Shown piece after piece: positions 1 to 64,000 of a stretch of 64,000 bases of DNA (positions are counted from its first letter, which is position 1; each line of letters opens with the position of its first letter). The notes under the pieces were generated by a model that was not told where the DNA came from, did not search any database, and saw only the letters and a list, made by a program, of their open reading frames with translations. Origin of the DNA: Eubacteriales bacterium (GTDB taxonomy: Bacteria; Bacillota; Clostridia; Oscillospirales; CAG-272); the NCBI GenBank assembly GCA_045123255.1, contig JBGVIN010000023.1:7247-71246 (forward strand), written 5' to 3'. Both the position numbers and the translations under genes were made by a program.

Positions 1-50
1 TAATCGTAGATTCCTCGGCAAGCTCGGATGAAGTCGCTTCGCGGTTAATT
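1..50. repeat. Partial hairpin/linker array at the window edge
   Basis: The sequence reads atgaagt-cgcTTCgcg-gttaatt. Its reverse complement, cgcgaagcg-acttcat, matches the first unit of the array at 19980 (cgcgaagcg-acttaat). It is truncated by the window edge. Confidence 0.35.
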
Positions 51-55
51 TACAC

Positions 56-83
56 AAAAAGGGAACAAGCAAAGCCTGTTCCC
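56..83 (-). terminator. Rho-independent terminator of the metalloprotease gene
   Basis: Stem gggaaca/tgttccc, with an A-run at 56-60 on the plus strand (a T-run on the minus strand). Confidence 0.7.
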
Positions 84-115
84 TTAAATTTGATATTCGG
101 TTTTTTCGGTAGCAA

Positions 116-2989
116 TTATTTTGCACTTACGGTTATAGTTGCCGCGCCCTCTCCTAAGCTGTCAACCGTGAAGGTATAGCCAAGAGGTGTGCCAAGGTCG
201 TCCGTTACCGCGCCCAAGGTGTCACCGATTTCAAAAATATAACCGTTTTCGTTCTCTATAAGCTCGATAAGATTGTTTTCTGTGCCATATTTGTCGCTTG
301 GGTCGGTGTTCGTGTTATAAACGTCATAGTAAATTTCACCCTCGTATTCCTCGGAAAAAAGGGAAGCGTTAACGTGATAAACAAGGATGCCCTCGTTTTC
401 AAAGTAGCCGCCCATACCCGAATTTAATTCGCCGTTTGTGTAGTAAACGAGAATGTAATATTCCTGATATACGCCGAGTGAGGGGTCAAAATTGTTTGCA
501 ATTATTAAGGTGTCACCGTTTTTGGAAAACTCCTCAAGCGTTACGGTAATTTCAGTATCGGTTACAACCAAGCGTGAGGATTTAATCCAACCGAAATTGA
601 ATTTTGTGTAGGCGTTGTGGTCGCCAATTTCCGCATCCATAATATCGTTGCCGTCAAGAGGGGACGAGCCTGTGTATCCCGTGTCGTAATAGTCCTCGCT
701 ACCGAGAATATGTCCAAATTCGTGAATGAAGGTGTACGGATTTATAATCTCGGTGTTTGTGTAATCCTTGTTAAGCTCGATGTCCTCGTGAAGGAAGCTA
801 TATGATGCCCAAAGGTAATCGTTTGCGCTCACTCCGTCGTATTCGTAATAATAATCATTTGCGTCCGTATAGGTGTTCCAATATCTGTACGCCCAATAAA
901 AATCCGTTTCCTCGTCAATTTTAAGCGTTGTAACAAGCACAACCGCGTCGATTATTTGGTTTTCGTCGCTGTCAAACTCCGAAAGGTCCATTGTTTTCGA
1001 GAGGTAAGCAAGCGCCTCGTCCATTACCATTTGGTCACCGATAAGCTCGCCGTCCTGCTTTTGATTTGCATAATATGTGCTTGGCTTTGAGGGACGGAAC
1101 CATTCGTCCACCACGGTAATATCAAGCGTTAGCTGACCCATGCTTGATATGTAGTAATAATCGTAAACAGAGTAGTAGTCGGTTTTGCCGTCCTTATAAA
1201 ACGCTTTTTTGATGTTTTCTATATCGTAGCCGTACGTGCTAGCCTGTCTGTCGCTAAATTCAACGGGAATAACCAAAACGCTTGGTGAACCGACAGTTGG
1301 ACAGCCGTCGATGTAGTAGCCCTGGTCGGTTACGTCCTTTATCTTGTCAGCATCCGTAAAATCTATATCGTATATTCCGTCGCCGTCATCCTTCGGCAGA
1401 GACGCACCTGCGTTTGTTATTACGTTTTTGTTTTCCTCGGGCAAATTGCCACCCTCGTTATCGCCCGTGTTGCCACCGTCACCCTCGTCGCTTGCTTCAT
1501 AGTAAGCATCTACGTCAACGTAGTAAGCGCCCTCGTATTCATAGTAGCAAACGTCAACGAAAACGCCGTTTTTTGAATATAAATACCATGTGTCACCGTA
1601 TTCGTCAACCTCCTCACTGTCCTTTGAAAAGTCGGAAAACATTGCAAGATACCACCCGAATGCGGTTTCGCTGTCGCAAAGTGCGGAGTAGTAAACGCCG
1701 ATATAGCCGTCCTCGTCGTACGCTTCTATATAGTAATCGTTATTCGGCAAAAAGGGAATAACAAATCCTATATATTCATTGTAGGTTGATTTTTCCTCGG
1801 CGGTAAAGCCGTAATATAAATGCTCGCCGTCCGTTTCCCCACCGGGGTTTTCTCCGCCGTCGGGATTTTCATCTCCGCCGCTCTCGCTCGCCTCTTTATA
1901 CGCATCAACGTCAACGTAAGAAACGCCCTCGTATTCATAGTAGCAAATATCTATATAAACGTTGCCTCTTGAAAAGAGATACCAAACGTCGCCGTACTCG
2001 TCCTTTTCTTCACCGTCGCTTACGTATGAGGAATACGCCATAAGGTAGCCGTCAAATTCATCTCTACTTCCGCAAACGGCAGAGAGGTAAACACCGCGGT
2101 ATCCGTCCTCGTCGTAGCCCTCTACGTAGTAATCGTCAGTTGGCAAAAAGGGAATAACGAAGCCTACGTATTCATTGTAGGTTGATTTTTCATCGCTTGT
2201 AAATTCGTTATATATGTATTCGCCGTCCGTGCCGCTATCGGGATTTTCGGGTGTTACTGTGCCCGAGCTTTCTTGTCCTAAGTAAATAACGTCAATAGCT
2301 TCAACGTAGAGCCTGTCGTTTTTGTCAGCTCCGCTAACGGTAACGGTTATCTCGCCTACACCGCTATTTGAAGTAATTGTAAGCGTGTTGCCGCTTTGTG
2401 TCGGCGTGCTGCCGCCCGATACTGTTAGCTTACCGCTTCCGTTTTTACCGTCGGAGAAGGTGATAATTACGGATTTTATTTCGCATCCGTTTTTCGCCAC
2501 AACCGTAAGCGTGCCGCCGTTTTGGTAAATTCTTATCGCACCGCTATATAAAGCAGGCTCAGTGTTGGCACTACCCTTACCAAAGGTAACGAAAATATTG
2601 CTATCAAGCTTTATTTCCTTACCGCTTACAACGTCACCGTTTACACCCTTACCAATGCTTGCTGCCATTTCGTCGGCAGTTTTTGAAGCGGTGATTTCCA
2701 CTGTGCTCGGCGTGTCGCTCGGCTTGTCGGGGTCGTTTCCGTCGCCTGTATTTTCAGACCCTCCGCCCGTTCCGTCGCCTGTATTTGTATCGCCTGTTCC
2801 GCCGCCCTCGCCTGTGCTTGGCGTGTCACTCGGCTTGTCCGTATCGGTGCTATCCCCGCTCGGCTTTTCCGTATCGGTATTACCGCCCACGTCGGTTGAC
2901 GTGTCCGTGTCCGTGCCGCTCGGTACGCACGCGGCAAGCGTTGCCACCACCAAAAGCAGCACTAAAATTATGCCCAAAAGCTTTTTCAT
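116..2989 (-). CDS. Secreted lipoprotein, M6 (immune inhibitor A-like) zinc metalloprotease with tandem-repeat region
   Basis: ORF 116..3076 trimmed to the ATG at 2989 (GAGG about 6 nt upstream). N-terminus MKKLLGIILVLLLVVATLAAC is a signal peptide plus lipobox Cys. It has a G/T/D/S/P-rich linker and two 132-aa tandem repeats. The C-terminal half carries VLVIPVEFSD and HEFGHILG (HExxH) motifs typical of M6 peptidases. Confidence 0.8.
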   Translation of the reverse strand: MKKLLGIILVLLLVVATLAACVPSGTDTDTSTDVGGNTDTEKPSGDSTDTDKPSDTPSTGEGGGTGDTNTGDGTGGGSENTGDGNDPDKPSDTPSTVEITASKTADEMAASIGKGVNGDVVSGKEIKLDSNIFVTFGKGSANTEPALYSGAIRIYQNGGTLTVVAKNGCEIKSVIITFSDGKNGSGKLTVSGGSTPTQSGNTLTITSNSGVGEITVTVSGADKNDRLYVEAIDVIYLGQESSGTVTPENPDSGTDGEYIYNEFTSDEKSTYNEYVGFVIPFLPTDDYYVEGYDEDGYRGVYLSAVCGSRDEFDGYLMAYSSYVSDGEEKDEYGDVWYLFSRGNVYIDICYYEYEGVSYVDVDAYKEASESGGDENPDGGENPGGETDGEHLYYGFTAEEKSTYNEYIGFVIPFLPNNDYYIEAYDEDGYIGVYYSALCDSETAFGWYLAMFSDFSKDSEEVDEYGDTWYLYSKNGVFVDVCYYEYEGAYYVDVDAYYEASDEGDGGNTGDNEGGNLPEENKNVITNAGASLPKDDGDGIYDIDFTDADKIKDVTDQGYYIDGCPTVGSPSVLVIPVEFSDRQASTYGYDIENIKKAFYKDGKTDYYSVYDYYYISSMGQLTLDITVVDEWFRPSKPSTYYANQKQDGELIGDQMVMDEALAYLSKTMDLSEFDSDENQIIDAVVLVTTLKIDEETDFYWAYRYWNTYTDANDYYYEYDGVSANDYLWASYSFLHEDIELNKDYTNTEIINPYTFIHEFGHILGSEDYYDTGYTGSSPLDGNDIMDAEIGDHNAYTKFNFGWIKSSRLVVTDTEITVTLEEFSKNGDTLIIANNFDPSLGVYQEYYILVYYTNGELNSGMGGYFENEGILVYHVNASLFSEEYEGEIYYDVYNTNTDPSDKYGTENNLIELIENENGYIFEIGDTLGAVTDDLGTPLGYTFTVDSLGEGAATITVSAK
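1480..2240 (-). repeat. In-frame tandem duplication (2 x 396 nt) inside the metalloprotease gene
   Basis: The 18-mer cattgtaggttgattttt occurs at 1777 and 2173, a period of 396 nt (132 aa). The protein repeats run EKSTYNEY[VI]GFVIPFLP...YYEYEG..YVDVDAY. Confidence 0.85.
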
Positions 2990-3315
2990 AAAAACCTCAT
3001 TTCCGCCGCCCAAGCAGCCGCTTTTTGCACGCCACCCAAGCAACATTTTTCCGCGCCGTTTTCCCTCTCGGCGCATCTTACACCTAAATTATACCATACG
3101 CTAATTCGTTTTTCAAATAAAATATTAAAATTAAGAAGTGAACAAGCTAATAAATTGTTGATGTTAAAATATTTTTTATTTTGTAAGGGATTTGTTATAT
3201 ATGCCTTGCCTTGTTTGACAACAAATAAAAACGGTGAACATTTTTTATAGTTGAAAGACAACGAATTTTATGGTACACTGTCTTTATGAAGATACACAAA
3301 TGGGAGGAAGCTTTT

Positions 3316-4524
3316 ATGGATGGGTTTATTACAATGGCTGCATACGACACCACGGACGAAATAAAGGCAAAGGCTGATGTAGTGTGCTCAGGAAAAAACG
3401 ACGAGCAAACTTTTCAAAAAACAGTAGATGAATGTGTAAAGCAGGGGAAAAATATTTATTTATTCAATGGTACATACGTAATAGATGCGTTTTATGAGTT
3501 GAAGGATAATGGACCTAAATGTGCCGTTTGTTTCCCAAATTGCAAACGAGAAATATCTATATTTGGTCAAAATCTTACCTATGGAAAAAAGGGAAACGGC
3601 GTTATTTTTTACGTAACAAAGGAAGCACTTGATACCGTAGGTGACGAGGGCGCAGACGTTTTAAGAACGACGTGGACAGATTACGGGCTTGGTAATGGAT
3701 CGTGTTTGAGAATGGAGAATATTCAAATATTACTTTCTCACAATCAAAAGCCCGTTCGCTCTATTGATTTGAGAAGATGCGACCGTCCGGAATTAAAAAA
3801 CATTCGGTTAAATGCCTTTGGGGATATCAATGCAGGATTTGGAAATCCTCCTCCAATTGCAGTAAAAAATTGTATAGGACTAACTATGACTGACGGTAGC
3901 AACAATTCCTTCAGTAATTATACCAATGTGTTTGCCACGGGATTTTACGAAGGAATTCAAGTTGGCGGTGAGCATGTTGTTATGATCAACTGTGGCGCCA
4001 TTATGTGTTATTACGGGCATACGTTTGGAAATTATAAGCTGAATTGCGGTGCCAATCATCCAATCACTCTTATCAACTGTATGGATGAAAGAAATGTAAA
4101 TCTGCCACTCTTTAACGATTGTGGCGACGGTGACGGTCGCGGAGGCAGACTGCACGGTGAGCAGGAAGTAACTATGATAAGCTTTAATATTGAACGCTTG
4201 GCGGAGCAAACCCCCGGCGGTGTATTAGGCGACTTAATGCGTGAGGTCACTCCCGGTACCTTTAAGGGACAAATTGATTTTACAGCTCAACCTGCTTGGT
4301 GTCACACCAACGAAAAGAATTTTCAGCTTTGGGAGAATGACGGATCGGGAAAAGGCTTCAAGACAAGAAACAGCTGTCACAAGCTTGTTTGCGACACAAA
4401 AGAAAGATTAAGCTATTATCCGATGCTCGGTCAACAAATTTTCGATACCGACCTTAACAAAATGCTGATATGCATAGACCCTGCCACAAAGAAATGGGTC
4501 GATTTCAACGGCAACGAAATCTAA
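3316..4524 (+). CDS. Hypothetical protein, probable right-handed beta-helix (pectate-lyase fold), no signal peptide
   Basis: ORF 3286..4524. The preferred start is the ATG at 3316, preceded by GGGAGGAA. The N-terminal pattern DEQTFQKTVDECVKQGKNIYLFNGTYVI resembles the start of Pectate_lyase_3-type beta-helix proteins. The function is not established. Confidence 0.5.
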   Translation: MDGFITMAAYDTTDEIKAKADVVCSGKNDEQTFQKTVDECVKQGKNIYLFNGTYVIDAFYELKDNGPKCAVCFPNCKREISIFGQNLTYGKKGNGVIFYVTKEALDTVGDEGADVLRTTWTDYGLGNGSCLRMENIQILLSHNQKPVRSIDLRRCDRPELKNIRLNAFGDINAGFGNPPPIAVKNCIGLTMTDGSNNSFSNYTNVFATGFYEGIQVGGEHVVMINCGAIMCYYGHTFGNYKLNCGANHPITLINCMDERNVNLPLFNDCGDGDGRGGRLHGEQEVTMISFNIERLAEQTPGGVLGDLMREVTPGTFKGQIDFTAQPAWCHTNEKNFQLWENDGSGKGFKTRNSCHKLVCDTKERLSYYPMLGQQIFDTDLNKMLICIDPATKKWVDFNGNEI

Positions 4525-4631
4525 GAGAATACATTTTAATTTATTCCATTTTGTCAAAAATGGTGTTAAGGCTGGTATAACAAAAGGCGTTAAGCTCACT
4601 ACCAAGAAAAGCACAGACTTAAAGCAGAAAT

Positions 4632-4666
4632 AAAAAGACCAGCCCTTAATTGAGCTGGTCTTTTTT
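4632..4666. terminator. Bidirectional terminator between convergent genes
   Basis: aaaaa-gaccagc-(loop)-gctggtc-tttttt. Confidence 0.8.
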
Positions 4667-4745
4667 GTAAAATTATCAGTATATATTTTTTGACTATATG
4701 ATTTTCAACACTATTAAACTTGATTTCTATCATAACAACGAAAAA

Positions 4746-6221
4746 CTATATTTTAAACACACTTTGACCCTTTGGTACATCTATTTCGACAGGGTACCAA
4801 AGGTACTTTGTTACCACCTTCAGCTTAAATGGCTTTTGTGCTTCCACCTTTACGGTGGTTTGCCCCTTAAATGGATGGTATTCGGTGCATACTATGCTTA
4901 CAAGATTGGAATTAAAAATCATATTTTCTATTCCGCATTTTTCACGGTTGTTTAGGTGGAAGGTGACTTGATTTTTATGTGCATCAAATTCAAGACCGAT
5001 AATGTTTTCAATAAGCATAGTTATTGGCGCAATTCCACTCCAGCCTACAAATTCGTCACGGGACAGCGTGTTATATTCAGTGGTGGCGGGGCGATAAGCG
5101 TCCGGGGCATAGCATTCCCAAATGCTGCCGTACGCTACATCGTTTGCAACCTTGCACATGCCGTCAAGATACTTTATGGCAGCTTCCCTTGCGTATTCGT
5201 GATATCCGTTTTTACAAAGTCCCTTTATAGCGCACAGGTTAGTTGGCGCCCATACTCCGCCAAGCCAATAGCCACCGGCAGTATCGTAATTTGGGTCATC
5301 CTTTGACAGTGTGGCAAAGGGGATTTTTGTGTAAAATTCGTTTTCGTTCATCATGTGCGCTACTACCGAGCGAAGTCTTTCGCCATATGCAACCCCTGAT
5401 ACAAGTGTCCAAAAGGTGGCGGCAGTTTTTGAGTTTATAAACTTAACCCTATCGCCTTTCCATGTGCGGGTAAAGAAATTAAAATACCAACCTGCTTTTT
5501 CGCTATAATGAAGCTTGTTTATGTTGTCGCAAATGCGCACGTGCTCATTTTCATAATGCTCCGCCTTTTCATTTAAGCCAAGCTGACTACATATATAAGA
5601 TATACAAAGGGCACTAAGTGATTGCTGACAGGCAAGGTCAACAAAGCAAGTGTCACTTCCGTCAACGTGCTTAGCTCCATATCCACTAACAGGGGAATTA
5701 TCCATTCCGCTGGAGCCTGTATCTTCAAAATAGTAAAGGTCGCAGCTTTCTCTTTTTCTATTTTTCTCAATAAAATTATAAATCCCCTCAAGTGCAGGCA
5801 AGACGCGCTCAAAGCGTGAGGAGTCACCCGAAATCAAATAGTGCTCCCATTCTGCCCAAGCCATAAGAGGCGGGTTTATTCTATCGCCATAAGTAGGCTC
5901 GCCATCATCAAGGTTATACGCCATAGCCATAAAGCCATCGTTCTTGCGCCTTAGCATATATAGATTGTCAAGATTATTCAAAGCACTTAATGTGCCGTTT
6001 GAATAATTGGTAATAAAGGTCATTATGCAGGAGTCCCATTGCCACATGATGCCCACTCCGGGCATACAGGTTAAAATGTCCTTCCAGCCATCCTTTTCTA
6101 TATATTCCACATTTTTAAAGGCAAGCTCCCAGGCTTGATAGTAAAGATTTATAAAGTCATCACGTCCATCTAAAATAGGACGGGGCAAGCTTTCCTTGTT
6201 GTAAATATAGCGGTTTTCCAT
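4746..6221 (-). CDS. Six-hairpin (alpha/alpha)6 glycoside hydrolase, GH63/MGH1/trehalase-like
   Basis: A 491-aa ORF with AAAGGAG upstream. Overall resemblance to cytoplasmic (alpha/alpha)6-barrel glycosidases (WQWDSCIMTF, GGYWLGGVWAPTN). Family assignment is from memory only. Confidence 0.6.
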   Translation of the reverse strand: MENRYIYNKESLPRPILDGRDDFINLYYQAWELAFKNVEYIEKDGWKDILTCMPGVGIMWQWDSCIMTFITNYSNGTLSALNNLDNLYMLRRKNDGFMAMAYNLDDGEPTYGDRINPPLMAWAEWEHYLISGDSSRFERVLPALEGIYNFIEKNRKRESCDLYYFEDTGSSGMDNSPVSGYGAKHVDGSDTCFVDLACQQSLSALCISYICSQLGLNEKAEHYENEHVRICDNINKLHYSEKAGWYFNFFTRTWKGDRVKFINSKTAATFWTLVSGVAYGERLRSVVAHMMNENEFYTKIPFATLSKDDPNYDTAGGYWLGGVWAPTNLCAIKGLCKNGYHEYAREAAIKYLDGMCKVANDVAYGSIWECYAPDAYRPATTEYNTLSRDEFVGWSGIAPITMLIENIIGLEFDAHKNQVTFHLNNREKCGIENMIFNSNLVSIVCTEYHPFKGQTTVKVEAQKPFKLKVVTKYLWYPVEIDVPKGQSVFKI

Positions 6222-6475
6222 ATTCGCTCCTTTAAGGTTTATACCTTGATTTTACCACACCGCCACGCTTTTTGCAATAAAAAAAGGGAATCGGTTTCCC
6301 AAATTCCCTTTATGTATTAAATATAAAAAGATTTCAACCCGAGTGACGTTTCCATCGAGTTCCTGTAAACAAAGTACAGGCATTGGCTGAAATCTTGATA
6401 TTATTATATACCACAAAATGAACTTTGTCAACACCAAAATAAAAGGGCAGAAAATTCTGCCCTATGTATTTTATA

Positions 6476-6529
6476 TTACTTCTTGAAGTATCTGTTGAGC
6501 AAACCTTCAAAAGCTTTTCCGTGTCTTGC
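6476..6529 (-). pseudogene. Orphan rubrerythrin 3'-end remnant (copy A)
   Basis: The minus strand reads [17 protein letters not shown], matching the last 16 residues of the intact rubrerythrin at 8459..9004. It has no upstream coding body. Confidence 0.75.
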
Positions 6530-6592
6530 CTTGCTATTGAAATTCTCTTGGCTTAGTGCTATAATATAACAAAAGACTATTAAGGAGTTTTT

Positions 6593-7621
6593 ATGAAAGC
6601 AAAGCAAAGTGTTTTTCCAAGGTGGCGTGGATTTAATCTGCTTGGAATGTTTTGCTCCGAAACCTCGGAGTATAGAGATTTTCGTTCTCCGGGGTACTAT
6701 ACCGAAGAGGACTTTAAAATGATACGTGATTGGGGATTTGACTTTGTCCGTTTGCCCCTTTCGTATAGACTTTGGAGCGATGTGAACAATCCATACGAAA
6801 TTGAAGAAAGCAAAATCGCACCGCTTGATGAGGCGGTTTATTTTTCGGAAAAATATGGACTACATACAAATATAGCAATGCATCGATTACCTGGTTATTG
6901 TGTAAATCAAGATGAGAAAATCGAGGAAAAGGAAAGCTTGTGGACAGACAAGAATATGCTTGACGCGTCCGCTTATCAATGGGCGGAAATTGCAAAAAGA
7001 TACAAAGGCATATCCTCTGACAAGCTGAGCTTTAATGTTATAAACGAACCCGATAGAAACATTACTTCTGCGCAATATAAGGCAGTTAGCGAGCGAGTTA
7101 TCAATGATGTGCGAAAAATATCCCCTGATAGACTTTTTATACTTGACGGTATTTGTTACGGGGATATTCCACCGGTTGATGCTATGAGGTATTTTGAAAA
7201 CTGTGGATATAGCTGTCGAGGCTATGAGCCAAGAAGATTAACTCACTATTTTGGTGGGGAAAATGAGGAAAAGCCAAAATGGCCCGATATGAGAAGATTT
7301 GACAATAACGGAGATTTTACGCTTCGTGACAGAGCCGACCTTGAACAGTTTTTCGGTATGTGGGCGGACCTTTCACAACGGCTAAACGTTGGAGTGCATT
7401 GTGGCGAAATGGCAGTATATCATAAATGCCCACACGATACCGCAATGCGTTGGCTTGAGGATACCTTGGATGTGCTAAAGTCATATAATATCGGCTGGGC
7501 TTTCTGGAACTTGCGTGGAAAGTTCGGTATTATGGATAATGGAAGAAGCGATATAGAAATGACCGACTTTCACGGCCACAAATTAGACATAAAAATGTTA
7601 AAGCTCCTACAAAAATATTAA
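6593..7621 (+). CDS. Glycoside hydrolase family 5 (cellulase/mannanase-type), no signal peptide
   Basis: A 342-aa ORF with AAGGAG upstream. The GH5 acid/base motif FNVINEPD is present, and the nucleophile region is GVHCGEMAVY. Confidence 0.75.
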   Translation: MKAKQSVFPRWRGFNLLGMFCSETSEYRDFRSPGYYTEEDFKMIRDWGFDFVRLPLSYRLWSDVNNPYEIEESKIAPLDEAVYFSEKYGLHTNIAMHRLPGYCVNQDEKIEEKESLWTDKNMLDASAYQWAEIAKRYKGISSDKLSFNVINEPDRNITSAQYKAVSERVINDVRKISPDRLFILDGICYGDIPPVDAMRYFENCGYSCRGYEPRRLTHYFGGENEEKPKWPDMRRFDNNGDFTLRDRADLEQFFGMWADLSQRLNVGVHCGEMAVYHKCPHDTAMRWLEDTLDVLKSYNIGWAFWNLRGKFGIMDNGRSDIEMTDFHGHKLDIKMLKLLQKY

Positions 7622-7626
7622 CCTTC

Positions 7627-7657
7627 GCCCTGTTAACTCCTCTTAACAGGGCTTTTT
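7627..7657 (+). terminator. Terminator of the GH5 gene
   Basis: gccctgttaa-(loop)-ttaacagggc followed by ttttt. Confidence 0.8.
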
Positions 7658-7675
7658 CATAAAAATGCAAGAGCT

Positions 7676-7850
7676 AAAATTCCATAAAAATTCCATATTT
7701 TTGTGGAAAAAGTGCAACAAAAAAGGGAACAAGTCAGACCTGCTCCCTCTTATGTATTAAGTTCTAAAAATCCTTGTGCTGTAAGGCTTTACAATATTAT
7801 TTAAAGTATCTATTAAGAAGTCCTTCAAATGCCTTGCCGTGTCTTGCCTC
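7676..7850. repeat. Direct repeat copy B (rubrerythrin 3' end + 3' UTR hairpin + terminator + ttccat region)
   Basis: About 80-85% identical by eye to 8339..8512 along its whole length. It contains the remnant at 7797..7850. Confidence 0.8.
7797..7850 (-). pseudogene. Orphan rubrerythrin 3'-end remnant (copy B)
   Basis: The minus strand reads [17 protein letters not shown], identical to the C-terminus of the intact gene. It overlaps the stop codon of the 121-aa ORF in another frame. Confidence 0.8.
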
Positions 7851-8214
7851 ATTCCTTGCATTTGCCATCCATAAAAAGCAGTACATCCTTGATTGCTTCC
7901 TCTGTGTCTGAAGGGTGCCAATGCGTGTAGGTGCCATCATTTTTATCTACATCAAAAACGATATATAACCCGTTATCATATAGAAAAAATTTTCCTACCG
8001 ATGATTCGCCACATAGAACTTGAAAATCTTCACCATAGTCTTCCTCTCCGTTTTCCAAGGCGAATGTATTTGTTAAAACTACAGGATATTTGCTCTTGAC
8101 TTGGCGGTACACCTTGTTTATATCCAGTTTTGTTCGCTCTGCCATATAACGATTAATTCTTTGACTAAAATCAGCAACATCCGCATTGGCTCTATCCAAA
8201 AAATCTTTTTCCAT
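7849..8214 (-). CDS. Hypothetical 121-aa protein
   Basis: An ORF with GGGGGG upstream of the ATG. It sits between two copies of the rubrerythrin 3' module. I recognise no family. Confidence 0.55.
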   Translation of the reverse strand: MEKDFLDRANADVADFSQRINRYMAERTKLDINKVYRQVKSKYPVVLTNTFALENGEEDYGEDFQVLCGESSVGKFFLYDNGLYIVFDVDKNDGTYTHWHPSDTEEAIKDVLLFMDGKCKE

Positions 8215-8338
8215 AAATTACCCCCCAAAAAACCTATTCATCAACTAAATTATACAATAAAACTGAATATATTTCAACTAAAAACTTTCCAAAATTTTAA
8301 TTTCCACTTTTTGCGCTTTTTCAAAAATCGACACATCT

Positions 8339-8512
8339 AAAATTCCATAAAAATTCCACTATTTTGTGGAAAAATAAGCAATTTAAGCAAACAAAAAGGG
8401 AACAGATTTTTCTGTCCCCTATGTATCAAAAGTCCTTGTGCTGTAAGGCTTTACAGGATTATTTGAAGTATCTATTCAAAAGTCCCTCAAATGCTTTTCC
8501 GTGTCTTGCCTC
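8339..8512. repeat. Direct repeat copy C (functional 3' end and terminator of rubrerythrin)
   Basis: Parent copy of the repeats at 7676..7850 and 6437..6530. Confidence 0.8.
8393..8419 (-). terminator. Terminator of rubrerythrin
   Basis: The minus strand reads ggggacag-aaaaat-ctgttccc followed by ttttt. Confidence 0.65.
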
Positions 8513-9004
8513 GTCGCGTGCCATTTCGTGAACGGTGTCGTGGATTGCGTCGAGGTTAAGCTCCTTTGCGCGCTTTGCAAGGTCGAACTTGCCCATTGTT
8601 GCGCCGTTTTCTGCTTCAACTCTCATTTCGAGGTTCTTCTTTGTTGAGTCTGTTACAACCTCGCCGAGAAGCTCTGCAAACTTTGCAGCGTGCTCAGCCT
8701 CTTCCCAAGCTGCCTTTTCCCAGTAAAGACCTATCTCAGGGTAGCCCTCACGGTGTGCAACTCTTGCCATTGCAAGGTACATACCAACCTCTGTGCATTC
8801 GCCCATATAGTTAGCGCGAAGGTCCATAATGATGTCCTCTCTTGCACCTTGTGCAACACCTACAACGTGTTCAGCAGCCCAATAACGGTTTTCCTCTACA
8901 ACCTCGTTGAACTTTTCAGCAGGAACCTTGCATTGTGGGCATCTTTCAGGAGCGCTATCTCCCTCGTGAACGTAACCGCAAACAGAACATACAAACTTTT
9001 TCAT
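8459..9004 (-). CDS. rbr: Reverse rubrerythrin (N-terminal rubredoxin-like CxxC...CxxC domain + ferritin-like diiron domain)
   Basis: N-terminus [28 protein letters not shown] is followed by the diiron ExxH motifs EEAEHAAKF and [18 protein letters not shown] is upstream. Confidence 0.9.
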
Positions 9005-9045
9005 AATTTTTTAACTCCTTATATAAATAAAATTTTTTAACTTTT

Positions 9046-9420
9046 TTAGTGTGCAAGCTTTGCACAGTCGCTACATAAGCCGTAGCAAACAAGCCTTTCG
9101 GTATTTACTCTAAATCCCGATTTCTTCATTTCCTCAGTCATACCACTCGGCATATCAAAATCAAAAATGCCCTTGCAGCCGTGACAGACAAAGTGCGCGT
9201 GGTCAGCTATAAATCCATCGTAGAAAACGCATTTATCACTCGTTTCAACCGATATAATTTCACCACTTTCTATGAGTGCGCCAAGGTTTCTATACACCGT
9301 GCCAAGCGAAATGCTTGGAATTTTTTCCCTAACTGCATCATATATTTGAATTGCGCTGTAATGCTGACGCCTTGAACGAAGAAATTCGAGTATCGCCGTT
9401 TTTTGCTTTGTTTCTCTCAT
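9046..9420 (-). CDS. perR: Fur-family repressor, PerR-like
   Basis: A 124-aa protein with the winged-helix segment LGTVYRNL. Metal ligands HAHFVCHGC and CYGLCSDC are present. It lies upstream of, and is co-oriented with, rubrerythrin. Confidence 0.85.
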   Translation of the reverse strand: MRETKQKTAILEFLRSRRQHYSAIQIYDAVREKIPSISLGTVYRNLGALIESGEIISVETSDKCVFYDGFIADHAHFVCHGCKGIFDFDMPSGMTEEMKKSGFRVNTERLVCYGLCSDCAKLAH

Positions 9421-9440
9421 TTTCGTTCACCATCCTTATC

Positions 9441-9453
9441 AGTAATGATTACT
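9441..9453. promoter_or_regulatory. Candidate Fur/PerR box
   Basis: A perfect 6-1-6 inverted repeat, AGTAAT-g-ATTACT, lies about 20 nt upstream of the perR start. It resembles the AT-rich 7-1-7 Per/Fur box architecture. Confidence 0.4.
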
Positions 9454-9699
9454 ATTATCATTATAGCAAAAAAATTTGATTTGTCAATAGCTTTTTTTAA
9501 TTTTTTTGAAATTTTTTTGATTTTTTGTAAAATCGAATTTTGTCGCAAAATTTTCATAATTTCGTATTGAAAATATCTAATTATATGATATAATTAAAAT
9601 AGAGTAGCGAAGTCTTTCGCTCCTGCATACGGCGCGTTCCCAAAAAAGTATATTTGAAGGAGCAGCCGTGCCCCTATTTTTTTATATAAGGAGCAAAAA

Positions 9700-10629
9700 A
9701 TGGCAATAAAAAATATGAATTCAAAACGCTTTTTTATCGCTTGGGTTCTGCTTGTCGGAGTTTGGGCGAGCATCATTACGGCAATTATAGGCACGCTTTG
9801 CTGTCTTTCAATTGTCGGCATTCCGTTTGGAATTAAGCATTTCAAATTTATTCCTATTATATTTATGCCGAGCGGTAAAACGGTTGTGTATAGACCCACT
9901 CCAAAGCGCAGAGTAGTAAACGCCTTATGGTCGCTTTTCGGTGGATACGGAGCAAGAATTTGCTATTCACTTCTTGCATTTATTTTAAGAATAACGGTTA
10001 TCGGTGTGCCGCTTGCACTCCAGATTGACAGAATTTACGCATACTTGAAGGGTCCGTACGGTTCTGAGGTTGTTGAATACGGTAAATACACACCCCAAAG
10101 AAGTACGATGTATGACTACACTCTTCTTCAACGCAAAATTTGCAAAAATCCCGATATTTTAGTTTTCGACGATACGAAGGGACGCGAGGTTACGGTGAAA
10201 AAATATCTTTCTCGCATAGAGGAGGAAATTTTCACAATAAAGAGAAATTCTCAAATCGCAATTTTCCTCTCCTTGGCTCTTGTCCTTTTCGGTATTGCGA
10301 GCTTAGCAATCAATCTTTTACTCGGTATTATGCTTATCGTCTTTGGCTCTGTTGTTTGTATCGTAATGACGGAGTATCGTTCATTTCAATACCAAAGGTT
10401 TTACGACAAGCATATGCGCCGTCTTTTCAAGCTTTACCCGGAGGGGGCAGAATACGACCCACTTCCTGCGGGAATTAAGCCGTACTACGCATTTGAATAT
10501 CTTTCAAAGCTGAGAGAGCAGAAGAAGCGCCGCTCAATTGCCAAGGCCGCTGAGCGCACGAACAGGCTGCACGAGCTTGAAGAAGCAAAAAAGAAGGAAG
10601 AAGAAGCAAAGAAAAGCAATAAAAAATAA
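9700..10629 (+). CDS. YccF-domain membrane protein with C-terminal TM/coiled region
   Basis: Two YccF-like segments (CLSIVGIPFGIKHFKF and ITVIGVPLALQ) and a Lys/Glu-rich tail. AAGGAG is upstream. Confidence 0.6.
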   Translation: MAIKNMNSKRFFIAWVLLVGVWASIITAIIGTLCCLSIVGIPFGIKHFKFIPIIFMPSGKTVVYRPTPKRRVVNALWSLFGGYGARICYSLLAFILRITVIGVPLALQIDRIYAYLKGPYGSEVVEYGKYTPQRSTMYDYTLLQRKICKNPDILVFDDTKGREVTVKKYLSRIEEEIFTIKRNSQIAIFLSLALVLFGIASLAINLLLGIMLIVFGSVVCIVMTEYRSFQYQRFYDKHMRRLFKLYPEGAEYDPLPAGIKPYYAFEYLSKLREQKKRRSIAKAAERTNRLHELEEAKKKEEEAKKSNKK

Positions 10630-10635
10630 TTCAAA

Positions 10636-10662
10636 AGTCCTCGCTTATGCGGGGGCTTTTTT
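10636..10662 (+). terminator. Terminator
   Basis: agtcctcgc-ttat-gcgggggct followed by a T-run. Confidence 0.75.
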
Positions 10663-10712
10663 GTTTACAATACATATAATAAATAATGTAGCTTTTTGTT
10701 TTTGGAGGAAAT

Positions 10713-12044
10713 ATGGGAAAATATTTTGGAACGGACGGCTTTCGCGGCAAGGTGGGCAAGGAACTTTGCGCCGCCCACGCATATAAGATAGGAAAATATT
10801 TATCAAAGAGCGGTGACGGGGTAAAGATTTTAGTGGTAAAGGACACGCGCCTCTCCTCAGGCATGCTTGAATGTGCGCTTAGTGCTGGTATTGCAAGCGG
10901 TGGCGGAAATGCATATCTTTTAGGCGTTAGTACAACCGCGTGCGCTTCATATTTAACCTACGAATGTGGCTTTGATTACGGCGTGATGATTTCGGCAAGT
11001 CACAATCCATATTACGACAACGGAATTAAGATTTTCGACCGATTTGGCGAGAAATTGAGCGACGAGGAAACCGAAAAAATCGAGGCGTATTTAGATGAAA
11101 AAACAGACACGTCCCCCGACAAAACGGGAAAAGAGATAGGAAAAGTGGTCGATTTTTATAAGGGTGCTGAAAAATATACCGACTTTTTGATAAGCACCGC
11201 AGAAACAAAGCTAAATGGCTTGACGGTAGGACTTGACACCTCAAACGGAAGTGCGTTTTCGGTTGCACGCGAGGTCTTTGAGTCCTTGGGTGCGACTGTA
11301 TATCAAATAGGCGGTGAGCCGAACGGAACGAATATAAATTTTGAGTGCGGCTCAACAAATATCGAGGTGCTTTCGCGCTTCGTTAAAGAAAAAAATCTCG
11401 ACCTCGGCTTTGCCTATGACGGAGATGCGGACAGGTGCATAGCAGTTGGCAGGGGTGGTGAAATAATCAGCGGTGACGGAATTTTGTTTATTTTAGGCAA
11501 AGAGCTTAAAAGAAACGGCGAGTTATCAAAAAATACCGTTGTGACAACGGTGATGACAAATTCTGGCGCGTGGGACTCCTTTGAAAAAGCGGGGATAAGT
11601 GTCGAAAAAACGCAGGTAGGCGACCGCTTTGTTTACGAAAAAATGAAGGAGTGCGGCTATTCACTCGGTGGCGAGGACTCAGGGCATATTATTATAAGCA
11701 AGTATGCAAAAACGGGTGACGGAATTTTGACCTCAATAAAATTAAGTGAGCTTGCACACAAAAACGGAAACGAGCTCGACGGTCTTTTAGATGGTTTTTC
11801 TGTTTTTCCGTCGGTACAGGGTGGCGTTTTGGTAAAGAATAAAGAAAAAACGATAAGCAATCCGCGCATATGGGAAAAGGTCAATTATTACGAAAAGGTC
11901 TTAGGGAGTGGACGAATTTTAGTGCGTGCAAGTGGCACAGAGCCAAAAATCCGCGTGCTTACAGAGGGAAAAAGCATCACCCTTTGCCGTGAAATTTGCG
12001 CGGAGCTTCAAAATTTAATTTCGGAGTGTGACAATGAACGATAA
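10713..12044 (+). CDS. glmM: Phosphoglucosamine mutase
   Basis: MGKYFGTDGFRG is at the N-terminus. The active-site segment is SASHNPYYDNGIKIF. Length is 443 aa. Confidence 0.93.
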   Translation: MGKYFGTDGFRGKVGKELCAAHAYKIGKYLSKSGDGVKILVVKDTRLSSGMLECALSAGIASGGGNAYLLGVSTTACASYLTYECGFDYGVMISASHNPYYDNGIKIFDRFGEKLSDEETEKIEAYLDEKTDTSPDKTGKEIGKVVDFYKGAEKYTDFLISTAETKLNGLTVGLDTSNGSAFSVAREVFESLGATVYQIGGEPNGTNINFECGSTNIEVLSRFVKEKNLDLGFAYDGDADRCIAVGRGGEIISGDGILFILGKELKRNGELSKNTVVTTVMTNSGAWDSFEKAGISVEKTQVGDRFVYEKMKECGYSLGGEDSGHIIISKYAKTGDGILTSIKLSELAHKNGNELDGLLDGFSVFPSVQGGVLVKNKEKTISNPRIWEKVNYYEKVLGSGRILVRASGTEPKIRVLTEGKSITLCREICAELQNLISECDNER

Positions 12045-12708
12045 GCTGCTAACCAAGGAATTTTTCCAAAACGGAGAATCAATTGCATTTGATAAAATTT
12101 GCAGATGCAAATACGTGTGGCAATCGGTTGCAAAAATAAAGGAAATAGTGCGTGAAATAATTCCAACGTTAGATGATAATTTTGAGAAAATAGGCGAGGG
12201 AGTGTACGTTTTTCGCGGTGTCTATATTCCAAAAAGCGCGGAAATTGTCGGGCCTGCTATAATCGATGAGGGAGCAGAGATACGCCACGGAGCTTATATT
12301 CGCGGTAACGTTATAATAGGGCGCGGATGCGTTCTTGGCAATAGCTGTGAAATAAAGGACTCAATTCTTTTTGACAATGCAACTGTGCAGCATTTTAACT
12401 ACGTTGGCAATTCCATTCTCGGCAAGGGCGCACACCTTGGCGCAGGAGCAATAATCTCCAATTTGAAGGGTGATAAATCAAACGTAAAAATCCGCTATAA
12501 AAACGAAATTATCGACACAGGGTTAAGAAAATTCGGCGCGGTCATAGGAAATGGCGTAGAGGTCGGCTGTGGCACTGTCCTAAACCCCGGCACGATTATA
12601 TTAAAGGGCGCGCAAATTTACCCTCTATCCTCCGTTCGCGGAGTTATTGACGAGAATGTGATTTATAAATCACACACGGAAATTATCAAAAGAGCGTCAT
12701 TCAATTAA
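12034..12708 (+). CDS. Hexapeptide-repeat (left-handed beta-helix) transferase-like protein
   Basis: ORF 12028..12708. The preferred start is the ATG at 12034 (GGAG 7 nt upstream), overlapping the glmM end. Repeated [LIV]G-x4 hexapeptides are present (IRGNVIIGRGCVLGNSCEI, VGNSILGKGAHLGAGAII). Confidence 0.65.
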   Translation: MNDKLLTKEFFQNGESIAFDKICRCKYVWQSVAKIKEIVREIIPTLDDNFEKIGEGVYVFRGVYIPKSAEIVGPAIIDEGAEIRHGAYIRGNVIIGRGCVLGNSCEIKDSILFDNATVQHFNYVGNSILGKGAHLGAGAIISNLKGDKSNVKIRYKNEIIDTGLRKFGAVIGNGVEVGCGTVLNPGTIILKGAQIYPLSSVRGVIDENVIYKSHTEIIKRASFN

Positions 12709-12966
12709 GAAAAGTGAGGTTGCAAGCATATAACCCTTATAAAACGCTTGCTTTTCTGTTGCATCCTCGTACTCAATTTCAAGCTCCTCAATTTTCTCAA
12801 AAATTGCGCGTTGCTCTTTGGTTAACGTTTTTGCAAAAGCATCTGTTAATTCATCAATCTGTTCAATAGCAGTAAGCTGCTTGCTTTTGAAAAGTGGCGA
12901 CTCAAATTCGTCCGCCAATCCCGAATTAAATGCTTTTTCCGTAAATTTTTCGTAATTAAATTTCAT
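12697..12966 (-). CDS. Small helical hypothetical protein (89 aa), divergent partner of XRE genes
   Basis: An ORF with an AAAGGAGAA-type RBS. It matches 27019..27288 in length and architecture. Confidence 0.55.
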   Translation of the reverse strand: MKFNYEKFTEKAFNSGLADEFESPLFKSKQLTAIEQIDELTDAFAKTLTKEQRAIFEKIEELEIEYEDATEKQAFYKGYMLATSLFLIE

Positions 12967-12984
12967 AATTTTCTCCTTTACTTT

Positions 12985-13057
12985 GCATATATTCGTATGC
13001 TTTTATCTATATTTTAGCATACATATGTATGCATTACAAGAGCATACAAACATATGC
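12985..13057. promoter_or_regulatory. Three candidate operator sites, GCATA-N6-TATGC
   Basis: GCATATATTCGTATGC (12985), GCATACATATGTATGC (13017, a perfect palindrome) and GCATACAAACATATGC (13042) lie in the divergent promoter region. Confidence 0.45.
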
Positions 13058-13100
13058 GTGATAAAATCAAGTTGATTTTATCTAAAAAGTGGGGAAAACA

Positions 13101-13319
13101 ATGATTTATTATCAAAGATTGAAGGATTTAAGAGAGGATAACGATAAAACGCAAGAGGAAATTGCCGCGCTTCTTGGCATTTCAAGACAGCATTATTCTC
13201 TTTACGAGCGTGGATTAAGAGAGCTACCAATGCACCATTTTGTCACCCTTGCAAAATATTATAACGTTTCTCTTGACTATATTTCGGGCATTTTACAAAC
13301 ACCGAAAAAATTGTATTAA
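13101..13319 (+). CDS. XRE-family helix-turn-helix regulator (72 aa)
   Basis: MIYYQRLKDLREDNDKTQEEIAALLGISRQHYSLYERG. The ATG at 13101 follows GGGGA. Confidence 0.8.
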   Translation: MIYYQRLKDLREDNDKTQEEIAALLGISRQHYSLYERGLRELPMHHFVTLAKYYNVSLDYISGILQTPKKLY

Positions 13320-13342
13320 AACGAACAGGGGGAGTGATTTGG

Positions 13343-13561
13343 TTGTATAATTATCAACGGTTGCGCGATTTGCGTGAGGATTTAGATAAGACACAAGCAG
13401 ATATTGCAGAAGTATTAGGCATCGCACCTCAGCAATATCAATTGTACGAAAGCGGCAAAAGAGAAATGCCGATGCACCATTTTATCACTCTTGCCAAATT
13501 TTACGACGTATCGCTTGACTATATTTCGGGTATTTTACAAACACCGAGAAAACTGTACTAA
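13343..13561 (+). CDS. XRE-family helix-turn-helix regulator (72 aa), tandem paralog
   Basis: (M)YNYQRLRDLREDLDKTQADIAEVLGIAPQQYQLYESG. The TTG at 13343 lies 9 nt after GGGGGA. The tail SLDYISGILQTPRKLY matches its neighbour. Confidence 0.72.
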   Translation: MYNYQRLRDLREDLDKTQADIAEVLGIAPQQYQLYESGKREMPMHHFITLAKFYDVSLDYISGILQTPRKLY

Positions 13562-13585
13562 AATAGAAAAGTGACGAACTATACT

Positions 13586-13616
13586 AAAAAACAGCCACGT
13601 GTGTGGCTGTTTTTCT
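13586..13616. terminator. Bidirectional terminator
   Basis: aaaaa-acagccac-gtgt-gtggctgt-tttt. Confidence 0.75.
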
Positions 13617-13630
13617 TGTTTTTTATTAAA

Positions 13631-14866
13631 TTACGCTTCTTTTCCAAACGTTAAAACGTCCTTTGGTTCGCGCGTTTTGTATGCGCCGCGGGTGAAATCG
13701 GGAATTGCCTGCGGTGCGCCGTTTTGCTTAATTGACTGCTCGCTAAGGCAAGAAACAACCATCCAGGCTGCCGCGTCATAAACGTCGCAAAGCATTTCGC
13801 CGCCGTCCTTTATGCGGTCAATAAATTCACGAAGCTCAACGTAGTCCATGCCGCCGTGACCTGCTTCAAGCGCTTCCTTAGTGATGATTTTCCACTCGTG
13901 TGGGAGAAGCTCCTTATATTCCTCTGCCGTGTTTGCATATTTGTTTATGTAATCAAGGCTTGACCAAAATTCGGGTTGACCGTCAAAATAAACGCTGTTT
14001 GACACCTGCTCGTACATACCCTTCGTGCCGCGAATTGTGAACTCTCTGTTGTATGAGCGTGGGAGTGAGGTATCAAGGCGTAAGGTCATTGTTTCGCCGT
14101 TTTCGCAGGTGATAATAGTGTTTACAACGTCGCCCTGCTTAAAATCAACGCCGATAAGGTCCTTGTTTACGATAGTGTCCTTTTTGCCGTCAACGTACGC
14201 TTCCATACCGAACGAGCCTGATGCAACTGAAACAAGTGAGGTCATACGGTTGCCGCGGTTGATGTTAAGCACCTTAGCCATAGGGCCAAGCTCGTGCGTT
14301 GGGTAGTTTTCACAGTTTCTGTTCAGGTATTCGTTTAGACGGTAGTGTCTGTTTTCCTTGCCACCCGTTACCTCGCCGCGAAGGTCGTGTGCGTATGCAC
14401 CGCTTAGGTGAACTATTCTGCCGAATTTGCCCGTACGTGCAATTGCGGTAGCCAAAAGCTCGTCACGGTTGTAGCAGCAGTTTTCCATAAACATAAACGG
14501 TGTGCCCGTCTTTTCCTGTGCATCAACAAGCGCCCAGCAGTCCTCAACCGAGTAAGCGCCGCCAACCTCAAGTGCGGTTGCTTTGCCTGCATATAAAGCA
14601 TCTATTGCAATAGGGAAGTGCATATTCCAGTCGGTTGCGATATAAACCGCATCAACGTAGTCGAGCGCTAAAAGCTCCTTATAGTTAGTTGTGCCGAAGG
14701 GAACGTTGCCGCGTCTTGCTTCAACTCTTTTCTTCGCGTTTTCAACTCTGTCCTCATATTTATCACAAACTGCCACGATTTCAACGTCGTCAAATCCGAG
14801 CAAAATTTCGTTCATACCGTATGCGCGGCAGCCAAATCCAATTAAACCAACTCTAACCTTTTCCAT
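13631..14866 (-). CDS. Gfo/Idh/MocA-family NAD-binding oxidoreductase (GH109-like architecture)
   Basis: The ORF is trimmed to the ATG at 14866 (GGGGG upstream). The Rossmann N-terminus is MEKVRVGLIGFGCRA. Length is 411 aa. Confidence 0.78.
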   Translation of the reverse strand: MEKVRVGLIGFGCRAYGMNEILLGFDDVEIVAVCDKYEDRVENAKKRVEARRGNVPFGTTNYKELLALDYVDAVYIATDWNMHFPIAIDALYAGKATALEVGGAYSVEDCWALVDAQEKTGTPFMFMENCCYNRDELLATAIARTGKFGRIVHLSGAYAHDLRGEVTGGKENRHYRLNEYLNRNCENYPTHELGPMAKVLNINRGNRMTSLVSVASGSFGMEAYVDGKKDTIVNKDLIGVDFKQGDVVNTIITCENGETMTLRLDTSLPRSYNREFTIRGTKGMYEQVSNSVYFDGQPEFWSSLDYINKYANTAEEYKELLPHEWKIITKEALEAGHGGMDYVELREFIDRIKDGGEMLCDVYDAAAWMVVSCLSEQSIKQNGAPQAIPDFTRGAYKTREPKDVLTFGKEA

Positions 14867-15019
14867 AATACCCCCAAGGTAGTAAAAATTTGTTAATATG
14901 ATTGTATCAAAAATCGCGTGTAAAGTCAACCAAAAAATAAAATATTGACAATAAAATAATATAATGATAAAATTAAATTAAAGATAAATATAAAATTACG
15001 CAAAAAAGGAGCATTTATT

Positions 15020-15760
15020 ATGAAAAAAATTTTATCAGTTGCGCTTTTAGTTCTTTTGTGCTGTGCGCCGCTTTGCGCCTGCTCAACTGATTTTAGCGAG
15101 CCTATAAACGAAACGATGGACGGTCTTTACCAAACGCTTTACGACGCGCTTGAGCTTTTCTTCAAAAAGACAGGCGTTGAAAACGGCGACGAAAATAACG
15201 AAAACGGTGGAAATAGCGGAAACGAGGGTGGATCAAATGAAGATAGCAAGCCTGACGATATTATTCCCGAGCCGTTACCCGAGGAAAAATACGAAATAGG
15301 TACTCGTGTCGGTCAAAAGCTTCCTTCCTACTCGGTTGAAATTTTTGACGAAAACGGCGTTAGCGGTGAATTTATCGACCCAAGCGACCTCGGCAAGGTA
15401 ACGGTTATCAACTTTTGGGGCACCTGGTGCACGCCATGCATGGAAGAGCTTCCCGAATTTTCAGAGGTGGCAACGGAATATAAGGACACAGTAACAATTG
15501 TTGCAATTCACTCAGTTGACTACTTTACGTCAAACGCAGTTTCACACATCAAAAACAATTTTAGTGACTCGGACATTATTTTTGCAAGAGATATTAAGAC
15601 GGGTGAGGGCTATGACGAATGCTACGAAGCACTTGGCGGCAACGGCTACTACCCATACACTATAATTCTCAATGAAAAGGGCGTTATCACCTACGCAAAA
15701 GAGGGCGCGCTTTCAGAATTTCAGCTCAAAGCACAGTTAGAGATTGCACTTGGCAACTAA
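15020..15760 (+). CDS. TlpA/ResA-like thiol-disulfide oxidoreductase lipoprotein
   Basis: A signal peptide with the lipobox LCAC-S, and the thioredoxin motif FWGTWCTPC. Confidence 0.8.
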   Translation: MKKILSVALLVLLCCAPLCACSTDFSEPINETMDGLYQTLYDALELFFKKTGVENGDENNENGGNSGNEGGSNEDSKPDDIIPEPLPEEKYEIGTRVGQKLPSYSVEIFDENGVSGEFIDPSDLGKVTVINFWGTWCTPCMEELPEFSEVATEYKDTVTIVAIHSVDYFTSNAVSHIKNNFSDSDIIFARDIKTGEGYDECYEALGGNGYYPYTIILNEKGVITYAKEGALSEFQLKAQLEIALGN

Positions 15761-15761
15761 G

Positions 15762-16571
15762 ATGACTTTACAAGAAATAATTGATAAATTAATCTCGTAC
15801 GGTGTAGAAAACCCGCGCGAGGAAGCACTTCTTATTTTAGAGGAAACGCAAGGAATAAGTCGCGCAAAAATAATGCTTGACGCGCAAAAATCATACACAG
15901 GGTCGCGTATTTTTGAGATTTTAGAAAAACGCAGGGAGCGCGTCCCCTTACAGTATATTCTCGGTAAATGGGAGTTTATGGGCAAGGAATTTTTCGTTTC
16001 TCCCGATTGTCTAATACCGCGCCCAGACACCGAAATTTTGGTTGAAAAAGCACTTAATTTTATAAAAAAAGGCGACCACGTGGCTGATTTATGCACAGGA
16101 AGCGGTTGTATCGGCATTTCCTTATCGTTATACAGGTCGGGTATTAACCTTACTTTGATGGATATTTCAAGCGGCGCACTTAAAATGGCACAAAAAAACG
16201 CTAAGAAGCACGGCGTGGACGCAAGATTTATCCTTGGTGATATAACAAAGGACTTGCCGAATGAAAAATTTGATTTAATCATTTCAAACCCACCGTATAT
16301 TCCAAGCGCTGATATAAATAATCTTTCCCCCGAGGTAAAAAAAGAGCCGCTATTGGCACTTGACGGCGGAGATGACGGACTTAACCTTGTAAGATTTTTG
16401 GTAAACGACGGTGTTTCTTACCTAAACGACGGCGGTAAAATGATAGTTGAGTTCGGCTACGACCAAGAAAACGCAATTCGCGCGCTGCTTGATAGCGCAC
16501 GCGGATTTGAAGGCTACGAGATTTTATACGATTACGGTAAAAATCCGCGCGCTTTCGTAATTTATAAATAA
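15762..16571 (+). CDS. prmC: Release-factor glutamine N5-methyltransferase
   Basis: NPPY motif (IISNPPYIPS) and SAM-binding segment DLCTGSGCIG. The ATG at 15762 is preferred over the TTG at 15744. Confidence 0.88.
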   Translation: MTLQEIIDKLISYGVENPREEALLILEETQGISRAKIMLDAQKSYTGSRIFEILEKRRERVPLQYILGKWEFMGKEFFVSPDCLIPRPDTEILVEKALNFIKKGDHVADLCTGSGCIGISLSLYRSGINLTLMDISSGALKMAQKNAKKHGVDARFILGDITKDLPNEKFDLIISNPPYIPSADINNLSPEVKKEPLLALDGGDDGLNLVRFLVNDGVSYLNDGGKMIVEFGYDQENAIRALLDSARGFEGYEILYDYGKNPRAFVIYK

Positions 16572-16655
16572 AATAATATTTACTATTGAAATTTACGCGC
16601 TCATATGTTAAAATATTAGTTGCGAAACAGCAAAAATTCTATTTTTGAAGGACAA

Positions 16656-17093
16656 ATGATGAAAAAAAGAACGCTTGGTGTGGACTTTGGTGATGCACGC
16701 ACAGGTCTTGCTCTTTCCGATTTAAGCGGCTTTTTGGCAAGCGGCTGCGGCACTATAAAAAGCAAAAGCTTTAAGGAAACGGGCGACGGAGTGGTTGAAA
16801 TTGCCAAAAAAAATGACGTTGGCTTAATTGTGCTTGGTCATCCGATAAATATGAACGGCACAGAGGGTCCGCGCTCAGAAAAAATCAAGGCGTTTGCAGA
16901 TTATCTGCGTGAAAAATCGGGCATAGAGATTATTCTTTATGACGAGCGATTATCAACGGCAAACGCACACGTTATGCTCAATATAACGGGTACGCACGGA
17001 CAAAAGCGCAAGGAAATCATTGACGAAATGTCTGCTTGCCTAATTTTGCAAAGCTATCTTGATTCACCATCTTCAATTTATAAAGTTAAATAG
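16656..17093 (+). CDS. ruvX: Putative pre-16S rRNA nuclease / Holliday junction resolvase-like YqgF
   Basis: MMKKRTLGVDFGDARTGLALSD. GAAGGA is upstream of the ATG at 16656. Confidence 0.85.
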   Translation: MMKKRTLGVDFGDARTGLALSDLSGFLASGCGTIKSKSFKETGDGVVEIAKKNDVGLIVLGHPINMNGTEGPRSEKIKAFADYLREKSGIEIILYDERLSTANAHVMLNITGTHGQKRKEIIDEMSACLILQSYLDSPSSIYKVK

Positions 17094-17130
17094 CATCACA
17101 CCCCGTGTGGTTGACAAACAGGAGGATATA

Positions 17131-18276
17131 ATGGACAGAAATTCAAACCTCGTAAACCGTCACAATAAGGTTGGCGGTCAAGCCGTTATTGAAGGCGTTA
17201 TGATGAAAAATGACGAGCGCGTTTCAATTGCGGTTCGTAAGGAGGACGGAAGTGTTGAAATTAAAAACACGGAATTCAAGTCTCCAAGAAAGAAAATCAG
17301 ACTTTTCAACAAGCCAATTATAAGAGGCATTATTGCTTTCTTTGAATCGTTAGTGCTTTCGTTTAAGACACTCAGCCGTTCAACAGATATGCTTGACCTT
17401 GAGGAGGACAAGAAAAACGGTAAGAAAAAGAGCGGTGCATCAACCGTGCTTGTTATGATTGTTTCACTCGTGCTCGGCCTTTGCCTCTCCCTCGTGCTTT
17501 TCTCGGTTTTGCCGACTTATATTGCACAGTGGGTTGCAGACTTTTTCCAAATGACAACAGAAAAGTTTTGGCAATTTTCAATTTTTGCTCTTATAGAGGG
17601 CGGACTTAAAATAATAATTTTTATTGCTTATCTTTTAGTAGTTTCACTTATGAAGGACATTCGCCGTACCTTTGAATATCACGGTGCGGAGCATAAAACC
17701 ATCGCTTGCTTTGAATCAGGACACGAGCTTACCGTTAAAAACGTTAGAAAATGCTCACGCTTCCACCCACGCTGCGGCACATCGTTTATGTTCGTTATGA
17801 TTCTTTTGAGCATTTTAGCAGGCTGCTTCATTCCGTTTACAGGCTTTACAAGAATTGTTGCAAAGATAATAGTTCTTCCGCTCGTTATGGGCATCGGCTA
17901 CGAATATATTATGTACGCAGGCAAGAACGAAAACGGTATTACCAAGGTTCTTTCAGCTCCGGGTCTTTGGATGCAAAGAATTACAACACGTGAGCCAAGC
18001 GACGACCAAATCCAAATCGCTATCTGTGCAGTTAAAGCATCCGTTCCCGAGCTTTACCGCGCACCGAACGTAGAGGAATACAAGATTACGGTTGCTCAAA
18101 ACAGACACCACATTGCAAACATCGGCAAGAAGCTTCCAAAGGAAGAGCCGCTTTATAAGGTTACTGATAATAACGCAGAGCTTTATCAAAGAGAGTCAGA
18201 GCTTGAAACGTTTGACGCTCCAATTAAGGCAGGCGGCAAGGACGTAAAGGTTACTCTTAAAAAATACACGAAATAA
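17131..18276 (+). CDS. DUF1385 (YqhQ-like) membrane protein
   Basis: GGQAVIEGVMMKN and EYHGAEHKTI motifs. AGGAGG is upstream of the ATG at 17131. Confidence 0.8.
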   Translation: MDRNSNLVNRHNKVGGQAVIEGVMMKNDERVSIAVRKEDGSVEIKNTEFKSPRKKIRLFNKPIIRGIIAFFESLVLSFKTLSRSTDMLDLEEDKKNGKKKSGASTVLVMIVSLVLGLCLSLVLFSVLPTYIAQWVADFFQMTTEKFWQFSIFALIEGGLKIIIFIAYLLVVSLMKDIRRTFEYHGAEHKTIACFESGHELTVKNVRKCSRFHPRCGTSFMFVMILLSILAGCFIPFTGFTRIVAKIIVLPLVMGIGYEYIMYAGKNENGITKVLSAPGLWMQRITTREPSDDQIQIAICAVKASVPELYRAPNVEEYKITVAQNRHHIANIGKKLPKEEPLYKVTDNNAELYQRESELETFDAPIKAGGKDVKVTLKKYTK

Positions 18277-18283
18277 TAATTAA

Positions 18284-18310
18284 AGCTCCGCTGAATGCGG
18301 GGCTTTTCTT
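18284..18310 (+). terminator. Terminator
   Basis: agctccgc-tgaat-gcggggct followed by tttt. Confidence 0.75.
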
Positions 18311-18597
18311 ATATATATAATATATAGTAGAGTTTTACGCGCGTAGGCGCGATTAACTGTGGCGTGTGCAATATTTGCGCGTAGGCGCGAGTATTTACGC
18401 AAATTATTTACTTATTATAAAATTAGGCTACATTTTTACTCATTTTTCGCAAAAATTGTAAATTTTTTTTGAATTTTCCCTCTTTTTATATATATTTTTA
18501 TATATAATATATTGCAATTTCAAAAATAGTATGGTAAAATATGCATAAATGAGGATGGTTTAACCAAACTCGATATTTTGTAAGGGGGTATACTGAA

Positions 18598-18819
18598 ATG
18601 GCAGAATTCAAGTATGATATCGTTAAAACATTTGGTAATGTTTCTGACAGCGAGAGTGGTTGGGTTAAGGAAGTTAACCTTATCAGCTGGAACGAGCGCG
18701 AGCCTGTTTATGACATTCGTGTTTGGCAAGAGGGCCACGAAAAGCTTGGTAAGGGCATTACTCTTACCGAAGCTGAAATTAAGAACCTCAAAGAGCTTCT
18801 TAATAAGATGGACATCTAA
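18598..18819 (+). CDS. YdbC-like PC4-type single-stranded DNA-binding protein (73 aa)
   Basis: The pattern GWVKEVNLISWN...YDIRVWQEGHEKLGKGITLT resembles the Lactococcus YdbC / PC4-fold family as I recall it. GGGGG is upstream. Confidence 0.55.
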   Translation: MAEFKYDIVKTFGNVSDSESGWVKEVNLISWNEREPVYDIRVWQEGHEKLGKGITLTEAEIKNLKELLNKMDI

Positions 18820-18958
18820 TGAACCGATTTTAGGTTTAGCTTGAAAATTTAACTACATAAAAAGCATCGATTTCGGTGCTTTTTTTGTTTATAATATTGA
18901 ATATTCCGTGCGCGTATGATAAAATAAAAATACAAATATATTTTGTGAGGACAAATTT

Positions 18959-19918
18959 ATGAATATTGAAATTTGCAAATACAAAAACGGTGCGCCCTGT
19001 GCCTTTTCGTTTACCTTTGACGACGGATGCTACTATGATTCTACCTGTGAGGTTATCGAGAAATTTGAGGACGTGTACGAAAAGACGGGTGTTAAAATTA
19101 AAGCAACCGTTGGAATTACCGTTGGCTTTATGCACGAGCGCTTAATAAATATGTGGAAGGACGCTATTTCCAAGGACTATTTTGATATAGCATCACACAC
19201 AATAGGACACGACGTTGCGTTTTGCTCCGAAACACCTTATGAAAAGAGAAAGGGCGATGCCGAGGGCGCACAGTTAAAGCTGCGTGAGATGTTCCCGGGA
19301 CAGGACGTTAAGACGTTTATTTTTGCAGGCGGTGCGCGCGACGAGGAAGGAACGAAGCCGCTTGATGAGCATTATATCGCTTGCCGTGCGGGCGAACACG
19401 GTGTAAACCAACCCGGTAAAATTGATTGGCTCGACGTTAACTGTCTTACAGCTAAGCTTGCTATGGACTTAGATTATTACAAGGATTATATCGACCAAAC
19501 GGTTAGCGAATGTGGCTGGGGCGTTCAAATGAACCACTGGATTACCCACAAGACAGAGGACGTTCACCACTCACAAAACGCGGAGCAATTTAAGGTTGAA
19601 TGTGACTATCTTGCTAAAAAAGCTCAGGGTGGCAAAATTTGGACAGGCTCGTTTGAGGAGGTTGCCTCGTACATTAGAAAATATGAAAACAGCACGCTTT
19701 CAGTTAGTGAGGAAAACGGAAAATTAAAGGTGGAAATTCTTACAAATAGCGACACTCCGTCAGCTATTTTAGACACTCCCCTCACTATTTCCATTGAAAG
19801 TGAGTCAGATATTTTGGTTTACAGCGAAAACGAAGATACCAAGCGCGTATCTCCAAATAAAGACGGCAAAATTTACTTAGACGTGGTAAAATCCGTTATT
19901 TTCGAGCCTATTAAATAA
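18959..19918 (+). CDS. Polysaccharide deacetylase (CE4)-like protein, no signal peptide
   Basis: FTFDDG and ASHTIGHD motifs. Confidence 0.7.
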   Translation: MNIEICKYKNGAPCAFSFTFDDGCYYDSTCEVIEKFEDVYEKTGVKIKATVGITVGFMHERLINMWKDAISKDYFDIASHTIGHDVAFCSETPYEKRKGDAEGAQLKLREMFPGQDVKTFIFAGGARDEEGTKPLDEHYIACRAGEHGVNQPGKIDWLDVNCLTAKLAMDLDYYKDYIDQTVSECGWGVQMNHWITHKTEDVHHSQNAEQFKVECDYLAKKAQGGKIWTGSFEEVASYIRKYENSTLSVSEENGKLKVEILTNSDTPSAILDTPLTISIESESDILVYSENEDTKRVSPNKDGKIYLDVVKSVIFEPIK

Positions 19919-19924
19919 TCTTTT

Positions 19925-19959
19925 AATCCCTCTTTGGTTACTCCAAGGAGGGATTTTTT
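19925..19959 (+). terminator. Terminator of the CE4 gene
   Basis: aatccctc...gagggatt followed by ttttt. Confidence 0.75.
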
Positions 19960-19979
19960 ATAAGGGATGGCAACACAAC

Positions 19980-20048
19980 CGCGAAGCGACTTAATCCACC
20001 AAAGGCGGACTTAATCCATTTATGGACTTCATCGCGTAAGCGATTTCA
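19980..20048 (+). repeat. Hairpin/linker array A (linkers ACTTAAT, ACTTAAT, ACTTCAT, ATTTCAT)
   Basis: The hairpins cgcGAAgcg, ccaccAAAggcgg, ccatTTatgg and cgcGTAAgcg are each followed by a 7-nt linker. Confidence 0.7.
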
Positions 20049-20174
20049 TTTTCCATTATCCCCCTCCCGTTTGTTTGGTACGTACCGTTTGGGCGGGAGG
20101 CAGGTTGCCTCCCCTACAAGGTGCCGAACATTCCCCCTTGTCATTCCGAGCCTGTCGAGAAATCTCAAAGCGGA

Positions 20175-20406
20175 CAACCAATGGTTGCCCCTATATCCAT
20201 CAACCGCAGGTTGCATATCATCACACATAGTGTGCATATCACCAATGCAAAGCATTGTATATCATCACCGCAGGTGTATATCATCAAGGCATTCGCCTTG
20301 TATGTTCCTCACGCACCATAGGTGCATATCACGTGGCTGAGCCACATATCACGCCTTGCTTACAAGGTTATATCACGTGCCCACGCACATATCACGTCCG
20401 CAGGAC
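20175..20406 (+). repeat. Hairpin/linker array B (11 hairpins, linker [CT]ATATCA[CT])
   Basis: The 11 hairpins are caaccAATggttg, caaccGCAggttg, cacacATAgtgtg, caatgcAAAgcattg, caccGCAggtg, aaggcATTCgcctt, gcaccATAggtgc, gtggcTGAgccac, ccttgCTTAcaagg, gtgcCCACgcac and gtccGCAggac. They are separated by catatcat, catatcac, tatatcat and atatcac linkers. Confidence 0.8.
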
Positions 20407-20530
20407 ATAAAGTCCTCTTTTGTGTTGGTTTTATGAAAATTTAATTTTTTTATAAAAAGGTCTTTTATTTTAGAAAAATGTGTGCTATAATAGGCACGCT
20501 AAATTTTTTATTATATTAAGGACGGATGAA

Positions 20531-22351
20531 ATGCTTAGAGAAGATTTAAGAAACGTTGCAATCATTGCCCACGTTGACCACGGAAAAACAACCCTCGTTG
20601 ACGGCCTTTTGGAGCAGGGCGGCGCATACCACGAAAATCAATCCACTACCGACCGTGTAATGGACTCAAACGCACTCGAAAAGGAGCGCGGCATTACTAT
20701 CTTGGCAAAAAATACAGCTATTCGCTACGGCGATAAGAAAATAAACGTAATTGACACCCCCGGCCACGCGGACTTTGGCGGTGAGGTTGAAAGAATTCTC
20801 AAAATGGTTAACGGCGTTATTTTGCTCGTTGACGCGGCAGAGGGTCCTATGCCTCAAACTCGCTTCGTGCTTCGCAAGGCTATGGAATTAAATCACAGAA
20901 TTATCGTTGTTGTTAATAAGATTGACCGCCCCGACGCTCGTGTGCACGAGGTTATCGACGAGGTTTTGGAGCTTCTTATCGACTTAAACGCAACGGACGA
21001 GCAGCTTGACTCACCTATGCTTTTCTGCTCGGGCAGAGCAGGCACAGCATCCTTCTCACCTGACGTAGAGGGCAAGGACTTAAAGCCGCTTCTTGATACT
21101 ATCATCGACTATATTCCCGAGCCTGAGGGAGAAGAGGACGAGGATTTACAGCTTCTCGTTTCCGCGATAGACTATAACGAATACGTTGGTAAGATCGGTA
21201 TCGGTAGAATTGAGCGCGGTACGTTGAAGGTAAACCAAGAGGTTTCCGTTTGTAACTACCACTCAGATGCTTCACCTAAGCGTGCAAAAATTGTTTCAAT
21301 CTATCAGTTTGAGGGTCTTTCACGTCAACCCGCAACAAGCGCAACGGTTGGTGATATCGTTTGCTTTGCAGGTGTTGAGGACCTTTCAATCGGTGATACG
21401 CTTTGCTCGGTTAATAACCCTGAGCCACTTGAATTTGTTAAGGTTTCCGAGCCGACAATGGAAATGACGTTTAGTGTAAACGATAGCCCATTTGCAGGCA
21501 AGGAGGGTAAGTTTGTTACCTCACGTCAAATCCGCGACCGTCTTTATAAGGAAACACTTAAGGACGTTTCACTCCGTGTAACTGACGGCGACACAACCGA
21601 CTCATTTAAGGTTGCGGGCAGAGGCGAAATGCACTTATCAATTCTTATCGAAACAATGCGCCGCGAGGGCTACGAGCTTTGCTGCTCAACTCCGCGTGTG
21701 CTTTATAAGACAATTGACGGCACACTTCACGAGCCGATGGAAAGAGTTTCAATTGACGTTCCAGATGAAAGCGTTGGCGCAGTCGTTCAAAAGCTCGGCT
21801 CTCGTAAGGGTGAGCTGCTTGAAATGAATAAGGCAGGCACAAGAACACGTCTTGAATATTTAATTCCGTCAAGATGCTTATTCGGTTACAGAAGTGAATT
21901 TATGACCGACACCAAGGGTGAGGGTATTCTCAACACCTTGTTTGACGGCTATCAACCCTTCAAGGGCGACGTTATCACAAGATACACAGGCTCACTTATC
22001 GCATCAGAGGACGGCGAGGCAACCTCATACGGTCTTTTCAATACACAGGACAGAGGTGCTATGTTTATCGGCGTTCAAACTCCTGTTTACGAGGGAATGA
22101 TCGTTGGTGAATGTCCAAAAATGGAGGATATCGTTGTTAACGTTTGTAAGAAAAAGCACTTAACCGCTATTCGTTCAAAGGGTGCGGACGAGGCTCTTAT
22201 CTTAACTCCACCAAGACAAATGTCACTTGAACAGGCAATTGAGTATATTGCTGAGGACGAGCTTATTGAGGTTACTCCAAAGTCACTTCGTTTAAGAAAG
22301 AAAATTCTTAATACTCAATTAAGATTAAAGGCATACGCAAAATTGAAATAA
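20531..22351 (+). CDS. typA: Translational GTPase TypA/BipA
   Basis: RNVAIIAHVDHGKTTLVD, DTPGHADFGGEVER and NKIDR motifs. Trimmed to the ATG at 20531. Confidence 0.93.
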   Translation: MLREDLRNVAIIAHVDHGKTTLVDGLLEQGGAYHENQSTTDRVMDSNALEKERGITILAKNTAIRYGDKKINVIDTPGHADFGGEVERILKMVNGVILLVDAAEGPMPQTRFVLRKAMELNHRIIVVVNKIDRPDARVHEVIDEVLELLIDLNATDEQLDSPMLFCSGRAGTASFSPDVEGKDLKPLLDTIIDYIPEPEGEEDEDLQLLVSAIDYNEYVGKIGIGRIERGTLKVNQEVSVCNYHSDASPKRAKIVSIYQFEGLSRQPATSATVGDIVCFAGVEDLSIGDTLCSVNNPEPLEFVKVSEPTMEMTFSVNDSPFAGKEGKFVTSRQIRDRLYKETLKDVSLRVTDGDTTDSFKVAGRGEMHLSILIETMRREGYELCCSTPRVLYKTIDGTLHEPMERVSIDVPDESVGAVVQKLGSRKGELLEMNKAGTRTRLEYLIPSRCLFGYRSEFMTDTKGEGILNTLFDGYQPFKGDVITRYTGSLIASEDGEATSYGLFNTQDRGAMFIGVQTPVYEGMIVGECPKMEDIVVNVCKKKHLTAIRSKGADEALILTPPRQMSLEQAIEYIAEDELIEVTPKSLRLRKKILNTQLRLKAYAKLK

Positions 22352-22356
22352 TTTCG

Positions 22357-22389
22357 ACACAGGCAAGGAAATATCTTTGCCTGTGTTTC
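22357..22389 (+). terminator. Probable terminator of typA
   Basis: acacaggcaa-(loop)-ttgcctgtgt followed by a short T tract. Confidence 0.55.
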
Positions 22390-22416
22390 ACAAATAACTT
22401 AAAAAGGTTTTATAAA

Positions 22417-23661
22417 ATGTTTTCAGAAAAATTACTTAAAATTGCAAGTGAGGCAGAGGCAGCGCTTAGCGATATTTATAAAAAGATAGACGAAATTTCA
22501 TATAAAAACACCGCGCGCGTGCTTGAATTTTTCCGTGAAAATAGAGTTAGCGACAGTATGTTTTCGGGCACAACAGGCTACGGCTACGACGATATCGGCA
22601 GAGACACACTTGATAAGGTTTACGCCGACGTTTTCGGTGCAGAGGCAGCGTTTGTGCGCCACACAATTCCAAACGGCACAACCGCGCTTACAATAGGTCT
22701 TTTCGGCTTACTCCGTCCAAACGACGTGCTTCTTTCCGTAACCAACGAGCCGTACGATACGCTTTGTGAGGTTATTGGCTTAAAGGGTGCAAACGGTGAC
22801 GGCTCACTTGCCGACTTTGGCGTATCCTACGACCAAGTAAACTTTAAGGACGAAAAAATTGACTTTGAGGAAATTGAAAAGAAGCTAAACGAATACGGAA
22901 GCCGCGTTAAGGTTGTGTTTATTCAACGCTCAAAGGGATATCTTAACCGTCCGACGCTTACAATTGACCAAATCGGCGAAATTTGTGACTTCGTTCACAA
23001 AAGAAGCGGCGCATACGTTGTGGTTGACAACTGCTACGGCGAGTTTTGCGAAACACGCGAGCCAACACACGTTGGTGCAGATATGATTATCGGCTCACTT
23101 ATCAAAAATCCGGGTGGCGGAATTGCAGAAAGTGGCGGCTATATTGCAGGCACGAAAAGAGCAGTTGAGCTTGCCTCATACCGCTTAACCTCTGTTGGCA
23201 CAGGCTGTGAGGTTGGTGCTTCCCTTGGTCAAAACAGAAATCTTTTCAAGGGATTTTTCCTCGCCCCTCACGTTGTTGCACAGGCAATAAAGACCGCACA
23301 TTTTGCCGCATACGTGCTTGAAGCACTCGGCTTTGACGTTTACCCAAAATATAACGAAATGCGCTCTGATATAATCCAAACGGTTAAGTTTGGTTATGCG
23401 GACGGACTTATAAAATTTTGTCAAGGAATTCAAGCCGCAAGCCCCGTTGACTCATACGTTACTCCTATGCCGTGGGCAATGCCAGGCTATCAGGACGAGG
23501 TAATTATGGCGGCAGGCGCGTTTACACAAGGCTCATCAATTGAGCTTTCCTGTGATGGCCCTGTGCGCCCACCGTACACCGCATTTTTCCAAGGCTCACT
23601 AACCTACGAAAGCGGAAAATTAGCAATTTTAAGCGCAGCTGAAAAGCTTATTAACGAATAA
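22417..23661 (+). CDS. PLP-dependent methionine gamma-lyase-family protein (YnbB / aluminium-resistance-like)
   Basis: N-terminus ...FRENRVSDSMFSGTTGYGYDDIGRDTLDKVYADVFGAEAA is typical of the YnbB family. Length is 414 aa. Confidence 0.78.
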   Translation: MFSEKLLKIASEAEAALSDIYKKIDEISYKNTARVLEFFRENRVSDSMFSGTTGYGYDDIGRDTLDKVYADVFGAEAAFVRHTIPNGTTALTIGLFGLLRPNDVLLSVTNEPYDTLCEVIGLKGANGDGSLADFGVSYDQVNFKDEKIDFEEIEKKLNEYGSRVKVVFIQRSKGYLNRPTLTIDQIGEICDFVHKRSGAYVVVDNCYGEFCETREPTHVGADMIIGSLIKNPGGGIAESGGYIAGTKRAVELASYRLTSVGTGCEVGASLGQNRNLFKGFFLAPHVVAQAIKTAHFAAYVLEALGFDVYPKYNEMRSDIIQTVKFGYADGLIKFCQGIQAASPVDSYVTPMPWAMPGYQDEVIMAAGAFTQGSSIELSCDGPVRPPYTAFFQGSLTYESGKLAILSAAEKLINE

Positions 23662-23668
23662 TTTTTCG

Positions 23669-23715
23669 CCTTCCCTAGCAGGGAAGGGGGACCACGACAG
23701 TGGTGGATGAGTAGA
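23669..23715. repeat. Left terminal inverted repeat of the DUF559 cassette
   Basis: ccttccctagcagggaagg ... gatgagtaga. The reverse complement of 24114..24158 matches it at the outer 19 nt and inner 10 nt. Confidence 0.75.
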
Positions 23716-23732
23716 TAATTTAATAAATAGCA

Positions 23733-24101
23733 ATGAGTTATAAGTATGATAAAAACCTTGTTCCTTTTGCACGAGATTTAAGAAAAAATATGACGCCCGA
23801 GGAAAAACACCTTTGGTATGACTTTCTTAAAAAGCTACCAATCACCGTCAACCGTCAAAAAAATATCGGTAATTATATTGTTGATTTTTTTATTTCGACA
23901 AAAAATATAGCCATTGAGCTTGATGGAAAAGGGCACGGCGAAAAGGAACAGCTTGAAAAAGACAAGGCTCGCGACGAGGAATTATATAAAATCGGCATTA
24001 CGGTTTTGCGGTATCAAAACACAGAAATAAACAAAAATTTTAATGGAGTATGCAGAGATATTTTAAGTAAGCTCGAAATAAAGGAAGAAAGCTTGAAATA
24101 A
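23733..24101 (+). CDS. DUF559 (Vsr-like endonuclease fold) protein
   Basis: ARDLRKNMTPEEKHLWYDFLKKLPITVNRQKNIGNYIVDFF...IELDG, a typical DUF559 N-terminus and core. Confidence 0.8.
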   Translation: MSYKYDKNLVPFARDLRKNMTPEEKHLWYDFLKKLPITVNRQKNIGNYIVDFFISTKNIAIELDGKGHGEKEQLEKDKARDEELYKIGITVLRYQNTEINKNFNGVCRDILSKLEIKEESLK

Positions 24102-24113
24102 CTCTTTTAGTGT

Positions 24114-24158
24114 TCTACTCATCCGTCGGCAAGCCGACACCTTCCCTGCTAGGGAAGG
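24114..24158. repeat. Right terminal inverted repeat of the DUF559 cassette
   Basis: tctactcatc ... ccttccctgctagggaagg. The loop tgcta is the reverse complement of the left-copy loop tagca. Confidence 0.75.
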
Positions 24159-24185
24159 CAAGAAGTAAGCACTATTGTTTAATCT

Positions 24186-24668
24186 ATGCTAAACGTAAAA
24201 ATTATTGCAACGGGAAACTTAAAGGAAAGCTACCTTCGTTCGGCGGCGGACGAATACAAAAAGCGACTTGGCGCGTGGGCAAGGGTAGAGGAAATTGAAT
24301 TAAAGGAAGAAAAGCTGCCCGAAAATCCAAGCCAAAGCCAAATTGACTTAGCGCTTGAAAAGGAAGCTAAAGCAATTTTTGAAAAAATTTCAAATAAATC
24401 GTACGTTATTGCTATGTGCGTTGAGGGCAAGCAGCTTTCAAGCGAGGAGCTTGCCGCAAAAATAAACGAGATAACGACGCTCGGCAAGAGCGAAATTTGC
24501 TTCATCATCGGCTCGTCCTTTGGTCTTGCCCCATCGGTAAAGCAAAGGGCGGACTACAAGCTGTCAATTTCAAAATTGACGTTTCCGCATCAGCTGCTTC
24601 GCGTTATTTTATACGAAACAACATACCGTTCACTCTCTATTGTAAACGGTACGAAGTATCATAAATAA
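24186..24668 (+). CDS. rlmH: 23S rRNA (pseudouridine1915-N3)-methyltransferase
   Basis: A 160-aa SPOUT protein with MLNVKIIATGNLKESYL...FIIGSSFGL...LSISKLTFPHQL. Confidence 0.9.
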   Translation: MLNVKIIATGNLKESYLRSAADEYKKRLGAWARVEEIELKEEKLPENPSQSQIDLALEKEAKAIFEKISNKSYVIAMCVEGKQLSSEELAAKINEITTLGKSEICFIIGSSFGLAPSVKQRADYKLSISKLTFPHQLLRVILYETTYRSLSIVNGTKYHK

Positions 24669-24710
24669 GATAGAACCACTGTTAGGTGTATGAGAAAGGA
24701 GTAACTAACT

Positions 24711-26588
24711 ATGTCTTATAATATTGACGTTGCCGTTGTCGGCGCAGGACACGCGGGAATTGAAGCCGCACTTGCAAGCGCAAGAATGGGACTTAACACG
24801 GTTTTATTTACAATGTCACTTGATGCCGTTGCAAATTTACCCTGTAACCCGTCGATTGGCGGCACAGCCAAGGGTCATTTGGTTTACGAAATTGATGCAC
24901 TCGGCGGTGAAATGGGAAAAAGCGCGGATTTGGTTACTTTGCAAGCAAGAACCTTAAATCTCGGCAAGGGTGCGGCGGTTTATTCAAAGAGAATTCAAGC
25001 CGACCGTATGAAATACCGCTCTATTATGAAGGGCGTACTTGAAAATACACCAAACTTACGCCTCGTTCAAGCGGAAATTTGCGATATAAAAACCGTTTCA
25101 GACGGTGAGGGTAAGCGTATTGACAGTGTTATAACAAGACTTGGCGAGGAATATAAATGCCGTGCGGCTATTTTATCTACAGGCACTTACTTAAACGCCA
25201 CGGTGCATACAGGCGATATTTGCTATCATAGCGGTCCTGACTCACTTATGCACGCTTCATTTTTAACAGATGCACTCCTTCGCGAGGGCATTGCAATGAT
25301 GCGCTTTAAGACAGGCACGCCTGCAAGAATTCACGCAGACTCAATTGACTACTCGCGTCTTGAAATTCAAGAGGGCGAGGAAGGCTCGTTCCCGTTTTCT
25401 TGGCAAACAAGCGAGGAAAATTATCCTATCAAGGAGCAGGTGCCCTGCTACATAGCATACACAAACTTAAATACACACGAAATTATAAAAAATAACCTAA
25501 AAAGAAGCGCGATGTACTCGGGAAATATTCACGGTACAGGTCCGCGCTATTGCCCCTCAATTGAGGACAAAATAGTGCGCTTTGCAGATAAGGAGCGCCA
25601 CCAACTGTTCCTTGAGCCAACGGGTGCTGATACGAAGGAAATGTATCTTCAGGGCTTTTCAACCTCGATGCCAATCGAGGTACAAATGGAAATGCTACAT
25701 TCGCTCAGCGGCTTTGAAAATGCGGTTGTTATGAGATACGCATATGCAATAGAGTACGATTGTACAGACCCACAGGAGCTGCTTGCCACACTTGAATACA
25801 AGAAAATTTCGGGTCTTTACGGCGCAGGACAGTTTAACGGCACCTCGGGCTATGAGGAGGCGGCAGCGCAGGGACTTGTCGCAGGAATTAACGCCGCTCT
25901 GAAAATAAAAGGACGCGAGCCGATGATTTTACCGCGCTCCTCGTCCTATATCGGCACGCTTATTGACGACCTTGTAACAAAGGGCACGCACGAGCCGTAC
26001 CGTATGATGACCTCACGCAGTGAATACCGCTTGCTCCTTCGTCAGGACAACGCCGACCTTCGTTTAACTCCGATTGGTCGCGAGGTTGGACTTGTAAGTG
26101 ACTCTCAATGGGCGCATTTTGAAAAGCGCAGAAACCAAATTAACGACGAAAAGAACCGTCTTGCAAAGGTTATAATTCACCCAACAGACGAAGTAAACAA
26201 GATAATTGAAGCGTCGGGAACAACACCTATTTCAACTCCGATTTCACTTGCCGACCTTATAAAAAGACCTCAGCTTGACCTTAGTATGTTTGAAAACTTA
26301 GACACAGGTAGGGCTAATTTGCCAAAAAGCGTAGTTTTCACCGCACAAACGGACATAAAATACGACGGCTACGTAAGAAAGCAATTAAACGAGGTTGCAA
26401 GGGCAGAAAAGATGGAAGCAAAGCCACTTGACCCCGACCTTGACTATTCAACCGTCAAGGGTCTACGCATTGAAGCGGTTCAAAAATTAAATAAGGTAAA
26501 GCCGCTCACCCTCGGTCAAGCATCACGCATTTCAGGCGTATCTCCTGCCGATATTTCAGTGCTTATTATTTATCTTTCAACTAAATAA
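24711..26588 (+). CDS. mnmG: tRNA uridine 5-carboxymethylaminomethyl modification enzyme MnmG (GidA)
   Basis: DVAVVGAGHAGIEAALASARMG, GPRYCPSIEDK and a C-terminal GQASRISGVSPADISVL segment. Confidence 0.95.
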   Translation: MSYNIDVAVVGAGHAGIEAALASARMGLNTVLFTMSLDAVANLPCNPSIGGTAKGHLVYEIDALGGEMGKSADLVTLQARTLNLGKGAAVYSKRIQADRMKYRSIMKGVLENTPNLRLVQAEICDIKTVSDGEGKRIDSVITRLGEEYKCRAAILSTGTYLNATVHTGDICYHSGPDSLMHASFLTDALLREGIAMMRFKTGTPARIHADSIDYSRLEIQEGEEGSFPFSWQTSEENYPIKEQVPCYIAYTNLNTHEIIKNNLKRSAMYSGNIHGTGPRYCPSIEDKIVRFADKERHQLFLEPTGADTKEMYLQGFSTSMPIEVQMEMLHSLSGFENAVVMRYAYAIEYDCTDPQELLATLEYKKISGLYGAGQFNGTSGYEEAAAQGLVAGINAALKIKGREPMILPRSSSYIGTLIDDLVTKGTHEPYRMMTSRSEYRLLLRQDNADLRLTPIGREVGLVSDSQWAHFEKRRNQINDEKNRLAKVIIHPTDEVNKIIEASGTTPISTPISLADLIKRPQLDLSMFENLDTGRANLPKSVVFTAQTDIKYDGYVRKQLNEVARAEKMEAKPLDPDLDYSTVKGLRIEAVQKLNKVKPLTLGQASRISGVSPADISVLIIYLSTK

Positions 26589-26717
26589 TTTAAGGGGCTG
26601 TTGCAATAAGAACCTGCTACGCAGAACCTTGTTACTTGCGTAATAAGCACAGAACAAAAACAGACACATTCTCGTCTAAAACCATAATATATATTGATTT
26701 CAAAGCGGTTTATTGTT

Positions 26718-26754
26718 GAGAACTTGCAAAAATTGCAAGTTCTCTTCATTTTTT
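26718..26754 (+). terminator. Strong terminator downstream of mnmG
   Basis: gagaacttgcaa-aaa-ttgcaagttctc followed by ttcatttttt. Confidence 0.8.
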
Positions 26755-26985
26755 GTGTCTGTTTTTTAGACGCGACCTCGCACGCCCCAAGGGCTCCCGT
26801 TAAAATCTGTCAAGATTTTTGGGAATGGGCTTGCCGTACTAAGTACGCCCACGCGAACCCCCAAACCTCATTCTTCGGTTTTAGGAACCCCTATACGTGT
26901 ACGAGTTCACGCCTCCCCGAGGGTTCCTTGAAATTGAGTGCAATTTCAGGGAGTGGGTCAACACTCATTTCACTATCCCCTACTA
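26755..26985. other. GC-rich non-coding island with dense local hairpins (candidate structured RNA, unassigned)
   Basis: The only ORF is TTG-initiated, lacks an RBS and has odd composition. Stems include ggaaccc...gggttcc (enclosing about 30 nt), cgtacTAAgtacg, gagtgGGTCAAcactc and an imperfect ccttgaaatt...aatttcaggg pairing. The island is bounded by terminators at 26718 and 26985. Confidence 0.3.
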
Positions 26986-27020
26986 AAAAGAGGCGTCGCT
27001 AATGCGACAGCCTCTTTTTT
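26985..27020. terminator. Bidirectional terminator
   Basis: aaaaagaggc-gtcgctaatgcgac-agcctctttttt. Confidence 0.8.
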
Positions 27021-27288
27021 AATCGCTTTTTAACAGTTCAATAGCAAAATTAAAACCTAAGCGGAAGGAATATTCAAACATTTCCTTTTCATTTAATGCA
27101 ATTATATCTAAATTACACTCCTCATAATTTTCAAACAACTCAATTTGCTTCTTATTAAAGTCAGTAGTAATTTTGTCATATAAATCGCTTCTTTTTTTAA
27201 CAAGCTCCTTTTTTTCTTTCGTATTTTTGTAATAATCAGAGCAAGGATTTATATTTCCGTACCATAATTCTTCTAAAATTTTATTCAT
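27019..27288 (-). CDS. Small helical hypothetical protein (89 aa), paralog of 12697..12966
   Basis: The ORF is trimmed from the GTG at 27330 to the ATG at 27288 (AAAGGA upstream). The protein starts MNKILEELWYGNINP. It is divergent from an XRE gene. Confidence 0.55.
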   Translation of the reverse strand: MNKILEELWYGNINPCSDYYKNTKEKKELVKKRSDLYDKITTDFNKKQIELFENYEECNLDIIALNEKEMFEYSFRLGFNFAIELLKSD

Positions 27289-27323
27289 TTTTCTTGTCCT
27301 TTCTTTTTCACTGTTTTTATTAT

Positions 27324-27339
27324 AGTTCACTTATGAACT
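27324..27339. promoter_or_regulatory. Candidate operator palindrome AGTTCA-N4-TGAACT
   Basis: A perfect 6-4-6 palindrome lies in the divergent region. A further AGTTCA half-site lies about 30 nt downstream. Confidence 0.35.
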
Positions 27340-27419
27340 AATTTCAAGTGTATTTAGTTCATTTATGATATAATCTACATATTGAACAAAATATATGCCT
27401 GAAGGAGATTTTGTAAATT

Positions 27420-27641
27420 ATGCAATATTCACAAAGATTAAAGGATTTAAGAGAAGATAGTGATTTAAGCCAAGAAGCAGTTGCTAAAATTTTATGTACA
27501 AGTCAGTCATACTATGCTCAATATGAAAACGGAAAAAGAGAGCTTCCATTTAGCCGAGCAATTATTCTTGCTAAATTCTATAACGTTTCGCTTGATTATA
27601 TTGCAGGAATTACAAGCATTCCAAAAAAACTTAATAAATGA
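27420..27641 (+). CDS. XRE-family helix-turn-helix regulator (73 aa)
   Basis: MQYSQRLKDLREDSDLSQEAVAKILCTSQSYYAQYENG...SLDYIAGITSIPKKL. It is a paralog of the 13101 and 13343 genes. Confidence 0.8.
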   Translation: MQYSQRLKDLREDSDLSQEAVAKILCTSQSYYAQYENGKRELPFSRAIILAKFYNVSLDYIAGITSIPKKLNK

Positions 27642-27653
27642 TTTGGTGATACT

Positions 27654-28055
27654 ATGGGATTTTGGATTTTTATGAGTCTTATGGTGCTTCTTATGCCCGT
27701 TATGCTTATCGTAATTGGCGTAATCTATATGAAAAAGGCACCGTCTGAAATAAATAATTTATCGGGCTATCGCACACGCCGTTCAATGAAAAATAAAGAA
27801 ACGTGGGATTTTGCACACCGCGTTTACGGCAAGGCTTCACTTATTATCGGTGCTGTTTCAGCTCCACTGTTTTTCATTCCTATGCTTTTCTTTATAAACA
27901 AAGACAATAATGCAGTAAGCGTAGCCGCACTTGTGATTATTTCAATTGAAATGATACCACTTTTTCTTTCGTTTATTCCCGTTGAAATTTCGCTTAAGAA
28001 AAATTTTGACGAAAACGGAAATAAAATCGAAGTGCCAAAAAATGAAAACAAATAA
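27654..28055 (+). CDS. SdpI/YhfL-family membrane protein
   Basis: Multiple TM segments, and GYRTRRSMKNKETWDFAHRVYGK typical of the SdpI family. Confidence 0.62.
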   Translation: MGFWIFMSLMVLLMPVMLIVIGVIYMKKAPSEINNLSGYRTRRSMKNKETWDFAHRVYGKASLIIGAVSAPLFFIPMLFFINKDNNAVSVAALVIISIEMIPLFLSFIPVEISLKKNFDENGNKIEVPKNENK

Positions 28056-28057
28056 TT

Positions 28058-28084
28058 AAAACCGAGGTGCGCCTCGGTTTTTTC
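28058..28084 (+). terminator. Terminator
   Basis: aaaaccgagg-tgcg-cctcggttttttc. Confidence 0.8.
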
Positions 28085-28149
28085 TTGCTTTTTTTATTAT
28101 TTAATGATATAATATAAATTAGATAACTATGTGATGGGGAGGCAAAATT

Positions 28150-28758
28150 ATGGCGCTTGAAAATAAATTAGGTATTGAAAGCTCGGTGGAGCTTGCAGAT
28201 GTTGAAGAAAAAATAACGAAAAAACGCGCGCTTGAAATTTATGAAAGCGGATTTCTTGACACGCTTGAAAGTGGCACTTTTTCCTCCTTATCTAAAATTC
28301 ACAAATACCTTTTCGGTGATATTTACGAATTTGCGGGCAAAATACGCGAGGTTAATATTGCAAAGGGAAATTTCCGCTTTGCACCTCTTATGTATCTTAA
28401 TGAGAGCTTAAAAAATATTGATAAAATGAAGCAGTCAAGCTTTGATGAAATCATTGAAAAATACGTTGAAATGAACATTGCTCACCCATTTAGGGAAGGA
28501 AACGGTCGCTCTACGCGCATTTGGCTTGACTTAATCTTAAAAAAGGAGCTTGGCTACGTTGTTGACTGGTCTCTTGTTGACAAGGAGGACTACCTTTTGG
28601 CAATGGAAAGAAGCCCTGTGCGCGATATTGAAATTAAGCACGTTATTAAAAACGCTTTGACGGATAAGATAAACGACCGCGAGATATTTATGAAGGGCAT
28701 TGACAACAGCTATTTTTACGAAGGCTATAAATCATATAAAACTGAAGATTTAATTTAA
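28150..28758 (+). CDS. fic: Fic-domain protein (AMPylase-type), class III with C-terminal inhibitory helix
   Basis: Fic motif HPFREGNGRSTR. The C-terminal SYFYEG fits the (S/T)xxxE(G/N) inhibitory motif. Confidence 0.85.
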   Translation: MALENKLGIESSVELADVEEKITKKRALEIYESGFLDTLESGTFSSLSKIHKYLFGDIYEFAGKIREVNIAKGNFRFAPLMYLNESLKNIDKMKQSSFDEIIEKYVEMNIAHPFREGNGRSTRIWLDLILKKELGYVVDWSLVDKEDYLLAMERSPVRDIEIKHVIKNALTDKINDREIFMKGIDNSYFYEGYKSYKTEDLI

Positions 28759-28783
28759 CAAATTTAATTTAACGGAGATAATT

Positions 28784-30022
28784 ATGAAAAACGTAAACGT
28801 AAGAGATTTCGGTGCGATAGGCGACGGTGCAACTCTTGACACGGTAGCTATTCAAAAGGCAATTGACGCGTGCGAGGCGGGCGATACGCTCGTTTTTGAC
28901 GGCAAGGGATTTTTCCTTTCAGGCACGCTAAGATTAAAGGGCGATATGAAAATTTATATTGAAAAGGGCACAGAGCTTTGTGGCTCGCGTAACCTTAACC
29001 ACTACTATGTGAACGAGTTTTACCACAACGAAATGGTAAAAACTATTTCGCTCCTTTACGCGCTTGACTCCAACAATATCGAAATGTACGGTGGCGGTAA
29101 AATCATTTTAAGCGGTGATGCTTTTGCAAACTTTAGTTGCGGCTCACCCGAATTTATGCGCGACGAAAACCAAACCTTAAAATACGAGGAGCAAACGGTA
29201 ATAGGGCCTGATGACAAAATTGCGCGTCCTACACAGCCGATTTTCTTTAACAACTGTAAAAATATACATATTCATGACCTTCAAATATTTAATTCACCCT
29301 GCTGGACGTTTACGTTCTCCAACTGTGAAAATATCGTTTTTGAGCGTTGCTACGTAGACAACCACAACCGTATTGCAAACAATGACGGCGTTCATTTTTC
29401 CGCATCGAAAAACATCATAGTTCGTGACTCAACCTTCCTTTGCGGTGACGACTGCTTTGCGGCAACCTGCATTACAAACACCGAAGGTGTGTGCGAAAAT
29501 ATGGAAATCAGTAACTGCTTAATGTCCTCGCGCTCAGCCGCGATTCGCTTTGGACACCTTTACAGTAAGGTTAGAAACGCGACTATTAAAAACGTTGAAA
29601 TTTTGCCCTCAAACCGTGCAATTTCAATCTTTACAGGCGACGACGGAATAGTTGAAAATATTAAAATTGAAAACGTAAGAGCTAAAACTCAAATACACGC
29701 CGGCTGGTGGTGGGGCAAGGGCGAGGGCTTCGTTATCTGCGCTAAAAACACAACAGGTAAAATTAAAAATATTGAAATCAAAAATTGCTCCTTTACAGAG
29801 GAAAACCCGTCAATTATCGTTGGTGACGGTGAAAACCTTGACGGCGTAACAATTGAAAATTGCTCCTTCAAGTACGAAAAGGGCGACACACATCCATACT
29901 ACTACGGAAAAATGGATATTCAACCAAACGTGCCCGAAATTTTTGAGGCACCGTTCAAAACGGGCGACCTGCTTTATAAGGAAGGCGCGAAAAACGTATA
30001 CGTTGACGGCAAAAACATCTGA
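28784..30022 (+). CDS. GH28-like pectate-lyase-fold glycoside hydrolase, no signal peptide
   Basis: N-terminus VRDFGAIGDGATLDTVAIQKAIDAC, with NNDGVHF and CGDDCFA motifs. Confidence 0.72.
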   Translation: MKNVNVRDFGAIGDGATLDTVAIQKAIDACEAGDTLVFDGKGFFLSGTLRLKGDMKIYIEKGTELCGSRNLNHYYVNEFYHNEMVKTISLLYALDSNNIEMYGGGKIILSGDAFANFSCGSPEFMRDENQTLKYEEQTVIGPDDKIARPTQPIFFNNCKNIHIHDLQIFNSPCWTFTFSNCENIVFERCYVDNHNRIANNDGVHFSASKNIIVRDSTFLCGDDCFAATCITNTEGVCENMEISNCLMSSRSAAIRFGHLYSKVRNATIKNVEILPSNRAISIFTGDDGIVENIKIENVRAKTQIHAGWWWGKGEGFVICAKNTTGKIKNIEIKNCSFTEENPSIIVGDGENLDGVTIENCSFKYEKGDTHPYYYGKMDIQPNVPEIFEAPFKTGDLLYKEGAKNVYVDGKNI

Positions 30023-30058
30023 CCCTGTGTCTGAATTTTAATAAAAAAAGGAATATTT

Positions 30059-31342
30059 ATGGCTTTAACTAACGAAAAAATAATTGCCTACACAAGCATC
30101 TTAAAGGAAGAGCTTATTCCCGCTATGGGCTGTACTGAGCCTATCGCTATTGCTTATGCCGCGTCTATTATCTCTCACGCACTCGCCTCTTACCCAAATG
30201 AAATAAAAATAGGTCTTAGCGGAAATATAATTAAGAACGTAAAAAGCGTGATAGTTCCGAAAACAGGCGGTATGCACGGCATAAATTCCGCGGTTTGTGC
30301 AGGTATTGTTTCAGCGTCCCCAAGTAAGAAATTAGAGGTGTTATCCTCAATTAAACCCGAGGACGTGTCTAAAATTCGCGATTTTCAGAATAGTGCAAGC
30401 ATTGAAATTTACGAGCTTGACGGCTCAGCCCCGTTTGAAATTTACATTGAGGGCTTCCTTGGCTCACAGAGTGCAAGCGCACATTTACTAAAGCGCCACA
30501 CTAATTTAGTGTCAGCTTGCTTAAACGGACAGGACGTAACCTTAAATTATCAGTCACCCGACGATATTGTAGAGAAGGAAGCAACCGACCGCTCGTCCCT
30601 TAACGTTGAGGAAATTTTAGAGTTTGCCGAAACGGTTAGCCTTGACGAGCTTGCCCCTATACTTGAAATGCAGCTTGAATACAATATGGCGATTGCAAGG
30701 GAAGGAATTTCGCGCGATTTTGGCGCGTCAATAGGTCGTACTCTATATCTCAATTCAAACGGCGATACAAGGACGCTTGCGCGTGCTTATGCGGCGGCGG
30801 GGTCTGATGCAAGAATGAACGGTTGTGAGCTTCCTGTGTGCATTATTTCGGGTAGCGGCAACCAAGGTATTACCGCATCCGTTCCACTTTACATTTACGC
30901 CGAAAAGCTTGGCTCATCAAGGGAAGAGCTTTTGCGCGCACTTATCGTTTCGGACTTAATTACTATCCATCAAAAAACAGGCATCGGCTGTCTTTCCGCG
31001 TACTGCGGTGCTATCTCTGCAGGCGTTGGCTCGGGCTGCGGTATTTGCTATCTTTACGGCGGCAGATACTACGAAATTGCCCATACGCTTGTTAACGCGG
31101 TTGCAATCCTTTCAGGCACTATTTGCGACGGCGCAAAATCCTCTTGTGCGGCTAAAATTTCAATGGCTGTCGAAGCAGGCATTATGGGCTATGAAATGGC
31201 AAAAAGCGGCCATCAATTCTACTCGGGTGAGGGAATTGTAACAAAGGGCGTTGAAAAAACTATTAAAAACGTCGGACGCTTGGCATCTGTCGGAATGAGC
31301 GGAACTGACAAGGAAATTATAAAAATTATGCTGGGTAAATAG
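30059..31342 (+). CDS. UPF0597/YhaM-family protein (L-cysteine desulfidase-like)
   Basis: AMGCTEPIAIAYAA near the N-terminus, plus GSGNQGITASVP and ICDGAKSSCAAK motifs. Confidence 0.72.
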   Translation: MALTNEKIIAYTSILKEELIPAMGCTEPIAIAYAASIISHALASYPNEIKIGLSGNIIKNVKSVIVPKTGGMHGINSAVCAGIVSASPSKKLEVLSSIKPEDVSKIRDFQNSASIEIYELDGSAPFEIYIEGFLGSQSASAHLLKRHTNLVSACLNGQDVTLNYQSPDDIVEKEATDRSSLNVEEILEFAETVSLDELAPILEMQLEYNMAIAREGISRDFGASIGRTLYLNSNGDTRTLARAYAAAGSDARMNGCELPVCIISGSGNQGITASVPLYIYAEKLGSSREELLRALIVSDLITIHQKTGIGCLSAYCGAISAGVGSGCGICYLYGGRYYEIAHTLVNAVAILSGTICDGAKSSCAAKISMAVEAGIMGYEMAKSGHQFYSGEGIVTKGVEKTIKNVGRLASVGMSGTDKEIIKIMLGK

Positions 31343-31507
31343 TTTTTTGAAGATAATTTTTCGTTAAAAAATCAGTCAGATAATAAAAAAATAATTAACA
31401 AAAAGAGTAAAATTTTGGGATTTTTTTCTTAAATTTTGCTCTTTTTTATTTTATATATGTAAATTTTCTATTAACAAATATTACAAAAAACACTTGTTTT
31501 TATAGTT

Positions 31508-31582
31508 TTTTCCACACAATAAGTTGAAAATGTATATATAATAAAGAAGAAATTTTTCATTTTTTCTTGACAGTTTTCCACA
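31508..31582 (+). promoter_or_regulatory. Two DnaA boxes upstream of dnaA (oriC left part)
   Basis: TTTTCCACA at 31508..31516 and 31574..31582 (1 mismatch to TTATCCACA), in a very AT-rich 368-nt spacer. Confidence 0.65.
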
Positions 31583-31710
31583 CCTGTGCTATACTATATA
31601 TAATTATAATTATATGTATAACTATATTTAGGCGCATTTTTTACATATTTTGCGCTTTTAACTTCTCGCGCGTGCGCTATACGTGCGCGTATGAGTATGA
31701 AAGGAGCTTT

Positions 31711-33099
31711 ATGAATCTCAATTCTCTTGACCTTGAGGGCATTCGTGCAATGCTTATTGAAATGCTTCTTATGGACAACTCGTCAACCGCGGTTAATTTA
31801 TGGTTTGGCGACCTAAAGCTTGCATCACTTGATGAAAACGAAGCGATTTTCGTTTCACCGACTGACTTAAAAAAGAAAATTATTCAGCAGCGCTTTGCTA
31901 TTTCAATGGCAGACAAGCTTAATGAAATTTTAGGCTTTGAGCCATCGGTTGTTATTTATTCCTCGGAGCACGGTGAGGTTGACCTCTCACTTAAAAATCC
32001 GCAGCCACAGCCAGAAGCGATTAGCGCACCGTCGCAAGCATTAAATCAACCGATCAGCGCACAGGACAGCTTCCGCTCGGAATATACTTTTGAAAACTTC
32101 GTTGTCGGCGCTTCAAATAAGTTTGCTAACTCTGCCGCAGTTGCGGTTGCAAGCCAAAACTTCGACGGATTTAGTAAAAAGGACTACAACCCACTCTTTA
32201 TTTACGGCCCTAGCGGTGTCGGCAAAACGCACTTACTTTACGCTGTGGTAAACAAGATTTTATCATCCTATCCGAATAAAAAAATTATTTACGTTAAGGG
32301 TGAGGAATTTGCAAATCAGCTCTTTACCGCGATAAGAAAGCACTCAACAGAGGAGTTTAAGAATAAGTACAGAGATGCAGACGTTTTGCTTATCGACGAT
32401 ATCCACTTCGTTGCAGGTAAGGAAACGCTTCAGGAGGAGTTTTTTAACACCTTCAACGCAATTTACGATGCGAATAAGCAAATGATTTTTACCTCTGACC
32501 GTCCGCCGCACGAGATGAAATCGCTTGAGGACAGGCTCCGTACAAGATTTATGGCAGGACTTATCGTTGACATTCAGCTTCCCGACTATGATTTAAGATG
32601 CGCTATTTTACAGCAAAAGGCGCTCATAAATCATCTTCAAATTTCAAGCGATATAATAAGCTACCTTGCAGAAAACGTTACCTCGTCGATAAGACAGCTT
32701 GAGGGTGTTATTAAAAAGCTCGGTGCTATTCAGCTTCTTGAGGGCGGCGATATCAGTATGGAAAGAGTTAAAAGCTCAATAAACGAGTTTGTACCGAAGA
32801 AGGACTCAGACCAAAAGAAGATGGACGATATCATTTTGGCGGTTTCTAAAAAGTTCGGCATTTCACGCGACGATATTTTATCAACGAAAAGAAATAAGGA
32901 AATTGCAATTCCAAGACATATTTGCGTTTACGTTGCACGCCAATGCACCAACCTTTCACAGTCGCAAATCGGTAAGGCAATTAACCGCGACCGTACAACC
33001 GTTATTTCAAGTGAGAGCTTCGTTAAGGAAACAATGGAAAACGACAGCTCCTTTAAGTACGAGGTTAACAGCATTATAAGAGAAATTTCATCTACATAA
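31711..33099 (+). CDS. dnaA: Chromosomal replication initiator DnaA
   Basis: YTFENFVVGASNKFA, Walker A GPSGVGKTHL, IDDIHF, and the C-terminal DNA-binding segment KEIAIPRHICVYVARQCTNLSQSQIGKAINRDRTTV. AAGGAG is upstream of the ATG at 31711. Confidence 0.95.
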   Translation: MNLNSLDLEGIRAMLIEMLLMDNSSTAVNLWFGDLKLASLDENEAIFVSPTDLKKKIIQQRFAISMADKLNEILGFEPSVVIYSSEHGEVDLSLKNPQPQPEAISAPSQALNQPISAQDSFRSEYTFENFVVGASNKFANSAAVAVASQNFDGFSKKDYNPLFIYGPSGVGKTHLLYAVVNKILSSYPNKKIIYVKGEEFANQLFTAIRKHSTEEFKNKYRDADVLLIDDIHFVAGKETLQEEFFNTFNAIYDANKQMIFTSDRPPHEMKSLEDRLRTRFMAGLIVDIQLPDYDLRCAILQQKALINHLQISSDIISYLAENVTSSIRQLEGVIKKLGAIQLLEGGDISMERVKSSINEFVPKKDSDQKKMDDIILAVSKKFGISRDDILSTKRNKEIAIPRHICVYVARQCTNLSQSQIGKAINRDRTTVISSESFVKETMENDSSFKYEVNSIIREISST

Positions 33100-33110
33100 T
33101 TTTTCTTATC

Positions 33111-33198
33111 TTTTCCACATTTTATCAACACGCGAAAAATCCCTTAAAATCAAGGGCTTGTCCGTCTTTTCCACCTCGTTTTTTTCAACGGTGGAAAG
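33111..33198. promoter_or_regulatory. Three DnaA boxes downstream of dnaA (oriC right part)
   Basis: TTTTCCACA at 33111, TTTTCCACC at 33167, and GGTGGAAAG at 33190 (the reverse complement of CTTTCCACC). Confidence 0.6.
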
Positions 33199-33339
33199 AA
33201 TGTTTCTAAGTTTTGGCAATTTTGGGTAAAATTTTATTTACGGCTTTTTCAAAATTACCAACATTTTTCAACAGGGGTGAGTGAATAAAATTTCCTCAAA
33301 ACGGTTATACTATATAGCTTTACAGGGCTTTTCAACGTA

Positions 33340-33415
33340 TTAACCACCCCCTACTACTACAACTACTACAATATATAAATATAAATTAAAATAAAAGAAA
33401 AATAAAAGAAAAAAT
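33340..33415 (+). promoter_or_regulatory. Origin unwinding module: DnaA-box-like 9-mer, GC cluster, DnaA-trios, AT-rich DUE
   Basis: TTAACCACC (33340), then CCC. Next come seven trinucleotides, CTA CTA CTA CAA CTA CTA CAA (33351..33371), with complement 3'-GAT-5'. A 44-nt pure A/T tract follows (33372..33415). This is the same layout as the Bacillus subtilis dnaA-dnaN incC unwinding element. Confidence 0.7.
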
Positions 33416-33452
33416 CCATTTTCGTTTTTTTGGATTTTGAAAGGATTTTACA

Positions 33453-34607
33453 ATGATTGCTATTTTTGATAAGGACGCGCTTCTTTCAGCTATCGGTCCT
33501 ATTATGAATACCGTTTCGGGCAAAAACACAATGGCTTGCATTGAGGGTATTTTAATTGAATGTAACCAAGAGGATAATATTTGTACTCTCACCTCGTACG
33601 ACCTTGAAAAGGGAACGAGAACTCAGCTTGACTGTAACGTTATTGAAAGAGGTAAATGCATTATAAATGCTAACAAGCTTCTTCAAATTATAAGAACGAT
33701 GCCGAAGGGTCCTATCAAAATTTCCGTTGATACCTCATACCGCACGGTAATAGAAAGTGAAAACGGCTTATCTCACTTTGACTTTAAGGCACTTTCAGCC
33801 TCAGAGTTTCCAACCCTTCCCGAGCTTCGCGCAGACCGCGGCTTCAAAATTCCGCAATACCTTTTTAGAAAGTTCGTTAACAGAATTTTGTTTGCAATAG
33901 GACAAAACGATACCCGTCCCGTATTCAACGGTGCTTATTTTGAAATCAGAGATAAGAAAATGACTATTGTTTCATGCGACGGCAACCGCTTGGCTCATCT
34001 TGAATACGAGGCTGAGCTTGAAAACGCAAACGACTCTAAGGCTCCGCTTTATATTCTCTTTATCGTTCCGGGTAAAACCTTGGTTGAGCTGCTCAAGCTC
34101 GTTAAGGACACTGAGGAAACGATGGAAATCCGCGTTGCTAACCGTCAGCTTATTTTCAAGGTTGGCAAATACGTGCTTTTCTCAAAGAAAATTGAGTCAG
34201 CCTATATTGACTACGAAAGAATTATGCCAAAGCAATCAAATATCGAATTTTATCTTAACTGTGAGGAGTTAAGAGGCGCTTTTGAAAGATCTGCACTTAT
34301 CATTGAGGACAATCTTGCGGGCACACTCCGTCCTTACGTTAAGTTTACAATTGACGAGGTGCTTTCAATCTCAACGCTTTCCTCAAACGGAAACGTATAC
34401 GACGAGATTGAAATTGAAAAGATTAAGGGAGACGAGCTTGTTATCGCGTTTAACTGCAAGTTTTTCCTCGATGCATTAAAGGTATGTGATGGCGGCAAGG
34501 CAAAATTAAGCTTTGTTAACCCACTCACAGGCGTTTTGATTGAGCCGCAAAATACGGACGAGGGTAAATTTACTTACTTCATTATGCCAATGAGAATGAC
34601 GCACTGA
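33453..34607 (+). CDS. dnaN: DNA polymerase III beta sliding clamp
   Basis: 384 aa, immediately downstream of dnaA. It has the DTRPVFNGAYFEI motif and the C-terminal YFIMPMRM. Confidence 0.93.
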   Translation: MIAIFDKDALLSAIGPIMNTVSGKNTMACIEGILIECNQEDNICTLTSYDLEKGTRTQLDCNVIERGKCIINANKLLQIIRTMPKGPIKISVDTSYRTVIESENGLSHFDFKALSASEFPTLPELRADRGFKIPQYLFRKFVNRILFAIGQNDTRPVFNGAYFEIRDKKMTIVSCDGNRLAHLEYEAELENANDSKAPLYILFIVPGKTLVELLKLVKDTEETMEIRVANRQLIFKVGKYVLFSKKIESAYIDYERIMPKQSNIEFYLNCEELRGAFERSALIIEDNLAGTLRPYVKFTIDEVLSISTLSSNGNVYDEIEIEKIKGDELVIAFNCKFFLDALKVCDGGKAKLSFVNPLTGVLIEPQNTDEGKFTYFIMPMRMTH

Positions 34608-35794
34608 TGAACGTTACTAAAATTGAATTTACCTCGTTTCGTAATATAGAAAGCGAGATTATTGAATTTAATGACGGTATTAACGTTATTTACGGTGAAA
34701 ACGCGCAGGGCAAAACGAATATCTTAGAGGGAATTTACCTCTTTGCAAGAGGAAAGAGCTTTCGTGCCTTCAAGGACAAGGAGCTTGTGAATTTTGAAAG
34801 TAGCGTTGCCTATGCAGTTCTTGACTTTAATACGAGAGATGAAAAAACGAGGCTCGGTGTTGAAATTTCAAAATCCTTGCCGAAAAAGTTTTACAGAAAC
34901 AACGTTAAAATAAATAAAACCTCGGAGATTATAGGTGAATTCCGTGCGGTTTTGTTTTGTCCGTCACACCTCGGCATTATAAAGGACGCACCTGCGGTAA
35001 GAAGAAAGTTTATTGACGTGGCAATTTCTCAGCTAAGACCCGTTTATCTTAAAATGATGACAAGATACAACCAGGTTTTGGAGGAAAGAAACACTATTAT
35101 AAAAATGACTCCGCAGGAAAGGGAGGCTAACGAATCCTTGCTTGACGTTTACAGTGAGGAGCTTGCTTCGCTTTGCTGTGATATTGCCGATATAAGAAAC
35201 GAATATATAAAAAAGCTCGACTACTGGGTTAAGATTTTCTTTAATGAAATGACAAGCGGTAAGGAAATTCCGAAAATCACCTACGAATCAAACGGAGACG
35301 ATGGTGATTTTGAAAGCAGAGAAGCGTTAAAGCAAAGATATTTACATCTTTTGACCGACTATAAGGAAAGAGAATATAAATACGGTGCAACTCTTTTCGT
35401 AATTCACAAGGACGACCTAAAAATAGAAATTAACGGCCGTGATTCACGCCTTTATTCCTCACAGGGACAGCAGCGCTCGCTTGCCTTGGCTATGAAAATG
35501 GCAGAGGGTGAAATTTCCCGCGAGGGCAAGGGTGAATATCCCGTGTTTCTTTTCGACGACGTATTATCCGAGCTTGACGATACACGAAAAAAATATATTT
35601 TATCAAATATAAAGGGCAAGCAGGTTATTATAACCGCTTGCGACAAAAGCGTTTTTGAAAATAACGAGGGATGCCACTTTATAAATATCAAAAACGGAAA
35701 AAAAGGCGAAATTTTAAGCGATTTTTCAGTAGATAACAGTGATAAGTGCGAAAACAGTGAAATGAGCGAAAAAACGCCCGAAACGGAGCTATAA
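34607..35794 (+). CDS. recF: DNA replication and repair protein RecF
   Basis: FRNIES..IEFNDGINVIYGENAQGKTNILEGIY (Walker A), SQGQQRSLALAMK (signature) and FLFDDVLSELD (Walker B). Confidence 0.9.
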   Translation: MNVTKIEFTSFRNIESEIIEFNDGINVIYGENAQGKTNILEGIYLFARGKSFRAFKDKELVNFESSVAYAVLDFNTRDEKTRLGVEISKSLPKKFYRNNVKINKTSEIIGEFRAVLFCPSHLGIIKDAPAVRRKFIDVAISQLRPVYLKMMTRYNQVLEERNTIIKMTPQEREANESLLDVYSEELASLCCDIADIRNEYIKKLDYWVKIFFNEMTSGKEIPKITYESNGDDGDFESREALKQRYLHLLTDYKEREYKYGATLFVIHKDDLKIEINGRDSRLYSSQGQQRSLALAMKMAEGEISREGKGEYPVFLFDDVLSELDDTRKKYILSNIKGKQVIITACDKSVFENNEGCHFINIKNGKKGEILSDFSVDNSDKCENSEMSEKTPETEL

Positions 35795-36025
35795 ATGTAT
35801 ATACATATAGGAAATAACAAGGTCGTTAAAAAATCTATGATTTTAGGCATATTTGACCTTGACTCATCAACCGTTTCAGTTAAAACGAGGAGCTTTTTAA
35901 GTCAGGCACAAAAGGAAAAAAGAGTTATTACCCTTTCTTACGAGCTTCCGAAATCATTTATTATATTAAACAATAACGAGGTATATCTTTCCCCGCTTAA
36001 TACCTCATCAATAATTAAGGGATAA
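35795..36025 (+). CDS. DUF370 (RemB/YaaB-like) small protein
   Basis: 76 aa, MYIHIGNNKVVKKSMILGIFDLD. It holds the conserved position between recF and gyrB. Confidence 0.72.
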   Translation: MYIHIGNNKVVKKSMILGIFDLDSSTVSVKTRSFLSQAQKEKRVITLSYELPKSFIILNNNEVYLSPLNTSSIIKG

Positions 36026-36053
36026 ATTAGCCAAACGAATATTATTTGGCTAA

Positions 36054-37994
<1,941 letters not shown>

Positions 37995-38026
37995 TCAATC
38001 GAAAAATAGATTGAGGAGTAAATAAA

Positions 38027-40600
38027 ATGAGTGAAAAAGATATAAATACTTTAGATTATGAAAATACCGAGCAAATGATAGTTGGCAGAACTATTGAATC
38101 AAGAGTGCCCGAGGCATTCCTTGAATATTCAATGTCAGTTATCGTTTCCCGTGCGCTCCCTGACGTGCGTGACGGTATGAAGCCCGGTCAAAGGCGCGTT
38201 ATGTACGCGATGTACGAGGACCACTTAACGAGTGACAAGCCGTTTAGAAAATCCGCAACGACAGTTGGTAACGTGCTTGGTAGATACCATCCGCACGGTG
38301 ACCAGTCCGTTTACGGCACTATGGTTAGAATGGCACAGCCCTTCTCACTCAGATACCCACTCGTTGACGGCCATGGTAACTTCGGTAACGTTGACGGTGA
38401 CGGTGCGGCTGCTTACCGTTATACAGAGGCAAGAATGTCAAAGCTCGCAAACGAGCTTATGAGCGATATTGAAAAGGACGTTGTTGACTTCGTTCCTAAC
38501 TTTGATAACTCGCGCAAGGAGCCGACTGTGCTTCCCTCACGCTTTCCTAACTTTTTGGTAAACGGTAGCGTTGGTATTGCGGTTGGTATGGCAACGAACG
38601 TGCCGCCTCACAACCTTGGTGAGGTTATTGACGGTACTATTCACTTAATCGACAACCCCGACTGTACGGTTGCCGACTTAATGGAGCATATCAAGGGTCC
38701 TGACTTTCCGACAAGCGCGACAATTTACGGCAAGCGCGGTATAATCGAAGCATACGAAACGGGTCACGGACGCGTTATGGTTCGTTCAAAGGCAAAGATT
38801 GAGGAGGACCACCACCGTATTATCATTACCGAAATTCCTTATATGGTAAACAAGAGCCAACTCGTTGAAAGAATTGCCGACCTCGTTAAGGAAAAGCGCG
38901 TTGAGGGCATCTCGGGCATCCGTGATGAATCGGGACGTGCAGGAATGAGAATAGTAATTGAATATAAGCGTGATGCAAACGCACAAATTATATTAAACAC
39001 TCTTTACAAAAATACACAGCTTCAGGACACCTGTGCCGTTAATATGCTTGCTCTCGTTAATGGCGAGCCGAAAACGCTTAACCTAAAGCAGGTGCTTGAA
39101 AACTACGTTGAGTTCCAAGAGGAGGTTGTGCTTCGCCGTACTAAGTTTGAACTCGCAAAGGCTAAGGCGGAGGAGCATATTTACGAGGGCTACAAGATTG
39201 CACTTGATAATATCGACGAGATTATTGCAATTATCAGAAGCAGTGCAAGCACACCCGAGGCAAAGGAAAGATTGAAGGAAGCGTTTAATCTCTCCGACGA
39301 GCAGGCGCAGGCAATCGTTGAAATGACTCTCGGCCGTCTTTCGGGACTTGAGCGTCAAAAGATTGAGGAGCGCTTACTCAAGCTTCAGGAAACAATTAAG
39401 GAATTAAACGAAATTATTACAAATCCCGAAAAATTAAAGTCACTTATTAAGGAAGAGCTTTCCGAGATTAAGAGAAAATTTGCAGATCCTCGCCGCACCG
39501 ATATTATCGACAGTGAGGAGGAAATCGACATTGAGGACTTAATTGAGCGTCACGAGTGTGTAATTACGCTTACAAATTCGGGCTATATTAAGAGAATTCC
39601 CGCAGATACCTACTCTGCACAAAAGCGCGGCGGCAAGGGTCTTATCGCAATGCATACAAAGGACGAGGACTTTATTGAAAAGGTTCTTGTTGCAAATAGC
39701 CACGACTACTTACTTATGTTCACCGACAACGGTAAAATTTTCGTTCGTAAGGTATATAGAATTCCCGAGGCTTCAAGAACGGCAAAGGGCTCTAACCTTA
39801 TCAACTTAATTGAGCTTGAAAAGGGCGAGCGCGTAACCGCTATGGTAACGCTTTCCGAGTTTATACACGGCGAATACCTCACTATGGTAACGAAGAACGG
39901 TATTATTAAGCGTACCGATATTGCAGAATACGAATATCAGCGCAAGGGCGGTAAGATTGCAATCAATCTCGACGAGGGTGACAAGCTTATCTTCGTTGGA
40001 CATACAGACGGCACACGCCATATTCTTATTGCTACAAAGAACGGCTATGCAGCACGCTTTGATGAAAACAAGGTTTCAGTAGTTGGCAGAACAGCACGCG
40101 GTGTACGCGGAATTGATTTGCGCGAGGGTGATATAGTTTGCGGTGCGGTTATCGTTGATAACGACAAGCAGCTTCTTACAATTACCGAAAACGGCTACGG
40201 CAAGAAGAGTAATTTTGACGAGTTTGAGCCAAGAAACCGCGGTATTTTGGGTGTAATAGCTCATAATATCAACGAAAAGACAGGCTTGCTTGCTTCTATT
40301 GCCTGCGTTGACGAAACGAAGGACGTAATGCTCATTACAAATGAGGGCGTTATTATAAGAACAGCAACTGACGTTATTCCAACCTACAAGAGAAGCACGA
40401 CGGGCGTTAAGATTATGCGTCTTGACGACGGTGCAATTGTTGCAAACACAACTCTTGTTGATAAGGAAGAGGAAGGCGAAGAGTGCGAGACTGACGAAAA
40501 TTCAGTAGCTACCGAAAGCGTGCAAGAGGTATCGTCAGAAAATGAAGCGGTAGCTGAAAATACCGAAAAAACAGACACTCCTCAAGATGAAAATGAATAA
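38027..40600 (+). CDS. gyrA: DNA gyrase subunit A
   Basis: YSMSVIVSRALPDVRDGMKPGQRR, HPHGDQSVYGTMVRMAQ and AAAYRYTEARMS motifs. It has an acidic C-terminal tail. Confidence 0.97.
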   Translation: MSEKDINTLDYENTEQMIVGRTIESRVPEAFLEYSMSVIVSRALPDVRDGMKPGQRRVMYAMYEDHLTSDKPFRKSATTVGNVLGRYHPHGDQSVYGTMVRMAQPFSLRYPLVDGHGNFGNVDGDGAAAYRYTEARMSKLANELMSDIEKDVVDFVPNFDNSRKEPTVLPSRFPNFLVNGSVGIAVGMATNVPPHNLGEVIDGTIHLIDNPDCTVADLMEHIKGPDFPTSATIYGKRGIIEAYETGHGRVMVRSKAKIEEDHHRIIITEIPYMVNKSQLVERIADLVKEKRVEGISGIRDESGRAGMRIVIEYKRDANAQIILNTLYKNTQLQDTCAVNMLALVNGEPKTLNLKQVLENYVEFQEEVVLRRTKFELAKAKAEEHIYEGYKIALDNIDEIIAIIRSSASTPEAKERLKEAFNLSDEQAQAIVEMTLGRLSGLERQKIEERLLKLQETIKELNEIITNPEKLKSLIKEELSEIKRKFADPRRTDIIDSEEEIDIEDLIERHECVITLTNSGYIKRIPADTYSAQKRGGKGLIAMHTKDEDFIEKVLVANSHDYLLMFTDNGKIFVRKVYRIPEASRTAKGSNLINLIELEKGERVTAMVTLSEFIHGEYLTMVTKNGIIKRTDIAEYEYQRKGGKIAINLDEGDKLIFVGHTDGTRHILIATKNGYAARFDENKVSVVGRTARGVRGIDLREGDIVCGAVIVDNDKQLLTITENGYGKKSNFDEFEPRNRGILGVIAHNINEKTGLLASIACVDETKDVMLITNEGVIIRTATDVIPTYKRSTTGVKIMRLDDGAIVANTTLVDKEEEGEECETDENSVATESVQEVSSENEAVAENTEKTDTPQDENE

Positions 40601-40615
40601 TTCCCGAGGCAAAAG

Positions 40616-41245
40616 ATGGGAAAATTAACTAAAAAATTAACTAAAATAGCTTCGATAGCCCTTATATGTATATTCGTATTTGGGCTAACGGGCTGTACTA
40701 AAAAGCTAAGCAAAAACGAGGCAACAGAAAAGGTTGCAGAGCTTGTTGATGAGTCTTATGAATTAAACGAGATAGTATTCGGCAAGGGACTTGAGTATAT
40801 AGAGACCGAGGAGTTCAAAAACGCAAAATACGCACTCGTTAAGGAAAATAGCAAGTATAACTCCATAAACGATATTCGAGTAGCACTTGACAAGGTTTTT
40901 TCCGAGGATTATTCATTTATTATGAAAACAACGGCGTTTGTCGGTCAAAGCGGCGGTGTTGATTTAACGAGCGTGCCACCGAAATATATCGAAAACGAGC
41001 AGGGCTTTTTGGTGCTTAAAAACGATATCGTGCTTGACGGTAACGTAAGCGTAAACGGAGATAAGCAGGAAATTTCATATAACGGCTTTAAGGTTTATAA
41101 ATACGACACCTCAACCATTGAAATTAAAAAAATATCAAGGCGCTTTATTGAGGCTTATATTACCTCAGAGGGCGGCGAGCAAACAATTTTGGTAACTCTT
41201 ATTTTAGAGGAAAACGGTTGGAGAATTGATTCACCGACGTATTAA
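40616..41245 (+). CDS. Hypothetical lipoprotein
   Basis: A signal peptide with the lipobox LTGC. No recognised family. Confidence 0.6.
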
Positions 41246-41268
41246 AAGTCAATTTGAAGGAGAATAAA

Positions 41269-42372
41269 ATGGCAAAAAAGGCTACAAAGGTAACAAAGGC
41301 AGAGCCTGCCGGAAACGATCAAGAAAAGAAAAAGGCTCTTGAAACCGCACTTTCACAGATTAAAAAGGAATGCGGCGAGGAGTCAATTAGACGTCTCGGT
41401 GACAAGGCAGATATTCAAATAGGTGCAATTTCAACAGGCTCACTTACACTTGACCTTGCCCTTGGCGTTGGCGGACTTCCAAAGGGAAGAATTGTAGAAA
41501 TTTACGGCCCTGAATCATCAGGTAAGACAACTATTGCACTTCACGCAGTAGCGGAAAGCCAAAAGCTTGGAGGCACAGCTGCATTTATCGATGCTGAGCA
41601 TGCACTCGACCCCGTATATGCTAAGGCAATAGGCGTTAATATTGACGAGCTTTTGGTTTCTCAGCCCGACAACGGAGAGCAAGCACTCGAAATTACAGAG
41701 AAGCTCGTTTCCTCGGGTGCGGTTGATATTATAGTCGTTGACTCCGTTGCGGCACTCGTGCCAAGACAGGAAATTGAGGGCTCAATGGGCGACTCCCATA
41801 TGGGACTTCAAGCGCGTCTTATGTCACAGGCACTTCGTAAGCTCTCGGGCGCTATTGCAAAGACAAACTGTATTGTAATTTTTATTAACCAGCTTCGTGA
41901 AAAGCTTAACGTAATGTACGGTAACCCTGAAACGACAACGGGCGGACGCGCCTTAAAGTTCTATGCGTCGGTTAGAATTGACGTAAGAAAGGCGGACACG
42001 CTTAAAAACGGCACGGTTGCATACGGTAATCACGTAAAATGCAAGGTTGTTAAAAACAAGGTTGCACCGCCGTTTACGGTTGCAGAGTTCGATATGATTT
42101 ACGGAAAGGGTATTTCAAAATCCTCCGAAATTATCGATATTGCGCTTGAGCTTGGACTCGTTATAAGAAGCGGCTCTTGGTTCTCATACGAGGGCTCAAA
42201 GATTGCACAGGGCAAGGACAATGCAAGAAAGTATTTTGAGGACAATCCTGAGATTATGGCTGTTCTTGAAGAAAAAATCAAAGAAAAGATGACCAATGGA
42301 GAAGCCACACCCGAAGAGGATTTCGATATCGACAGTGACGATTTCGACCTCGATTCACTTAATTTGGATTGA
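41269..42372 (+). CDS. recA: Recombinase A
   Basis: [25 protein letters not shown] and VVDSVAAL motifs. GAAGGAG is upstream of the ATG at 41269. Confidence 0.97.
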
Positions 42373-42374
42373 TT

Positions 42375-43031
42375 ATGGAAGATAAAATCTATTATAAAGT
42401 TGAGAAAATAAAAAAGACACCCGCAGGCAGAATTTTTTGCATAAAGTCAAATATGGGCACTGTTTTTGAAATGCTTGTTTCAAACGAGCAGTACGAAAGA
42501 TTTGATATTGAAGAGGGCGAGATAATAGATGACGAGCATTTTCTTAGAATAAGAGAGGAAATGCTGTTTGATAACGCTCGTCGCGCGGCATTTTCAATTC
42601 TTTCCTGCGGAGAAAACAACAAAAAGGCACTTACAACAAAGCTTCAAGCTCGCGGTTATTCCTACGAGCTTAGTAAAAACGTCTCCATTTATATGGAGCA
42701 TAGAGGATATATTGACGAGAAAAAGCAAATTAAGCTTCTTTGTCAAAACTACCTTAAAAAGAAGTATGGCAAGCTTAAAATTATAAACGAGCTTGTTGCC
42801 CACGGCTATCAGCGCGAGGACGTGCAGGAGTTTGTAAAGAAAAATCTTGAAAAGGTTAATTTTGCGGAAAACTGCGCCTATATTATCGAAAACAAGTTTA
42901 TGCCGATATCGGGTAATTCCGACGACGTAAAGAAAATGATGGGCACACTCCTTCGCTACGGCTACAATATCGGCGAAATTAAGGACGGAATAAAAATTGC
43001 TATTTACAGGAGCAAGGGCCAAAATGAGTAA
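42375..43031 (+). CDS. recX: RecX-like regulatory protein
   Basis: It lies immediately after recA, with repeated helical RecX-type modules. The ATG at 42375 is preferred over the TTG at 42369. Confidence 0.75.
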   Translation: MEDKIYYKVEKIKKTPAGRIFCIKSNMGTVFEMLVSNEQYERFDIEEGEIIDDEHFLRIREEMLFDNARRAAFSILSCGENNKKALTTKLQARGYSYELSKNVSIYMEHRGYIDEKKQIKLLCQNYLKKKYGKLKIINELVAHGYQREDVQEFVKKNLEKVNFAENCAYIIENKFMPISGNSDDVKKMMGTLLRYGYNIGEIKDGIKIAIYRSKGQNE

Positions 43032-44349
43032 GATAGGATTTGTTTCACTCGGTTGTCCTAAAAATCAGCTTGATACAGAGGTTATGCTCGCTCATTTATA
43101 TAAGGCAGGCTACGAAATAACACCCGAATCAACTGAGGCTGATATTATAATAATTAACACCTGCGCCTTTATCGGTGATGCAAAAAAGGAGTCAATTGAC
43201 AATATTTTAGATATTGCGTGGCTTAAAGAAAACGCAAATCTTAAAGGTATTGTGGTAACGGGCTGTTTGTCCGAAAGATACCGTGATGAGCTGCTTACCG
43301 AATTTCCCGAGGTTGACGCGGTGCTTGGCACAGGAAGCGTACACTCAATAGTTGAGGCGGTTAAAAGGGTAGAGAGCGGCGAGCGCTATTCGGAATATAA
43401 GGACAAAAACGAGGTAGCCTTGGGTGGCGACAGAGCCGTTTTAACAGAGGATAAGGCGTATGCTTACCTTAAAATTTCCGAGGGCTGTAACAACCGCTGC
43501 ACCTACTGTGCAATCCCTTTAATTCGCGGAAAATTCCGCTCACGTCCTATGGACGAAATTATAGAGGAAGCAAAATCGCTCGTTTCTATGGGCATTAAGG
43601 AGCTTATAGTTATAGGTCAGGACACAACCGCATACGGTATTGACCTTTACGGTGAATATAAGCTTGCCGAGCTTCTTTCGCGCTTAGCAAAGGAAACGGA
43701 CGTAAAGTGGCTTCGCATACTTTATTGCTACCCAGATAAGATAACGACGGAGCTTATAAACGAGCTTAAAACAAATGAAAAGCTCGTAAAATACATAGAT
43801 ATTCCCGTACAGCATATAAGCTCAGCGGTATTAAAAAGAATGAACCGCAAGGGTGACGGCGCGCTGATACGTGACGTTATGAAAAAATTGCGCGAAATTG
43901 ACGGTATTGCAATTCGTTCAACGGCGATTGTCGGCTTCCCGGGTGAGAGCGAAGAGGATTTTAACGAGCTTTGCGAGTTCATTCGTGAGGTGAAATTTGA
44001 CCGCTTCGGCGCGTTTACCTATTCGCGCGAGGAGGACACCCCCGCATATAATTTTCCCGATCAAATCGACGAGCAAATTAAGCAGGACAGATACGATATT
44101 TTAATGCGTGAGCAGCTTGCCGTTATAGATGAATATAACGAAAAGAGAATAGGCAAGGAAATTACCGTATTGGTTGAGGACTATGACAAGGTAGAAAAAA
44201 TCTACGTTGCAAGGAGCGAGCACGATGCCCCCGATATTGACGGAAAGATATTCTTTACCGCCAAAAAGCGACACAGGGCAGGAGATTTTGTCAACGTTAA
44301 AGTAATTGAGGTTCTCGATGACTTTGATTTTTTGGCAGAGAAAATCTGA
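43024..44349 (+). CDS. rimO: Ribosomal protein S12 methylthiotransferase RimO
   Basis: MSKIGFVSLGCPKNQLDTE, radical SAM segment EGCNNRCTYCAIP, and a C-terminal TRAM domain. Confidence 0.88.
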   Translation: MSKIGFVSLGCPKNQLDTEVMLAHLYKAGYEITPESTEADIIIINTCAFIGDAKKESIDNILDIAWLKENANLKGIVVTGCLSERYRDELLTEFPEVDAVLGTGSVHSIVEAVKRVESGERYSEYKDKNEVALGGDRAVLTEDKAYAYLKISEGCNNRCTYCAIPLIRGKFRSRPMDEIIEEAKSLVSMGIKELIVIGQDTTAYGIDLYGEYKLAELLSRLAKETDVKWLRILYCYPDKITTELINELKTNEKLVKYIDIPVQHISSAVLKRMNRKGDGALIRDVMKKLREIDGIAIRSTAIVGFPGESEEDFNELCEFIREVKFDRFGAFTYSREEDTPAYNFPDQIDEQIKQDRYDILMREQLAVIDEYNEKRIGKEITVLVEDYDKVEKIYVARSEHDAPDIDGKIFFTAKKRHRAGDFVNVKVIEVLDDFDFLAEKI

Positions 44350-44490
44350 AATTTTTAATAAAAAAACCGTTTTACAGAAAAAAGTGGCACCCTGTGTCTG
44401 AATTTCAACCTCGTGTGCAACATCATTTTGATTAAATTAAATACGGTAGTGTGAAATTTTACAATCACACGCTCCGTGAAAGGAAAAAAT

Positions 44491-45102
44491 ATGAATGTAC
44501 CAAATATTTTAACTATTTTAAGGGCGCTTCTCGTTCCTGTTTTTATAGGCGTGCTTATTTATCTTGAGCCGTTTCCGATAGCTTGCGGACTTATTGCGGC
44601 GGCTGTTTTCGGCATTACCTCACTCACAGATATGCTTGACGGCAAGATTGCAAGAAAGTATAATCTTGTAACAACCTTCGGTAAGGTTATGGACCCACTT
44701 GCAGACAAATTTATGGTTTTCTCTGCTATGATTTCAATTACCGTTAAGTTCTTTGTTTTAGCAAATAAGACTACCTCAGGCGTAAACGAAAAAATTCTTG
44801 CAAACGTGCTTCTTTGGGTAACGACAATTGTTGTCCTCCGTGAGCTTGCAGTAACGTCAGTTCGTCTTGTTTCCGCACAGGGTGGCGGCGGTGTTATCCC
44901 CGCAAACTTCTTCGGCAAGGCAAAGACCGTAACTCAAATTATCGCAATTCTTATCGTTTTACTTGAATATGCGGTAAACGTTGGCTTCGGTGTAAATACG
45001 CTTTGGATTTTAAGCTACGTTTCACTCTTCTTAATGACCTTTATGACAGTGGCGTCGGGTGTAAATTATTTTGTATTAAACGCAAAGTACTTCAAGTCTT
45101 AA
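44491..45102 (+). CDS. pgsA: CDP-diacylglycerol--glycerol-3-phosphate 3-phosphatidyltransferase
   Basis: PNILTILRALLVP and DMLDGKIARKYNLVTTFGKVMDPLADK (CDP-alcohol phosphatidyltransferase motif). Confidence 0.88.
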   Translation: MNVPNILTILRALLVPVFIGVLIYLEPFPIACGLIAAAVFGITSLTDMLDGKIARKYNLVTTFGKVMDPLADKFMVFSAMISITVKFFVLANKTTSGVNEKILANVLLWVTTIVVLRELAVTSVRLVSAQGGGGVIPANFFGKAKTVTQIIAILIVLLEYAVNVGFGVNTLWILSYVSLFLMTFMTVASGVNYFVLNAKYFKS

Positions 45103-45110
45103 TAAATATT

Positions 45111-45137
45111 AAAAGGGACGGCTCAGCCGTCCTTTTT
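45111..45137 (+). terminator. Terminator of pgsA
   Basis: aaaagggacggc-tca-gccgtccttttt. Confidence 0.8.
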
Positions 45138-45290
45138 AGTACTTGGTATTATTGATTTTATCAAAATTGCAAAGTACAACAAAAATTTACAAATAAAGAC
45201 CTTTTTCATATATTGACAATAAAATAGTGCGGTGATATAATAATTTCACAGATAAATTTTTTCTGAAAAAAGCGAAAGGAAGGGCGAAAA

Positions 45291-46223
45291 ATGCAAGATA
45301 TTTTCGAGCAAAGAGAGCAGCTAAACGAGCTTTCAAACAAGGTCGAGGAATACAAAACGTGCCACAAGGACGTTTTGACAAGTAAGGATGAGTATATTGC
45401 CCTTCGCGTAAAAAAGCCACAGGAAAAGGCAATCAAGGACGAAAAAGAACCGTTTTCGACAACGCCTATTAGAATAGGACTTCTCGTCTTACTTCTTTTG
45501 TGCGTGTCAATTTGCGTTTTCGGCTTGGTTGCTTACTGGATTTTACAGCTAATAGGCGTTATTTTGCCTGTTATCAGTATTGTAATAATAGTTTTATCGG
45601 TCATCACTTTAATTATAGGCTTGCTCGGTGCATACGGCGTTTCCTCGTTTGCATTCTTGTTAACTATCGAGGTTGCATATACCTTTATTTCGAGGCAAAT
45701 TTATAAAAAGCGCTTGCAAAAAAACAAGGAAAACAGAGAATTTAACGAAAAGGAATTTCCAATTTTGTGGCAGGAGTATCAAAACGAGGTTGAAAATTTA
45801 ACCCACGAATACGAAAAAACTGTGGCAAGAGCATACCAAAAAATTGACGAGGACGAAGCTTACTTTGAGGAAAACAAGGGTATTATCAATAAAAAATATT
45901 ACCGTGACCTTGACAGAATTATCTCCGTTATCGACGACCAACGCGCGTATAAGCTAAGCGACGCGATAAATCTCGTTATACGCGATAAGCGCCTTGAACG
46001 CACAACATCAAGGGTGAGAAGCCATCACGAAAACGACGTTGGACTTTACCCACTCGATATTGAAAAGAGAATGACAGTGCGCCAATATAACTGTCAGGCG
46101 TGTCCAAAAAAATGCACCTGCATTAAGCTATACTGCCGTATGAACGAATTTTTCGACAAAAAAGAGGACGAAGAAATCGAGGCAGTAATCAGAGAAGCGC
46201 ACCTGACAAACACTTGTCTATAA
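45291..46223 (+). CDS. Hypothetical membrane protein with Cys-rich C-terminus
   Basis: An ORF with AAAGGAAGG upstream, hydrophobic segments (about 3) and the tail YNCQACPKKCTCIKLYC. No recognised family. Confidence 0.5.
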   Translation: MQDIFEQREQLNELSNKVEEYKTCHKDVLTSKDEYIALRVKKPQEKAIKDEKEPFSTTPIRIGLLVLLLLCVSICVFGLVAYWILQLIGVILPVISIVIIVLSVITLIIGLLGAYGVSSFAFLLTIEVAYTFISRQIYKKRLQKNKENREFNEKEFPILWQEYQNEVENLTHEYEKTVARAYQKIDEDEAYFEENKGIINKKYYRDLDRIISVIDDQRAYKLSDAINLVIRDKRLERTTSRVRSHHENDVGLYPLDIEKRMTVRQYNCQACPKKCTCIKLYCRMNEFFDKKEDEEIEAVIREAHLTNTCL

Positions 46224-46229
46224 TACTAC

Positions 46230-46257
46230 AAAAAGCACCGATTGTCGGTGCTTTTTT
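46230..46257 (+). terminator. Terminator
   Basis: aaaaagcaccga-ttg-tcggtgctttttt. Confidence 0.8.
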
Positions 46258-46365
46258 AGTTAAAACGGGATTATAAAAAGAAAATTCTTGGCTTTTGGTT
46301 CTTTTAATATAGTAGTTAATTAGCTAACGAAATCATGATATTATGATATCAAAATTTGATAAAAG

Positions 46366-46396
46366 AAAAGGGCTTCACGAGAAGCCCCTTTTTTAT
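46366..46396. terminator. Bidirectional terminator
   Basis: aaaagggcttc-acga-gaagcccctttttt. Confidence 0.75.
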
Positions 46397-46428
46397 GATT
46401 GTGCCTTAATGTGTCAGCCCTTTTGTTA

Positions 46429-49400
46429 TTAAGCGTTGTATGAGATTACAACGTTACCTCTGTCGGGAACTGCGTTAACGTAAACGAAGCCGTTTTTAAC
46501 GAAGAACTCAACCGCTTCACCGTTTTGTGTAGCTGTGATGTTTTCCTCTGTCCAGGAGTCGTCAACGTCAACCTCGACTGTAAGTGCGTAGTTATACATA
46601 ATGTCGTCGAGTGTATCTGTAAGGTTGAATACAACCTCGCTTTCGCTGCGTGAAATTGTTTCAACGGTTGCACTGAGCTGCTCCTTCATATACTGAATAA
46701 GCTCGGTATATGAGCATACCCAAATGCCTGTTTGTGAAAGGTACTTAAACTTAGAGTTTGTTGAAGCATAAGTTGACCAAATTGTACCGCCTTGACCTAT
46801 CTCGTGCAAGCACTCAACTGTCATACCGCCAACGGTAAGAATTTCGTTGATACCCTTTTCGTATGAGCCAAGAGCTGTGTGGTTCATCTTGTATTGACCG
46901 CCGTCGTCGTTTCTAAATACGAACTCGCCGCCAACTAAGTCGTATGAGCCAACCTCAACCCACTCAAAGTAGTTGTCAAGGAGCTTACCGTTTTCATCTC
47001 TTAATTCAACGTACTTATAAGTGCCCGAGGTAATTCCAACGTCTTTAAGACGGTTAGATTCCGTATCGTAAACGTAGTTTGTGCCAACCTTAGAGTTTTC
47101 AACGTAAACGTATTCGTTTGGAAGCTTGATAAGTGAGTGCGTGCCGCCGTTTTCAACAAACGTGTATTTACCGTTATCATAAGTATATCCGCCGTCTGTT
47201 TTTTCATATTGAGCTTTAGAAAGCTTTTCCCAAACGAGGTTGCCGTTTTCGTCAACCTTTTGCTCGCCTGTTGCTTCGTCAATTACAGGAATTTCAGTAA
47301 CAGCCTTATATTTTTGGCTTGCAATCTTACCGTCCTTAGTAACGAATACGTAAGGACCCTCTGTTTGGTCTGCCTTGGAGATATATGAGTTGAAGTTACC
47401 CCAAGCGCGTCTTGTTGAAATCCAAACAGGCTCGCCTGTTGAGGTGAGAGTATCCTGAGTAAAGATAACCTCGCCTGTTTCAGGGTCAACAGTGATTGAA
47501 CCAACGTAAGCGGATTGACCGTAGCCGTTTGTCTTTAATTCGTCAATTATGTTGTAGAAGTATTTTGAGTTACCGCCGTTACGTGCAGATGCCATAATAC
47601 CCGTTACAAACTCTGAGGTGCTAACTGACGTTGCACCGTTAGGTGTAGCGAATGCGAGAAGTCTTTGACCTGCAAACTTGCTCATAAACCAGTAGTGAGC
47701 GTTGTGTACGTCGGAGATAAGTGAGTTTTCACTGATAACGCCCGAGTAGTAGCCACCGTGAGTATATGAGTGTGAGCCGAGGTCGAGAACGCCTGTCTTG
47801 AAGTATTCCTGCCAGTTTTCAACGTATGCGTCGCAGAAGGTGATTGAAAGAACCGCAGTTGCCTTCCAGCCGTAGTGCTGAAGCTTAGGAATTAACCATT
47901 CGTAAGTGCCGATATAGTTACCGTCGTCAAACGTTTGTGCCCAAGCCGCAGGCGCGTTGTTCTTGTAGGTTGTGATGTTTATATCCTTATACTCGTTATA
48001 GTAATTGGTAATTCTTTCAGCATCACAGTCTGGCTTTAGGCAAACTGAATGCTTTGTGCCTGCATCCGTGCCGCTTGCCGCCGTCAAAATTTCATACTCA
48101 CCCCAAAGGTGTCCGTATGAGTCAATAGCGTCGGTCTTGGTTTGAAGACCGCAGCCATAGCACTCAACGAGTGTGTAGCCTGCATCTGTACAGTTAGGTG
48201 AAACTGTTTCAACTGTCTTAAATGAACCGTGCTTACAGCCTGAGTATTGCTCAATGCCGTTTGGATTTGATGGTGAGCTGATTACCGCTTGCTCAACTGC
48301 TGTAAATGCGGTAAATTCGTAAACGTAGCTCGTCCAATATTCTGCCTCGTGAGCAACAACGAGCTTTATTGATGATGTAAAGCGTTCAATATCAACAGTA
48401 AATATAGCGCGGCTTTCGTTAGCTGTTCCGTTTTTAACGGTTATAATTTCGCCGCTTGCATTCAAGTCACCGCTTGTTCTTGTGGTAATTTCCTTACCTC
48501 TAACAACCTCACAGGTGCTGCCCTTAACCCATTCGCCGTTTTCATCTAAATAATAGATTTCAAACTTCTTATTGTTGTTTCCGGGAACGGCAAATTGAAC
48601 TGCTGCTATGAACATATCCTCAGGAAGAGTAATAGTTGCGAAAACGTCACCTGAGCCGCCCTTTTGGTTGTAGTCGGTCTGCCAATACGTTAAAAGGCTT
48701 CCGTCATAAATCTTTTCACCGCCCGGTGCCCAAGAATTGTACTTACCCGATACGCTATATGAGGATGAGCTTACAAGGTCGGTTACAACGCGCTCGGTAT
48801 TTTCAACGTGAGCCATAACCGAGATATCGTAAATCATAGCAGGAGTATAGCGTGATGAATTCTTAACGGTAAAGCGGAGTGCATCTGTGTTAACAGGAGT
48901 ATCAAGCTCGTATGCAACCGTACCGTTAACGCCTGCAGATACAGCGTTCTTGTCTGAAAGGTTAGCAACGAAAACCCATTCGCCGTCGATAAGTGCCTCA
49001 AGGTCGTAGGAAACGTAGCAGTCCTCACCAAGCTCCCAAGAGTAGTAGTAAGGCACTATCATGCTAATCATACCGATATCAAATTTTTGAGCGAAAGAAA
49101 GCGTAATCGTGTCACCGCTAAAGCTTGCGCCGTCAGCCAAGGTGTCAGCGCACCAGAACGTGCTGGCACTGTTGTCAATTGCCTTGTCAATAGAGCAAAC
49201 GGTATAGTAGGAGGTTGCAAAAATGCCTGCTGTTTTCGCAATATCAACGAATGAAGCGTCAACGTACTTACCGCCTGTATAGGTGTAGTTACCGATGTTG
49301 ATTTCCCAAAGTAAATCCTCCATTTCGGAAACAGGTGGAATATCAAAAATTTGTTGCTTGCCGCAAACGTCGCAAATCTTTGCCTCTTGTCCACCGGTGT

Positions 49401-50022
49401 ACTTTGTAGGCTCAATTATTGAAACGTATTGGTTGCCGTATTGATGTATGCCTGTTGCAGGAACCTGTGCAAAGGTTCTGTCATGTCCGCATCCGCGAGT
49501 GCAATATTCGTGTGAATATCCGTCCTCGGCACAGGTAACGGGATATACGTCTACCTTTAGGTCGTGGCCGAGCTTTGTGATATTAGTAAACGTTTCGAGT
49601 CCGCATTTTACGCACTTTGTGGTTTCTCTACCGTTTTTGTCACAGGTTGCAGCGTAGGATTTTTCCGCAACAACGTAAGTTTCCTCGTGCTGACAATATC
49701 CACCGCCTCCCGCATACCAAGCGGTAAGGGTGATATTTTCAGTTACAGTGCCTGTTTCAAAATTCCATTTAGAGCTTGAGGATTTACCTGCATACCAGCC
49801 GGAGAAGATAGCTCCGTTTTTGGTAGGCTTCGATGGCTCGGGAATTTTGTCACCTTCCTTAACCTCAATTGTCAAGCTGCCACTAAATTCACCGCCGTTA
49901 GGATTGAACGTAACGGTATATGATGGACGGCCGTCATCACCGCCTCCGTCACAGGATGCGAGGATGAAAACGGAGAGAAGACAAACGAGTATCAAGGAAG
50001 CTATAAGTAATTTCTTTTTCAT
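46429..50022 (-). CDS. Large surface lipoprotein: Listeria-Bacteroides repeat, Cys-rich modules, two discoidin-like domains, CE4 deacetylase-like domain
   Basis: Signal peptide plus lipobox (ILASC). YTVTFNPNGGEFSG...FSGWY is the Listeria-Bacteroides (Flg_new-type) repeat. Repeated C-x(n)-C-x2-CG...GH modules are present. Also TFWCAD/TYWQTD discoidin-like segments, and TFDDGNY...GSHSYTHG CE4 motifs. Confidence 0.8.
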   Translation of the reverse strand: MKKKLLIASLILVCLLSVFILASCDGGGDDGRPSYTVTFNPNGGEFSGSLTIEVKEGDKIPEPSKPTKNGAIFSGWYAGKSSSSKWNFETGTVTENITLTAWYAGGGGYCQHEETYVVAEKSYAATCDKNGRETTKCVKCGLETFTNITKLGHDLKVDVYPVTCAEDGYSHEYCTRGCGHDRTFAQVPATGIHQYGNQYVSIIEPTKYTGGQEAKICDVCGKQQIFDIPPVSEMEDLLWEINIGNYTYTGGKYVDASFVDIAKTAGIFATSYYTVCSIDKAIDNSASTFWCADTLADGASFSGDTITLSFAQKFDIGMISMIVPYYYSWELGEDCYVSYDLEALIDGEWVFVANLSDKNAVSAGVNGTVAYELDTPVNTDALRFTVKNSSRYTPAMIYDISVMAHVENTERVVTDLVSSSSYSVSGKYNSWAPGGEKIYDGSLLTYWQTDYNQKGGSGDVFATITLPEDMFIAAVQFAVPGNNNKKFEIYYLDENGEWVKGSTCEVVRGKEITTRTSGDLNASGEIITVKNGTANESRAIFTVDIERFTSSIKLVVAHEAEYWTSYVYEFTAFTAVEQAVISSPSNPNGIEQYSGCKHGSFKTVETVSPNCTDAGYTLVECYGCGLQTKTDAIDSYGHLWGEYEILTAASGTDAGTKHSVCLKPDCDAERITNYYNEYKDINITTYKNNAPAAWAQTFDDGNYIGTYEWLIPKLQHYGWKATAVLSITFCDAYVENWQEYFKTGVLDLGSHSYTHGGYYSGVISENSLISDVHNAHYWFMSKFAGQRLLAFATPNGATSVSTSEFVTGIMASARNGGNSKYFYNIIDELKTNGYGQSAYVGSITVDPETGEVIFTQDTLTSTGEPVWISTRRAWGNFNSYISKADQTEGPYVFVTKDGKIASQKYKAVTEIPVIDEATGEQKVDENGNLVWEKLSKAQYEKTDGGYTYDNGKYTFVENGGTHSLIKLPNEYVYVENSKVGTNYVYDTESNRLKDVGITSGTYKYVELRDENGKLLDNYFEWVEVGSYDLVGGEFVFRNDDGGQYKMNHTALGSYEKGINEILTVGGMTVECLHEIGQGGTIWSTYASTNSKFKYLSQTGIWVCSYTELIQYMKEQLSATVETISRSESEVVFNLTDTLDDIMYNYALTVEVDVDDSWTEENITATQNGEAVEFFVKNGFVYVNAVPDRGNVVISYNA

Positions 50023-50118
50023 TTTTTCTCCTTGTCTTGTACGGAAAACCGTACGGGAATGTGCTGTTTTACAAAAGTTCCCCCGAAAAATATTTTTCGA
50101 GGGAACAAGTCAGTCTTA

Positions 50119-51324
50119 TTATTGTGGAACTACGAGAATAGCGATTTCGCTCCAGTAGTCTGTACCGTTTGAAGGTGATGGCTGAGTTACAACAATCTTT
50201 GTAACCTCTTTGCCGTACTTGCCAACGTCAAATGACTTTGTTGCACCGTCGCCTGAACCGAACGCACCAACACCGAGGTCTTGTTGAGTACCGTCGCTAA
50301 AGAATACAACTACGTTATAAGCAGCTGCGCCGAAGCCTGTAACTGCAATAAGGTCAACCTTTGTTGCTTGCTTTGCGTTAATTGTAACTGTCAAAGCACC
50401 TGTACCCTTACCTGCGATAGGTCTATCTGTGTAGTTGTTATCGAAAAGGTTTGCACCCTTGTCGCCGCCCCAGCAGTCGCCGTCAACGATAGGTGTATTA
50501 AATGAGCCGTATGCGATGTTTTCGAGCGGATCTGCTTCCTTTTCATCACATTCTACGCAAATACGTGAACGTACCATACCGTTATCTGATGCAGCGATAA
50601 TCCAGTTACCGAACTTATGTCCTGTAGCAGGTTGAGTTATGTTATATTCTGTATGACCGCAAATGCCGCAAACTCTTGATGATGTAGCGTCTTGTGTACA
50701 GGTTGCTTCTGTAGCCTCCTGCCAAGCGTTCCATGGGTGGTTTTCTGTTCCGTCGTAGCAGTAAATGATTTGCTCCCAAGTTGGTGTAAGAACTATATCG
50801 CCATCAATCTTTGATGTGATAGTGATTGTGTTGTTGTTTTGGTCCTTCCAGCCCTTGAACTTGTAGTCAGGACGGGTAGCATATGGCATTGAGTTAATAA
50901 CGGTTGAAATTCTTTCACCCTTAACAACCTCTACGAAGAGGTCGCCAACGAGCTGCTCGCCAAGACCCTCAGAAACTGAGAACTCAACTGTAACAAGGTC
51001 GCCCTTAGGTGCCCAAAGAGCAACGATTTCCATATCGTATTCTGCCTTTGTTCTACGGTCAACTTCCCATCTTTCGTTACCGTCCTCGTACCAGCCGAGG
51101 AATTCGTAACCGCCTCTTGTAGGAGTTGGAAGCTTACCGATTGATTCGCCGATAGCAACTTCAAATTCGTCTGATTCGTTAGCACCGAGAGTGCCGCCGT
51201 TTGGATCAAGGTAAATAGTAACCTTTTCAACGTCGTCCTGTCCGCCTGTACAAGCAACAAGCGTAAGAGCGAAGATAGAAACGAGAACTAAGAGAACTAC
51301 CTTAATAAGTGTGTTTCTTTTCAT
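50119..51324 (-). CDS. Surface lipoprotein: two Listeria-Bacteroides repeats, Cys-rich module, discoidin-like C-terminus
   Basis: Lipobox LVAC. IYLDPNGGTLG...FLGWYED and FKGWKD repeats. CTQDATSSRVCGICGHTEY...GHKF module. Confidence 0.75.
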   Translation of the reverse strand: MKRNTLIKVVLLVLVSIFALTLVACTGGQDDVEKVTIYLDPNGGTLGANESDEFEVAIGESIGKLPTPTRGGYEFLGWYEDGNERWEVDRRTKAEYDMEIVALWAPKGDLVTVEFSVSEGLGEQLVGDLFVEVVKGERISTVINSMPYATRPDYKFKGWKDQNNNTITITSKIDGDIVLTPTWEQIIYCYDGTENHPWNAWQEATEATCTQDATSSRVCGICGHTEYNITQPATGHKFGNWIIAASDNGMVRSRICVECDEKEADPLENIAYGSFNTPIVDGDCWGGDKGANLFDNNYTDRPIAGKGTGALTVTINAKQATKVDLIAVTGFGAAAYNVVVFFSDGTQQDLGVGAFGSGDGATKSFDVGKYGKEVTKIVVTQPSPSNGTDYWSEIAILVVPQ

Positions 51325-51471
51325 TTTGTTATTCCTTTCGAAAATGATATTTTGACGCGCCCGCGTATAGGCGCAATCTTTTGCCTAATAATTATAACAA
51401 AAAAACGGCGCAAAGTAAATAGGCAAGTGGCTAAATTGCCCATTTCTACATTTTGCACAAAAACGAGAGCG

Positions 51472-51509
51472 AAAAAAGAAAATGCACAACGCTTAAATTG
51501 TGCATTTTC
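51472..51509 (-). terminator. Terminator downstream of array C and the DUF4886 gene
   Basis: A 12-bp stem gaaaatgcacaa/ttgtgcattttc, followed on the minus strand by a T-run. Confidence 0.75.
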
Positions 51510-51526
51510 ACTATATTATAAATAAA

Positions 51527-51705
51527 ATGAATTGAAGCAAAGCTTCATAAATTGTAACTATGTTACATAAATTGCGCCGTTGGCATATGTATTGTCGCAA
51601 AGCAACATTAAAAATGACGTTAGTCAATTCATGGCGTTTGCCAATTCATGTTTCGCAGAAACAATTCATGACGAAGTCAATTCATGTTTCAAAGAAACAA
51701 TTCAT
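51527..51705. repeat. Hairpin/linker array C (10 hairpins; ATGAATT-like linkers, then AATTCAT x5)
   Basis: The 10 hairpins are gaagcAAAgcttc, gtaacTATgttac, gccGTTggc, gtcgcAAAgcaac, gacGTTAgtc, ggcGTTTgcc, gtttcGCAgaaac, gacGAAgtc and gtttcAAAgaaac, with gccGTTggc set in gcgccgttggca. The last linker contains the TGA stop of 51702..52421. Confidence 0.85.
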
Positions 51706-52421
51706 CCCTTGTAGGTCAGGTCGCGGGCAATTTCCTTTAGCTTTTGGCAAATTTCGGGGTCTGTGTCCTCGGGCTCGTAGGAAACAAGTGTTGCGTCATT
51801 ACCTGTGAAGAAGCCGTACATAGTTAAGCCGGCGAGATATCTGCCGTAGTCAAGAGAGAGGTGAAAGCCGTCGCGGTTGATGTTTCTTTCACCTTGAAAT
51901 TCGGGCAAATCACGTGCTGCCTCAATTGCTTCACCGTTTGGAATTACCTCTAAGCCGTGCTTAGCTGCAAAGAAATTGCTCGTTTCTATAATAGCCGCAA
52001 TCATTTTCTTACGGTTGTTATCATAATTTACAAAGCCTGCGTGTGTGCTTTTGTCGTCGTACGCCCAGGTTCTGTGGAAAACTATTCTTGCTTTCGGGCA
52101 TTTTTCCTTTATAAATTCCAAAATGTTAGTAAGAAATGGCTCATAGGTCTCGGGCATACCCGAAAAATGGCTAACCTGCTGAACGGTTATAAAATCCCAT
52201 TTTTTCTTTGTGAGCGCATCATTTATAGACATCATTTTGAGCATTCTGCCGTTTTTTTGCCATTCGTAGTCGGCGCGAGCTTCGACAATATTATTCCAAT
52301 GAGTTTCAAGAGAGCAGCCGCCAATATAAAGGTTGCGTACGTAAATTTCCTCATTTGAAATCTGATGTAAATATCTCGTTGAGTCCTGCGAAAAGCTGTT
52401 TCCTATACAAAGTACGTTCAT
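51702..52421 (-). CDS. DUF4886-like SGNH/GDSL-fold hydrolase
   Basis: The ORF is trimmed to the ATG at 52421 (AAAGGAGAA upstream). N-terminus MNVLCIGNSFSQDSTRYL. The longer ORF extension runs through array D. Confidence 0.7.
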   Translation of the reverse strand: MNVLCIGNSFSQDSTRYLHQISNEEIYVRNLYIGGCSLETHWNNIVEARADYEWQKNGRMLKMMSINDALTKKKWDFITVQQVSHFSGMPETYEPFLTNILEFIKEKCPKARIVFHRTWAYDDKSTHAGFVNYDNNRKKMIAAIIETSNFFAAKHGLEVIPNGEAIEAARDLPEFQGERNINRDGFHLSLDYGRYLAGLTMYGFFTGNDATLVSYEPEDTDPEICQKLKEIARDLTYKG

Positions 52422-52443
52422 ATTAGTTCTCCTTTTAGTCGAA

Positions 52444-52645
52444 ATGAATTGTGCCAATGGCACATGAATTGTTGCGAAGCAACATGAAATGAAGCAGAGC
52501 TTCATAAATTGTGACAAAGCACATTAATTGTTTTTCTGAAACATGAATTGGCTCCGCCATGTTCTTTTAATGCCAACGGCAATTCATGACACATTGTGTC
52601 AATTCATGTCCGTAGGACAATTCATGATGCCACGCATCAATTCAT
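52444..52645. repeat. Hairpin/linker array D (10 hairpins; ATGAATT-type x6, centre, AATTCAT x4)
   Basis: Left hairpins are gtgccAATggcac, gttgcGAAgcaac, gaagcAGAgcttc, gtgacAAAgcac, gtttTTCTGaaac and ggcTCCgcc. After the centre come gccAACggc, gacacATTgtgtc, gtccGTAggac and gatgcCACgcatc. The last linker contains the TGA stop of the radical SAM gene. Confidence 0.85.
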
Positions 52646-53598
52646 GTGTCAACACGTATCCCTTGATACGTGCCGCGCTTTAGTAGCTCCTTGTCAATAT
52701 CGTTTATTACCGTTACCTTTTTTCTTGACCATTCGGGGGCGAGAAGCGTGCTTGCAATTCCGTCACCCGTCACTCGCTCGATAACTATATCGTCAGGGAG
52801 CAGCTCAATTTGGTCGCAAACGGTATCAATATACTCCTGCCTGTCGATGGGCGTATATTCGCCTCTTTCGTACATTTTGGCGAGGGGAGTGTCTGAAATT
52901 ACGTGTAAAAGGTGAATTTTAACAAGGTCGGGATGCAAATTTCGTACACGTATCGCGGTATTTTTCATATCCTCGCGTCCCTCACCCGGCAAGCCGTTTA
53001 TAATGTGTATGCCGATTTTTACGTCGGGCGCTCCGCGCCTGAGGCGATTAAAGCCGTCAACGAAGGCTGCAAAATCGTGTCCGCGGTTGATTAGCTTGGC
53101 GGTTTTATCGTTCGCGGTTTGAAGTCCAAGCTCAACCGTTAGCGGTATTTTTTGCGAAATTTCATTCAAAACGGAAATTATTTCGTCGCTAAGACAGTCC
53201 GCGCGCGTTGCGACGTCAACCATCACGCAACCCTCAAATTTAGACACGTGGTCCAGGATTTTTCTTAAATTATCGGGGGACGTGTGCGTATTTGTGTATG
53301 CTTGCAGATAGGGAATGAAGCTTTTTGTTTGCCATTTCTTGCTCAAAACCGCAATTCCCTCACGGTATTGCTCCGAAAGCGGTAGGCAAGCGCGAGAAAG
53401 CCCTGCGCCGCTTCCACCCGAGCAGTAAATACAGCCGCCTGTTCCAACAGTACCGTCAATATTCGGACAGCTAAAGCCACAGTCAAGCGGAATTTTTGCA
53501 CATTTTTCGCCAAAGCGGTGCTTTAAGTAGTAGTCATAGGTGTGATATCGCTTGTTCGTATCGCTATACTTGAAAGGATTTTTGTCAACCTGTGAAAT
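52642..53598 (-). CDS. TIGR01212-family radical SAM protein (YtqA-like), non-canonical start
   Basis: The reading frame is open from 53673 down to the stop. The part upstream of the track ORF encodes NKRYHTYDYYLKHRFGEKCAKIPLDCGFSCPNIDGTVGTGGCIYCS (family N-terminus and Cys cluster). There is no ATG/GTG/TTG before 53346. ATT codons at 53596..53601 follow GGGGGCGG. Confidence 0.7.
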   Translation of the reverse strand: MSQVDKNPFKYSDTNKRYHTYDYYLKHRFGEKCAKIPLDCGFSCPNIDGTVGTGGCIYCSGGSGAGLSRACLPLSEQYREGIAVLSKKWQTKSFIPYLQAYTNTHTSPDNLRKILDHVSKFEGCVMVDVATRADCLSDEIISVLNEISQKIPLTVELGLQTANDKTAKLINRGHDFAAFVDGFNRLRRGAPDVKIGIHIINGLPGEGREDMKNTAIRVRNLHPDLVKIHLLHVISDTPLAKMYERGEYTPIDRQEYIDTVCDQIELLPDDIVIERVTGDGIASTLLAPEWSRKKVTVINDIDKELLKRGTYQGIRVDT

Positions 53599-53726
53599 AA
53601 TACCGCCCCCTTGACTTAAAAAATTTTCGCGCTTCGCGCTATAAGGATATTTTACAACAAAGGCAAGGCGAAATCAAGGCAAATGGAAAAATAAAAACAA
53701 AAATCGACAGGCAAAGCCTGTCGATT

Positions 53727-53802
53727 TGGAGCTACTAATCGGAATCGAACCGATGACCTCATCCTTACCAAGGATGTGCTCTACCAACTGAGCCATAGTA
53801 GC
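53727..53802 (-). tRNA. tRNA-Thr (anticodon GGU), CCA encoded
   Basis: The minus strand reads GCTACTA-TG-GCTC-AGTTGGTA-GAGC-A-CATCC-TTGGTAA-GGATG-AGGTC-ATCGG-TTCGATT-CCGAT-TAGTAGC-T-CCA. This gives a canonical 76-nt cloverleaf. Confidence 0.9.
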
Positions 53803-53813
53803 ATTGCGAAAAT

Positions 53814-53842
53814 ATTATAGCAAATAGAAATGTGTTTGTCAA
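53814..53842 (-). promoter_or_regulatory. Sigma-A-type promoter of tRNA-Thr
   Basis: The minus strand carries TTGACA, a 17-nt spacer and TATAAT. The -10 element ends about 11 nt before the tRNA 5' end. Confidence 0.7.
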
Positions 53843-54109
53843 GCGATTTTTTGAAATCAAGAAAAATAAATCTGTCAAGCTATGTATTGACTTGATTTCA
53901 TTTTTGATTATCGCTCTTGCCGACTATTTTAATAATCGCCGAGATAAATAAAAAAAGAAAAACCGCCCAGCGTCCAAACTAGCGGTTAATTCTTTAATCG
54001 TTTTAGAGGAGGCAGCCGTCATCGGTGCTCTCCGTTATTATTATACCTCTTTGGCATCATAATGTCAATACTTTATAAAAATTTTGTTCTACCGCCGCTA
54101 TTGCGCCCT

Positions 54110-54589
54110 CTAAAGAATGAAGTCGTCGGGAACAGGAGACTTCACCTCAAGTCTCTTTTTGAGGTTATACTCACTGCGTGGGTTTATAAGCTCACGGTAG
54201 TCAAGGTCGCCGCGCTCAAGTGCGGTAACGATTGTTTCTGCGGTTGCGATATTCGTTGCAAGCAACGTGTTATGCACGTCGCAAAGGCGCAAAAGGTTTT
54301 GCTCAACCGCTAAGTGACCGCTATAATATGAATCGTTATGCGGTGAGGTTGAACGGAAATAGAAAAGAATGTCTATTTCGTCATACGCAATACGTGAAGC
54401 GATTTGCTGCTCACCTCCGAGCGCACCCGAAAGAAGCTTTTCTATTTTAAGCCCCGTTGCCTCGGAAATATACTGTCCTGTTGTGCTTGTGGCACAGATA
54501 GAGTGCTTACTTAAAATTCCGCAATAAGCAATACAAAACTGCGTTATCAGCTCTTTTTTAGTGTCGTCTGCAATGATGGCGATTTCCAT
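54110..54589 (-). CDS. mgsA: Methylglyoxal synthase-like protein
   Basis: MEIAIIADDTKKELITQFCIAY...ICATSTTG...LSGALGGEQQIA...LLRLCDVHNTLLATNIATAE. It has a short insertion relative to the canonical MgsA as I recall it. Confidence 0.8.
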   Translation of the reverse strand: MEIAIIADDTKKELITQFCIAYCGILSKHSICATSTTGQYISEATGLKIEKLLSGALGGEQQIASRIAYDEIDILFYFRSTSPHNDSYYSGHLAVEQNLLRLCDVHNTLLATNIATAETIVTALERGDLDYRELINPRSEYNLKKRLEVKSPVPDDFIL

Positions 54590-54843
54590 AGGTAAACACC
54601 TCCTAAAATTTTCGTAAGCCTCGCTTCTTTTTTATAATACCACAATCAAACGGCGTTGTCAATAAAAACGGCAATATTTTTGTATTTTTTGCCCAAAAGC
54701 GTGCTAAAATTTATATCTTAAAAATGACCTTTTCGTCATTATAGCCAAAAATCAAGCACTTAATTCTATTAAATGCACAAAAAATCTTTTTTTGCGCTAC
54801 TATTATTTATACAATATTTTGTTAAAAAATATGACGAATAATA

Positions 54844-54872
54844 TTGACAAATTAGATATGTTTTGATATAAT
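54844..54872 (+). promoter_or_regulatory. Sigma-A-type promoter of the pyr operon
   Basis: TTGACA (54844), a 17-nt spacer and TATAAT (54867), about 30 nt upstream of the pyrC ATG. Confidence 0.65.
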
Positions 54873-54900
54873 ATTAAAAATATTTAAGGAGGACTTACAA

Positions 54901-56097
54901 ATGAAGCTTTACACACCGTTTAAGGTTAATGAAAATTTTGTAAGTGATGCTCTTTTCGGTACCACCGTTTTCGGTAATGATAATATCGTTATTTTTCCCG
55001 GTTTTTGTGATGTGCACGTTCACTTCAGAGAGCCGGGCTTTTCTTATAAAGAAACGGTAAAAACGGGCTCACTCGCGGCGTCGAACGGCGGCTATACGGA
55101 CGTTTGCACAATGCCAAACCTAAAGCCCGCACCCGACACAAGGAAAAATTTAGAGGTTCAGCTCGATATAATAAAAAAGGACGCAAAAATCGGCGTACAT
55201 CCGCTCGGCACGATAACCAAGGGTCAAGGCGGTGACGAGGTTGCGGATTTTGAAAAAATGAAGGATTTGGCTATCGCCTTTTCCGACGACGGCCGCGGCG
55301 TGCAGAGCGATACGGTAATGGCGCTTGCAATGCAAAAGGCAAGGGAGCTTGACAAAATTATCGTTGCACACTGTGAGGTTAACGATTTACTAAACGGCGG
55401 CTACATTCACGACGGAGAGTTTTGCCAAAAAAACGGAATGAAGGGCATTTCGTCCGAGAGTGAATGGGCGCAGGTTAAGCGCGATATAGAATTAGTTAAG
55501 AAAATAGGCTGTAAATATCACGTTTGCCACATTTCAACGAAGGAAACGGTTGAGTTAATTAGACAGGCAAAGCGCGACGGCGTTGACATCACCTGTGAAA
55601 CAGGACCGCACTACTTAGTTCTTAACGATATGCAAATTAAGGACGAGGGACGATTTAAGATGAACCCGCCGATAAGGAGCGAGAGCGACCGCTTAGCACT
55701 TATCGAGGGAATAAAGGACGGCACGATAGATATGATTGCCACCGACCACGCGCCACACTCAAAGGAGGAAAAGAGCAAGGGTCTTAGCGGCAGCAACATG
55801 GGTGTTGTCGGACTTGAAACCGCATTTGCGGTAATGTACACACACCTTGTAAAAACGGGTGAGATTACCTTGGAAAAGCTACTTGACCTTATGTGCTACA
55901 ATCCAAGAAAGCGCTTTGGAATTGAGCTCGGCGAGTCATATACGGTCTTTGACCTTAGCAAAAAATTCACCGTCGACCCCGAAAAATTCCTTTCTATGGG
56001 CAAAGCAACTCCATTTGAGGGCTGCGAGCTGTACGGAGAGTGCTTGCTAACAGTCAAGGACGGCAAAATAGTTACACTAAACGGCAAAGAAAATTAA
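54901..56097 (+). CDS. pyrC: Dihydroorotase
   Basis: FCDVHVHFREPG, ATDHAPH and related motifs. AAGGAGG is upstream. Confidence 0.92.
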   Translation: MKLYTPFKVNENFVSDALFGTTVFGNDNIVIFPGFCDVHVHFREPGFSYKETVKTGSLAASNGGYTDVCTMPNLKPAPDTRKNLEVQLDIIKKDAKIGVHPLGTITKGQGGDEVADFEKMKDLAIAFSDDGRGVQSDTVMALAMQKARELDKIIVAHCEVNDLLNGGYIHDGEFCQKNGMKGISSESEWAQVKRDIELVKKIGCKYHVCHISTKETVELIRQAKRDGVDITCETGPHYLVLNDMQIKDEGRFKMNPPIRSESDRLALIEGIKDGTIDMIATDHAPHSKEEKSKGLSGSNMGVVGLETAFAVMYTHLVKTGEITLEKLLDLMCYNPRKRFGIELGESYTVFDLSKKFTVDPEKFLSMGKATPFEGCELYGECLLTVKDGKIVTLNGKEN

Positions 56098-56185
56098 TCG
56101 GTAAAAATAAGAATTTACATAAATAACGAAAAAACAAGAGTAAAGAAAAAAGAGCTGTAAAGTTCAATTGGAAAAGGAGTAAAAA

Positions 56186-59100
56186 ATGGCAAAAAGAACA
56201 GACATCAAAAGAGTTATGATTATCGGCTCAGGTCCAATTATTATCGGACAAGCCGCAGAATTTGACTATGCGGGCACACAGGCGTGTCTTGCGCTCAAGG
56301 AGGAGGGCTACGAGGTTATTCTCGTTAACTCTAACCCTGCAACAATTATGACTGACACTACTATCGCGGACAAGGTGTATATGGAGCCGCTTACTCTTGA
56401 ATACGTTGCAAAAATCATTCGCCACGAGCGTCCCGATGCAATTGTACCGGGCATTGGCGGTCAAACAGGTCTTAACCTCGCTATGCAGCTTGAAAAGAAG
56501 GGTATATTAAAGGAAAACGGAGTTGAGCTTCTCGGCACGTCCTCAAAGAGCATTGAAAGAGCAGAGGACAGAGAGCTTTTCAAGGAGCTTTGCCAGGAAA
56601 TCGGCGAGCCTGTTATTCCTTCCGAGATTGCAAACAATATGGATGAGGCTATGGCGGCTATTGAAAAAATCGGCTTCCCCGTTGTTTTGCGTCCTGCATT
56701 TACTCTTGGCGGCACAGGCGGCGGCTTTGCTTACAATATGGAGGAATACAAGCTTTTGGCAGAGGGCGCGCTCGTTGCTTCACCCGTTCACCAGGTGCTT
56801 GTTGAAAAGAGCGTAAAGGGCTACAAGGAAATCGAGTTTGAGGTTATGCGTGACGGCGAGGACAACGCAATTACAATTTGCGGTATGGAAAACATTGACC
56901 CCGTTGGCGTTCACACAGGTGACTCACTCGTTGTTGCTCCTATCTTGACCCTTAATGAGCACGACCACAAGATGCTTAACGATAGCGCGATCAAGCTTAT
57001 CAAGGCACTTAAAATTTCGGGCGGCTGTAACGTTCAGTTCGCACTCAATCCCGAAACGAGCGAATATTATCTTATCGAGGTTAACCCACGCGTTAGCCGT
57101 TCCTCAGCTCTTGCTTCAAAGGCAAGCGGATATCCTATCGCAAGAGTAACTGCTAAGGTTGCGCTCGGTATGACACTTGACGAGATTGAGGTTGCAGGCA
57201 CAAAGGCTTCACACGAGCCAAGCCTTGACTATATCGTTGCAAAATTCCCACGCTTCCCATTTGATAAATTTACAACCGTTCCAAACAAGCTTGGCACTCA
57301 AATGAAGGCAACGGGCGAATGTATGGGCATTGGCTCAAACCTTGAAGAATGTCTTTTGAAGAGTGCAAGAAGCCTCGAAATCGGCGTTTGCCACCTTCAT
57401 ATGGCTAAGTTTGACGAAAAGTCAACCGATGAAATCGTTGAATACATAAACGAGTTCCACGACGATAACGCGTTTGCCGTTTGCGAGCTTCTTCGCCGCG
57501 GTATGACAACTGCTGAGCTTCACGAGATTACAAAAATCACGGAATATTTCCTAAAATCCTTTGAAAAAATCGTTAAGATGGAAAAGAAGCTTTCCGAAAA
57601 CGTAAAGAATGCAGAAGCTGTAAAGGCGGCTAAGGAAATGGGCTTTAGCGATAAATATATTGCAAAGCTTTGGGGCACCTCTGAAAAGGAGGTTTACTCG
57701 TTCCGCCACGAAAACGGAATTATCCCTAACTTCAGAATGGTTGATACCGCCCACGTTGGCGCATATACACCTTATTTCTATTCATCGTATGAAGGACAAA
57801 ATCAGTCCGTACTCACAGACAGAAAGAAAATTATCGTTCTCGGTGCAGGCCCTATCCGTATCGGTCAGGGTGTTGAGTTTGACTACTCAACCGTACACGC
57901 GGTAACGACAATTAAAAAGTGTGGCTACGAGGCTATTATTATAAACAACAACCCCGAAACCGTTTCAACCGACTACACAACCTCAGACAAGCTCTACTTT
58001 GAGCCGCTTACCGTTGAGGACGTTATGGAGGTTATCGAATTTGAAAAGCCTGACGGCGTTATTGCATCTCTTGGCGGACAAACCGCAATTAACTTAGCCG
58101 CTCCGCTTTACGAGCGCGGCGTTAAGCTTATCGGTACTGACTGTCAAGCAATCGACCGCGCGGAAAACCGCGATACGTTTGAAAAAATCCTTGAGGAGCT
58201 TAATATTCCTCAGCCAAAGGGTCAAGCGGTTACTAACATCGAGGACGGCGTGCGCGTTGCAAAGGAGGTTGGATACCCTGTTCTCGTTCGTCCATCCTTC
58301 GTGCTTGGCGGCCGTGCAATGCAGCTCGTATATAACGAGGAGCAATTAAGACATTATTTAAGAACTGCCGTTGAAATCGACGAGGACAAGCCTGTATTGG
58401 TTGACCACTACATAAGAGGTAAAGAGGTAGAGGTTGATGCAATTTGCGACGGACGTGACGTTTTCGTTGCGGGCATTATGGAGCTTGTAGAAAGAACAGG
58501 CGTTCACTCAGGCGACTCTATAAGCGTTTACCCATCATTCTCGATTTCAGATAAGGTCAAGGGCAAAATTTTAACCTATTCAAAGAAGCTCGGTCTTGGT
58601 ATCGGCATTATTGGTTTATTTAACATTCAGTTTATCGTTGACTCAAACGATGACGTTTATATCATTGAGGTTAACCCACGCTCATCAAGAACAGTTCCGT
58701 TCCTTTCAAAATCAACGGGCTACTCCCTTGCGGACATCGCAACAGAGGTTATCCTCGGCAAGAGCCTCAAGGAGCTTGGCATTTTCGACCTTTACCCACA
58801 GGAAAAGAAGCGCTGGTACTGCAAGGTGCCTGTGTTCTCATACAAGAAAATCAGCGGTGTTGACGCATACCTTTCACCTGAAATGAAGTCAACGGGTGAG
58901 GCAATAGGCTACGATGACTCCTTGAACCGCGCATTCTATAAGGCACTTCAGGCATCGGGCATGCAGGTTCAAAACTACGGCACAGTGCTTGTTACGGTTG
59001 CGGACAGCGACAAGGAGGAGGCACTTCCGTTAATTCGCCGCTTCTATAACCTCGGCTTCAATATTGAAGCAACTGAGGGCACAGCTAAGTACTTCAAGGA

Positions 59101-59359
59101 AAACGGCATAAGAACGAGAGTTAAGCGCAAAATCGGCGACGGATCGAGCGATATTCCCGAAACTATGCGTCAGGGCCATATTGCGTACGTAATAAACACA
59201 TCCGACCTCGACACCGACCAAGGTAAGAAGGACGGATATCAGATTAGACATTTGGCGATTGAAAACAATATCTCGCTCTTCACCTCACTTGATACGGTAA
59301 GAATTTTGCTTGACGTTTTAGAGGAAATCACAATTACAATTTCAACTATTGATGCTTAA
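56186..59359 (+). CDS. carB: Carbamoyl-phosphate synthase large subunit
   Basis: 1057 aa with duplicated ATP-grasp halves (IIGSGPIIIGQAAEFDYAGTQA and VLGAGPIRIGQGVEFDYSTVHA) and a C-terminal MGS-like domain. Confidence 0.97.
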   Translation: MAKRTDIKRVMIIGSGPIIIGQAAEFDYAGTQACLALKEEGYEVILVNSNPATIMTDTTIADKVYMEPLTLEYVAKIIRHERPDAIVPGIGGQTGLNLAMQLEKKGILKENGVELLGTSSKSIERAEDRELFKELCQEIGEPVIPSEIANNMDEAMAAIEKIGFPVVLRPAFTLGGTGGGFAYNMEEYKLLAEGALVASPVHQVLVEKSVKGYKEIEFEVMRDGEDNAITICGMENIDPVGVHTGDSLVVAPILTLNEHDHKMLNDSAIKLIKALKISGGCNVQFALNPETSEYYLIEVNPRVSRSSALASKASGYPIARVTAKVALGMTLDEIEVAGTKASHEPSLDYIVAKFPRFPFDKFTTVPNKLGTQMKATGECMGIGSNLEECLLKSARSLEIGVCHLHMAKFDEKSTDEIVEYINEFHDDNAFAVCELLRRGMTTAELHEITKITEYFLKSFEKIVKMEKKLSENVKNAEAVKAAKEMGFSDKYIAKLWGTSEKEVYSFRHENGIIPNFRMVDTAHVGAYTPYFYSSYEGQNQSVLTDRKKIIVLGAGPIRIGQGVEFDYSTVHAVTTIKKCGYEAIIINNNPETVSTDYTTSDKLYFEPLTVEDVMEVIEFEKPDGVIASLGGQTAINLAAPLYERGVKLIGTDCQAIDRAENRDTFEKILEELNIPQPKGQAVTNIEDGVRVAKEVGYPVLVRPSFVLGGRAMQLVYNEEQLRHYLRTAVEIDEDKPVLVDHYIRGKEVEVDAICDGRDVFVAGIMELVERTGVHSGDSISVYPSFSISDKVKGKILTYSKKLGLGIGIIGLFNIQFIVDSNDDVYIIEVNPRSSRTVPFLSKSTGYSLADIATEVILGKSLKELGIFDLYPQEKKRWYCKVPVFSYKKISGVDAYLSPEMKSTGEAIGYDDSLNRAFYKALQASGMQVQNYGTVLVTVADSDKEEALPLIRRFYNLGFNIEATEGTAKYFKENGIRTRVKRKIGDGSSDIPETMRQGHIAYVINTSDLDTDQGKKDGYQIRHLAIENNISLFTSLDTVRILLDVLEEITITISTIDA

Positions 59360-59543
59360 TGACGCAAACGCGTCAATGAAATGAATCCCCAAGGATTCTT
59401 GAAATGACCTTTCGGTCATGAAATGATTGCTGTGCAATCGTGAAATGCTCTTTTGAGCATAGGATTCATTTTATTTCATGATATTGTAAATATCATTTCA
59501 AGACAAGCTTGCTTGTCATTTCAAGTGCGAAAGCACATTTCAT
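59360..59543. repeat. Hairpin/linker array E (8 G...C hairpins; ATGAAAT-type x4, centre, ATTTCAT/ATTTCAA x4)
   Basis: It starts 1 nt after the carB stop. See the findings for the unit list. Further hairpins (ttttgccAAggcaaaa, gcttgcTTGgcaagc) extend to 59614. Confidence 0.85.
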
Positions 59544-59633
59544 CATATCATCACTTTTGCTTTGCAAAACCAAAGCTTTTGCCAAGGCAAAATCATAACG
59601 CTTGCTTGGCAAGCTTATAGTTAAAGGATTTAT

Positions 59634-60362
59634 ATGAAGGACGTATTATTTACAATAATAAAGAACGAAAAAATCGCAAAAAACACCTACGAAACGGTGC
59701 TTTCGGGCGACACAGAGGGAATACGCGCAGGCGCTTTTGTAAACCTAAAGCTTGACGGCTTTTTCCTGCGCCGTCCTATCTCGGTTTGCGAGGTTGAGGG
59801 CGACAAATTGACCCTTATTTACAAGGTTGTCGGCAAGGGCACGGAAAAGATGTCAGAAATGGGCGCGGGCGAAAAGATATGGACGCTCACAGGCCTTGGC
59901 AACGGCTACGACACCTCAAAGAGTGGTGAAAATCCGCTTCTTGTCGGCGGTGGCGCGGGAGTGCCGCCTATGTACGAGCTTTGCAAGCAGCTAATAAAAG
60001 AGGGCAAGCACCCAAGCGTTATCCTCGGCTTCGGCTCAAAGGACGAGGTTTTTTACGAGGACAAGTTTAAGGCTCTTGGCGCTGACACGTACGTTACAAC
60101 CGTTGACGGCTCGTACGGAATACGCGGCTTCGTCACCGATGCGTTTGATGCGGTTCATTATACCTACGTTTATACCTGCGGCCCTGAGCCAATGTTAAAG
60201 GCGGTATATAATAAGAGCGCAACAAGCGGTCAATTTAGCTTTGAGGAGCGAATGGGCTGTGGCTTCGGCGCTTGTATGGGCTGCTCGTGCAAGACGAAAT
60301 ACGGAAATAAGAGAATTTGCAAGGACGGCCCCGTGCTTGAAAAGGAGGAAATCATATGGTAA
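59634..60362 (+). CDS. pyrK: Dihydroorotate dehydrogenase B electron-transfer subunit
   Basis: An FAD/NAD-binding fold with RRPISV, and the C-terminal 2Fe-2S cluster CGFGACMGCSC. Confidence 0.9.
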   Translation: MKDVLFTIIKNEKIAKNTYETVLSGDTEGIRAGAFVNLKLDGFFLRRPISVCEVEGDKLTLIYKVVGKGTEKMSEMGAGEKIWTLTGLGNGYDTSKSGENPLLVGGGAGVPPMYELCKQLIKEGKHPSVILGFGSKDEVFYEDKFKALGADTYVTTVDGSYGIRGFVTDAFDAVHYTYVYTCGPEPMLKAVYNKSATSGQFSFEERMGCGFGACMGCSCKTKYGNKRICKDGPVLEKEEIIW

Positions 60363-61267
60363 GCTTGAAAACAGAGCTTTGCGGCATAGAGCTTGATAAC
60401 CCCTTAATTCCTGCAAGCGGTACGTTTGGCTTCGGCTACGAATTTGCGGAAATTTACGATATAAACTGTCTTGGCTCGTTCTCGTTTAAGGGAACGACGA
60501 AGGACGCGCGCTTCGGCAACCCAACCCCGAGAATTGCCGAGTGTGAAAACGCTATGATAAATTCCGTGGGACTTCAAAATCCGGGCGTTGAAAACGTAAT
60601 TAAAAACGAGCTTCCAAAGCTAAGAAAATGCTTTCATAAGCCTGTTATGGCAAACGTTAGCGGCTTTTCGGTTGAGGAATACGTTCATACGGTTGAAATG
60701 CTTGACAAGGAGGAGGGCATTGGCTGGTTCGAGGTTAATATCAGCTGTCCGAACGTTCACGGAGGAGGCATGTCCTTTGGCACGTCCCCCGAGGCGGCGG
60801 CAGAGGTAACGCGCGCTTGCCGTGCGGTTACAAAAAAGCCGCTTATAATTAAGCTTTCACCGAACGTAACGGATATTGTCGCAATAGCGAAGGCGTGCGA
60901 GGAGGCAGGGGCTGACGGCATAAGCCTTATAAACACGCTTCTCGGTATGAAAATAGACCTAAAGACAAAAAAGCCTGTAATTGCAAACAAAATGGGCGGC
61001 TTTTCAGGCCCTGCAATTAAGCCTGTGGCAATAAGAATGGTTTATCAGGTTTACGAGGCAGTTAAAATTCCTATTGTTGGCGGCGGCGGCGTTGCAAGCG
61101 CCGAGGACGTAATTGAAATGATGCTCGCAGGAGCGAGTGCGGTTGAAATAGGCGCGCAAAACTTGGTTGACCCAATGGCTTGTCCAAAGATTATTGCAGA
61201 CTTGCCGCGCGTTATGGAAAAATACGGTATAAAAAATCTTAAGGATATAATAGGAGGTGCCCACTAA
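60356..61267 (+). CDS. pyrD: Dihydroorotate dehydrogenase B catalytic subunit
   Basis: NPLIPASGTFGFG, NISCPNV and GGFSGPAIKPVA motifs. It overlaps the pyrK end. Confidence 0.93.
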   Translation: MVSLKTELCGIELDNPLIPASGTFGFGYEFAEIYDINCLGSFSFKGTTKDARFGNPTPRIAECENAMINSVGLQNPGVENVIKNELPKLRKCFHKPVMANVSGFSVEEYVHTVEMLDKEEGIGWFEVNISCPNVHGGGMSFGTSPEAAAEVTRACRAVTKKPLIIKLSPNVTDIVAIAKACEEAGADGISLINTLLGMKIDLKTKKPVIANKMGGFSGPAIKPVAIRMVYQVYEAVKIPIVGGGGVASAEDVIEMMLAGASAVEIGAQNLVDPMACPKIIADLPRVMEKYGIKNLKDIIGGAH

Positions 61268-61965
61268 TGGGAAAGGACGTAATTGTAGCTTGTGACTTTG
61301 CAAGCAAGGAAGAGGTTTTTGCATTTCTTGACAAATTTGAAAATGAAAAGCCATTCGTTAAGATTGGTATGGAGCTTTTTAATGCGGAAGGACCCGATAT
61401 CGTACGCGAAATTAAGAAAAGAGGTCACAAAATATTCCTCGACTTGAAGCTTCACGATATTCCAAACACGGTTAAAAAGGCAATGGCTGTGCTTTCACGC
61501 CTTGACGTAGATATGACAAACGTACACGCAAGCGGCACTATTGCAATGATGGAGGCGGCGCTTGAGGGTCTTACACGTGAGGACGGCACCTGCCCACTTT
61601 TAATAGCTGTTACTCAGCTTACCTCAACGAGTGAGGAAAGAATGAAAAATGACCTACTTATCAACGAGCCAATGGACAAGGTTGTTATGCACTATGCATC
61701 TAACGCAAAGAAAGCAGGCCTTGCAGGTATCGTTTGCTCACCGCTTGAGGCAGAAAAGGTACACGAGGTGTGCGGCAAGGACTTTGTAACCGTAACTCCG
61801 GGTGTGCGCTTTGCAGACGGTGACAAGGGCGACCAGGTTAGAGTTATGACACCGCAAGAGGCAAAGAAGATAGGCTCAGACTATATCGTAGTTGGCAGAC
61901 CTATTACGGCAGCGGCAGACCCTGTGGCGGCGTACCGTAGATGCGTAAACGAGTTTGTGGACTAA
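61267..61965 (+). CDS. pyrF: Orotidine 5'-phosphate decarboxylase
   Basis: VACDF..., KIGMELF, FLDLKLHDIPNTV and IVVGRPIT motifs. Confidence 0.92.
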   Translation: MGKDVIVACDFASKEEVFAFLDKFENEKPFVKIGMELFNAEGPDIVREIKKRGHKIFLDLKLHDIPNTVKKAMAVLSRLDVDMTNVHASGTIAMMEAALEGLTREDGTCPLLIAVTQLTSTSEERMKNDLLINEPMDKVVMHYASNAKKAGLAGIVCSPLEAEKVHEVCGKDFVTVTPGVRFADGDKGDQVRVMTPQEAKKIGSDYIVVGRPITAAADPVAAYRRCVNEFVD

Positions 61966-61976
61966 GCCACCAACTC

Positions 61977-62061
61977 GAATTAAATCTTGCTTCGCAAGAA
62001 TAAATCCCTTTGGGATGAAATCACATTGTGATGAAATCCACGCAAGCGTGGGTTGAAAAAT
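61977..62061 (+). repeat. Hairpin/linker element F (after pyrF)
   Basis: GAATTAAAT-cttgcTTCgcaag-AATAAAT-cccTTTggg-ATGAAAT-cacATTgtg-ATGAAAT-ccacgCAAGcgtgg-GTTGAAAAAT. Confidence 0.85.
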
Positions 62062-62125
62062 AGACAAACAAGGGCAATAAGCCCTCCCCTTTGTTTGGAG
62101 GAGAAGCCTTGAAAAGGAGTTAAAA

Positions 62126-62776
62126 ATGGAACAATACAAGAGAGAATTTATACAGTTTTTACAAAACGCAGGCGTTTTGAAGTTCGGTGATTTCACCGCG
62201 AAGAGTGGCAGAAAAATCCCGTATTTTATCAACGCAGGCGAGATTAAAACAGGCGAAAACATCGCAAAATTGGGCGAATTTTACGCAAAAGCGTACTTCG
62301 ACAAATTAGGAAAGAAGGAAGCTGCACTTTACGGCCCTGCATACAAGGGAATTTCAATTGCGGTTGCAACGTCGGTTGCTCTTGCAAGGGAAGGCTTAAA
62401 TCTTCCGTTCTTCTTTAACCGCAAGGAGGTTAAGGACCACGGAGAGGGCGGCGTTTTCGTTGGCTATAAGCCAAAGGCAGGCGAGGAGGTAGTTATCGTT
62501 GAGGACGTAATTACCGCAGGCACTGCAATTCGCGAAACGATGGAAATTATGAAGAGCGTTGACGGCATAAAGGTTGCCGCTTGCTTCGTTATGGTTGACC
62601 GCAAGGAAAAGGGTCAGGGCGAAAAGGGCGCAATGGTTGAAATTGAGGAGGAGTTTGGCTTCCCTGTATACTCCGTTGTTGACGTTTACGATATTATCGA
62701 GTACCTCGAAGAGGACGAAGCGAACAGAGAAAACGTTGAAAGAATAAAGAAGTACCGCGAGGTTTACGGAGCGTAA
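62126..62776 (+). CDS. pyrE: Orotate phosphoribosyltransferase
   Basis: FGDFTAKSGRKIPYFIN and the PRPP-binding segment VVIVEDVITAGTA. Confidence 0.92.
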   Translation: MEQYKREFIQFLQNAGVLKFGDFTAKSGRKIPYFINAGEIKTGENIAKLGEFYAKAYFDKLGKKEAALYGPAYKGISIAVATSVALAREGLNLPFFFNRKEVKDHGEGGVFVGYKPKAGEEVVIVEDVITAGTAIRETMEIMKSVDGIKVAACFVMVDRKEKGQGEKGAMVEIEEEFGFPVYSVVDVYDIIEYLEEDEANRENVERIKKYREVYGA

Positions 62777-62880
62777 GCATAAGCGAGCTTATGCAATTAA
62801 ATCCAAGCAAGGCTTGGAATAAATCCCTGCGGGATGAAATCGCAAAACGATGAAATCCGCGCAACCGCGGACTGAATAAT
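62777..62880 (+). repeat. Hairpin/linker element G (after pyrE), paralog of F
   Basis: gcataagcGAgcttatgc-AATTAAAT-ccaagcAAggcttgg-AATAAAT-cccTGCggg-ATGAAAT-cgCAAAAcg-ATGAAAT-ccgcgCAACcgcgg-ACTGAATAAT. Confidence 0.85.
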
Positions 62881-63122
62881 TCCACCGTCAGAAAAGCGTA
62901 CAGTTGGGCTTTAGATGGCGAGGGAAAAAGTGCGAGTGACATCTCGTCGGCGTACTATCGTACGGTAGGGATGTCAGTCGCGATTAGAAAAGCAAAGGAG
63001 ATTTTGTTAAAAATCTCTACCTTAAAAGGTTCGATGGCGTCTTGACGGTTAAAAATATGAGCATAAAATTGCTTTTCGGTTTCACCGTCATATAAAGTCC
63101 GAATAAAAAAGGAGAAATTCGA

Positions 63123-64000
63123 ATGAGAAGTCTAATAGATATTAAAGAGCTTAGCGTTGAGGAAATCGACGCGCTTATAGAAAAGGCTCTTGATATAATT
63201 GAAAATCCGACGAAATATAGCGAAAAGTGCAGAGGAAAGAAGCTTGCAACGCTTTTCTTTGAGCCATCGACAAGAACGCGCCTTAGCTTTGAGGCGGCAA
63301 TGTACGAGCTTGGCGGCAACGTGCTTGGCTTTTCATCTGCTGACAGCTCGTCAAGTGCAAAGGGCGAGAGCGTTAGCGACACCGCTAAAATGATTTCCTG
63401 CTACGCAGATATAATTGCTATGCGTCACCCAAAGGAGGGTGCGCCGCTTGTTGCGGCTATGAACGCATCAATCCCTGTTATCAACGCAGGTGACGGCGGA
63501 CACAATCACCCAACGCAAACGCTTACTGACTTGCTCACCATAAAGCGCAAGAAGGGCAGATTTACAAATTTAACCGTCGGTCTTTGCGGCGACCTTAAAT
63601 TTGGCAGAACCGTTCACTCACTTATTAACGCGTTAAACCGTTACGAGGGAATTAAGTTCGTGCTTATCTCCCCCGAGGAATTAAAGGTGCCGAGCTACGT
63701 AAAGAATGAAATTACAAAATCAGGCAGAGAATACATCGAAACCAAGGACTTAGTAGGTGCTTTGCCCGAGCTTGACATTCTTTATATGACCAGAGTACAA
63801 AAGGAGCGCTTCTTTAACGAGGAGGACTACCTGCGCTTAAAGGACAGCTACATTCTCGACCCTGAAAAGCTCACTTATGCAAAAGAGGACCTTTCAATTA
63901 TGCACCCACTTCCACGCGTAAATGAGATAAGCGTAAAGGTTGACTCCGACCCACGCGCACACTATTTTGACCAGGCGTTAAACGGCAAATACGTGCGTAT
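63123..64000 (+). CDS. pyrB: Aspartate carbamoyltransferase catalytic subunit (3' end outside window)
   Basis: Not in the ORF track because no stop lies within the window. My own translation from the ATG at 63123 (AAAGGAGAA upstream) gives [22 protein letters not shown]...[14 protein letters not shown]...HPTQ...HPLPRV. Confidence 0.9.

Follow-up and report, generated by a model that had tools for sequence, protein, structure and literature searches.

The two elements F and G, which follow pyrF and pyrE in the window analyzed here (the whole 64-kb stretch of DNA), belong, as judged from their sequences, to a family of rapidly changing hairpin arrays that are related to the Rfam motif Gut-1 and are scattered over gene spacers of a lineage of gut Clostridia. 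We consider it probable, though well short of certain, that F and G are neighboring one-armed copies of an interspersed DNA repeat peculiar to this lineage, which is maintained at the DNA level and is carried in the mRNA as a passenger.

Both elements are series of short hairpins set between short linkers (Table 1). Element F reads in order GAATTAAAT cttgcttcgcaag AATAAAT ccctttggg ATGAAAT cacattgtg ATGAAAT ccacgcaagcgtgg GTTGAAAAAT, the linkers being GAATTAAAT, AATAAAT, ATGAAAT, ATGAAAT and GTTGAAAAAT. From 62795 to 62880 element G reads AATTAAAT ccaagcaaggcttgg AATAAAT ccctgcggg ATGAAAT cgcaaaacg ATGAAAT ccgcgcaaccgcgg ACTGAATAAT, with the linkers AATTAAAT, AATAAAT, ATGAAAT, ATGAAAT and ACTGAATAAT, and an additional perfect hairpin, gcataagcgagcttatgc, at 62777–62794 heads the array. 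The motif ATGAAAT-N(7-20)-ATGAAAT occurs twice in the 64-kb window versus 0.02 expected occurrences. The flanking genes were assigned by Pfam (OMPdecase for pyrF, OTCace for pyrB and Pribosyltran for the pyrE homologues). F begins 11 nt past the pyrF stop codon (TAA, 61963–61965) and the leading hairpin of G directly abuts the pyrE stop codon (TAA, 62774–62776), so that the arrays start 0–11 nt past the stop, in agreement with the proximity to the upstream stop codon claimed earlier. Both are sense-strand elements and spare the ribosome-binding site downstream of them. Folded as RNA or as DNA, F and G are predicted to form four local hairpins, with fold z-scores of −2.3 and −2.5 for RNA and of −3.2 to −4.9 for DNA. 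Each has only one arm and the inverted doublet is absent. In the sense direction AUGAAAU, not a U-tract, comes after the hairpins, terminator-like matches being confined to the antisense strand; F and G are therefore not expected to terminate transcription. A search for the PyrR-binding attenuator (Rfam PyrR) gave no match in 61900–63200 at E-values up to 10, and none in the whole window.

Table 1. Hairpin arrays in the 64-kb window and the hairpins of elements F and G.
Feature	Position	Strand	Description
Element F	61977–62061	+	One-armed array, four hairpins; in the 160-nt pyrF–pyrE spacer
Hairpins of F	61986–61998, 62006–62014, 62022–62030, 62038–62051	+	
Element G	62777–62880	+	Leading hairpin, then four hairpins; pyrE–pyrB spacer
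Four hairpins of G after the leading one	62803–62817, 62825–62833, 62841–62849, 62857–62870	+	
Sister element, carB–pyrK spacer	59361–59545	+	Two-armed; from sequence, Gut-1 49.3 bits, RNA fold z −7.2
ATGAATT-dialect array, radical-SAM/DUF4886 spacer	52444–52645		Two-armed; both genes on the minus strand
ATGAATT/ATAAATT-dialect array, downstream of the DUF4886 gene	51526–51705		Two-armed
Array cluster	19975–20395		Between an unannotated gene and typA/bipA

The sequence-only reading had taken F and G for paralogous copies, and this is borne out by a covariance model built from the two (R1): it scores F with 95.7 bits and G with 90.7 bits and exceeds 90 bits only for F, G and the orthologue of F, all other arrays reaching 22 bits or less. 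The two elements indeed share one ordered series of linkers around divergent hairpins. Over the whole element 3 of 39 linker nucleotides differ as against 10 of 32 in the hairpins, a roughly fourfold higher divergence; in the gap-free comparison of 64 nt these make up 13 differences, and the three linker differences all fall in the last linker. A single compensatory change had been described, the replacement of A-U by G-C in hairpin 4. This change is confirmed, but a second two-sided change of the same kind, in hairpin 3, had been missed. Furthermore, one pair changes from U-G in F to U-A in G, and one pair is broken in hairpin 3 of G (C-G to C/A). Hairpin 1, which is 13 nt long in F and 15 nt in G, was improperly aligned by MAFFT; read directly it is a perfect palindrome in both elements, the two forms differing by two U-A/A-U flips and an additional C-G pair. 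Since F and G are only two independent sequences, their covariation alone is not significant, being reached in 56 of 500 shuffles.

Like Gut-1 (RF01706), F and G have at least three consecutive short hairpins with (G/A)UGAAAU-like linkers, and they align end to end to its 77-position model, with scores of 29.3 bits for F and 27.4 bits for G that lie below the gathering cutoff of 50 bits. Copies above the threshold (55–60 bits) are present at the same kind of site in close relatives (L129, L126, L138 and L325), one of them directly upstream of pyrE. The Gut-1 seed sequences are two-armed too, an inverted AUAUCAC arm coming after the GUGAUAU arm. F and G differ from the motif in having four or five hairpins instead of three, in their first-slot linkers (AAUUAAAU and AAUAAAU; linkers 3 and 4 are AUGAAAU) and in coming from ruminant-gut MAGs. 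Gut-1 was described from 43 sequences, found only in the human gut, and was considered probably to be an sRNA with no known function (Weinberg et al. 2010, PMC2864571); this paper is the only literature on Gut-1 that we found, and it says nothing of an interspersed repeat, of inverted arms or of fast turnover.

F and G are not the only arrays in this stretch of DNA. A linker-blind detector of consecutive hairpins was discarded as its hits were as frequent in shuffled sequence (81 versus 48–75 in the comparison of window and shuffles). It was replaced by a linker-aware detector, which in its strict form finds 0 chains in shuffled sequence. The 64-kb window holds at least six array loci with the linker dialects TGAAAT, TGAATT, GTGATAT and ACTTAATC, and several of the arrays have two inverted arms. 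The left part of the sister element in the carB–pyrK spacer consists of a leading hairpin and (A/T/G)TGAAAT linkers with four hairpins; after the center, ATAGGATTCATTTTATTTCAT, follows an inverted arm of ATTTCA(A/T) linkers with three hairpins. This element has an orthologue and a paralogue in L324/L328 with compensated stems. True inversion of the units is likewise seen in the two-armed arrays on either side of the DUF4886 gene, whose terminal linkers contain the stop codons of the radical-SAM gene (TGA, 52642–52644) and of the DUF4886 gene (TGA, 51702–51704), respectively. The array cluster at 19975–20395 comprises a part with ACTTAATC/ATTTCAT linkers and four hairpins (19975–20050) and a part with ATATCA(C/T) linkers, the reverse complement of GTGATAT, and about ten hairpins (20193–20395); on the minus strand it scores 33 and 23.5 bits with Gut-1. 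Arrays of the same dialect are neighbors, F and G standing on either side of pyrE and the two ATGAATT arrays on either side of the DUF4886 gene. One-armed arrays weakly favor sense-strand linkers (about 10:3 by eye), a bias to be expected of an RNA role as well, which speaks against the DNA-repeat reading.

Comparison with related loci shows that the arrays are gained, lost and exchanged quickly. The pyrE–pyrB spacer has a median length of 11 nt in 97 related loci versus 346 nt in the window, and the pyrF–pyrE spacer a median of 20 nt in more than 90 related loci versus 160 nt. In a strain with a 98% identical PyrE (L323) F is retained with a single loop change and a mini-array of 50 nt stands in the place of G, both arrays are absent from a 96% relative (L121), and in L328 the pyrE–pyrB spacer is reduced to 2 nt. 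Other relatives carry differing arrays at the same pyr sites. Arrays are numerous in the P0004 clade, and the P0044 clade is free of them. Altogether this spacer exists in at least five states among lineages with a PyrE identity of 93% or more, and even with identical PyrE proteins (L324 and L326) the inserts are different. In close relatives entire hairpins are exchanged between identical flanks. At the radical-SAM/DUF4886 site L324 is empty, the two genes joining in an ATGA start/stop overlap with no spacer; this overlap shows a linker-like ATGATT and the filled counterpart begins with ATGAATT. L324 also contains two copies of the TGAAAT element 2.5 kb apart, with the ends AATGAAAT...ATTTCATT. 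Exact-protein look-ups matched only the window's own sample SRR25030061 (100% identical) and one strain fragment, L323; F is conserved in both sequenced strains, which weighs against the DNA-repeat reading. BLAST searches with the F/G elements against plasmid and phage collections gave no match. Among the matches listed for TGAAAT x3 in viral contigs and for AATAAAT/ATGAAAT/ATGAAAT in metagenome contigs there was no real array, only chance AT-rich sequence.

The stems of the arrays are almost perfectly paired. In 98 distinct hairpins we count 504 Watson-Crick pairs, at most five G-T and two A-C pairs; this sample is small (about 90 hairpins) and partly non-independent and comes mostly from pyr-region loci of few lineages. 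An alignment of the sister element shows six pairs changed on both sides, transversion flips included, and none changed on one side. The apex of the stems has the consensus WWGC-loop-GCWW. Stems shared between arrays, which could be taken as a sign of exchange, were discounted because this apex makes chance sharing likely. The linker and its hairpin form a unit of fixed polarity that is reversed in inverted arms. On the linker strand T-N-C triloops outnumber G-N-A triloops 18:1 (p about 8e-5), and this ratio is equal in both arm types after flipping the inverted arms. Similarly, CAAG is found instead of CTTG in 8:0 cases, and the exact sequence d(GCGNAGC) prefers the strand complementary to the linkers 8:1. 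As DNA the d(GCGNAGC) hairpin greatly exceeds its RNA form in stability (PMC13037366). Folding both strands with DNA parameters gave equal energies and therefore does not discriminate the strand preference. The low count of G-U pairs is not decisive either, since an RNA with such short stems might likewise depend on perfect pairing. Nevertheless, the perfection of the palindromes, the two-sided changes, the swaps of whole hairpins and the inversion of polarity taken together lead us to infer that the arrays are maintained at the DNA level and not by selection for an RNA fold. The sequence-only reading had seen correctly that linkers are kept while stems drift and stay paired; for its attribution of this pattern to selection on structure, maintenance on DNA is a rival cause. 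Its further proposal, a dedicated structured RNA that sets pyrF/pyrE/pyrB mRNA levels, is unsupported, the sites not being conserved and arrays occurring in many unrelated spacers both of the window and of relatives.

The repeat can be outlined as follows. The unit is an A-rich, TGAAAT-like linker of 7–8 nt with a short mini-hairpin behind it, which is a perfect palindrome and has GC at its apex. An arm consists of three to six such units, and a complete element possesses two inverted arms like terminal inverted repeats or REPINs; the orphan motif Gut-1 corresponds to one arm. Copies probably colonize the short spacers of co-directional genes in which they lie, often abutting the upstream stop codon, and duplicate into neighboring spacers; they are gained, lost or replaced within species-level time. 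The palindromes would be kept on the DNA, probably in single-stranded form, either through correction templated by the hairpin or through replacement of whole units, and would not owe their perfection to selection for an RNA fold specific to pyr. As part of the pyr mRNA, F and G are predicted to fold into four to five stable stem–loops, and it is possible that these act incidentally as an exonuclease barrier; any effect on mRNA decay or translational coupling would be generic and secondary.

An alternative, taken by the sequence-only reading, is that F and G are cis-acting RNA modules of the polycistronic pyr mRNA, whose hairpins block 3′-to-5′ exonucleases and whose AUGAAAU linkers are perhaps endonuclease sites, which gives the pyrF, pyrE and pyrB segments different stabilities; selection on the RNA fold would then explain the compensated stems. 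Such a role would fit the position on the sense strand 0–11 nt after a stop codon with the next ribosome-binding site left intact, the RNA-stable hairpins lacking a U-tract, the compensated changes in the stems and the lean of one-armed arrays toward sense-strand linkers, and effects on mRNA stability are known for REP/BIME, ERIC and Correia repeats. We regard it as unlikely, however, as the arrays are not conserved at orthologous positions even at 96–98% PyrE identity, and as the same architecture is found in unrelated spacers, in both orientations and with inverted arms on a single transcript. Moreover, the polarity of the units tracks the orientation of the arm and not that of the transcript, G-U pairs and one-sided substitutions are nearly absent, and the several linker dialects speak against a single RNA-binding partner. 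The typing of RF01706 in Rfam as 'Gene; sRNA' would suggest instead that the arrays are genes of trans-acting small RNAs. For F and G, which lie within an operon, past a stop codon and ahead of the ribosome-binding site that follows, and have no promoter-like site or terminator of their own, this is extremely improbable, all the more as the number of copies and of arms and the sequences of the hairpins are free to vary and both orientations are found.

Two further explanations place the arrays on DNA. They might be a mere by-product of replication errors with neither machinery nor function, units being created, homogenized, duplicated and deleted when replication slips or switches template at quasi-palindromes and within the 7-nt microhomologies of the linkers, and operons tolerating only highly structured, non-polar insertions. 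Perfect palindromes with two-sided changes only, the replacement of entire units between identical linkers, the local clustering of copies of one dialect and the ATGATT at the empty site in L324 would all be accounted for in this way. A conserved polarity (18:1 in the loops) and a GC apex are, however, hard to obtain from random errors, the layout recurs in distant genera and in the human-gut Gut-1 sequences, and the dialect is uniform inside an array and different between arrays, and we hold this origin to be quite unlikely. Finally, the direct 7-mer repeats, present as inverted sets in two-armed elements, recall iterons or operators, that is, double-stranded sites at which a protein would recognize the 7-bp linker. 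Here the palindromic nature of every spacer is left unexplained, there are several dialects in one genome, and helical phasing is not kept because the linker-to-linker spacing varies within an array (16, 16 and 21 nt in F); we judge such sites very improbable.

If F and G are copies of a DNA repeat, REP sequences, BIMEs and REPINs are counterparts, being short palindromic extragenic repeats that are clustered within operons and co-transcribed. REPINs are described as inverted doublets and are presumed to work as hairpins of single-stranded DNA (PMC3116915, PMC3337134). In REPs the sequence of the palindrome is conserved and recognized by a RAYT transposase, whereas in the arrays the linkers are conserved and the stems hypervariable: a palindrome common to all copies was not found, only the GC apex and the linkers being conserved. 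In addition, the arrays are direct repeats of polar units and do not alternate in orientation. MITEs, the modular repeats BOX and RUP of Firmicutes and the Chunjie elements of Geobacter are small and non-coding, with inverted ends and a variable number of internal modules, and insert into operon spacers while keeping the operon intact. The arrays share the variable number of modules and the placement in operon spacers and, in the two-armed copies, which end in AATGAAAT...ATTTCATT, the inverted ends; they differ from MITEs, BOX and RUP in that their modules are hairpin units of 16–22 nt whose sequences vary inside one element. Among the Pfam-scanned flanking genes and the families on the fetched contigs, which cover the 64-kb window and loci of at most 20 kb, neither a transposase nor RAYT nor any other enzyme candidate turned up near the arrays; comparison of filled and empty sites revealed no recognizable target-site duplication, and no parent insertion sequence was identified. 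The missing enzyme and duplication as well as the single arm of F and G tell against the DNA-repeat reading. The d(GCGNAGC) mini-hairpins of single-strand origins and N4 promoters resemble the arrays in the GC-loop-GC apex and in the G-N-A loops, which here lie on the strand complementary to the linkers; those described are, in contrast, individual hairpins with a function in the single-stranded DNA of phages or plasmids (PMC13037366).

Tentatively we suggest as a possibility that Gut-1-type arrays constitute an unrecognized class of prokaryotic interspersed repeats with arms made of polar units, each a 7-nt linker plus a GC-apex mini-hairpin, whose palindromes are regenerated or replaced as cassettes by a single-stranded-DNA system in which the linker dialect serves for recognition, with preferential spread to neighboring intercistronic spacers. 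Were this true, the 16-year-old 'sRNA' motif Gut-1 would be a DNA element and not an RNA gene. The orphan family can now be re-read as a single arm of a repeat that is abundant and evolves fast in uncultured Clostridia of the gut, of the Oscillospirales type. This family is unusual in combining conserved linkers, hypervariable yet perfect stems, strict unit polarity and local spread, and should a dedicated mechanism underlie these features it would represent a new kind of bacterial repeat dynamics. The arrays could act as a strain-typing marker and are a likely source of operon-level expression differences among strains. Compensated stems along with conserved linkers are insufficient to infer a locus-specific regulatory RNA.

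Some further readings of the arrays were discarded. A chain of coupled mini-ORFs formed by AUG...UGA overlaps in the AUGA linkers needs a period of 2 mod 3, which F and G with 16, 16 and 21 nt and other arrays do not have. Pairing of left-arm with right-arm linkers into a ladder of four-way junctions is disfavored by the minimum-energy fold, which prefers local hairpins and one enclosing stem, and is unneeded because one-armed arrays hold uniform linkers without a partner. A purine/pyrimidine bias of the loops relative to the sense strand is weak and is better explained by the polarity of the unit.

F and G, the paralogous hairpin/linker elements in the pyrF-pyrE and pyrE-pyrB spacers of the pyr operon, are laid out exactly as the sequence-only reading had described, and both start no more than 12 nt past the upstream stop codon as it had claimed, G by way of an extra hairpin. 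The linkers follow in the order (G)AATTAAAT, AATAAAT, ATGAAAT, ATGAAAT, the last linker being GTTGAAAAAT in F and ACTGAATAAT in G, and the arrangement ATGAAAT-N(7-20)-ATGAAAT is confined to these two elements in the window (expected 0.02). Single-strand folding predicts four local hairpins for F and G, as RNA and as DNA alike. Aligned over 64 gap-free nucleotides, F and G differ at 13 positions, of which 10 belong to hairpins and 3 to the last linker; hairpin 1 is unequal in length and the MAFFT alignment is wrong there. Two stem pairs are altered on both sides, one pair goes from U-G to U-A and one is broken; covariation between two independent sequences only, matched by 56 of 500 shuffles, is suggestive and not significant.

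The window contains further arrays, found by repeat search and direct reading and all intergenic. A linker-aware detector recovers them at strict settings with none in shuffled sequence; at loose settings a few three-unit chains appear even in shuffles. Copies sharing a dialect, i.e., the linker sequence typical of one array, are close neighbors: the pyr operon has three TGAAAT-type loci within 3.5 kb, and the distance between two ATGAATT loci is 0.9 kb. In the carB-pyrK element the beginning of the left arm, AATGAAATGAATCC, has its complement in a conserved center, GGATTCATTTTAT, and in the predicted fold the left-arm hairpins sit inside a multi-branch loop. The copies of L324 and L328 keep the two complementary segments. 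The hairpin directly behind F (caaacaaGGGCaataaGCCCtcccctttgtttg) is terminator-like on the + strand and is resembled by a C-rich motif, ctcccgtttgtttgg, found after the ACTTAATC array; the two may represent a second small repeated motif at array ends. Long direct repeats (134-214 nt, 62-78% identity) resemble reiterated coding domains and have no relation to the hairpin arrays.

Hairpin arrays and neighboring features in the window
Feature	Position	Site	Description
F	61977-62061	pyrF-pyrE spacer, from 11 nt past the pyrF stop codon	four short hairpins and linkers
Hairpin behind F	62062-62110	directly after F	
Fifth hairpin of G	62777-62794	from the base right after the pyrE stop codon	perfect hairpin
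G	62795-62880	pyrE-pyrB spacer	four short hairpins and linkers
Structured module	62881-63123	between G and pyrB	243 nt
Sigma-70-like site	63042-63069	inside the module	TTGACG-16-TAAAAT
Array	59361-59545	carB-pyrK spacer	two arms: (A/T/G)TGAAAT units, then inverted ATTTCA(A/T) units
Center and left-arm start	59375-59470	carB-pyrK element	complementary segments
Array	52444-52645	beside DUF4886 gene	two arms: ATGAATT, then AATTCAT
Array	51526-51705	beside DUF4886 gene	two arms: ATGAATT, then AATTCAT
DUF4886 and radical-SAM stop codons (TGA)	51702-51704; 52642-52644	inside terminal ATGAATT linker of adjoining arrays	
Arrays	19975-20395	upstream of typA/bipA	ACTTAATC units, then ~10 ATATCAC (= GTGATAT) units
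C-rich motif	near 20060 (about 20057-20075)	after ACTTAATC array	
Direct repeats	1488-2248; 13108-13563; 27427-27640		

PyrE homologues place the window with uncultured gut Clostridia (Oscillospiraceae, Faecousia, Ca. Avispirillum, Acutalibacteraceae and ruminant RGIG MAGs; best identity there 96%), and Logan contigs of run SRR25030061 are 100% identical to it. Among the related loci the pyrE-pyrB spacer has a median of 11 nt (at most 40 nt in 85 of 97; 346 nt in the window) and the pyrF-pyrE spacer one of 20 nt (at most 40 nt in 58 of 94; 160 nt in the window). The contig L323 (PyrE 98%) has F with one loop change; at the G site, however, it carries a 50-nt spacer, TAA-ATTAAAT gcaaaatgc AAAAT gcataatgc AAAATGAAAGG, which has the first linker alone in common with G. 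Despite the near-identical F, the 5′ end of pyrB is far more diverged (L323 1069-1215 against window 62777-63200), pointing to recombination with its breakpoint at the pyrE-pyrB spacer. L121 (PyrE 96%) is without either array at these spacers. A 93% clade (L324, L325, L328, L329) has the orthologue of the carB-pyrK element, a second copy of it together with a TCGATAT array between pyrF and pyrE, and an ATATCGT|ACGATAT array or just 2 nt between pyrE and pyrB, whereas L326, whose PyrE protein is identical to that of L324, has an unrelated 277-nt module at the latter site. A 92% clade has a compact operon without arrays, and distant relatives carry arrays of different dialects at these same sites (GTTATGA in L123, ATGAATT and GCTAAAT in L144, GTGAAAT in L129 and L138). 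Behind pyrI the 93% clade has a GTGATAT array and, directly downstream of it, a gene encoding DUF559/MTES_1575 (Vsr-like endonuclease) domains (L325 7827-8832, L328 3627-4625), for which nothing points to a connection with the arrays.

A covariance model of F, G and the L323 copy of F was run over 315 kb of related sequence; these three alone exceed 90 bits, and other arrays reach 12-22 bits. F and G, proposed earlier to be paralogous, are therefore the closest paralogues of one another, and the related loci mark them as recent lineage-specific insertions rather than conserved operon parts. A metagenome scan was swamped by AT-rich noise, so no additional F/G-type copies were gathered.

In an E-value mode Rfam search F and G match RF01706 Gut-1 end to end with 29.3 and 27.4 bits, under its gathering score of 50; the carB-pyrK copy reaches 49.3 bits, the arrays near 20 kb 33 and 23.5 bits, and the GTGAAAT arrays of L129 and L138 59.9 and 56.2 bits. 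Gut-1 has been described in one sentence, from 43 sequences of human-gut metagenomes only, as a probable non-coding RNA of no known function (PMC2864571), and we found no later work on it in the literature. In its published seed alignment with flanks, GUGAUAU-hairpin units come first and inverted AUAUCAC-hairpin units after them, in many cases directly behind a stop codon or terminator. Since this is the identical two-armed layout, the Gut-1 motif corresponds to a single arm of such elements. F and G are divergent, sub-threshold relatives of a known but uncharacterized motif.

A set of 98 distinct hairpins has 504 Watson-Crick stem pairs with at most five G-T and two A-C pairs, the exceptions mostly from doubtful arrays; these and the following statistics come from about 90 units of a few lineages, mainly around the pyr operon. 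Stems are 4-7 bp long, loops mainly 3 or 4 nt, the apex reads WWGC-loop-GCWW and a C-G pair closes 61 of 81 hairpins. In an alignment of two orthologous and two paralogous copies of the two-armed TGAAAT element, 98.6% of cells are paired, six pairs are altered on both sides, A-U/U-A flips included, and none on one side only. Between close relatives entire hairpins are swapped within unchanged flanking linkers (gatattgtaaatatc vs gaaaggcttgcctttc; gttggctcaagccaac vs gtttcgctttgcgaaac). The polarity of a unit is fixed: on the TGAAAT-reading strand triloops are T-N-C in 18 cases and G-N-A in one (p about 8e-5), and CAAG outnumbers CTTG 8:0. Left arms (12:1) and right arms, once flipped (6:0), agree in the triloop ratio. 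Judged by this polarity, the right arms are true DNA inversions of left-arm units. The strand complementary to the linkers carries GC-GNA-GC apices (8:1 for exact GCGNAGC), and the GCGNAGC DNA mini-hairpin is exceptionally stable, with a Tm of 76.5 C against 39 C for the RNA counterpart (PMC13037366). DNA-parameter folding gave no strand preference.

The sequence-only interpretation is borne out in part: the paralogy is genuine, and so is the structure-preserving change, which that reading had taken as selection on structure and not recent copying. An interspersed DNA repeat fits the arrays better than a locus-specific RNA device: turnover is rapid, duplication local, the arms of polar units are inverted, the palindromes are perfect without wobble intermediates, and hairpins are replaced like cassettes, although short stems may require perfect pairing as RNA too. 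The linkers of one-armed arrays lean to the sense strand by about 10:3, a ratio in which effects of transcription and of replication are not distinguishable. A dedicated pyr regulatory RNA is not borne out, the arrays not being conserved at orthologous sites. As part of the pyr transcript, F and G would fold into stable stem-loops without a U-tract, so that transcription should read through them; a slowing of 3′ exonucleases or an uncoupling of translation may follow incidentally. While the pyr-specific story is weak, the unusual behavior of the family offers a testable re-reading of Gut-1, an orphan Rfam family.

The closest analogues of such a DNA repeat are REP/BIME/REPIN elements and modular MITEs, with the opposite logic, since in the arrays conservation falls on the linkers and variation on the palindromes. 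No transposase lies close to any array among the flanking genes in the window and the relatives' contigs, and no target duplication is evident. The single clear empty site, in L324, reads ATGATT where the filled site starts ATGAATT, which hints in this one case at a linker-like target or use of microhomology. There the radical-SAM/DUF4886 junction is a plain ATGA start/stop overlap (tatATGAtt, L324 601-608); in the window, as a result of the array insertion, the radical-SAM protein ends in ...YQGIRVDT instead of ...YQGKLYD.

Between G and pyrB lies a strongly structured module (RNA fold z -6.9) without an Rfam match. A 75-80% homologue occupies the pyrE-pyrB spacer of L326/L327, and L121 and L123 have the module core, GTCGGCGTACT..GTACGGTAG, in inverted orientation ahead of pyrE. 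The module could be a further mobile module or an unrecognized pyr leader.
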